Below are positions 1 through 32,000 of a DNA stretch of 32,000 nt, one piece after another (within the stretch, counting starts at the first letter, position 1; every line of letters begins with the position of its first letter). Position numbers and translations under genes: made by a program. The stretch spans positions 435,397-467,396 of the forward strand of contig JAWAHN010000002.1 in NCBI GenBank assembly GCA_038889235.1, written 5' to 3'. Origin of the DNA: Candidatus Jordarchaeales archaeon. GTDB lineage: Archaea > Asgardarchaeota > Jordiarchaeia > Jordiarchaeales > Freyrarchaeaceae. The notes under the pieces were generated by a model. That model saw only the letters and a program-made list of their open reading frames with translations, ran no database searches and was not told where the DNA came from.

Positions 1-765
1 CTCTCTATCCCCGCTAGTTCCAACGTCTATCCTCCTGCTGCCTATAGCGTCTATTTCGTCGCAGAAGACAATGCTCGGCGCTTTTCTCTTAGCCAGCTGG
101 AAGACCTCTCTAACGATCCGCGCGCCTTCGCCTATGAACTTCTGGACCAGCTCTGAGCCAACTATCCTTATGAATGTGGCCTTGGTTTCGTGCGCCACCG
201 CCCTAGCCAGCAATGTCTTCCCCGTCCCCGGGGGACCGCATAGGAGCACCCCCTTTGGCGGTTCTATCCCGACTTCCTCAAATAGGTGCGGGTGTGTTAG
301 GGGGAGCTCTACGGTCTCCCTAACCTCTCTAATTTGCTCCTTCAACCCGCCTATGTCTGCATACGTCACCGGAGGCACTTCCTCTATTTCCATAGCCTTG
401 ACGAACGGGTCCTCGGGTGTGGGTAGAACTTCAACTATGGCGAACGTCTTTTGGCTTAGGGCGACGTGAGCCCCCGGAACAAGCTTCTCTCTTGGAATCT
501 CGCTCGAAGCGTAAACCACAAAGTTCGGCCCGGTGGAGCTCCTAACTATTACTCTGCCGTCCTCAAGGGTCTCGAGCACTGTGGCCGAGATAAGCGGGGG
601 CTGTTTAAGAGCCTCCAGCTCTCTTCTAAGCTGGATGACCTCCTGGTAGAGCCTCATCCTTTCAGCGTCTAGCTTGTAAAGTTTCCTTTCAATGTCCCGT
701 GCGTACGCAATTATATCTTCATACTTTCCCTCATAGCTTCCTTCGTTTTCGGTGGAACCAGGCAA
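1..765 (-). CDS. pan: Proteasome-activating nucleotidase (AAA+ ATPase), C-terminus truncated by the window edge
   Basis: Missing from the ORF track. Manual translation gives an N-terminal coiled coil ([20 protein letters not shown]), an OB region, Walker [22 protein letters not shown] and Walker [15 protein letters not shown] start at 765 with a GGGAGG RBS. Confidence 0.95.
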
Positions 766-953
766 AGCTACGACCTCCCTAGATAATAGAGAAAGTTATC
801 GGTAATTATACTTTCCGTTAAAACCCTGAGAGCTCACTTATCCAGCACGAAAACACTTCGGAATGTCACCTTATTAGTCTTATCTCTCAATCCCACCTCT
901 AAGCTAGGAAGTTTAATATTGCATTCTCTCTAGAATCCTTACTGGGGATCGAC

Positions 954-1442
954 TTGAACTGCGAAGTTTGCGGCCGCACTATACAGGGCTCACCCGTACA
1001 GGTGAACATAGAGGGCGCTGTCATGAACGTTTGCAGTGAGTGCGCCAGGTTTGGAACAACCCCTTCAACTTGGTCGCGCATTCCCAAGAAGGCGGTTAGG
1101 AGGGAGGTTCAAGTAGTAGAAGCCAGAAAGGAGCCGAAAAGGGCTGCGCCTCCCGCCACGCTCGTAGAAGAGGAGCTCATCGAGAACTACGGTGAAGTTA
1201 TAAGGTGCGCTAGAGAGAGGCTTGGCCTCTCACAGGAAGATCTTGCGAAGCTCGTCAAAGAGAAGCTTTCGGTTATAAAGAGGGTTGAAGCTGGGAGGAT
1301 GGAACCGCCTAAGCAGCTCGCCGAGAGACTTGAAAAAGTGCTGAAAATAAAGCTCTACACTTCGGAGTCAGTGGTAGCTCCTTCAAGGGCCGCGAAGAAG
1401 AAGGGGCTTACGCTTGGCGACGTCGTCCAATTGAAGGAATGA
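954..1442 (+). CDS. mbf1: Archaeal multiprotein bridging factor 1 (Zn ribbon + HTH)
   Basis: CEVCG...CSEC Zn ribbon and C-terminal HTH (ARERLGLSQEDLAKLVKEKLSVIKRVEAG); typical position next to pan. Confidence 0.9.
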   Translation: MNCEVCGRTIQGSPVQVNIEGAVMNVCSECARFGTTPSTWSRIPKKAVRREVQVVEARKEPKRAAPPATLVEEELIENYGEVIRCARERLGLSQEDLAKLVKEKLSVIKRVEAGRMEPPKQLAERLEKVLKIKLYTSESVVAPSRAAKKKGLTLGDVVQLKE

Positions 1443-1509
1443 AAGTTCACCAGTCAAATAGGCAAATACTTTCTTCGAAGTAGAAGAATTTCTGGGAGGA
1501 CTTTCAGTC

Positions 1510-2106
1510 TTGTCTGAGCCCAGAGTAGTCGTTTTGAGGTTGGGTCACAGGCCTGTGAGAGACGAGAGGGTTTCAACCCACCTGGCACTTGTGGCTAGGG
1601 CGTTCGGTGCTTCAGAGGTGATCTTCCCGGGTGAAAAGGACGCTGCTATCTGTAGAAAGGTTGAGGACGTAGTCGCCCGCTTCGGGGGGAACTTTAAGAT
1701 TAGCTTTGGAGGGAACTGGCGGGATATAATGAGGGACTGGACGTCGAAAGGAGGATTAATAGTGCACTTAACTATGTATGGCGTCCCCCTCCCCGAGGTG
1801 ATAGAAGAAATAAGGTCTCGTGGAAGGGACGTCATGGTGGTTGTAGGGGGCGCCAAGGTCCCGCGCGAGGTATACCAAATAGCCCACTACAACGTTTCAA
1901 TCACCAATCAGCCTCACTCGGAAATTGCGGCCTTAGCAGTCTTCCTCCACTACTGGATGAAGGGCAGAGAGTTCTACTTAGAGTTTCCGAACGCCAAAAT
2001 CAAAATCATTCCGTCCCCGTCGGGGAAGAAGGTGGTGCTAGTTAAGGACGGCGAGTCAGCTGTGCCCGAGGGTGTACTAGAAGAAGATGAGCCAGAAGAA
2101 GTTTAA
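1510..2106 (+). CDS. trm56: tRNA (cytidine(56)-2'-O)-methyltransferase aTrm56 (SPOUT)
   Basis: VLRLGHRPVRDERVSTH, HLTMYG, VVGGAKVP and NQPHSEIAALA signature motifs. Confidence 0.93.
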   Translation: MSEPRVVVLRLGHRPVRDERVSTHLALVARAFGASEVIFPGEKDAAICRKVEDVVARFGGNFKISFGGNWRDIMRDWTSKGGLIVHLTMYGVPLPEVIEEIRSRGRDVMVVVGGAKVPREVYQIAHYNVSITNQPHSEIAALAVFLHYWMKGREFYLEFPNAKIKIIPSPSGKKVVLVKDGESAVPEGVLEEDEPEEV

Positions 2107-2127
2107 GCGCCTAAAACTAGCCCCTTT

Positions 2128-2937
2128 TTAGCTTTCACTGGTTGGATTTTCAGTCTCTGGCTGCGCTGAGGAAATTATCTTTCTGACCTCTTCCGGTATG
2201 AATGCTCTCAGAGTGGCGTTCCTGAGGTAGTCCCCCACCTCCGCTATTATCCCAGGTGCGTCGGTGCCGTACTTGCAGACTATTGCATGCTCCATTAATC
2301 CCAGGCGCTCTATAGCCACTATGTCTCTCAGGTGCCCCGATTTGATTATCGCGCGCCTAACTTGCTGTCTAGTTGCGCCGCAGACGACGACGCGGTCAAA
2401 CTTGCTTTTAACCCACTCGTTCAGCCTTTCAATTTCCCTTTCGCTCAGCTCGGCTTCTATCTTGTTCCTCGCAGGGTCTACCTTAACCACTTTGACTTCA
2501 ACAGGAAGGTTTTCGACGAAGCAGAATGCTCTGGCGATCATTCTCAATGGAACCTTCCGATCCCCAACCAGTTGCTTCCTCAGCTTGTAGAGAGGTACTA
2601 AGGCGTCCTTCGGGGCTGGGTGCACAACCCCTATGTCCACGTAGAACCCGTAGCCGTAGTATAACGGGTTTACAACGTGACCCCTGTACACCCCTCCCTC
2701 CTTCAGCTCGCTTAAACTACGAGTGCACCCGTAGCGTTGAGCTAGAAAGTTTTTGGCGGCCTCCTCGTCCTCCCCTTCAAGCGTAACCACGAGTCTTCCC
2801 TTGTCATCTAGAGAAATCTCTTTAATCGCCACATTTAGCTCTGAGAAGTCTTTCTTCAGAAGCATGCGAGCGGATTTAAGCCCGTCCTCTACGTCCGCCC
2901 CGTACACTCTTTCAAGAAGCGTTATCTTGCACGTCAT
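2128..2937 (-). CDS. DUF2110 family protein
   Basis: Family-like motifs (GYGFYVDIG, RLGLMEHAIVCKYGTDAPGII); conserved location in the tfe-HD-DUF2110 cluster; ATGA overlap with the HD gene. Confidence 0.75.
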   Translation of the reverse strand: MTCKITLLERVYGADVEDGLKSARMLLKKDFSELNVAIKEISLDDKGRLVVTLEGEDEEAAKNFLAQRYGCTRSLSELKEGGVYRGHVVNPLYYGYGFYVDIGVVHPAPKDALVPLYKLRKQLVGDRKVPLRMIARAFCFVENLPVEVKVVKVDPARNKIEAELSEREIERLNEWVKSKFDRVVVCGATRQQVRRAIIKSGHLRDIVAIERLGLMEHAIVCKYGTDAPGIIAEVGDYLRNATLRAFIPEEVRKIISSAQPETENPTSES

Positions 2938-3464
2938 GGGTCAACAAGTTCCTCTATTTCTTTATGAAGCTTTTTAAGCCGCTCGATGGCTGGCGCGTTT
3001 TCTCCGAGCTCCCTCTTAAACCTCTCAAGGACATCCTCAATCGTGACGTAGTTTTTTCCAAAAGTGAGGTTGTCAGCGTGAGCAACTATCTTCTCTTCGA
3101 AAGTTAAAGGTAGGTAGTCTTTTGGGGGAAGGCCAAGCGCCTCCGCCTCATCTCTAGTTATACCCGCACCCACATGTCTCTCAACTATCAAAGCCAACTC
3201 CTCGGGGAGCCCAAGGCTCCTAACTATTTCCGCACCAACTACGCCGTGGCTGACATTGTGTGTTTTCGAGCGCCCTATATCGTGGAGGAGCCCTCCAGCC
3301 TCCACTAATTGAATGTCTATATTCTTCCCTTTCTTAGACGCTTTTTCAGCGAGTTGACGCGCATAATCCGACACGGCAATACAGTGCTCAATAACGTTCC
3401 TTGGCGTTCCAACATTCTCTAAGATCTTAAGACACTCCTCTCTAGTAGGGACTCCGTGTGGCAT
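2934..3464 (-). CDS. HD-domain phosphohydrolase (TIGR00295/HDIG-like)
   Basis: EHC...LLHDIGRSKTH...HG...ERHVGAG...HADN motifs. Confidence 0.88.
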   Translation of the reverse strand: MPHGVPTREECLKILENVGTPRNVIEHCIAVSDYARQLAEKASKKGKNIDIQLVEAGGLLHDIGRSKTHNVSHGVVGAEIVRSLGLPEELALIVERHVGAGITRDEAEALGLPPKDYLPLTFEEKIVAHADNLTFGKNYVTIEDVLERFKRELGENAPAIERLKKLHKEIEELVDP

Positions 3465-4003
3465 TTTTCAAGCTCCTTAAGCTCTTCTTCAAGCTCTCGG
3501 AGCTTCTCCTCTAACACCCTGATGCTCTTGCTATTATCCTGGTATTTTAGTTCTTCGCCGCAGCTCGGACACTTAAACTCGGTCTCCATAGCCTCATCGA
3601 ACGTCAAACGCTGGCAGTTCTGATTCCCACAGTGGAACAGCATGTTCTCTTTTTCAAACTTCAGCCTCTCACTCAGCTTAGAGTAAACCTCTCTTTTCCT
3701 CCTGATAACGGCTTCTATAATCTTGTCGCGCCTTACCTTCCAGTAGTAAATGAACCACCCGGTGTTCGTGTCCCTTGTACGCCTGTACGATGCAAGCCTC
3801 TCCTCGTACAACCTGTACAATATCTTTCTAACAACGTTAAGTTGCATGTCAAGCTTGCTTGCAATCTCCTCATCAGTAACTTCCTTGTTACTTTCGAAGA
3901 GAACCTTAACAACCATGTAGGCGCTTTCACCGCCTATGTCTTCAACAATAGCTTTGAGAAACTCCTCACTGCATGTTTTCTGGGAAGACAACAAGACGTC
4001 CAC
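3419..4003 (-). CDS. tfe: Transcription factor E (TFE alpha)
   Basis: Winged helix (TDEEIASKLDMQLNVVRKILYRLYE...TGWFIYYW) and Zn ribbon (C..C...FKCPSCG). Exact start uncertain. Confidence 0.93.
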   Translation of the reverse strand: MDVLLSSQKTCSEEFLKAIVEDIGGESAYMVVKVLFESNKEVTDEEIASKLDMQLNVVRKILYRLYEERLASYRRTRDTNTGWFIYYWKVRRDKIIEAVIRRKREVYSKLSERLKFEKENMLFHCGNQNCQRLTFDEAMETEFKCPSCGEELKYQDNSKSIRVLEEKLRELEEELKELEKCHTESLLERSVLRS

Positions 4004-4290
4004 CGCCCCTCAACTTAAATAAGTAGGAGTATTCCCATTCTATATACGGGACATATAAAATTAAAAAGTTTTACTATTTTCATGTTTATGTTCAAAAACC
4101 AGCTAGAAAACATTAATATTCGCCTTCTCTCTTTATAGTTGAATGTTGACAAACCATCATCCACCATTCTCAGCCAGCATAGGCAGGTAACTATTAAGGC
4201 ATCGTTTAATTAATAAACTTTGTGGAATTATTTAAAAGTGTATTAGCTTCCCCTTAGTTGAGAAGTGAACGTGTACGGAAGGGAGTTACT

Positions 4291-4860
4291 TTGCCGGAAA
4301 AAATTCTGGATGACGTTGATAGGAAAATAATAGCGTTCCTGCGAAGGAACGGGAGGGCGAAGCTAGTCGACCTGAGCAAGGCTATAGGGTTCACTAGCAT
4401 GGGGGTCAAAAAGAGGGTTGCCAGACTCATAAATCGCGGCATTATCAGCGTGACCGTGGCGCTTAACAAGTCTACTTTGAACCTTGAACCAGCTTTCATC
4501 AGGGTTGCTGTCGACCCGCAGCGCTTAGGAGAATTCGTCGCCAGCTTCGAGGAGTGTCCTAGAACCATAATGCTCTTCGTGCGAAAGAACAGCGCCGTAG
4601 ACATTTCCATGCTGGTCTTCGGCGAGACCAGGGGTGCGCTCAACGGTTTGCTGAGCAAAGTTAGAGACCAGAGGGGGGTTATGGGAGCGGAGCTCCAGCC
4701 GTTAGATGAAATATACTATACCCCCTACCTCTCGCTAAGGGTTGAAAAAATGCTTGGAGACACCCCGCCATGTAGGGTGAACTGCTCCCTCTGCAGTTAC
4801 TACACTAAGTACGACTGTCCAGGGTGCCCCGTGTCGCCGGACTACAAAGGCCCACTGTAA
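4291..4860 (+). CDS. Lrp/AsnC-family regulator with C-terminal Cys cluster
   Basis: LDDVDRKIIAFLRRNGRAKLVDLSKAIG HTH; C-terminal CRVNCSLC...CPGCP. TTG at 4291 follows GGGAG; the alternative start is 4258. Confidence 0.8.
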   Translation: MPEKILDDVDRKIIAFLRRNGRAKLVDLSKAIGFTSMGVKKRVARLINRGIISVTVALNKSTLNLEPAFIRVAVDPQRLGEFVASFEECPRTIMLFVRKNSAVDISMLVFGETRGALNGLLSKVRDQRGVMGAELQPLDEIYYTPYLSLRVEKMLGDTPPCRVNCSLCSYYTKYDCPGCPVSPDYKGPL

Positions 4861-5007
4861 ATCCTCTAATGTTGGCGCAGTACACGGAGGCGGAGTGCTG
4901 GATAAGCTTCACCTGTTCCTCTCGCTTCCGCATGCAAACACCTAGACGGAAAACGATTTATTATGTGTGCGTGTGCTTAAGTTAGATGCTCTCCTTGGGA
5001 TGGTGGA

Positions 5008-5658
5008 GTGATGGAGGTTTGCAGTGGGATCTGGCTCATACCCGAGAGGTTCTTCTCCTCTAACGTTTACGTTATTGGGAGGGGCGAGCTGACTCTTGTG
5101 GACGCCGGCGGCCCTCACGCCGCGAGGAAGTACATTTTTAGGGAGATGCGGAGTGGCGGCTTTGACCCTCGAAGCGTCGGGAGAATAGTTATAACTCACG
5201 CGCACCCAGACCACTTCGGCGGTGTTCGAGAGTTTCTAGAGGTCTCCGAAGCCGAGGTTATCGTCCACGAAAACGACGCCCGCTTTCTAAGTATGGGCGG
5301 TGTTAGGCCAACGAAGTTGCTCCGCGGCGGCGAGGTTATTAAAGCTGAGGGGTGCGAGCTGAAGGTCATTCACACTCCTGGGCACTCTCCAGGAGCGGTT
5401 TGCCTTTACGATTCAAGCCGCAAAATACTCTTCTCCGGGGACACTGTTTTCGCGTACGGGATAGGCAGGTTCGACCTCCCGGGTGGAAGCTTAGAAGCGC
5501 TCATATCGTCTCTCGCGCTCCTCTCGAGACTGGATGTTGAAACCCTCCTTCCTGGGCATGGTGACGTGGTTCTCCGTGGCGCCGCCGGGAACATTAAGGA
5601 CAATTACCGTTACGCTCTCTCTTTCACAAATAGAGACAGCGCTGGGGGATTCCTTTGA
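5008..5658 (+). CDS. MBL-fold metallo-hydrolase (glyoxalase II-like)
   Basis: THAHPDH, HTPGHS, FSGD and PGHG metal ligands. Confidence 0.9.
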   Translation: MMEVCSGIWLIPERFFSSNVYVIGRGELTLVDAGGPHAARKYIFREMRSGGFDPRSVGRIVITHAHPDHFGGVREFLEVSEAEVIVHENDARFLSMGGVRPTKLLRGGEVIKAEGCELKVIHTPGHSPGAVCLYDSSRKILFSGDTVFAYGIGRFDLPGGSLEALISSLALLSRLDVETLLPGHGDVVLRGAAGNIKDNYRYALSFTNRDSAGGFL

Positions 5659-6608
5659 AAGCTCTGTTCTTCGACGGTGAAAATCTGAGCTACGTCGAGG
5701 ACTACCCCTTAGGGGAGGTTAAGCCAGGCTGGGCGCTTGTAGAGGTTAGGCTTGCAGGCATATGCAAGACAGACATAGAGATAACGCGGGGCTACATGTC
5801 CTTCAGAGGCGTGCTGGGACACGAGTTTGTTGGAGTGGTTAAGGAGGCGTCAAACCCCAGCTTGGTGGGCGAGCGTGTTGTATCTGAGATAAACATCCCA
5901 TGCTGGAGCTGCGAGCTCTGTAACAGCGGACTAGAAAGGCACTGCCCGAACAGGAGAGTTCTCGGGATATCTGGGATCGACGGGTGCTTCGCCGAGTTCG
6001 TCCTGACACACGAGAGGGTTCTCCACAGGGTTCCAGGGGGTGTCGGGGATGAGGAAGCCGTTTTCACCGAACCCCTAGCCGCCTGCCTCGAAATAGCATC
6101 GCAGCTCCACATTAAACCAGAATGGTCTGTATACATCCTTGGGGACGGGAGGCTCGGCCTTCTCGCATCCCAAGTCATGCGTCTTTACGGGTGCGAGACA
6201 GTTCTCATAGGAAAGCACCCGGAAAAGATGCGCGTGGCTGAAAGCCTAAAAATCGAAACTTTCCACTACACTAGCCCACCAAACAGGAAAGCTGACCTAG
6301 TCGTCGAGTGCACGGGACGCCCGGAAGGATTCGAGCTCGCAAAGAAGCTCGTAAAGCCAAGGGGTATCATAGTGGCTAAGAGCACTTTTCACGGAACGGC
6401 AGCCATCAACTACTCGTCCATCGTGGTGGACGAAGTTAGTGTTGTGGGTTCGAGGTGCGGTCCTTTCCCGCCAGCTCTCCGCCTGCTCTCCCAGAGGCTG
6501 GTAAACGTGAAGCCGCTTATAACAGACGTGTACCCGCTCGAGAAGGGATTGGACGCTTTCAGTCGGGCTGAGAGCAAAGAATCGATAAAAGTCCTCCTTA
6601 AACCCTGA
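5655..6608 (+). CDS. Zn-dependent alcohol dehydrogenase (MDR family)
   Basis: GICKTD, GHEFVG, structural Zn CxxCxxC...C, GDGRLG nucleotide-binding motif. Confidence 0.9.
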   Translation: MKALFFDGENLSYVEDYPLGEVKPGWALVEVRLAGICKTDIEITRGYMSFRGVLGHEFVGVVKEASNPSLVGERVVSEINIPCWSCELCNSGLERHCPNRRVLGISGIDGCFAEFVLTHERVLHRVPGGVGDEEAVFTEPLAACLEIASQLHIKPEWSVYILGDGRLGLLASQVMRLYGCETVLIGKHPEKMRVAESLKIETFHYTSPPNRKADLVVECTGRPEGFELAKKLVKPRGIIVAKSTFHGTAAINYSSIVVDEVSVVGSRCGPFPPALRLLSQRLVNVKPLITDVYPLEKGLDAFSRAESKESIKVLLKP

Positions 6609-6623
6609 CAGGGGGAAGCGCGC

Positions 6624-7322
6624 TTGAAGTTCAAGGTTCTTGTAACGGACGTTGATGGGACAATTACTGGGCCGGACACATCCCTACACCTTCCAGCCAT
6701 AGAGGTCATACGCAGGCTGGCGCAAAAAATCCCCGTAGTCTTATGCTCGGGGAACACGGCGTGCACTCTTTGGACCCTAAGTCTTTACGTGGGCTCTAAG
6801 GGACCCTTTATAGCTGAGAACGGCGGCGTAGTGGGCTCACCCTCATGGCAGCCTCCAATCCAGCTTCTCGCCTCCAAGGACGCACCGCTCAAGGCTCTCA
6901 ACGTTTTGAGGAGGAGGATGGGCGACAAGGTACAGGAAATCGACGGCCGGTTCCGGTTGACCGATGTGGCTCTCAGGAGAACAGTTGACGTTGACGGCAT
7001 AGTTTCTGTTCTGAGGGAGGAGGGAGTGAAAGTCAACGTTTTCGACTCAGGGTATGCCATACACCTTTGTGACCCGAACGTCAGCAAGGCGATCGGCGTC
7101 AAAATAGTTCTCAGCAGGCTGGGTCTAAGTGGTGAGGAAGCTGTGGCAATAGGGGATGGTGCGAACGACATCGATCTGCTCAAGTCGTGCGGCTACGGTG
7201 TGGCCCTCAAAAACGCACCGCGGTCGCTTAAAGAAATAGCGGACTACGTGACCGAAAAGCCGTATGGGGAAGGGTTCGTGGAAGCAGTCACAAAGGTATT
7301 CAAGCACCTCCTTCAACCTTGA
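6624..7322 (+). CDS. HAD phosphatase, archaeal phosphoglycolate phosphatase/SPP-like
   Basis: DVDGT motif I, SGN, SK, GDGANDID motif IV. Confidence 0.88.
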   Translation: MKFKVLVTDVDGTITGPDTSLHLPAIEVIRRLAQKIPVVLCSGNTACTLWTLSLYVGSKGPFIAENGGVVGSPSWQPPIQLLASKDAPLKALNVLRRRMGDKVQEIDGRFRLTDVALRRTVDVDGIVSVLREEGVKVNVFDSGYAIHLCDPNVSKAIGVKIVLSRLGLSGEEAVAIGDGANDIDLLKSCGYGVALKNAPRSLKEIADYVTEKPYGEGFVEAVTKVFKHLLQP

Positions 7323-7473
7323 GCAGCCTTCTCTGGAGCGCTAGAACCCACTTCTGTCAGCGATCGTGGAAAAGGGGAAAATTATATTACTTCGCTGGCA
7401 GAATTAAGATTTTGTACAGTTTTTCTGTGTTGTCCCCGTGCGGGGTACCTGCCCTTCTATCCGAGGTGAGGTA

Positions 7474-8790
7474 ATGGAGTTTGTTATTGTTAAGGCGGGA
7501 GAACGAGAGGGAGCGGCTTTTCTAAATCCTGAAGACGCGTCGTCGCTTGGCCTCCTAGATGGCACCGTGATAATTTTTGAGGACACTACGACGGGGAACT
7601 TTGGCGCTGCTCCAGTCTACACCGATAAAAGAATCGACAAGGGGAAAATCTATATAGATTCAACACTTGTTGAGTCGTGCGGCTTAGACGAGGGTTTCCC
7701 TGTCAAGATTGAGAAGTATAAGGGGAGGATCCACCCGGTTAGGGAGCTTGTCATAGGAATAGAACCTCTAGGAGACCAGAAGCCGGAAGATGTATTTAAA
7801 ATGGCACAGGAGAGGCGGAGCGAGCTGAAGAAACTCCTCGACAAGCGTGTGGTCTTTAAGAAGATGAAGATAAGGTGGAAGGAGCTCAACGCGAACATCT
7901 CCATAGAAGCAACTAAGCCAGACTTGACCGGTAGGGAGCTCGCCATAGTGAACTGGGCTGAGATGGAGAAAGCCGAAATAATCCCCATAGGGCCCGCCAT
8001 GCCGTTCAACGCAATACTCCTAATAGACATCTCTGGAAGCATGAGCACCAAGGACATGGAAGTGACGAACATAGCCCCAGCTAGGGAAGGTATAGTTAGC
8101 CTCCTAACCTCAGAGGACGTAGCCAGCTTTCTCGCAAAGTTCGAGGAAGGGGAAACTGTGAGGCGCAGGCACGGGGCAGCCTTCGCCGCCCTCCTATACC
8201 TGGCAGAGAAGGTCGGCAGAGGTTACGGTGAAAGGGTAGCCATAATAACCTACCACGACGAGGCTGAAATCTTGAAGTTCGACGGTAAAAACTACTTTGA
8301 TGCTACGACAGGCAACCTCGAAGAGGTCGCAGACCTGATAATAAAGAAGGTCGCGTACACAACTGGAGGATACACAAACTTCTCGGATGCTCTCAGAAAA
8401 GCCCTCACCCTCCTGAGAAACGAGTTCAAGGACACCAACACTATGATAGTCTTCCTGAGTGACGGCTTCCCACAAGGAACAGACAACGAGGAATCTGTCA
8501 GAAGCATTGTGGAGAAGGAGTTCGCGCGGATGCCCAACGTTGTGATATACACTGTAGGTATAGGTGGAGAGGTAAACGAGGTTCTAATGCAGCACATAGC
8601 CTCGGCGACGGGTGGCGTCTACTTCAAGGCATCAGACCTTGGAAAACTGCTGAGCTGGTACAGTGAGCTCGCAAGGACGTTTACGAAGTCAATACACCAG
8701 AAAGGGCGCCCGGCGCCCGAAGCACAAGTAGAAGAAGGCAAGGAAGAAGAAAAAGGAGAGGAGAAAAAAGAGAAGAAAAAGAAGAAGTAG
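7474..8790 (+). CDS. vWA-domain protein with CDC48/p97-N-like N-terminal region and Lys/Glu-rich tail
   Basis: MIDAS DISGS, GGYTNF, FLSDG. The N-terminal pattern LNPEDASSLGLLDG...IDSTLVESCGLDEG resembles a double-psi barrel. ATG at 7474 follows GAGGTGAGG. Confidence 0.75.
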   Translation: MEFVIVKAGEREGAAFLNPEDASSLGLLDGTVIIFEDTTTGNFGAAPVYTDKRIDKGKIYIDSTLVESCGLDEGFPVKIEKYKGRIHPVRELVIGIEPLGDQKPEDVFKMAQERRSELKKLLDKRVVFKKMKIRWKELNANISIEATKPDLTGRELAIVNWAEMEKAEIIPIGPAMPFNAILLIDISGSMSTKDMEVTNIAPAREGIVSLLTSEDVASFLAKFEEGETVRRRHGAAFAALLYLAEKVGRGYGERVAIITYHDEAEILKFDGKNYFDATTGNLEEVADLIIKKVAYTTGGYTNFSDALRKALTLLRNEFKDTNTMIVFLSDGFPQGTDNEESVRSIVEKEFARMPNVVIYTVGIGGEVNEVLMQHIASATGGVYFKASDLGKLLSWYSELARTFTKSIHQKGRPAPEAQVEEGKEEEKGEEKKEKKKKK

Positions 8791-8796
8791 TTGCAA

Positions 8797-8813
8797 CCTT
8801 CTCCCTGAGAAGG
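8797..8813 (+). terminator. Hairpin downstream of the vWA gene (possible terminator/processing stem)
   Basis: CCTTCTC-CCT-GAGAAGG, 7 nt after the stop codon; no clear T-tract. Confidence 0.3.
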
Positions 8814-8927
8814 GAAGCTGCCCCCTCTTAAAACCGGTGTGGAGCCGACGCAATGACTAGTAAAGATAAAAAATGTTAAATATAATATTGTTTAGAACTA
8901 CTGGAGACAGTTCCTTTGGTGGTTGTG

Positions 8928-10463
8928 ATGCAAAGTCTTCAGCGTGAAGAGTTTCCTCAACTCCCATTCCAGACTAGAAGCATATGTCCTGAGTGTAAGA
9001 AGGTTATTGAAGCCACAGTCTACGAAGAGAATGGAAAGGTTATGATTACTAAGACGTGTCCTGAGCATGGACAAGTGACTGATGTGTATTGGGGGGACGC
9101 CGAGCTCTACAAGAAAGTGGCTAGGTGGAATTACAACAGGGTTAAGATAGAAAACCCGCAGGTTAAATCCTCCCAGGGTTGCCCCTACGACTGCGGGCTT
9201 TGCACTAACCACAAGACCTACACGGTTCTAGCCCTTATCGACGTAACAAACAGGTGTAATCTCCGCTGCCCCATATGCTTTGCCAACGCTGCAGTTACCG
9301 GTTACGTGTACGAGCCGAGCCAAGAGCAGATACGTTACATGCTGGAGGTCTTCAGGAAGAACTCGCCTGTACCCACCCCAGCAGTACAGTTTGCTGGAGG
9401 AGAGCCCACGGTTAGGGAAGACTTACCCGACTTGATAAGGATGGCTAGAGAAGTAGGCTTCACGCACGTCGAGATAGCCAGTAACGGCTTGAAACTCGCC
9501 CAGAGTGTCGACTACTGCCGGGAGCTTGTCGAAGCTGGGCTGAGCACGGTCTACCTCCAGTTCGACGGTGTGACTCCCGAGCCATACATAGCTGCGAGGG
9601 GGAAGAACCTGCTCCCGGTTAAGCTGAAGGCTATAGAGAACTGCCGAAAGGCGGGGCTTCACTCCATAGTCCTGGTTCCGACTGTTGTCCGAGGAGTGAA
9701 CGACGGTCAGATAGGAGACATAATAAGGTTCGCCGTCGACAACCATGACGTCGTCAGGGGGATAATATTCCAACCTGTGAGCATCACAGGGCGGATAGAT
9801 GAGTCGAAGAGAATGGAGATGAGGATCACTATACCGGAGGTTTTGAAGGCGTGTGAGGAGCAGACCGGAGGACGCATAAAGGTCTCCGACTTCTACCCCT
9901 GTACGACGCCGACACCCTTGTCTAGGGCGTTGTCCGCCTACTTCGGCAGACCGGTCGTCGAATTCGGAAACCACATTCACTGCGGAATGGCGACGTTCAT
10001 CAGGGTTGAAGGCGACGGAGAATATTACCCGATAACGCACTACGCTGACGTAGAAAAAATAATGGCGACGTTCGAGAAGTGCGCTGAGGACTTCAGAGGA
10101 AACGCTCTGTCGAGGACTAAAGGGAGGATTAGGCTGCTCTTGGGCATGCTTCGCCACTTCAAGAAGAGAGGTCTGCTCTTCAACCTGTTCAGGAAAGTTC
10201 TGGTTTCAGGGGATTACAGTTCCCTCGGCGACTTCATGAGGAGCGTAATCCTCATAGGGTCAATGCACTTCCAGGACCCATACAACTTCGACCTGGCAAG
10301 AGTTGAGAGGTGTGTGATAAACTACGGGACACCTGACGGGCGCATAATCCCCTTCTGCACGTACAACAGCTTACACCGGCCGGCAGTGGAGAAACGGTTC
10401 AGCATACCGGTGAGTGAGTGGCGCAAGAGAAGGGGCGGCGTCGCAGATGAAACAATAGATTAG
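8928..10463 (+). CDS. tes: Tetraether lipid synthase Tes / GDGT-MAS (MJ0619 family radical SAM)
   Basis: Rubredoxin-like CPEC...CPEH, auxiliary CPYDCGLC, radical SAM CNLRCPIC, C-terminal HCG...RC...PFC ligands; ~510 aa. Confidence 0.82.
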   Translation: MQSLQREEFPQLPFQTRSICPECKKVIEATVYEENGKVMITKTCPEHGQVTDVYWGDAELYKKVARWNYNRVKIENPQVKSSQGCPYDCGLCTNHKTYTVLALIDVTNRCNLRCPICFANAAVTGYVYEPSQEQIRYMLEVFRKNSPVPTPAVQFAGGEPTVREDLPDLIRMAREVGFTHVEIASNGLKLAQSVDYCRELVEAGLSTVYLQFDGVTPEPYIAARGKNLLPVKLKAIENCRKAGLHSIVLVPTVVRGVNDGQIGDIIRFAVDNHDVVRGIIFQPVSITGRIDESKRMEMRITIPEVLKACEEQTGGRIKVSDFYPCTTPTPLSRALSAYFGRPVVEFGNHIHCGMATFIRVEGDGEYYPITHYADVEKIMATFEKCAEDFRGNALSRTKGRIRLLLGMLRHFKKRGLLFNLFRKVLVSGDYSSLGDFMRSVILIGSMHFQDPYNFDLARVERCVINYGTPDGRIIPFCTYNSLHRPAVEKRFSIPVSEWRKRRGGVADETID

Positions 10464-10632
10464 CCGCCCAACTTTCTTTTCCAAAATTTTCCCTAAGCAA
10501 CCCTTTCCCCGTGTTCGAAGACAAGTTTTAAACGGTGTTTCCCTCCAAGTTTCCCCAGAACATTTTAAGTTTTGTGGTTGGCTGTTTTAAAGGCGTGACC
10601 TATAGCTCCTTTTTGTAGAGCGGTGGTAGCCG

Positions 10633-11646
10633 GTGGAGCAAGGTAGGAGTAGGATTTTCAGGGTGGAGGACTCCCCGCTAGTCGGGTGCATAGCCTTCGG
10701 ACTAATAGACAGGGGGACCAATCTAATCCAGGTGAGGCCGACATCTATATGCCCCCTCTCGTGCGTCTTCTGCTCGACGGACTCTGGCCCTAAATCGAGG
10801 AGCAGGCTTACAGAGTACGTGGTTTCCTTGGACTGCATAGTTGAAGAGTTTAAGAAGCTGGCTTCAATAAAGGGGGATGGAGTTGAAGCGCATATAGACA
10901 CGGTGGGCGACCCGCTGACATACCCGTGGCTCGTTGAGTTGGTCTCAGAGCTGAGGGGGGTGAGAGGCGTCAGCGTTGTCTCGATGCAGACCCACGGCTC
11001 CCTCCTTAACGAGAAGCTCATCGACGATCTCTCGTCGGCTGGACTATCAAGGGTTAACCTTTCTATAGACGCCATGGACGTGGCGCTGGCCAAGCGCCTC
11101 TCAGACACCGAGTGGTACGACGTTAGTCGAGTAGCCGAGCTCGCCAGGTACATAGTTGACAACACGTCCATCGACCTACTAGTCGCCCCGGTCTGGGTTC
11201 CAGGAATAAACGACCAGGAAATTCCCAAGATAATAGAGTTCTCGATCAGGATAGGAGCGGGGAAAAAGTGGCCTCCTTTAGGAATCCAAAAATATGAGGC
11301 TCACAAGCGTGGAAGGAAGCCTAAAGGTGTACGCCCCCTCTCGTGGCGCGCTTTCTACGCGAAACTGAAAGAGTGGGAGGATGTTTTCAACGTTAAGCTG
11401 AGGCTTTCCCCAGCCGACTTCTCAATAAGAAAAGCCCCCTCTTTACCACTACCATACAAGCTGCTTGAAAAAATTCAGGTGAAAGTGGTTGGTCCAGGGT
11501 GGTTGAAGGGTGAGAAGCTCGCCGTCACGTCCAGGGGGGACAGGCTGGTCACCCTAGTCAGAGCTGAACACATACCGGTAGGAGCGACTGTAAGGGCGAG
11601 GATAATCGCCAACAAACACAACATATACATCGCCGAACCTCTATAA
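10633..11646 (+). CDS. Uncharacterised archaeal radical SAM protein (COG2100-like) with C-terminal TRAM-like domain
   Basis: LIDRGTNLIQVRP, CPLSCVFC, beta-rich C-terminus ending HNIYIA. Confidence 0.8.
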   Translation: MEQGRSRIFRVEDSPLVGCIAFGLIDRGTNLIQVRPTSICPLSCVFCSTDSGPKSRSRLTEYVVSLDCIVEEFKKLASIKGDGVEAHIDTVGDPLTYPWLVELVSELRGVRGVSVVSMQTHGSLLNEKLIDDLSSAGLSRVNLSIDAMDVALAKRLSDTEWYDVSRVAELARYIVDNTSIDLLVAPVWVPGINDQEIPKIIEFSIRIGAGKKWPPLGIQKYEAHKRGRKPKGVRPLSWRAFYAKLKEWEDVFNVKLRLSPADFSIRKAPSLPLPYKLLEKIQVKVVGPGWLKGEKLAVTSRGDRLVTLVRAEHIPVGATVRARIIANKHNIYIAEPL

Positions 11647-11685
11647 GCGATAGTTAAATAACCCGTTCAACCATCCTAACCTGAT

Positions 11686-13473
11686 CTAAAATCCTTTCTC
11701 CTTTAAAAACTCCTTAATTTCACGTTTCAACTCTTCAACGTTTATTTTTCCGCTGCTCGCCAAGGGAATCGCGTCCCTCACCAGGATCAGGTTGGGCCTC
11801 AGTACTGGTGGAAGGTTACGGCTACACCATTCGTCGAGGACCTTCTCCGTCAACTTTCCCCGGTAGCCCTCTTTCGGTTCAACCACTAACGCCAGTAAGC
11901 TTCCACGGCCAGGAACTGTTACCGTCACAGCTTTAGCTGCCCCCACGGCAGGGTGCTGAAGCACCCTCCGCTCAACCTCAATCGGATACACTTCAACCCC
12001 CTCCACGTCGAGCAGCCGTCCCATGAAATAGAGGAACCCGTCCTCGTCGTACTTTCCTAGGTCCCCCGTCCGCAGCCATCCTCCAACGAACTTCTCCTCT
12101 GTTTCGTCAGGCCTGTTAAGGTAGCCCTTGGCTAGAGACGGTGACTTGATCACTATTTCCCCCACCTCCCCTAAGGGGAGCAACTCGCCGGTCTTGGGGT
12201 TAACTATCTTTATAAGTGTCCCTGGAACGGGCACGCCGCAGAAGACACCACCGTGCTTTTCAGCCTTCCTCAAATCGAGGTCGTTCCTGTGAAATCCCCC
12301 AGCTATAGTATCCTTTGTGTGTGTCTCCGTCAGCCCGTAGCTTGACTCGCAAAGCGTCGTCCCAGTGAGGCTGAACCATTCTTTTCTAAGGCGCTGGGTT
12401 AAATGGGATTTTATGCTACTCCCAATACAGCTCCTGAGGGAGCGAAGGTTGTACTTTCCGATTTTAGGGTATCTTAAAAGCTCGTCGTAGAGGCTGAACT
12501 CGAGGAACACGGATGTCACCTTGTATTTCTCTATGGCGTACAAGGCGTACTCCGGATTCCACTTAACCATTAGGACAACGGTGCCGCCGGCAAATATGGG
12601 TGCGTCGACACATGCCAGCTTACCCGCCACCCAGAATGCGGGCATCGCTCCGAGGTGCACTCCCCCCTCAAAGTGTTTCATCAAAATCTCAGCGTCAATC
12701 TGCTGATTCCCGTAGACGTCAACTATGAGCGCACTGGGGGAGTAAGTGCAAGCCACAGCAGCCTTGAACAAGACATTCCAATGGGTGTGGACGCACGCCC
12801 TTGGGACACCGTAGCTTCCCCCGGAAAACAATATTACCGCGTCGTCGTCAAGAGACACGTTAACATCCACATGTCCTTTATTTTCCTCCAACAATTCAAC
12901 CAGGCTTAGCCCACCCACCTCTTCAACCCTAGACCTAACTTCGGGTGGCGCCTTCTCGTCAAGCTCCGTCACAAAATCTGAGAGACTCGTAGTTATAATG
13001 TACTCCACCCCGCCGATCTCCCTGACCACGTTCGACGTCAAGGGATAAACGTTGTTGGTGCAGACTACGACGTCCGGCTTAACCTCCCCCAGCATGTATT
13101 CCGCCCCAGCAGCGCTAACCCAGGGGGCCATTAGTGCGCATGTGCACCCCGCCTTAAGCGTGCCAAAGTATGTCACGAAAAGGGAAGGGCAGTTTGGAAG
13201 CTGAAGAGCCACCACATCTCCCTTGCCGAAACCATGACTGGCGAGGAAGAAAGCAAACCTTTCGCTCAGCTCGTCAAGCAAACCATAAGACATGCTTGAC
13301 CCATAATATATCAACGCGTTTTTCTCTGGACGTCTACGCGCCCTCCTCCTCAGGTACTCGAAAATAGGCACCCGCCCAAATGGATATATCGGCTCCCTCG
13401 GCAAGGGCCGAGGCCACACAAGCTCCCACTTCTTCATCAAAACCTCAAAATATTCTTTCTCATCCAACAACAA
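11686..13473 (-). CDS. AMP-binding acyl-CoA synthetase family protein (divergent motifs)
   Basis: YGLTETH, GWLRTGDLG, SGK. The P-loop reads FSGGSYGVPRA. Start is a TTG at about 13467-13473. Confidence 0.85.
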   Translation of the reverse strand: MLLDEKEYFEVLMKKWELVWPRPLPREPIYPFGRVPIFEYLRRRARRRPEKNALIYYGSSMSYGLLDELSERFAFFLASHGFGKGDVVALQLPNCPSLFVTYFGTLKAGCTCALMAPWVSAAGAEYMLGEVKPDVVVCTNNVYPLTSNVVREIGGVEYIITTSLSDFVTELDEKAPPEVRSRVEEVGGLSLVELLEENKGHVDVNVSLDDDAVILFSGGSYGVPRACVHTHWNVLFKAAVACTYSPSALIVDVYGNQQIDAEILMKHFEGGVHLGAMPAFWVAGKLACVDAPIFAGGTVVLMVKWNPEYALYAIEKYKVTSVFLEFSLYDELLRYPKIGKYNLRSLRSCIGSSIKSHLTQRLRKEWFSLTGTTLCESSYGLTETHTKDTIAGGFHRNDLDLRKAEKHGGVFCGVPVPGTLIKIVNPKTGELLPLGEVGEIVIKSPSLAKGYLNRPDETEEKFVGGWLRTGDLGKYDEDGFLYFMGRLLDVEGVEVYPIEVERRVLQHPAVGAAKAVTVTVPGRGSLLALVVEPKEGYRGKLTEKVLDEWCSRNLPPVLRPNLILVRDAIPLASSGKINVEELKREIKEFLKEKGF

Positions 13474-13635
13474 CCACCAACTGGGGAGAAAACACAAACC
13501 CTATAAAAATAGTTAGAAAAAATGGTGTAAAAACATTACTAATGGGCGCTGCTACCCCATCAGTCGTTCAATTATTACCCGTGTGAACTTTCGCTTACAT
13601 GTTCATACTTTCTCGCGTCCTCCAACTGGGTGCTA

Positions 13636-14682
13636 TCAACTCTTGTATGCAATCGCGAAGTTTGAGAGGAAGAATGTGCACCTCTTAAATCCTGCTCGCT
13701 CGAAGAAGCTCTTAAGCTCTTCTTCACTGTAAGTTTTGTTGCCCCCGAGCAGTTTTACCACGAGGTCGGTGGTTGTGCTCTTCTCCTGCTTCTTCATGGG
13801 TGTCGCCGTCATGAAGACTCCGTCGCTATTTAGAACTCTCGCCGACTCGCTGATCAGCTCTTGAGGGTGGCTGCTCCAGTGCAGCACTTGGAAGCTGAAG
13901 ACCGCATCCACGTAGCCGTCAGGTATGGGGAAGGGCTTTTTCATCGACGGGTCTAATGTGACAAACTCCACGTTTTTCAGATCCTTAAGGAGCTTCGTCT
14001 CTCCGTCCACTTTGACCTCCTTGTGCATGCACTCGTCCACGATGTTTGGGAAGAAGTCGGCGCACACAAGGTGGCAGTCGAAGTCAAGGAAGTCCAGTAT
14101 CAGCTTTGGCTCCACTCCAAAGCCGCAACCCAAGTCGAGAATCTTCTTCCCCTTAAGTTTCCCCTTCCCGCCGCCGAGCTCGAGAAGCAACCTCCGCCCT
14201 AAACTGTAGGCTTCGCTCGCCGTTTGAATGTAGTATGTGACAGCGACCTCTGGGGCCGCGAAGTCGAAGCTCGCCCCCCTCAAAACTTCAACCATAATCT
14301 CGTAGAGCACCCTCTCGAACCCAGATAGGAGGGGCTCCGAATCCCTGAACATCATGTTTTTTCTCGACCTCCTTATACTCTGCAACCTCTCGATTTCATC
14401 CCTGTTCACCCTGTACTGCGAGTCCTGCTTCACCAAAACTTGTTCTTCAGCAAGCGCTTCCAGTAGCTCCCCAAGAAGATCCATTCTCTTGACATCTCCT
14501 ATGAAGGAAGCCACCTCGCTCAGAGTCCTAGGCTTCTCGAGGAATTCGAGAACCCCTATTTTGTCCAACCCTATGCTAAGGGCGAGGGCGTTAACCTTCC
14601 GTCCCATTCTCGCCACACTGAGCGTCTTGAGGTTCTTCAACAAGCTCAAGGAGCACTTAAACTTGCCTGAAACCGAAATCAC
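13636..14682 (-). CDS. Class I SAM-dependent methyltransferase with N-terminal wHTH/dimerisation domain
   Basis: ILDLGCGFG, ADF, VFSFQVLHW, LNSDG motifs. GTG start at 14682 follows GAGGGGG; the track extension to 14823 is probably not translated. Confidence 0.85.
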   Translation of the reverse strand: MISVSGKFKCSLSLLKNLKTLSVARMGRKVNALALSIGLDKIGVLEFLEKPRTLSEVASFIGDVKRMDLLGELLEALAEEQVLVKQDSQYRVNRDEIERLQSIRRSRKNMMFRDSEPLLSGFERVLYEIMVEVLRGASFDFAAPEVAVTYYIQTASEAYSLGRRLLLELGGGKGKLKGKKILDLGCGFGVEPKLILDFLDFDCHLVCADFFPNIVDECMHKEVKVDGETKLLKDLKNVEFVTLDPSMKKPFPIPDGYVDAVFSFQVLHWSSHPQELISESARVLNSDGVFMTATPMKKQEKSTTTDLVVKLLGGNKTYSEEELKSFFERAGFKRCTFFLSNFAIAYKS

Positions 14683-15233
14683 AACCACCCCCTCAAATCC
14701 TTTTACGTCAAACGAAGCATGCGGCCGGCCAGCGCTACAAGTCCACCGTAACTCCCGGCGGGGCGCCTCATGGTCGCCGAGAGCGAACTTAACCGCTCTT
14801 ATTCTACGACCACAGACGGCCAATCGGCACAGCTACGTCCCATCCAGTGCAAACCACCACCCGCAACCACTTCCAACACCAACAGCTGCAACACAAGACC
14901 CTTACACAGCCTCGTTAACTCACGAGAGCCACGCCTGGGCTCAGCACCATAGCAGGCACCCACAAACTGAAGCCAGTGCTCGTCTAAGCCCAAAACCAGG
15001 CCCATGCCTCCAAGCCAACTCCCACAGCAAATTACAACTGCTCAAATTATTAAACATTTCTACGAAAAAACCATAAAAATATTTTAAATCACAACAAATC
15101 ACAGGTGATTTTTTCATATTTTACCGAGAAAAAATGAACATTTTTTAAAAGTTGAAGTCGCAAGAAGCCGGTTGAAGACCAGCCACCTAGTCATCGAACA
15201 CCTTCAAGCAAAAAAGGGAGGAAAAAGAGAGGT

Positions 15234-17276
15234 TCACTTCTTTCTAGACGTCACAACGGCAACAGCTATTACTATGACCAGTAGTGTTGCCGCTGCCGCG
15301 CCCAACTTCAATGACGCGGAAGCCGCCTGAGACTGCAAGATACTGCCCAAAGCGTACATGTTTAATGTTACCGCGAGGTCTTCAGGGCTGACAGTAAACC
15401 ACTGCCAGGCAACTATCCTCCCCTGAGCCCTAGCGTATTCATCAGGTATAACTCCCTTCAACTCATCTTTAAGGTATAAGACCACGGCCTGCCACTCCGG
15501 AACTATACTAGTTCCACTGTAGAGAAGTACCTTACTTATGAACTCTCCCTCGTTTTCCGTGCCTATAGGTGTCCCGTTTTCGTATTTGGGTTCTATGCGG
15601 AAGACCGGGTACTGCTTGTTCACGGTGGGTATCACCGAGGCTATCCACATGTCCACGCAGACGAGGTACAGCTCGTTGTCCTTTATGGGTATGGTTTTCC
15701 CGTCGTCTGTGATTTTCTCAAGTTTAATCACCTTCATTGTTGGTAGTCCTGTTGGGTCGTAGACGTAGCGTAGCCCTGATACCTGGAGCAGGAAGCCCAT
15801 GGCTAGGGCAAGCTCAAGCGCTCTTTTAACCTCGTAGCCGTACAGGTAGAACGTGCACAGGGGTGAACCCAAGTACGGTCCAACGTAAGGTATTCCTCCT
15901 AGCGGAGCGACAGATACTGCGTCGTAAACGGTTATGTTACTGCTATTGCTTTTCAGTGCATGGCGTAGGACGCCGCTCTCGACAAGTGCGAAGTCAACCT
16001 GCTTCCCGGTTATCTTCTCGGCAATCCACCGCATTGCGTCAGCCACTAGGTCGCCTATCGGGTGCTCTTCGTCCTCCGAGCCTATCTCGACAACACCCCT
16101 AGCTATCACCTCGTTGTGAACTGGGCATCCAAAGTTAGCGAGCAGCGAATTCATTGCCGGAATGTACTTCGAGTTAAGCTCACTCAGTATCGTGGTATTT
16201 TCCTCTATGCTGTCATCGATGCGTTTTGCAGTGTAGCTTCTAACACCTACTCCTTTGCCTGCGTTGCCAAGTGCAACGCTTATTTCGAGAACCCCTAGGT
16301 ACTCCAGGTAGGCTTTCGCGTCGACTATCGTCGTGTTCGTTCCGTCAGGCCTGGTAACTACGATTGGTTCCGTCAACAGTTTGTGGTCGTGGCCACCGAC
16401 TATGACGTCTATTCCCGGAACCTTTTTCGCCAACTCCTTGTCCTCCTTCCAGCCGCTGTGCGACAAGAGCACGATCAAGTCAACTCCTTGGCTCTTGAGG
16501 TACTCAACCTGCTCCCTGGCGGCCTCTACGGGGTCAGTTATTTTGATGTACCTCTGGTAGATCGCGCTCTTGTTCGCGTCATACCCTATCACCGCGAATA
16601 ACCCTATCTTGAGGCTCTTACCGTTGGTCGTCACTTCCACTATGTGATTCTTCTTTATGAATCCGGATAGGTTGTTGTAGGTATCGTTTATGAAATTCAG
16701 GTTCGAGCAGATTATGGGCGGCAGTTTGAGACCCCAAGCTGCAAACGTATTGTTAGTGTTATTGAGTATGGTGGCTAGTCCGTGTTCCGTGTAGTCGAAC
16801 TCATGGTTGCCCAGTCCGATGATGAGGCTATCTCCTCCGATTAGGGTTAACAAGTGGAGTTCAGGTGAGACGTTCAGCGGCGAAGTTGCCCCGGTACCTA
16901 TCCAAGTGAAAGATGTCCCCATGAGGAAATCTCCCGCCACCAGGAATAAGACTGCTTCACCATCAGCAGCCTTTTCACCCCTTATCTGATCAACTAGCGT
17001 CGCTAGGCGTGCGATCCCCCCAACGCTAGCGTCGTTATTTGTACCTGGCTGGTAGTCTGCCAGCGGCCACGGCAGCAGCTCGGAGTGTATGTCGCTCAAG
17101 TGGAGAATCGTCAAGTTAACAGTTTCCACTTCTTTTACTGTGACGACGCCGTTCGTTGAGGTTGTTGCCAGCAGCGGGGCGGCAGTTAAGCCTCCATTTT
17201 GCACTGACAACGGGGCAAGTATTACGGCGACGAGGAGCAGCGAGAGGGCTAAAGAGAGCAGTTTACCCCTACTCAT
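15234..17276 (-). CDS. Secreted, membrane-anchored 5'-nucleotidase / UDP-sugar hydrolase (calcineurin-like)
   Basis: Signal peptide; SDIH, AGD, GNHEFD, SHSG, GGHDH; C-terminal TM helix followed by SRKK. Confidence 0.88.
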   Translation of the reverse strand: MSRGKLLSLALSLLLVAVILAPLSVQNGGLTAAPLLATTSTNGVVTVKEVETVNLTILHLSDIHSELLPWPLADYQPGTNNDASVGGIARLATLVDQIRGEKAADGEAVLFLVAGDFLMGTSFTWIGTGATSPLNVSPELHLLTLIGGDSLIIGLGNHEFDYTEHGLATILNNTNNTFAAWGLKLPPIICSNLNFINDTYNNLSGFIKKNHIVEVTTNGKSLKIGLFAVIGYDANKSAIYQRYIKITDPVEAAREQVEYLKSQGVDLIVLLSHSGWKEDKELAKKVPGIDVIVGGHDHKLLTEPIVVTRPDGTNTTIVDAKAYLEYLGVLEISVALGNAGKGVGVRSYTAKRIDDSIEENTTILSELNSKYIPAMNSLLANFGCPVHNEVIARGVVEIGSEDEEHPIGDLVADAMRWIAEKITGKQVDFALVESGVLRHALKSNSSNITVYDAVSVAPLGGIPYVGPYLGSPLCTFYLYGYEVKRALELALAMGFLLQVSGLRYVYDPTGLPTMKVIKLEKITDDGKTIPIKDNELYLVCVDMWIASVIPTVNKQYPVFRIEPKYENGTPIGTENEGEFISKVLLYSGTSIVPEWQAVVLYLKDELKGVIPDEYARAQGRIVAWQWFTVSPEDLAVTLNMYALGSILQSQAASASLKLGAAAATLLVIVIAVAVVTSRKK

Positions 17277-17587
17277 TTTTCCCTCTCCCTTCTTTAAAGG
17301 GTAAAAGTGGTTTTTCTAAGAAATAAGTTTTATTGCAAGGTTGCCCTTGGAACTCTCGGGGGAGGCGAGTCGCCGTTCTAGGGTCCCCACTTGGCGTCTG
17401 GCCGGCATCCAGGGTGGACAGCTCGCTCCCTCTCCAGGCAGGCTTCCGCCCTCCCAATACACAACTCATTGGGGCCCACGGGAAAACTATTTAAACCTTA
17501 AACTGAGGGCAGTGGCGTGAAGGCCGCCGCGTCCCCGGGCGAGCTGACCGTGTTGGCGTTAGCCTCTCAAGGCTCTGAGGTGTGCCG

Positions 17588-18916
17588 ATGTCTTGGCTCG
17601 TGTTCTATGGTGGGGTTGGGGAGATCGGGGGTAACAAGATACTGCTCGAAGACGGCGACACCAGAATCTTCCTCGACTTCGGTGTCTCCTTCTCACAGAT
17701 GAGCAAGTTTTACTCGGCTCCCTTTCTGACCCCTAGAAGGGGAGAAGGGCTTGTTGAGCTCGGATTGTTGCCCCGCCTTGAAGGGGTCTACACCTTCGAC
17801 GAGTCTCAGCCCTCCCTAGACGCGGTGGTGGTATCCCACGTGCACATGGACCACGTGGGCTTCCTCCCCTTGCTCAAGGAGGAGATCCCAATTCTGTGCG
17901 GGGAGACAACAGCTGTGGCAATGGAGGCATTCACCAGCCTTGAAAAGTGGGTTGTTGGGAGAGGTGTTAAGGGCGGTAGGGTTAAAACGTTTAGGACGGG
18001 TAGCAAGCTCAAGGTTGGAAGCGTGGAGGTCGTACCCGTCCACGTAGACCACTCCGTCCCCGGCTCCTACGGCTTCATCATTCACGCTTCGGAAGGAACG
18101 GTGGCATACACGGGGGACTTCAGGATGCACGGGGCCAGGAGGGATCTCACAGAGGACTTCGTGAGCCTGGCTGAGGAGGAGGGGGTTGACGTTCTCGTGA
18201 CCGAAGCCACGAACATTCTAAACGCTTATGTCTCGTCTGAGAGGGAGGTTGAGGAGAAGCTCGACTACATAGTGAGCAACACTGAAGGCCTCGTCGTAGC
18301 ATACTTCGCCAGCACAGACATAGACAGGCTTAGAAGCTTCTACAACGTTGCGAAGAGGAATGGGCGGAAACTTATACTGTCCGCTAAGCAGGCCTACCTG
18401 CTGAACATGCTGCACCGCGACACGCGCCTTAAGATTCCAAGCCTAAAAGACGAGAACCTCATGGTTTTCAAGAAGAGGAAGAAGCAGTACACGAGGTGGG
18501 AGGAAGAAGTCATGGGGGAGGGGGTGGTGGTTGAGGCTGCGGACGTGTCGAGGATGCAGAGGGAAGCCATACTAGTCGCCTCGCTCTACGATTTCGAGGA
18601 GCTCATAGACGTCAAACCCATCCCGGGAAGCTGCTACATATACTCCTCCTCCGAGCCGTTCAGCGAGGAAATGGAGATAGACATGGCGAAGATGAAGAAC
18701 TGGCTGGACCACTACGGGCTCCCCCAGTACAGCGTCCACGTCTCAGGTCACGTGATGCCCATAGAGCTGAAGAAAGTGGTTGCCAGAATAAAGCCGAAAA
18801 CCGTGTTCCCAGTTCACTGCGAGCAGCCAGAGGCCTTCGCCAGGTTCGTCAAGGGAACCGGTGTAAAAGTCGCCGTCCCCGCAGTGGGAGAAAAACACCC
18901 GGTTAGAGGGGCATAA
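17588..18916 (+). CDS. MBL/beta-CASP ribonuclease (RNase J-like)
   Basis: GEIGGNKILL, LDFG, SHVHMDH, HVDHS, GDFR, HVSGH, PVH. ATG at 17588 follows GAGGTG. Confidence 0.85.
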   Translation: MSWLVFYGGVGEIGGNKILLEDGDTRIFLDFGVSFSQMSKFYSAPFLTPRRGEGLVELGLLPRLEGVYTFDESQPSLDAVVVSHVHMDHVGFLPLLKEEIPILCGETTAVAMEAFTSLEKWVVGRGVKGGRVKTFRTGSKLKVGSVEVVPVHVDHSVPGSYGFIIHASEGTVAYTGDFRMHGARRDLTEDFVSLAEEEGVDVLVTEATNILNAYVSSEREVEEKLDYIVSNTEGLVVAYFASTDIDRLRSFYNVAKRNGRKLILSAKQAYLLNMLHRDTRLKIPSLKDENLMVFKKRKKQYTRWEEEVMGEGVVVEAADVSRMQREAILVASLYDFEELIDVKPIPGSCYIYSSSEPFSEEMEIDMAKMKNWLDHYGLPQYSVHVSGHVMPIELKKVVARIKPKTVFPVHCEQPEAFARFVKGTGVKVAVPAVGEKHPVRGA

Positions 18917-18960
18917 GGGGTGGCGCGCGCCCTCGAACCAGAAACCCGCGGGCGCCGAGG

Positions 18961-19935
18961 CTAAAAGGGGCAGAGCGGGTCCGGCTTGAAAAAGGACCCA
19001 GTCTCAATGTACGCCCTCGCCCTACACCCTCCAAGACACGTCTCCCTAATGGGGCAGGAAGAACACTTCCCCTCAAGCATCCTCCAGTCGAGTAAACCCG
19101 TGCCCTCGCGCACACAGTAAAGCTTCCTCCAGCTCTCCGGGCCACCGTCCCTCAGTATGTTTCCCACCTTGAAGTCCAGCACGTCGCAGAGCAACACGTC
19201 CCCCACAGTGTTTAAGTCCATAACCCTGTAATAGCACCCCCAAACCTTGACGTGCTTCGACCTCACAACCATCTCGGCGAACGGCGTACAGCGTACCTCA
19301 GCCGGGTAAGACAGGCTGTCCGCGGCCACCCCTATCTCGATGAGCGCCTGCTTCAACTTTTCAGGCGTCAACGCTAGGCTTCTGTTCCCCTTAGCTGCCC
19401 CAGAGGGCATTAGGGTGAGAAAGGAGGCCATGCGGCCCCCCAAGTCGCAGGAGAAAGAGACAAACTTCCCCGCCTCGTGGAAGTTGAGGGCGCTTATGGC
19501 CATCACCGGCGTGAACTCCAGCCCGGAAGCCTTCATGACACCGGCCGCGGAGAGGATTTTCTCCCATGCCCCTCCCCCCCTCACACTCTCGCACACCTTC
19601 TTCGAAGCCCCGTCGACGCTCAGCAGAACCCTCACCTCGAGCCTTGACAGCAACTCCGCAACCCGGCCGTCCACGAGGAAACCATTGGTAACTATCTCCA
19701 CGCCCATCCCGAGGTCGACAGCGTAGCGCATTAGCTCCGGCAGGTCCTCCCTCATCAGAGGCTCCCCGCCGACGAACGAAACCATCCCAGCCCCAGCCTC
19801 AGCCGCCTCGGCTACAAGCCTCCGCCCATCCTCGGTCCCAAGCTCAGCGTGAAACCGCCCCCTAACATAGCAGTGAACACACGCACCGTTACACCTCAAC
19901 GTGCACGGCCAAACCACAGCCTCCAGTGGAACCAC
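18961..19935 (-). CDS. Radical SAM/SPASM domain protein
   Basis: CNGACVHC, GGEPL, SPASM C...C...CSSCPIRETCLGGCRARA. GTG start at about 19935. Confidence 0.85.
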   Translation of the reverse strand: MVPLEAVVWPCTLRCNGACVHCYVRGRFHAELGTEDGRRLVAEAAEAGAGMVSFVGGEPLMREDLPELMRYAVDLGMGVEIVTNGFLVDGRVAELLSRLEVRVLLSVDGASKKVCESVRGGGAWEKILSAAGVMKASGLEFTPVMAISALNFHEAGKFVSFSCDLGGRMASFLTLMPSGAAKGNRSLALTPEKLKQALIEIGVAADSLSYPAEVRCTPFAEMVVRSKHVKVWGCYYRVMDLNTVGDVLLCDVLDFKVGNILRDGGPESWRKLYCVREGTGLLDWRMLEGKCSSCPIRETCLGGCRARAYIETGSFFKPDPLCPF

Positions 19936-20027
19936 TCTCGAGCCCCCTACACAAATCACCTTTAAACTAACTGCCAAGAGAAAAGATAAAAATGGTTTTC
20001 GCGGGTCATCTCAGAAGGTGGTCACGC

Positions 20028-20921
20028 TTGGAGTTCAAGGTAGCCCTAGCCCAGATGAGTAGCGCGCGCGGCGACGTCGAGGGAAACCTCGAGAAAATGC
20101 GCCGCTTCGTCGAGGAAGCTGCAGCCTCCGGGGCGGAAATCGTGGTCTTCCCAGAAATGTGCCTCTGCGGCTACACGGTGATGGATGGAAGGGACTTCGA
20201 AACCTTTCACAAGTGCGTCCAGAGCCTCGACAGCCCACCCATTAGGAAGCTCTCCCGCCTCTCCTCGAAAAGCAACATCCACATAGTATTCGGCGCCCCC
20301 ATGGAGGACCCGGCAAGGAAGGGTGTGGTCTACAACAGCGCGGTCCTCCTGGAGCCGGACGGCGGAGTACACGTCTACAACAAGATCCACCTTCCAACCG
20401 GGAGGTACGGGGAGAGCACCTTCTACGAACACATGTACTGCAAGCCTGGAAGCGAGCTGAAGCTCTGCGAAACCAGGCTTGGAAGGATAGGGCTGCAGGT
20501 TTGCCGCGACTACGCCTTCCCGGAGGTCTCAAGGGCCTACTGCTACGCGGGCGTCGACGTTATAGTCAACATATCAGCCGCCCCAGCCACCTCGAAGCGC
20601 TTCTTCGACATAATCCTCCCAGCGAGAGCCCTCGAAAACTCATCCTTCCTAGTATACGTCAACGCCGTTGGAAAGTACGGCGATGTGGAGTTCTTCGGCG
20701 GAAGCAGGATAATAAACCCGCTCGGAGAAACGGTCGTCGAGTGCAAGACAGGGGAGGAAGAACTAGCAGTGGGAACCATAAGCCTCGAACAGCTGAGGGA
20801 GACGAGAACCAGGCTTCCAATACTGAAAGACGTCCAACCACCAGAGTTCTACAACAAGCTCACGAGAAAAATCTTGGATGAAGATTGCCGACAAAAAACG
20901 GGGAAAAAGGGGAGGCCTTAG
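20028..20921 (+). CDS. Carbon-nitrogen hydrolase (nitrilase superfamily)
   Basis: E-K-C triad in FPE, YNKIHL, VCRD. TTG start at 20028 follows AGGTGG. Confidence 0.9.
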
Positions 20922-22558
20922 AACTCACCGCCAGTCTCCGGCAGCTTCCCCGTCTCGCCCTTCTCCTTCTCTTTCTCTTCCTTGTGAGGCTTGCTCGCTA
21001 TAACGTCGTCGATCCTCAGTATCATCGAAGCAGCCTCGCTGGCGCTCTTTATCGCGTGCTTCTTGACTCTCAGAGGCTCCAGCACCCCGAGCTTAAGCAT
21101 GTCGTCCGGCTTGCCCGTCTGAATGTTCAACCCATAAGTCTTCTTGCCCTTGTCATGCTCAGCCCTCAAAGCCACCAGCGCGTCAAGCGGGTCGTGTCCA
21201 CTGTTCTCAGCCAGCGTCTTCGGAACAATCTCCACAGCGTCGGCGAAAGCTTCAATCGCCAGCTGCTCCTTCCCTCCAACGGACTCAGCGTACTTCCTCA
21301 GCTGCCTCGCCACCTCCACCTCGGCCGCGCCGCCACCAGCAACATACTTCTGGTCCTCTATAGCGTTCCTCACAACGCACAGCGCGTCGTTGAGTGCCCT
21401 CTCAGCCTCATCAACCACGTGCTCCGTCCCACCGCGCACCACGATGGTCACAGCCTTCGGGTTCTTGCACTCCCTCACGTAGACAACCTTGTCCTCGCCT
21501 ATCTTAACCTCCTCGACGAGTCCAGCCTCGCCAAGCACGTCCGGCGACAAGTCGTCGAAGCTCGTCACTATCTTAGCTCCCGTGGCCTTCGCGAGCTTCT
21601 CCATGTCACTCTTCTTAACGCGGCGAACCGCAAGAATCCCAGCCTTCGCCAAGAAGTGCTGAGCCAAGTCATCAATACCCTTCTGGCAGAACAGAACATT
21701 GGCACCGCTAGCCTTAACCTTGTCAACCATGCTCTTCAAGATCTTCTGCTCCTCCTCCAAGAACAGCTTCATCTGCGACGGGTCAGTGATCCTGATCTCG
21801 GCGTCAAACTCGGTCTTCTCAACCTCGAGAGGCGCGTCGACAAGCGCAATCTTCGCATCCTTAACCCTCTTAGGCATCGCCGGGTGCACGACCTCCTTAT
21901 CTATCACCATACCCCTGACAAGCTCTGTCTCAAGCAGACTCTTACCCTGCTTCTTCAAAATGTTAACCATGTCCCTGTCAGCCTCGTACTTCCCGTCCTT
22001 CTTCTCCGCAACCTGAAGTATGGCCTCAACAGCCACCCTGGCAAGGTGCTCCCTAGCGCCAGCCACAACCTTACTGTTAAGCGAGGTCATAGCAATCTTA
22101 GTCAAGGTCTCCACATCGTCCGGCTTAACATCCATGGCGATGCCTTCAAGAACCTCGACAGCCTTAGCCGCAGCCTTCTTGAAACCGTTCACAATGACCG
22201 TCGGGTGAATCTTCTGGTCGAGAAGCTCCTCAGCCTTCCTCAAAAGCTCACCAGCAACTATGACCGCGGTGGTCGTCCCATCCCCCACCTCGTCGTCCTG
22301 CGCCTTGGCAACCTCAACCATCATCTTCGCCGCAGGATGCTGCACATCTATCTCGTCAAGTATAGTCGCCCCATCGTTCGTAATTGTGATATCGCCGAGG
22401 CTGTCGACGAGCATCTTGTCCATGCCTCTGGGGCCGAGCGTGGTCCTGATAGCCTCCGCGACAACCCTAGCCGCCATTATGTTGCTGCGCTGCGCATCCC
22501 TACCACGTGTCCTCTCGGTTCCCTCCTTAAGTATCAAGACGGGGACGCCACTAATCAT
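20918..22558 (-). CDS. ths: Thermosome subunit (group II chaperonin)
   Basis: [34 protein letters not shown] motifs. The stop overlaps the convergent nitrilase stop. Confidence 0.97.
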
Positions 22559-22620
22559 CGCCAAGCCAAATCCCTCCTTAGACACTCGTAGAGAAGTCAT
22601 AGATTGGTGAAAATGCACTT

Positions 22621-22637
22621 CTATATAAAGTTAACGC
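22621..22637 (-). promoter_or_regulatory. Thermosome TATA box and upstream element
   Basis: Minus strand reads GCGTTAACTTTATATAG about 65 nt upstream of the ATG. Confidence 0.6.
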
Positions 22638-22857
22638 TAGCCGCAGATCCAACAAACAACACCACGAAAGCCCGCAACACAAACAACCTCTAAAAACAAG
22701 CCACGAAAAACAGTGCACGCGTAGCAAAAGGGCCTGGGAAGGAAGGCAGCCCAACCGGGAGCAGCTCGGGCACGCGGCGTCGAAACAAAGTTCACAGGGA
22801 CAACACCTAAAAAGGAAGCCAACCCTTGGAAGAACACCCGCCCCTTTTATCCCACTT

Positions 22858-23394
22858 TCATCCCTTCCCTCCAACCACCTCCTTTGGAATCTTCACTTCC
22901 AATATCCCATTTCTATAGCTTATCTTAAGCTCATCTGGCTTCACACACGCCGGCAACTTTATACGCTTGTAATACCTGTCCCCAGCCCTCACTTCAAGCT
23001 CATCCCTAGTACAGTTAACGGATATTTCGCTCTCATCAACCCCTGGGACCTCAACCGCAACTATCACTTCACCCTCCCCCTCAATAACATCAACAAGAGG
23101 CTCCCTAACCTCCTTTATCATCGAAGAAGGCTCAGAAGACGGCTGAAAGTTACCAAACTGTCTAACCTCAGGCTTACCATCCGGCCCAATCCTCACACTC
23201 CAACCCCACACTATCGGACCAGTAACTTCAGTTCCATCGGGAAGCCGCACCCTCGGCAACTCCCTCATCAACCTGTCAAACTCAGCGAAAGGCTCCCTGA
23301 AAAACCTCTCAACCATCTCCTCAAACTCCTCAAACCAGCCACCAAAAAAGTCATCAAAAGGCAACCGCCTCTTCCTTCTACGCTCCCAACCCAT
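22858..23394 (-). CDS. hsp20: Archaeal small heat shock protein Hsp20
   Basis: GPIVWGWSVRIGPDGKPEVRQFGN, EPLVDV, EVPGV, YRNGILEV. True start is MGWERR at 23394. Confidence 0.95.
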   Translation of the reverse strand: MGWERRRKRRLPFDDFFGGWFEEFEEMVERFFREPFAEFDRLMRELPRVRLPDGTEVTGPIVWGWSVRIGPDGKPEVRQFGNFQPSSEPSSMIKEVREPLVDVIEGEGEVIVAVEVPGVDESEISVNCTRDELEVRAGDRYYKRIKLPACVKPDELKISYRNGILEVKIPKEVVGGKG

Positions 23395-23439
23395 ACACAC
23401 CACCACAACAAACCCAAGAAATACAAAGCAAAAAACACA

Positions 23440-23453
23440 TTTTAAAGTTACGC
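23440..23453 (-). promoter_or_regulatory. hsp20 TATA box and upstream element
   Basis: Minus strand reads GCGTAACTTTAAAA about 46 nt upstream of the ATG. Confidence 0.55.
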
Positions 23454-23624
23454 CAACACAAACCAAAAACACAACCCACCAAAAACAACAACCCAAAACC
23501 ACAAAACCCAGCAAACCAACCCCAAACCACCCCAACCCCTCCCACTAAAAGAAACAATACAATATCTATTAACAACTATTAACAACAATAAGACACTTTT
23601 TCACCCCCTCCCGCCAAACCCCCA

Positions 23625-24926
23625 CTTTCAACTCTCTCACTAAGATTCATCTTTATGTCGAAGTACTTTCAACTCTCTCGCTGAGATTCCTTGCCCTCCT
23701 TAAGAAGCCTGGCGAACCGCCTCAGCAGCCTCCAGTAAACATATATTACAATTGCAATATAGAGTATCAGGCCAGCCAGCTCCAACCCGCAACCCCCCGC
23801 TATGCTTTCGGCAGCCTTTCAACTCTCTCGCTGAGATTCTGTGCTGTTGGTCACCGTCCTTATGGCTTCGACTGTTTCTTTCAACTCTCTCGCTGAGATT
23901 CTTAAGCCTGTGCAGCCTAGTTGCCGGTAAGCCCATCGACCTTTCAACTCTCTCGCTGAGATTCCACGTATGCTGTCCGCATAGTAAACGATGTGCTCGT
24001 CGGGCACCTTTCAACTCTCTCGCTGAGATTCAGCCAAGCATATAGAGGCGGGAGAAGCGAAAGCTTCGTAAGCTTTCAACTCTCTCGCTGAGATTCAGAA
24101 CGACATAGTGCCAGCGCTCGACGGTGTGTTTAACCTCTTTCAACTCTCTCGCTGAGATTCGTGGCCCCAAAAGGCGCCATAGTCGTTCTCAGGTACGAGA
24201 CCTTTCAACTCTCTCGCTGAGATTCTGATCCACTCGACCTCGAACTCCGCTCTAACGCCCTTGAACTTTCAACTCTCTCGCTGAGATTCACGAAGACGAC
24301 TGCAAAAATAAGGGTTGCCGCGAGCACCTTTCAACTCTCTCGCTGAGATTCGACAGCATACCCCATATATGCAACGACCACTAGAGAACTTTCATCTCTC
24401 TCGCTGAGATTCTTATTTTATTAGTTTTTGTTGGTGGTGTTTATGAGTCTTTCAACTCTCTCGCTGAGATTCGAATCAGTGGAGCTAAGAACAAGTGCGT
24501 TCAACCCCCAACCTTTCAACTCTCTCGCTGAGATTCTCTCCAACCACTCCTTTTCTCCACATTATGTATATTATGTCTTTCAACTCTCTCGCTGAGATTC
24601 TGGAAAAAGAGGGGGTTGTCGAGTACAGGGAGGCGCAGAGGAGGATTCTTTCAACTCTCTCGCTGAGATTCTTGTTTTACCGCATCTATGTTCCAACGCA
24701 CACCAGCGTGCTTTCAACTCTCTCGCTGAGATTCTTAACAGCTGGCAAGCGTATGTTAACGGCTGGATCAGCAGCTCTTTCAACTCTCTCGCTGAGATTC
24801 TCACCTCGAACACGAAATCATAATGCGAACATCTATATTCTTTCAACTCTCTCGCTGAGATTCGCAGTATTTTGCAGAGAGAGCAGTTCCTGTTGTTGAT
24901 CACTTTCAACTCTCTCGCTGAGATTC
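23625..24926 (-). CRISPR. CRISPR array: 20 repeats (24 nt, GAATCTCAGCGAGAGAGTTGAAAG) and 19 spacers
   Basis: Repeats start (plus strand) at 23625 (degenerate), 23666, 23816, 23878, 23941, 24008, 24073, 24137, 24202, 24266, 24328, 24389 (1 SNP), 24449, 24513, 24577, 24648, 24711, 24777, 24840, 24903. Spacers are 36-47 nt except one of 17 nt and one of 126 nt. The 3' GAAAG and the degenerate left repeat give the minus orientation. Confidence 0.99.
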
Positions 24927-25077
24927 CGAGGTATTTTTTTGTCTTTTTTGCTTTTTTTGTTTTTCTCTTTTTTGTTTTGTGGGGGGTTGTTTCGGCGGTG
25001 GTTGTTTTGTTTTTGGGTTGTTGTTTTTCGCCGAAGTGTGGGTTTGTGTTGTGGGGGTGTTTTGGTTTTTTTGTGTT
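24927..25077 (-). promoter_or_regulatory. CRISPR leader region
   Basis: Non-coding 151 bp between the cas4 stop and the first intact repeat; low complexity. Confidence 0.7.
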
Positions 25078-25671
25078 TTATGGGTGGCATATTTTTTTGT
25101 AGCCGCAGTTGTGGCATTTTGTTGTTTGTTTTATTGGTGGTAGTTTTTCTTTTTCGATTATTTCTTTTATTTTGTTTATTGTCCATTTTACGTGTTTTCT
25201 TATTTGTTCTGTTAGGGGGATTTCGATTGATTTTTTGTCTTTGAGGTAGTTTATTTTTATTTTTTTGATTGGTTTTCCTAGTTTTTCTTCTGCTAGCATG
25301 GCGTATGCTGCTGCTTGGTATATGTGTGCGGGGTATGGTTTTCTGGGTGCTTTTGTGTACTTGTTTTCTATTAGGGTTAGTCCGTGTTGTGTTTCTGCTA
25401 TTTCGTCTATGATTCCGTATATGCCTAGTTTTTTTGATGTTGCGGGGAGTTTGCTCCAGTGTTTTGTGACTGGTTCTTTTCTTTCTCCGCTGAGTGTGGT
25501 TCTGCGTTGTGCTTTTTTGTCTTCTTTTGTGTGGTGTTCTTTTCCTTCTTTCATTGTTTCTGTTGGTTTTTCTTTGTAGCCTAGGACTGCTATGTGGTAG
25601 ATTATTCTTGGGCAGAAGTGGTATTGTTTTATCCAGGTGACTGGGATTAGGTTTTCTTCGTCTTCTGACAT
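25078..25671 (-). CDS. cas4: CRISPR-associated exonuclease Cas4
   Basis: FCPR, GIIDEI, ENK, QAAAY, C-terminal CxxCxYxxxC. Confidence 0.95.
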   Translation of the reverse strand: MSEDEENLIPVTWIKQYHFCPRIIYHIAVLGYKEKPTETMKEGKEHHTKEDKKAQRRTTLSGERKEPVTKHWSKLPATSKKLGIYGIIDEIAETQHGLTLIENKYTKAPRKPYPAHIYQAAAYAMLAEEKLGKPIKKIKINYLKDKKSIEIPLTEQIRKHVKWTINKIKEIIEKEKLPPIKQTTKCHNCGYKKICHP

Positions 25672-25678
25672 GTTCTCT

Positions 25679-25966
25679 TTAGACGATGAGTTCTTCTTTG
25701 GCGTATTCTTCGAATGGTTTTCCTATTATTTCTCTTTGTGCCATGTCTGCTCTGCATATTGTGAAGATTTGTATGTTTCCGTCCGTGTTTTTCATTATTT
25801 TTCTGAGGGCTGCGGATAGTTCTTTTCTTCTTGAGCTTGTGAGTTTGCCGAGGAATGTGCTTCTCTGTATTCTTGCCAGCCCGAAGGCTTTGCAGGTTTC
25901 GCTTACTTTGAGCCTTGTGTTGTCGTCGCTTATGTCGTAGACTACTAGTGTGTCCAAATTTTTCAC
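25679..25966 (-). CDS. cas2: CRISPR-associated endonuclease Cas2
   Basis: VVYDISDD, RIQRSTF; 95 aa; GTGA overlap with cas1. Confidence 0.95.
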   Translation of the reverse strand: MKNLDTLVVYDISDDNTRLKVSETCKAFGLARIQRSTFLGKLTSSRRKELSAALRKIMKNTDGNIQIFTICRADMAQREIIGKPFEEYAKEELIV

Positions 25967-26970
25967 CTCATTGTGAAGGGCTTGTAGTCTTGGGTTCTGG
26001 AGAGGAGGTAGTCTGCGATTCTCCTCGCCTGGAGGAATATGTGGCTGTGGAAGGGGAGGCGCCTGCCTAGGAAAGACACTTGCTCTGACAGTCTTTCGGA
26101 TACTGCTTTGACTGCTGCGAACCTCGCCTCTCTTTTAAGTCTCCCGTTTTCGACTGTTGAGTGCAGGTTTTTCATGCTCCACGCGAGTCTTAGCACCGCT
26201 CTGTCTACGACCGGCTGCCTGAACTCTTCCATGGCGTCCATTACGAGTGCCGGCCTTCTGGGTGAGTCTACGTGTAGGAACCCTGCGTAGGCGTCGAGGC
26301 CGGCTGACTCGACGGCGAGCCACACTTCCATGGAGAGCAGGGAGTAGCAGAAGTTGAGCATTATGTTGATGGGGTCGTCGGGCATCTCGAACCTCTTCCT
26401 CCTCCCCGGGAACCCTGCATCCTCTGGCAGTATGAGCTTGAAGCCCTCCCAGTATATCTTGGCGGCTTCAGCCTCCAGCTTCATTATCTCGCTTCTGACG
26501 TCGTCGACGCAGCTTCCCTCCAGGCTTAGGATTTCCTCCGCTATTTTCGCCTCCTCCTTGGAGAGCTCGATTAGTGTCGTTGAGAGGCGTGGCCTGTTTT
26601 TTCCCGCCTCCCTCAGGAGGGCTTTCTGGTTGACGACCTTGGCCCACGAGAACCTTTTTGCCAGGTAGGCTCCGCTCGGCTTGCCCTGGGCGCTGTACTG
26701 GGCTTTTCGCAGCGCGACCGTGCCTTTCCCCGTGAAGCTTGAGAGCTTGGCTTCAGGGTATCCGCCGGAGTAAAACACGATGTCCACGTTGTGCCTTGCG
26801 AGGAGGGTTACGACCGCTGAGGACATTGACGCGCCGCGCGTCAACACTACTACTTGCCCTATGTTTGAAGGGGAGACTTCTAGTATTTTCTCGCCCCTTT
26901 TCTTGACAACCACCATTCCCTTCCTAGCTGACAGGAATGTTCCCGGCTCGTTTATCACGAGTCTTTTCAA
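25963..26970 (-). CDS. cas1: CRISPR-associated endonuclease Cas1
   Basis: LEAEAAKIYW, DPINIMLNFCY, GFLH, DAMEEFR catalytic motifs. Confidence 0.97.
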   Translation of the reverse strand: MKRLVINEPGTFLSARKGMVVVKKRGEKILEVSPSNIGQVVVLTRGASMSSAVVTLLARHNVDIVFYSGGYPEAKLSSFTGKGTVALRKAQYSAQGKPSGAYLAKRFSWAKVVNQKALLREAGKNRPRLSTTLIELSKEEAKIAEEILSLEGSCVDDVRSEIMKLEAEAAKIYWEGFKLILPEDAGFPGRRKRFEMPDDPINIMLNFCYSLLSMEVWLAVESAGLDAYAGFLHVDSPRRPALVMDAMEEFRQPVVDRAVLRLAWSMKNLHSTVENGRLKREARFAAVKAVSERLSEQVSFLGRRLPFHSHIFLQARRIADYLLSRTQDYKPFTMR

Positions 26971-27916
26971 CGCTCCCCCCTCTGCAGACTGGGTGGTACG
27001 GGCAGTAGCTTGGGCAGTTGAGTGGCTTTCCCGGGTCCCTTGAGGCGGAGACCACTTCGTGGGCTTCGTCCCTTATTTCTATGAACTCCCGTCTCAGCTC
27101 GTCTCCTATCACGAAGCACTTGACCTTGAAGCTTGGGACGGGGCCCGGGAACTTCACGTACACGATGAAGCCGTAGTCGACTGGGACTCCCTCCTCGGCT
27201 TCTAGTGCTAGGGCGTAGCCTGCGAGCGCGTAGGGGTGGAACTCCCTTTCCTCTCCGGTTTTAAGGTCTGCTACGGCGTTGAAAGGGGTGTACACGTCCA
27301 CGCTGAGCTCCCTGCTTAGACCTATGAGGCTTCCGTCGATCTTTCTCTCTGCAATGGGTGGCACCGTTATGCTCACCAGTGAGTCGACGTCCGAGTTTGG
27401 GTGCTTCGAGAGGGCTTGGTCCAATCTCGCCGCAGCCTGCACTGCAAGGAACTTGCAGAAGGCTAGGGCTTCGTCCTTCAGTTTTGCTTTAACTTCTCCG
27501 CTAACCTCTGAGAACATGTGATCCGCGTAGAGCAGTGCTTTCTCAACTAGGACGGCTGCTAGGGGGGCGACGGCTTCTATGAGCTCGAAGCCGCACTGGA
27601 CGTCGCCTGAAAACAGGAGTTTTTTAATGGTGAGCAGCATCTCTCGGTTGACGTTGTGGAGCACCACTCCTCTGGCGGTTTTGGCGCTTGCAGGGGCTTT
27701 TACTCCTAGAACCCTTTTGAGGTATATGTCGCGCATTGAAGCGCAGTAGCGTCCTGCAAGCTCGCTTACGCTGAAGAGGAGTGATCTGGATGGGGGTTCG
27801 ACGGGTGGGGAGTCGAAGGACCACCCTCTAAGCTCCTCGCTGACCCCCTTGAACCCGAGCTCGCGGCGTAGGAGTCTCAGGCGCCTGTCTAGCTCGAGCT
27901 TGTCGAGGAAAAGCAT
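26924..27916 (-). CDS. csa1: Type I-A Cas4-like protein Csa1
   Basis: EELRGW..PPV.P, SELAGRYC..RD, DLKTG, LAGYALALE, C-terminal CPSYCPYHPVC. Confidence 0.9.
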   Translation of the reverse strand: MLFLDKLELDRRLRLLRRELGFKGVSEELRGWSFDSPPVEPPSRSLLFSVSELAGRYCASMRDIYLKRVLGVKAPASAKTARGVVLHNVNREMLLTIKKLLFSGDVQCGFELIEAVAPLAAVLVEKALLYADHMFSEVSGEVKAKLKDEALAFCKFLAVQAAARLDQALSKHPNSDVDSLVSITVPPIAERKIDGSLIGLSRELSVDVYTPFNAVADLKTGEEREFHPYALAGYALALEAEEGVPVDYGFIVYVKFPGPVPSFKVKCFVIGDELRREFIEIRDEAHEVVSASRDPGKPLNCPSYCPYHPVCRGGSVEKTRDKRAGNIPVS

Positions 27917-28002
27917 ACAGACACCTTTTTGTTCCTTGGGAATAGAATTAAAACCAAAAGATTTAAATTTTGTCCTTTCCTATGGAATTGTAGGGTGGTA
28001 TC
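27917..28002. promoter_or_regulatory. Divergent promoter of the cas adaptation and interference operons
   Basis: 86 bp AT-rich gap with TTTAAATT (plus) and TTTTAATT (minus) TATA-like boxes. Confidence 0.65.
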
Positions 28003-28311
28003 TTGTCCAGTTTTCTATCTGAAGAGGAGTGGGGTGTTTTGAGGGATATTGCTGGCTTTCTCCGCCAGTTTGTCGAGTACGACCCTGAGAGGCCGCGTTA
28101 CGGGTACATTGACAGGCTGGCGACGCCTTACAATCTCAAAATAGTTGAGTTGACGCTTGAGGAGGCGCTTAGGGAGGCGCGCTCGTCAGGGGATTTCTGG
28201 ATTCCCTCGGAGGAGTCTGTGAAGAGGTTTCTCGAGCTTTGCAGCAGGGATCTGAGGTACTCCACTATAGTTGCGGCTTTGGCTCTGGCGAAGTTAAGTA
28301 GGAGGAGGTGA
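28003..28311 (+). CDS. csa5: Type I-A small subunit Csa5 (Cas11a)
   Basis: 102 aa helical protein first in the cascade operon; YGYIDRLA...LEEALR pattern. Confidence 0.75.
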   Translation: MSSFLSEEEWGVLRDIAGFLRQFVEYDPERPRYGYIDRLATPYNLKIVELTLEEALREARSSGDFWIPSEESVKRFLELCSRDLRYSTIVAALALAKLSRRR

Positions 28312-28317
28312 GAGTGT

Positions 28318-29442
28318 ATGTTCGTCTCTCTTGGGATGAGGTTTCTGGCTAACATTGAGGCTTTGAACGCCGTTGAGAGTGTTGGGAACGTTACGAAGCA
28401 CAGGAGGGCTCCCATAGTTGTCTTAGACGAGAAGACTGGGAAATACACTATTAGGTATGTTCCGAGCATTAGTGGCGAGAGCCTGGGGCACGCATACCAG
28501 AGTAACGTGGTGGAGTTCGCCACGGAGGTCTACAATGGGAATCCGCCGGTCTGCAAGTGGTGTAGTAGGGGTGAGTTCTTCAAGTCTATGTCTCTGAAGT
28601 TTACGCACGAGGAGGCGAAGAAGGTTCAGGAGGAGCGCAAGTCTACAGCTGACCTTGAGTCTGTTAAGCACGAGTTTGAAAAGGCGGTCATAAGGTCGTG
28701 CCTGGTTGAGGACATTGGGGGCTTCCTCCTGGCTGAGGAGGATTTCCCGGTTAAGAGGACGTCTGTCTTCTTCACTGGGTACGTTGTTCCAACGCTTGAT
28801 TCTCTCGAAGCCACGGTGATAGACACGCAGTTCCATGCTAGGCATGCGCCTGTAATGGCGGGGAAAAAGGAGGAAAAAGAAGCGACGGGGAAAAAGGAGG
28901 AAGATGAAGTGGCGGGAGAGGAGAAGCAGAAAAAGCAGAAGAAGGAGGTCGCGGCGCAGATGATCTACTACGTGGAGGTTGCGTCTGCTGTCTATGGTAT
29001 GCGCATCGACATCGACTTGGACGCTATAGGTAGGACTAAGCTTGTGCTTGTCGAGGACGCTGTGGACGCTGAGGAAAGGAAGAAGAGGGTTTTGTGCGCT
29101 TTGGGGGGTCTGGCCCTCACGGCCCTCGGAAGGTTTGGCGCTAAGAGGAGCAGGTTTAACCCGATAAGTGAGGTTAAGAGCATCCTGGTGACGGTGTCCG
29201 ACGTTTACTCGTTCTCGGTTACACCGCCTCACACAAGGGACTACATAGCTTTCACTCTCAAGAGGGCTAACGCCGCGTTGGGCTTTATACAGGAAGCTGG
29301 CCTGAAGGGTGAGATCAAGCTTTTGGCGTACGATGGGGAAACCGGGGTGAGACTGGAGGGTGTCAGCTACTTCGACACACCAGAGGACCTCTTCAGGGCG
29401 CTCATAAACTATGTGAAAGAGAATTACCTTAAGCAGGGGTAG
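28318..29442 (+). CDS. cas7: Type I-A Cas7 (Csa2/DevR family)
   Basis: ALNAVESVGN, ISGESLGH, EDIGGFL, VKRTS, FGAKRSRF. Confidence 0.93.
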   Translation: MFVSLGMRFLANIEALNAVESVGNVTKHRRAPIVVLDEKTGKYTIRYVPSISGESLGHAYQSNVVEFATEVYNGNPPVCKWCSRGEFFKSMSLKFTHEEAKKVQEERKSTADLESVKHEFEKAVIRSCLVEDIGGFLLAEEDFPVKRTSVFFTGYVVPTLDSLEATVIDTQFHARHAPVMAGKKEEKEATGKKEEDEVAGEEKQKKQKKEVAAQMIYYVEVASAVYGMRIDIDLDAIGRTKLVLVEDAVDAEERKKRVLCALGGLALTALGRFGAKRSRFNPISEVKSILVTVSDVYSFSVTPPHTRDYIAFTLKRANAALGFIQEAGLKGEIKLLAYDGETGVRLEGVSYFDTPEDLFRALINYVKENYLKQG

Positions 29443-29444
29443 GT

Positions 29445-30233
29445 ATGACGCCGCCGTCCCCCCTTTTCTTTCTGAAGGTTCCGTGCGTGGTGCACTGGGG
29501 GTGGAAGCTTAACATTGTTCCGTTCAGCAAGTCTAGGCCGCCCCTCGTAGTTCCACCCCCCTCGTCCCTTATTGGCGCGCTGGCTTACCCTCTCGGAAGG
29601 CTGCTTCGCTTCCCGGAGACGCGCGGCAACCTCAGCTGGGCCGAGTCCCTCAGGAGGGGGCTCGTGTACGTTGGTCTACGAGTTGACGCTCCCCTCGTCC
29701 CTTACTTCGACCTGAACAGGATCCATTTCTTCTACCGTGGCAAGGAGAAGAGTGACGCTGTTGCCGTCGGCAAAACCTACGTTCTCTCTGTTTCCCGTTT
29801 CCCTCCGACTATAACGCTGTGCTACGTCGCCGACCTTGGGAGGGTTGAGGAGGCTTTGGGGTGTGTGGACGCGAGGAATGTTTTGGTTGAGGCTGCTTGG
29901 GGGATAACTCGGGTGGGCTCTAGGGAGTCGCTGGTTTCACCATTAGAAGTGGTTTTTGGCGAAGCCAGGGTTGTGAGCGAGGTTAGAAGAGGTGAGACGG
30001 CTTTCTCGTTCATGAAGAAGGCTGCCGCGGCCGTGGATGGAGCGTTTATCGTTGAGGAGGTGGTCGATTGGGAGTTGACGGAAATAGGCGACTACGGACA
30101 TGCGGGGCGCGAAGTCCTAGTGGTCCCCTATGATGAGGAGGAGAAGCGGTCGAAGCCCGTCGCTGTAGTGGTTTCCAGCGGGTACTCGTTTGTCGACGTT
30201 GGAGGCGAACTTGTGGTGGCGAGGGTGGGGTGA
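29445..30233 (+). CDS. cas5: Type I-A Cas5
   Basis: N-terminal ..SRP..VPPPSSLIGALA motif; follows cas7. Confidence 0.9.
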   Translation: MTPPSPLFFLKVPCVVHWGWKLNIVPFSKSRPPLVVPPPSSLIGALAYPLGRLLRFPETRGNLSWAESLRRGLVYVGLRVDAPLVPYFDLNRIHFFYRGKEKSDAVAVGKTYVLSVSRFPPTITLCYVADLGRVEEALGCVDARNVLVEAAWGITRVGSRESLVSPLEVVFGEARVVSEVRRGETAFSFMKKAAAAVDGAFIVEEVVDWELTEIGDYGHAGREVLVVPYDEEEKRSKPVAVVVSSGYSFVDVGGELVVARVG

Positions 30234-30237
30234 GATT

Positions 30238-31422
30238 GTGAGCTACCGGCTTACGGTGAGTCTTCCGCCGGAGGGCACTCTCATAAGGGATCTCACCGTA
30301 CTCTCTCTGGTCTACGTCAAGGAAAATGTGGACGAAGTGGAGTGGCAAAGTGACAAGGTGATTGTGAAGGCGCCATCGCAGGGTGCCGTCGTGGACGCCT
30401 TCGAGGCGCTTTACGAAAACGCTGCCAGGGTAGCTAGCGGCAAGGCACCTAGGGTTAAGATAGGCTTGCTGCAGAATGACCGCTCAGTTTTTTCAAAGCT
30501 GATCGGTGTGCAGTGTGACACATACCTGGATGCTGTGAGCAGTTTCCTGCTGGCCCACAAGAACAAATTGAATCCTGATTTCCTAAGCAGCTCTCTGAGC
30601 CACGTGTCGCTCGGCGCCGACGAGCTCGAACTGGGGGTTGGCAAAAAATTCCCGGCGTTGAACCTACTGGTTAGTGAGAAGTACGAGCGTGGACTCGAGT
30701 TTGGGAGACTGAACTTGAAGCGCAAGTTCGATGTTAGGTTGGATGAAGAATGGTACGCGCTCGTCTTGTCCGGCCTGGCTTTCTCCGTCTCGTCTTTTAT
30801 CGATAACGACCTGTTGCTCACCTGCATACCTGAACATGCTCTCCTCGTCTCTCATTTGAGGGCTCTAAGAGTCCTTGAGAAGGCTTACGTGAGTTTGCGC
30901 GACTTGCATGGTAAGGTGAGCGAGACAATATACTCGGAGAACGTCACACTGGACCCTGTTCCGGCATTCTTACTGCTCCTCGCTCTCTCGTTGGCGAAGA
31001 AGGCGAGTGATCTGAGGGCGCTGCACTCGCTTGACAGGATCTCTTTTGTTTTTTACAAGTTTAGGCGGTCGCGCAACGTTTTCACACTGTTAGGCAAGCA
31101 CCTGGTTGAACTGCTCGACTTAGTGTTGTTCGCGGCTAGATTAGTTGAAATGTCTAGAGAGCTGGTCTCTGAGCTTGTGCAAGTCGCTAGGCGAACAATA
31201 GAGCTCACGTTCAGGGCGCCTAGGGAGGACGAGCCGGACTACACTGTTTACAACCGCTTCTGCACGCTGCTCGTCCAAGCTATTCAGGGGGCTTACTCCA
31301 TTCACGAGATCGTCTACTATGGGGCTAGATACGGGCTTATAAGTGGCGAGTTGGCCGAGGGGATCCTTCATGCATCGTCTCAGCGAGGTGTACTCCCGGC
31401 TGAAGGAAAAGGGCTTCTTTAG
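30238..31422 (+). CDS. cas8a: Type I-A large subunit Cas8a (Csa4/Cas8a2-like)
   Basis: ~394 aa gene between cas5 and cas3'; assigned mainly by position and size. GTG start at 30238. Confidence 0.7.
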   Translation: MSYRLTVSLPPEGTLIRDLTVLSLVYVKENVDEVEWQSDKVIVKAPSQGAVVDAFEALYENAARVASGKAPRVKIGLLQNDRSVFSKLIGVQCDTYLDAVSSFLLAHKNKLNPDFLSSSLSHVSLGADELELGVGKKFPALNLLVSEKYERGLEFGRLNLKRKFDVRLDEEWYALVLSGLAFSVSSFIDNDLLLTCIPEHALLVSHLRALRVLEKAYVSLRDLHGKVSETIYSENVTLDPVPAFLLLLALSLAKKASDLRALHSLDRISFVFYKFRRSRNVFTLLGKHLVELLDLVLFAARLVEMSRELVSELVQVARRTIELTFRAPREDEPDYTVYNRFCTLLVQAIQGAYSIHEIVYYGARYGLISGELAEGILHASSQRGVLPAEGKGLL

Positions 31423-32000
31423 AGGTTCGAGGGAAAGGGTCTGCATAGATTCTGTTCTCGAGCTCCTTGAGAAGCAAGTTGAGGGCCCGTCGCTCACGTT
31501 TATACAGTTGCCTCCCGGTTACGGTAAAACCGCTATACCGTACTCCTTGTGCTTCTGGGCTATTTCTAACGACGACACCCGTGTTGAACGGGCGATTCAA
31601 GTCCTCCCCCTTAGGTCGATAGTGGAGAATGTTGTAGGGAGGTTCATCGGCAGAGACAAGTATGGTGAGACTCATGGGGCATTGTCTCTCGGGCTTACTT
31701 TGGAGGAGGCGAAGAGTATAGCGGGCGGGCAGTGCATGTTCATGCATGAAGCGAGTTTCATGCAAAAGAGCTTTGTTGCAACGACACTGGACACGTTCAG
31801 CCTAACTGCCGCTAAGCTCCCTCCCGTCGAACTTCAGAAGATCGCCAGGGAGTATGTTGGTGGGATGGGAAGCTTCGGCCACTACGAGATCGCTAGGGGG
31901 GCCATCCTATCCTCGGTTGTCGTGTTCGACGAGGCGCATCTCTTCATAGAAGAGAGGGAGAAGGAGAGCAAGGCGACTACTCTGCTGATATCACTCATAG
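31370..32000 (+). CDS. cas3: Cas3' helicase (no N-terminal HD domain), truncated by the window edge
   Basis: Missing from the ORF track. Manual translation gives MHRLSEVYSRL..., Walker A LPPGYGKT, LPLRSIVE and DEAH. Confidence 0.93.
   Translation, partial: MHRLSEVYSRLKEKGFFRGSRERVCIDSVLELLEKQVEGPSLTFIQLPPGYGKTAIPYSLCFWAISNDDTRVERAIQVLPLRSIVENVVGRFIGRDKYGETHGALSLGLTLEEAKSIAGGQCMFMHEASFMQKSFVATTLDTFSLTAAKLPPVELQKIAREYVGGMGSFGHYEIARGAILSSVVVFDEAHLFIEEREKESKATTLLISLI

What the first reader, a model, noticed from the sequence alone, without database searches (positions are those of the whole stretch)
22640..25960. Extreme A/C versus G/T strand-skew flip centred on the CRISPR array, overriding codon usage
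Seen in sequence: left of the array the plus strand is almost pure A/C (59 of 60 nt at 23461-23520). Right of it the plus strand is almost pure G/T (56 of 60 nt at 24961-25020). hsp20 and cas4 are both on the minus strand, yet they have opposite codon bias. Of the last 60 sense codons of cas4, 59 end in A/C and the other is TGG. Of the first 18 codons of hsp20, 16 end in G/T. Gene orientation therefore cannot explain the flip. On both sides the G/T-rich strand runs 5'->3' away from the array. Established knowledge: G/T enrichment is the leading-strand and ssDNA deamination signature (C->T, A->G). Inference: the array or leader is a recurrent site of localised strand-asymmetric mutation or repair, such as R-loop-primed synthesis, repair after spacer integration, or 3'->5' resection. 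Weaker flips of the same polarity occur at other intergenic gaps, so this may be a genome-wide process with the array as a hotspot.
Basis: partly seen in the sequence, partly recalled or inferred. Interest (0 to 1): 0.72.

Follow-up and report, generated by a model that had tools for sequence, protein, structure and literature searches.

The report
Mirror-image strand skew flanking CRISPR array
On both sides of a CRISPR array in a hot-spring Asgard archaeon, about 1 kb of DNA (genes included) has mutated so one-sidedly that the strand pointing away from the array is almost pure G/T. The same scar flanks the rRNA genes and other heavily transcribed loci, so it marks a strong, lineage-wide mutational process that I did not find described in the literature I searched, not a CRISPR-specific one.

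Summary
The keto skew, (G+T-A-C)/n on the + strand, is -0.70 left of the array and +0.69 right of it. It decays over about 1 kb. cas4 has 190 of 197 codons ending in A/C, and hsp20 is in the opposite extreme tail. Contigs from two independent metagenome studies carry the same flanks, so this is not an assembly artefact.

The cause is mutational. Decayed trailer repeats, compared with their own array consensus, show 21 A>G and 9 C>T changes against 1 reverse transition on the strand that runs away from the array.

The effect is not array-specific. Equally strong flanks sit at 4 of 5 arrays, at 16S and 23S rRNA, and more weakly at EF-1alpha and some tRNAs. Relatives of the same family show it too, and Odinarchaeum shows it weakly. 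The polarity is always the same. An average intergenic gap shows only 0.03-0.12.

My best reading is single-strand exposure of the outward-running strand, linked to heavy transcription. R-loop-primed or break-primed outward DNA synthesis is a close rival. No RNA data were available to separate them.

First readers of this scan noted the same skew in other windows of this genome.

The parts
20918..22618 (-). Thermosome (Cpn60/TCP-1) gene. It lies in the weaker outer part of the left skew domain. Sense k3 is +0.39.
   Evidence: Pfam PF00118, E 2e-200. k3 ranks 1888 of 1914 genes. None of 80 thermosome genes from other archaea reaches this value; their maximum is +0.21.
22619..22857 (.). Intergenic stretch between hsp20 and the thermosome gene, A/C-rich on the + strand.
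   Evidence: Skew is -0.30 in the 22601-22800 bin. Sequence read.
22858..23394 (-). hsp20 gene. Its sense strand is G/T-rich, and the bias fades with distance from the array.
   Evidence: Pfam PF00011. G/T-ending codons per 30-codon block, 5' to 3': 27, 24, 27, 25, 21, then 19 of 29. Orthologues in relatives have k3 from -0.50 to +0.13, against +0.61 here.
23395..23624 (.). Trailer-side flank. The + strand is 86% A/C. It holds at least one decayed repeat unit at about 23590-23624.
   Evidence: Base composition A .48, C .38, G .03, T .11. Purine/pyrimidine-pattern match and alignment to the repeat consensus show mostly A>G and C>T on the sense strand.
23625..24926 (-). CRISPR array of 20 repeats of 24 nt. 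It is read on the - strand (the repeat ends in GTTGAAAG). The terminal repeat at 23625-23648 carries two C>T changes (sense strand). The spacers themselves are not skewed.
   Evidence: Spacer skew mean is 0.00 with no gradient. Run X2 has different spacer content.
24927..25077 (-). Leader. The + strand is 91% G/T, with five runs of 5 or more T within 24930-24975. The junction motif AAATACC next to the first repeat is shared with relative G004.
   Evidence: Composition A .03, C .07, G .32, T .59. Sequence read. G004 leader.
25078..25671 (-). cas4 gene. Its sense strand is almost pure A/C at third positions, and its amino-acid composition is shifted as well.
   Evidence: Pfam PF01930. 190 of 197 codons end in A/C; k1 is -0.31 and k2 is -0.33.
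25679..25966 (-). cas2 gene. 89% of its codons end in A/C, rising towards the array.
   Evidence: Pfam PF09827. Fraction by quarter, 5' to 3': 0.83, 0.88, 0.92, 0.96.
25963..27916 (-). cas1 and csa1 genes, in the fading outer part of the right skew domain.
   Evidence: Pfam PF01867 and PF06023. 65% and 69% of codons end in A/C. A cas1 paralogue on contig C4 points away from its contig-start flank and has k3 +0.59, against -0.30 here.

Best explanation
What is shown. A very strong, strand-asymmetric transition pressure radiates about 1 kb outward from the two ends of the array. It acts as C->T and A->G on the strand that runs 5'->3' away from the locus. The array body hides it, because repeats are under selection and spacers turn over. 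The same process acts at the rRNA genes, at other CRISPR arrays, and more weakly at EF-1alpha and some tRNAs. The array is therefore one of the strongest hotspots of a lineage-wide process, not its cause.

What is inferred. The outward-running strand is repeatedly left single-stranded by RNA polymerases leaving these heavily transcribed loci. On the trailer side this would be read-through of the pre-crRNA, possibly with R-loops, because the non-template strand is G-rich. On the leader side it would be divergent or antisense transcription. At hot-spring temperature the exposed strand loses C and A by deamination faster than repair restores them.

Where the process dominates, third codon positions sit near mutational equilibrium, with a forward-to-reverse rate ratio of about 27 to 1. 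Even first and second codon positions drift.
For: Mutational origin and direction:
- Decayed trailer repeats, compared with their own consensus, give A>G 21, C>T 9, G>A 1, T>C 0 and transversions 3. They lie one spacer length beyond the last intact repeat and keep 32-34 of 36 purine/pyrimidine positions.
- The cas4 k3 of -0.93 implies a forward-to-reverse ratio near 27 to 1, matching the roughly 30 to 1 seen in the decayed repeats.

Dependence on context, not on the protein:
- hsp20 orthologues range from -0.50 to +0.13, against +0.61 here.
- Two cas1 paralogues in this genome have k3 of -0.30 and +0.59.

Link to transcription:
- 8 of the 15 strongest skew segments in the genome lie within 200 nt of a CRISPR array or an rRNA gene.
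- Outward-strand skew averaged over 10 such flanks is 0.49 in the first 250 nt, with a decay length of about 1.1 kb.
- EF-1alpha has k3 +0.43, with a sign switch at its promoter: -0.36 upstream and +0.37 downstream.
- The thermosome gene has k3 +0.39.
- Gene 5' ends are G/T-rich on the sense strand on average; k3 is +0.125 in the first 25 codons.
- 3' ends next to a convergent gene are more skewed than 3' ends next to a downstream promoter, as read-through predicts.

Other support:
- Antisense CRISPR transcripts are documented in Sulfolobales (PMC4390879).
- Local flips do not depend on the regional replication-type skew.
- The effect is conserved in same-family genomes G003 and G004 at CRISPR and 16S flanks, and is weaker in Odinarchaeum.
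Against: - No RNA data exist for this stretch, so outward transcription at the leader is an assumption.
- Genes that point towards a hotspot are sense-A/C-rich: cas4 and cas2, and an rps26e-like ORF just upstream of the likely 16S promoter. Antisense exposure would therefore have to outweigh their own transcription.
- The leader's outward strand carries five runs of 5 or more T within about 50 nt. Such runs act as archaeal terminators, yet cas4 beyond them is at full skew.
- A>G is as frequent per site as C>T, whereas simple hydrolytic deamination strongly favours C.
- CRISPR flanks are at least as skewed as rRNA flanks, although rRNA should be transcribed more.
- Other archaea, hyperthermophiles included, show no such skew at the thermosome gene, so heat alone is not enough.
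- EndoV, UDG and NucS are all present, so no simple repair loss explains the lineage specificity.
Confidence: 0.42

Rival explanations
1. Outward DNA synthesis rather than transcription. R-loops or breaks at heavily transcribed, largely untranslated loci prime short (about 1 kb) strand-displacement or fill-in synthesis in both directions, comparable to the mitochondrial D-loop, R-loop-primed stable DNA replication, or repair of resected ends. Either the displaced outward strand deaminates, or the newly made outward strand collects G.T mispairs (A->G and C->T on the nascent strand).
For: - The polarity is symmetric and independent of gene orientation on both sides.
- T-run terminators do not stop the effect.
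- Per-site rates of A>G and C>T are similar, as expected from G.T mispairs or long ssDNA exposure.
- The 1-kb scale fits D-loop or resection tracts.
- Vertebrate mtDNA has the same A/C versus G/T signature (own knowledge).
- A cdc6-adjacent AT-rich region with GTTAAC palindromes shows a flip of the same polarity but weaker, -0.3 to +0.37.
- The strongest hotspots are untranslated RNAs.
Against: - At EF-1alpha the sign switch sits at the promoter and the whole translated body is G/T-rich on the sense strand. That fits a transcription-centred process better.
- There is no long-range fork-like effect beyond a few kb at most hotspots.
- There is no direct evidence, and no precedent in archaea that I know of.
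Confidence: 0.3
2. A CRISPR-specific process makes the scar: gap repair after spacer integration at the leader, Cas3 unwinding, or Cascade binding to its own array.
For: - Array flanks are the most extreme class. Outward-strand skew in the first 250 nt is 0.48-0.73 at 5 of 6 array flanks.
- The arrays are active; spacer content differs between two metagenomes.
Against: - 16S and 23S flanks reach the same amplitude; EF-1alpha, tRNA and SRP RNA flanks show the same polarity at lower amplitude.
- Trailer flanks, far from the integration site and lying beyond arrays of 17-50 repeats, are as skewed as leader flanks.
- One array has an unskewed flank.
Confidence: 0.03
3. The array sits on a chromosomal replication origin, and the flip is ordinary leading/lagging-strand skew.
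For: - The cumulative keto skew of contig C2 reaches its minimum at 450-460 kb, exactly at the array.
- Third-position skew follows the physical strand over hundreds of kb.
Against: - Both orc1/cdc6 genes lie on another contig.
- Right of the array the skew falls to about zero after 10 kb.
- The chromosome-scale amplitude is only 0.05-0.1, against 0.7 here.
- A dozen other sites show the same flip.
- Local flips are independent of the regional background.
Confidence: 0.05
4. Selection for composition rather than mutation bias. Candidates are T-run terminator zones, unstructured A/C-only leaders, or flanks that must pair, as in the pre-16S processing stem.
For: - The 5' and 3' flanks of 16S do pair over about 35 nt with a bulge.
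- The outward strands are rich in T-runs.
Against: - The skew runs 1 kb into unrelated protein genes and distorts their codons and amino acids.
- Decayed, functionless repeats show the same directional changes.
- Inverted-repeat matches between the two flanks are low-complexity and occur in many registers.
Confidence: 0.06
5. An assembly or binning artefact, or foreign DNA that arrived already skewed.
For: Several hotspots lie at contig ends. The type I-A module looks horizontally acquired: its cas1 is closest to that of Odinarchaeum.
Against: - Independent contigs from a second study carry the same flanks.
- The ORFs are intact and have Pfam matches.
- The skew flips at the array and tracks position, not gene origin.
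- rRNA and EF-1alpha flanks cannot be foreign cassettes.
Confidence: 0.02

Closest known systems
Transcription-associated mutational strand asymmetry around vertebrate transcription start sites (Polak & Arndt 2008, own knowledge), and C->T on the non-transcribed strand in E. coli (Beletskii & Bhagwat 1996, cited in PMC12999951)
   Same: Excess of C->T and A->G on the non-template strand. Decay over 1-2 kb. A mirror image upstream of strong promoters. Stronger at highly transcribed loci.
   Different: The amplitude here is far larger: skew up to 0.7-0.9 and third positions 95% one-sided. It overrides codon usage and amino-acid composition. It affects genes that point towards the hotspot. It occurs in an archaeon where divergent transcription has not been shown.
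Strand asymmetry of vertebrate mitochondrial DNA (strand-displacement replication; own knowledge)
   Same: The same A/C-rich versus G/T-rich partition of the two strands. A/C-ending codons predominate. There is a gradient with presumed time spent single-stranded. Synthesis is transcript-primed, with a D-loop of about 0.6 kb.
   Different: Here the patches are local, about 1 kb long and mirror-imaged, at many chromosomal sites. They are not a whole-replicon property. Displacement synthesis has not been demonstrated.
R-loop-prone GC-skewed regions at CpG-island promoters and terminators, and immunoglobulin switch regions (Ginno et al. 2012/2013; own knowledge)
   Same: A G-rich non-template strand downstream of strong promoters and at 3' ends. 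A sign flip at bidirectional promoters. The kb scale.
   Different: Here T>A skew accompanies G>C skew, so it is a keto skew rather than a pure GC skew. No R-loop mapping exists. The organism is prokaryotic.
Replication-associated GC/keto skew of bacterial and some archaeal chromosomes
   Same: The skew follows the physical strand whatever the gene orientation. A weak skew of this kind (0.05-0.1 over hundreds of kb) is also present in this genome.
   Different: The local flips are about ten times stronger and kb-sized. They recur at many sites and are independent of the regional background.

Membership tests
Type I-A CRISPR-Cas locus | Adaptation genes cas1, cas2, cas4 and csa1 next to the array, with an interference gene (csa2/cas7) nearby | tested here: met
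   Pfam matches PF01867, PF09827, PF01930, PF06023 and PF01905.
Type I-A CRISPR-Cas locus | Repeat-spacer array with a leader on the cas side and a degenerate terminal repeat at the far end | tested here: met
   20 repeats of 24 nt. The transcribed form of the repeat ends in GTTGAAAG. The terminal repeat has 2 changes.
Transcription-associated mutational asymmetry | Excess of C->T and A->G on the non-template strand, polarised against a known ancestor | tested here: met
   On the trailer side, 30 of 34 changes in decayed repeats are A>G or C>T on the sense strand.
Transcription-associated mutational asymmetry | The strand that is enriched follows the direction of transcription through the region | tested here: not met
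   cas4 and cas2, and the rps26e-like ORF upstream of 16S, are transcribed towards the hotspot yet are sense-A/C-rich. The feature would be met only if unseen antisense transcripts dominate there.
Transcription-associated mutational asymmetry | Strength scales with transcription level | tested here: inconclusive
   Hotspots lie at rRNA genes, CRISPR arrays, EF-1alpha and the thermosome gene. But r-protein genes reach only +0.14, and arrays are at least as strong as rRNA flanks. There are no expression data.
Transcription-associated mutational asymmetry | Transcripts actually cover the skewed flanks in the outward direction | not testable with these tools
   No RNA run holds the stretch.
Archaeal replication origin | Adjacent orc1/cdc6 gene | tested here: not met
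   The only two Cdc6_C matches are at C1:~702 kb and C1:~944 kb. None is on C2 near the array.
Archaeal replication origin | Chromosome-scale switch of strand skew at the site | tested here: inconclusive
   The cumulative skew minimum of C2 lies at the array, but the + side lasts only 10 kb before the contig returns to about zero.
Archaeal replication origin | Origin recognition box repeats around an AT-rich unwinding element | not tested
   No ORB model was searched. Only low-complexity inverted matches were found between the flanks.
Mitochondrial-type strand-displacement asymmetry | One strand G/T-rich and the other A/C-rich, with a gradient away from the start point | tested here: met
Mitochondrial-type strand-displacement asymmetry | Displacement synthesis that leaves one strand single-stranded | not testable with these tools
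   This needs ssDNA or nascent-strand mapping, or marker-frequency analysis on raw reads. Only assembled contigs were served.

The most novel reading that the evidence does not exclude
In Jordarchaeales, and more weakly in Odinarchaeum, heavily transcribed loci act as autonomous, bidirectional sources of kb-long single-stranded DNA. The source would be either eukaryote-like divergent promoter transcription with stable R-loops, or mitochondrial-D-loop-like transcript-primed abortive DNA synthesis. The result is the strongest local mutational strand asymmetry I know of in a cellular chromosome. It rewrites neighbouring genes such as cas4, cas2 and hsp20, and makes CRISPR and rRNA flanks hypermutable zones.
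Probability: 0.3. Interest if true: 0.85.

Novelty: new variant of a known kind. Interest (0 to 1): 0.7.

Why it matters
If this holds, an uncultured Asgard lineage carries a readable, kb-resolution record of where one DNA strand is habitually exposed. That would turn questions about archaeal R-loops, divergent transcription and origin-independent DNA synthesis into things that can be tested from sequence and metatranscriptomes. All three have eukaryotic parallels.

There are practical consequences too:
- Genes next to arrays and rRNA genes evolve under extreme compositional drift. This distorts codon-usage, horizontal-transfer and phylogenetic inference, and degrades homology searches.
- Skew-based origin prediction will be misled in these genomes.
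- Decayed array ends can be dated and recognised by their transition pattern.

Tried and rejected
- RNA evidence: no RNA holder was listed for the stretch. The one metatranscriptome I laid gave only three short, poorly matching pieces.
- Polarising substitutions against relatives: the 16S flanks of G000, G003 and G004 are only 35-49% identical, so they are not alignable. hsp20 orthologues share 65-70% amino-acid identity, so their synonymous sites are saturated. Only composition could be compared.
- Real inverted repeat between the flanks: rejected. The matches are low-complexity and occur in many registers.
- Age gradient of skew along spacers: none in any of the five arrays.
- Self-targeting spacers: none. 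The best self matches are 13-18 nt.
- Forks stalling on the arrival side: after subtracting the regional background, left and right flank skews are equal in regions of either sign.
- Loss of deamination or mismatch repair: EndoV, UDG and NucS families are all present.
- A shared Pfam family among protein genes at non-RNA hotspots: none. They are large proteins with no Pfam match, a TFB, a gelsolin-like protein and a methyltransferase.
- Naming the organism via thermosome relatives: uninformative, because own-genome records are withheld. Asgard placement rests on earlier scan notes and on G011 ('same phylum'), which matches the published 1.418-Mbp Odinarchaeum LCB_4 chromosome and its 6.1-kb type I-A array.
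- Literature: searches for a prior description found none.
Full report
ANATOMY. The window is G000:C2:435397-467396. Everything around the finding lies on the - strand and points the same way: csa1 (26924-27916), cas1 (25963-26970), cas2 (25679-25966), cas4 (25078-25671), the leader (24927-25077), a 20-repeat array (23625-24926), hsp20 (22858-23394) and a thermosome gene (20918-22618). The 24-nt repeat reads GAATC...GTTGAAAG on the - strand. The degenerate repeat is at the left end, so the leader is on the right, next to cas4. Earlier scan notes call the organism a hot-spring Jordarchaeia Asgard archaeon. I could only confirm the phylum indirectly. G011 is listed as 'same phylum', and it matches the published 1.418-Mbp Odinarchaeum LCB_4 chromosome and its 6.1-kb type I-A array.

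Keto skew on the + strand is -0.70 at 23401-23600 and +0.69 at 25001-25200. It falls to about +/-0.1-0.15 within roughly 1 kb and stays there for 5-7 kb. cas4 has 190 of 197 codons ending in A/C; the exceptions are ATG, TGG and one AAG. It ranks 2nd of 1914 genes for third-position skew, while hsp20 ranks 5th from the other end. First and second codon positions of cas4 lie almost four standard deviations from the genome mean, and 42% of its codons are pure A/C. The bias therefore reaches the protein. Contigs from runs of two different studies carry both flanks, one with no differences and the other with 2 and 6. This is not an assembly artefact.

IT IS MUTATIONAL, AND THE DIRECTION CAN BE READ. 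Just beyond the last intact repeat of three arrays lie decayed repeat units at the right spacing. They keep 32-34 of 36 purine/pyrimidine positions. Compared with the array's own consensus, the changes on the sense strand, which on the trailer side is the strand running away from the array, are A>G 21, C>T 9, G>A 1, T>C 0 and transversions 3. That ratio of about 30 to 1 matches the roughly 27 to 1 implied by cas4 third positions at equilibrium. The bias depends on position, not on the protein. hsp20 orthologues in relatives have k3 from -0.50 to +0.13, against +0.61 here. Two cas1 paralogues in this genome have -0.30 (pointing towards an array) and +0.59 (pointing away from a contig start that probably abuts an array). 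None of 80 thermosome genes from other archaea, hyperthermophiles included, reaches the +0.39 seen here.

IT IS NOT SPECIFIC TO THIS ARRAY OR TO CRISPR. A genome-wide scan ranks the right flank 6th and the left flank 14th among all skew segments. 8 of the top 15 lie within 200 nt of a CRISPR array or an rRNA gene. I expressed skew on the strand that runs away from the locus. On that measure, ten flanks of five arrays, 16S and 23S average 0.49 in the first 250 nt, and the decay length is about 1.1 kb. There are two exceptions:
- The side upstream of 23S reaches only 0.10.
- The trailer side of the C3 array shows 0.0. There a PolB-fragment / XPF / MCM-like cassette lies between the array and a skewed stretch 3 kb away, so it may be a recent insertion.
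EF-1alpha, SRP RNA and most tRNAs show the same polarity at lower amplitude. I saw no close pair of segments with the reverse polarity, + followed by -. Average intergenic gaps also flip from - to +, but only by 0.03-0.12. The array is therefore a hotspot of a general process. First readers noted the same pattern in other windows of this genome, at 16S, a tRNA, another array's trailer, and as a 'sawtooth'.

RELATIVES. The family shares the effect:
- G004 has a 3-kb gradient reaching -0.9 at a leader.
- G003 has +0.8 falling to +0.3 at a leader.
- Both show skewed 16S flanks.
- Odinarchaeum shows +/-0.3-0.4 at its type I-A array but nothing at 16S.
- Two other Asgard genomes (G013, G024) show at most weak skew (about -0.2) next to their arrays.

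WHAT IT IS NOT.
- A real inverted repeat: the flank matches are low-complexity only.
- An origin of the usual kind: both cdc6 genes are on C1. The chromosome-scale third-position skew is only about 0.05-0.1. Local flips are additive to, and independent of, that background. A cdc6-adjacent AT-rich region with many GTTAAC palindromes does flip with the same polarity, but only from -0.3 to +0.37.
- Classical 5'->3' end resection with deamination of the 3' tail: this predicts the opposite polarity.
- Simple loss of repair: EndoV, UDG and NucS are all present.

MECHANISM (inferred). The polarity fits any process in which the outward-running strand is displaced or newly made. I favour transcription-linked exposure, with a probability of about 0.4, for these reasons:
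- The hotspots are the most heavily transcribed loci.
- At EF-1alpha the sign switch sits at the promoter, and the whole gene body is G/T-rich on the sense strand.
- Gene 5' ends are G/T-rich on average.
- 3' ends facing a convergent gene are more skewed than those facing a downstream promoter.
- Antisense CRISPR transcripts are known in Sulfolobales.

There are real difficulties with this reading:
- Genes that point towards a hotspot (cas4 and cas2; an rps26e-like ORF before the likely 16S promoter) are sense-A/C-rich.
- Five T-runs in the leader should terminate outward transcription, yet cas4 beyond them is at full skew.
- A>G is as frequent per site as C>T.
- Arrays are at least as strong as rRNA flanks.

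These points favour the rival, at about 0.3. In that model R-loops or breaks at these loci prime about 1 kb of outward strand-displacement or fill-in DNA synthesis, as at the mitochondrial D-loop, whose genome carries the same A/C versus G/T signature. I could not separate the two without RNA, ssDNA or raw-read depth data.

NOVELTY. Strand-asymmetric mutation is well known. What appears new is a kb-sized, mirror-image, near-saturated keto skew centred on CRISPR arrays and rRNA genes in an archaeal lineage. I found no description of it in the literature searches.

Noticed in passing
window 23649-23815: The trailer end of the array is irregular. A 17-nt spacer (23649-23665) is followed by a 126-nt 'spacer' (23690-23815) between otherwise normal repeats. 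This could be a lost repeat or an insertion.
   Followed up: partly
window 24413-24448: One spacer is 86% G/T on the + strand (skew +0.72), unlike its neighbours. A few equally extreme spacers occur in the other arrays. No source was found in the genome.
   Followed up: partly
window 24864-24902 and G000:C2:2618-2635: The leader-proximal spacer shares an exact 18-mer with a spacer of the other repeat-type array at the start of contig C2. The two systems may have sampled the same invader.
   Followed up: no
window 24449-24473: A contig of run X2 (a different study) carries a different spacer here and joins the array differently. The spacer content of the array varies between samples.
   Followed up: no
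window 25963-26970: This cas1 is closest to that of Odinarchaeum LCB_4 (50% identity) and more distant from same-genus relatives (38-43%). The repeats are also Odin-like. The type I-A module looks horizontally transferred between Asgard lineages.
   Followed up: partly
G000:C3:463308-466262 (L011:3309-6263): A four-gene cassette (truncated family-B DNA polymerase, XPF/ERCC4-HhH nuclease, a small ORF, and an MCM-like AAA ATPase) lies between a 49-repeat array and a skewed stretch 3 kb away. The cassette itself is unskewed, so it may be a recent insertion or a mobile element.
   Followed up: partly
G000:C1:942825-943253: An AT-rich (GC 0.28-0.31) gap upstream of an orc1/cdc6 gene holds many GTTAAC palindromes and is a candidate origin. 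The chromosome-scale skew switches from + to - near here, which is opposite to the local - to + flip.
   Followed up: partly
G000:C2:19736-20016 and 20190-20258 / 21757-21795: An uncalled + strand ORF with a basic, rps26e-like product and A/C-ending codons lies just upstream of a TATA-like box before 16S. The 5' and 3' flanks of 16S are complementary over about 35 nt with a bulge, which looks like a processing stem.
   Followed up: partly
window 20885-22591 (+): A 568-aa open frame runs antisense through the whole thermosome gene. It is a shadow ORF that a naive gene caller could pick up.
   Followed up: no
G000:C1:849930-851463: A 1.5-kb stretch without a called gene lies upstream of EF-1alpha. 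It becomes progressively A/C-rich (-0.14 to -0.36) towards the promoter.
   Followed up: no

Follow-up and report, generated by a model that had tools for sequence, protein, structure and literature searches.

Spacer acquisition by type I-A CRISPR-Cas systems has been characterized in Sulfolobus islandicus REY15A (bioRxiv 10.1101/486738) and S. solfataricus (PMC5815122). In these canonical cases csa1, cas1, cas2 and cas4 lie beside the leader, and the acquired spacers have a modal length near 40 nt and perfect repeats on both sides. Spacer length in Sulfolobus is set by Cas4 and Csa1 (bioRxiv 10.1101/486738). Archaeal spacers that exceed the ruler length are also on record. According to two reports on P. 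furiosus, Cas1-Cas2 integrates longer prespacers when Cas4 trimming fails; an aberrant 57-bp spacer occurs in a small locus, and longer spacers occur in cas4 deletion strains, the cases spanning 43-57 bp (PMC13748974, PMC7293040). The latter report gives a mean of 43-44 bp after Cas4 loss, a shift of a few bases and not a threefold one (PMC7293040). A much larger published example is SiL-E1, a pseudo-spacer of about 2 kb in CRISPR_2 of Sulfolobus islandicus LAL14/1, which contains five ORFs and can be aligned with pING1-like plasmids from end to end (PMC3718332).

Here we analyse a spacer of 126 nt found in a 32,000-nt stretch of DNA (the window) from a Candidatus Jordarchaeales archaeon. The CRISPR array occupies positions 23625-24926 and consists of 20 repeats of 24 nt and 19 spacers, 17 of which measure 36-47 nt (mean 39.9, sd 2.5). 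The spacer second from the trailer end (23690-23815, minus strand) is exactly 126 nt long, far beyond the spread of the others, and is flanked by perfect 24-nt repeats on its trailer side (23666-23689) and its leader side (23816-23839). The first-pass annotation had set this interval against normal spacers of 36-47 nt; its coordinates and content were right. The array also contains one 17-nt spacer, the truncated terminal and oldest one (23649-23665). Next to it a degenerate terminal repeat with two substitutions (23625-23648) marks the trailer end. Short terminal spacers of this kind were also observed in L076, L082 and L135. At the opposite end a non-coding, AT-rich leader (24927-25077) separates cas4 from the first repeat, and it is ~94% conserved in strains with other spacers. 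The repeat end GAAAG, the position of the leader beside cas4 and the degeneration of the repeat farthest from it, all established features of archaeal type I-A repeats and arrays, indicate that the array reads on the minus strand, and thus that the 126-nt spacer is the second oldest. A strong strand skew between positions 22500 and 26000 of the window flips across the array, the left side being A/C-rich and the right side G/T-rich.

The adaptation genes follow the leader on the minus strand: cas4 (25078-25671; TIGR00372 above cut-off, with four cysteines in an Fe-S pattern), cas2 (25679-25966; PF09827), cas1 (25963-26970; PF01867) and csa1 of the type I-A Cas4 family (26924-27916; TIGR01896 above cut-off, and PF06023). 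The cysteine clusters of both Cas4 and Csa1 are kept, and the adaptation genes look intact. On the plus strand cas7/csa2 of the type I-A effector operon (28318-29442) has a csa5-like gene upstream, whose profile score is below cut-off, and a cas5a-like gene downstream; among the effector-gene profiles TIGR02583 and TIGR01874 scored above cut-off and TIGR01878 below. Orthologous loci contain cas3 and cas6. With csa1-cas1-cas2-cas4 and I-A effector genes in place, the locus is an ordinary type I-A CRISPR-Cas system.

As in canonical type I-A acquisition, the 126-nt segment is in register with the array, between two full repeats and beside the same adaptation gene set; unlike a canonical spacer (about 35-47 nt), it is three times the normal length. 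Like SiL-E1, it is an over-long insert in an archaeal array, with an identical repeat on either side and further spacer-repeat units beyond; also shared are the absence from other strains and the candidate routes, faulty processing or recombination. In contrast to SiL-E1 it is a gene fragment at most, and no source was found for it in the collections searched. The P. furiosus cases resemble it as archaeal spacers over ruler length, which are tied to missing Cas4 trimming (PMC13748974, PMC7293040), whereas here both cas4 and csa1 are present and intact-looking. Being far over normal length, flanked by identical repeats and followed by more units, the segment appears to fit the known class of oversized spacers.

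Mis-assembly is common in CRISPR arrays, and other arrays of the same genome (G000), one of them with duplicated spacers, lie at contig ends, so that collapsed repeats or a chimeric join had to be considered. Near-identical matches to the hsp20 and cas4 proteins that flank the array led us to the orthologous locus in other assemblies. Two Logan assemblies, L162 and L163, carry the same trailer, including the 17-nt spacer, the same 126 nt base for base and the same neighbours. L162 is identical to the window and may stem from the same sample; L163 differs by two SNPs and one extra 39-nt spacer and represents a separate array variant. The same segment and neighbours were assembled separately from two sequencing runs, one of them from a variant population, and an assembly artefact is so improbable that we regard it as excluded. 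The extra spacer of L163 lies between the window spacers 24413-24448 and 24473-24512, pointing to internal spacer loss or gain in the population. In strains with ~97.5% identity around hsp20, the array at this site is built on the same repeat but has different spacers and no trace of the 126 nt. A search of the family's four species genomes did not detect the repeat. Thus, the 126 nt has been passed on in a single lineage, and close relatives can do without it.

Other departures from regular spacing were seen in these genomes. The contig ends C1, C2, C3 and C5 of G000 hold more arrays, built on a second repeat of 36-37 nt; the C1 array has one 54-nt spacer and two tandemly duplicated spacers, and an apparent 121-nt spacer in one of the genome's other arrays was rejected, as it conceals a repeat into which one base has been inserted. 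Sister strains carry a 1,035-nt insert between two repeats of the array at the hsp20 site (L149:4335-5369, also L150 and L164, partly L152). This insert contains a 142-aa ORF that is internally duplicated and belongs to no clear family. Bracketing it are two near-copies of the second CRISPR repeat of the host (36-37 nt) and, at both ends, a short direct repeat. Beyond the array ~9 kb with the leader, adaptation and effector genes is missing, so that the array abuts C2:469382 of G000. The 1,035-nt insert is more unusual than the 126-nt spacer.

We searched for the source of the 126 nt at several levels. There was no match elsewhere in its own genome (blastn, tblastn) or, by DNA, in 60 relatives. 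Both open frames found no source in 400 genomes of the phylum, where two weak matches were rejected for internal stops, nor in 5.8 billion proteins searched also at longer lengths; the minus frame found none in JGI metagenomes and GTDB genomes. The single match among 1.84 billion representatives (E 5e-4) was to a repetitive, probably spurious ORF and was rejected. IMG/VR gave no source for either frame or for the palindrome described below, and matches seeded there with 17-mers extended over 17-22 nt only. INPHARED phages yielded no source, and PHROGs, Pfam, ESM Atlas and Rfam no match. The segment did not overlap any of 73 second-type spacers of the genome (a core match that missed part of one array) or any of 2,228 metagenome spacers. 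The other spacers of the array had no full match in the genome either, and one of them searched in IMG/VR gave chance matches only; the viruses of this host are therefore probably unsampled. With no protospacer match in any collection, the contiguity of the segment is judged from features of the DNA itself and from comparison with other arrays.

The first-pass annotation had described the segment as a membrane-protein coding fragment. Minus-strand frame 0 indeed comprises 42 stop-free codons with the translation quoted there, a hydrophobic helix (19-residue hydropathy maximum 2.13) followed by a basic segment. Plus-strand frame 0 is open too, and an open frame does no better than chance: one is present in 42% of dinucleotide shuffles, in 66-87% of trios of randomly joined real spacers and in 89-96% of genome windows. 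Since most real-spacer trios are open as well, a stop-free frame hardly separates a single capture from fused spacers; it is weak evidence, and we dropped it. An open frame combined with an equally hydrophobic helix is rarer: the frequency is 0.2% for shuffles, 0.8-2.1% for spacer trios and 2.3% for genome windows. Also as described, a 20-bp near-palindrome spans 23742-23761, with one mismatched pair. Its equivalents turn up in 0.1% of shuffles, in 0.37% of genome windows and, when the same peptide is recoded at random, in 0.9% of cases. As it lies over Tyr- and Ile-rich codons, it may be a by-product of these codons or a putative binding site of the donor element. Neither the predicted crRNA nor the DNA strand of the 126 nt folds better than shuffles.

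The length of the segment raises the alternative that three normal spacers were joined in a decaying trailer after the two repeats between them were lost. Three spacers of this array would sum to 119.8 +/- 4.2 nt, a value with which 126 nt is compatible (P of 126 or more = 0.11), and deletions have evidently struck the trailer, as the 17-nt spacer and the degenerate repeat next to the segment show. Such a fusion, however, requires two adjacent, nearly exact deletions of repeats only, while recombination between repeats takes out a repeat plus a spacer and not a repeat alone. The claim that no repeat remnant is left inside the segment held up: the best local score against the repeat is 6, a value attained by 89% of random genome windows.

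Internal composition pulls in both directions. A codon-position model trained on host genes and applied to each third of the 126 nt chose the same frame (minus 0) in all three, and frame-consistency scores as high are reached by 0-1.3% of fused trios against 9-31% of contiguous windows. The thirds differ in GC content (0.62/0.33/0.67), the middle one being AT-rich; a spread of this size is found in 4-9% of fused trios and in <1% of contiguous windows, making it ~10x commoner in trios, in a test picked after the sequence was seen. The joint test of frame consistency and GC spread gave 0.001-0.008 for contiguous and 0.0007-0.005 for fused segments, and adding the helix as a feature makes it lean to fusion. 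Frame consistency thus favours one piece and the GC mosaic favours fusion, and jointly the result is a draw.

Comparative data from arrays with sister repeats, indirect as they are, break this tie in favour of one piece. We scanned 120 metagenome loci, which gave 2,228 distinct spacers. Twenty of these are of at least 50 nt and eight of at least 56 nt; their lengths run smoothly from 50 to 62 nt, followed by one spacer of 80 and one of 111 nt, plus a 165-nt gap whose outer repeat is doubtful. There is no peak near double the normal length. The 111-nt spacer (L113:1137-1247) has a perfect repeat on each side, and all of it can be aligned with a viral terminase large-subunit gene (30/37 aa; 89/112 nt, 79% nt identity), one of the matches being on a contig that also encodes a portal protein; it is thus collinear with one foreign element over its whole length. 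Arrays of this repeat family thus do contain contiguous captures of nearly threefold normal length. The L113 array resembles the one studied here in its closely related 24-nt repeat, its normal spacers of ~40 nt, and in an insert about three times that length that lies between perfect repeats and keeps one frame across all thirds. It differs in that the source gene is identified, the spacer lies near one array end beside a 56-nt spacer, and the host is another one. The long neighbour suggests an episode of poor trimming in L113. The 80-nt spacer (L110:3582-3661) stands last in a short, degenerate array. None of the 2,228 spacers was shown to be a fusion, and the only long one traced to a source proved contiguous. 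With the common frame of the thirds and the missing double-length peak on one side and the fitting length and GC mosaic on the other, we consider fusion of three spacers unlikely. That the 126 nt is one contiguous piece, counting in copying by recombination, we hold to be quite likely.

A contiguous piece need not have been placed by Cas1-Cas2. It might have been copied in by recombination or repair, a normal spacer recombining with its target and carrying flanking DNA into the array, a route named for SiL-E1 beside faulty protospacer processing (PMC3718332). All evidence for contiguity applies equally to this possibility, and it explains a threefold length without an integrase having to hold 126 bp. 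It needs, however, each end to have been joined cleanly or through homology, whereas the segment meets a perfect repeat exactly on either side, and the smooth tail of spacer lengths between 47 and 111 nt resembles a trimming distribution; we regard recombination as a rather improbable origin.

One untrimmed, over-long capture by normal machinery remains the explanation we think probable. It is supported by the perfect flanking repeats without an internal remnant and by the identical segment in two other assemblies, and the smooth length tail, the L113 terminase spacer and the frame shared by all thirds make it the most likely reading. In such a scenario the type I-A adaptation complex (Cas1-Cas2 with Cas4 and Csa1) would have integrated, early in the life of the array, a fragment ~3x the normal length, with the ordinary duplication of the repeat; the fragment would probably be coding sequence of a viral or plasmid gene for a membrane protein. 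Later spacers would have entered at the leader, leaving the segment near the trailer to be inherited passively, and its transmembrane reading would be a fossil of the donor gene and not a host function. We thus infer a foreign piece of DNA inserted through failed trimming. The small length shifts that follow Cas4 loss count against untrimmed capture as the cause of a threefold length. A single untrimmed prespacer had already been proposed by the first-pass annotation, and it stands as the most likely reading on the grounds of L113, the length tail and frame consistency, but not on that of the stop-free frame offered for it. The view that such a capture is unexpected with both Cas4 and Csa1 present was overstated, given the low rate of over-long spacers in the repeat family and the 2-kb case of SiL-E1 (PMC3718332).

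Adoption of the segment as a small gene was also considered. A formal ORF (23669-23785, minus strand) opens with TTG at 23785 and ends at a stop codon in the downstream repeat, and could in principle yield a 38-aa membrane peptide from the unprocessed transcript. The ORF exists as the annotation had claimed, its product resembles a helix followed by basic residues, and a run of six G (23793-23798) lies 7 nt upstream of the TTG in a host with a canonical anti-SD and G-rich ribosome-binding words. Against this, the peptide or its frame has no called gene and no homologue in the 400 phylum genomes, JGI/GTDB, the protein collections, PHROGs, Pfam or ESM Atlas, searches whose sensitivity is limited by the short queries. 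Sister strains carry other spacers at the locus and lack the 126 nt, the leader is ~1.1 kb away, and whatever the spacer, one of the three frames runs into a stop in the repeat that follows. Moreover, the best-scoring frame of the ten codons preceding the TTG is again this one, and TTG 23785 is therefore more likely an internal leucine than a start. Nothing shows that the spacer is used as a gene, and translation of the peptide appears highly unlikely. The same very low probability attaches to the corollary that Cas6 cleavage would remove the repeat-supplied stop and so tie peptide output to the state of crRNA processing.

In type I processing Cas6 cuts eight bases from the 3' end of each repeat. 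From this established biology, Cas6 would free a crRNA of ~150 nt from the 126-nt spacer, which may load extra Cas7 and target weakly or only through its PAM-proximal part. In a type I-F system additional Cas7 is recruited by longer crRNAs, whose activity is lost once more than about nine bases have been added (PMC4937334), which makes weak or partial targeting a reasonable guess, by analogy across subtypes from I-F to I-A.

The 126-nt spacer does not point to a new system. The traced L113 case provides a rough natural rate for contiguous captures of this size, one traced among about 2,200 spacers of the repeat family. If the 126 nt is one capture, it would be a natural case of integration at ~3x the ruler length by an archaeal Cas1-Cas2 system despite intact-looking Cas4 and Csa1, and would have a modest bearing on the strictness of spacer-length control and on the recording of longer DNA in CRISPR arrays.
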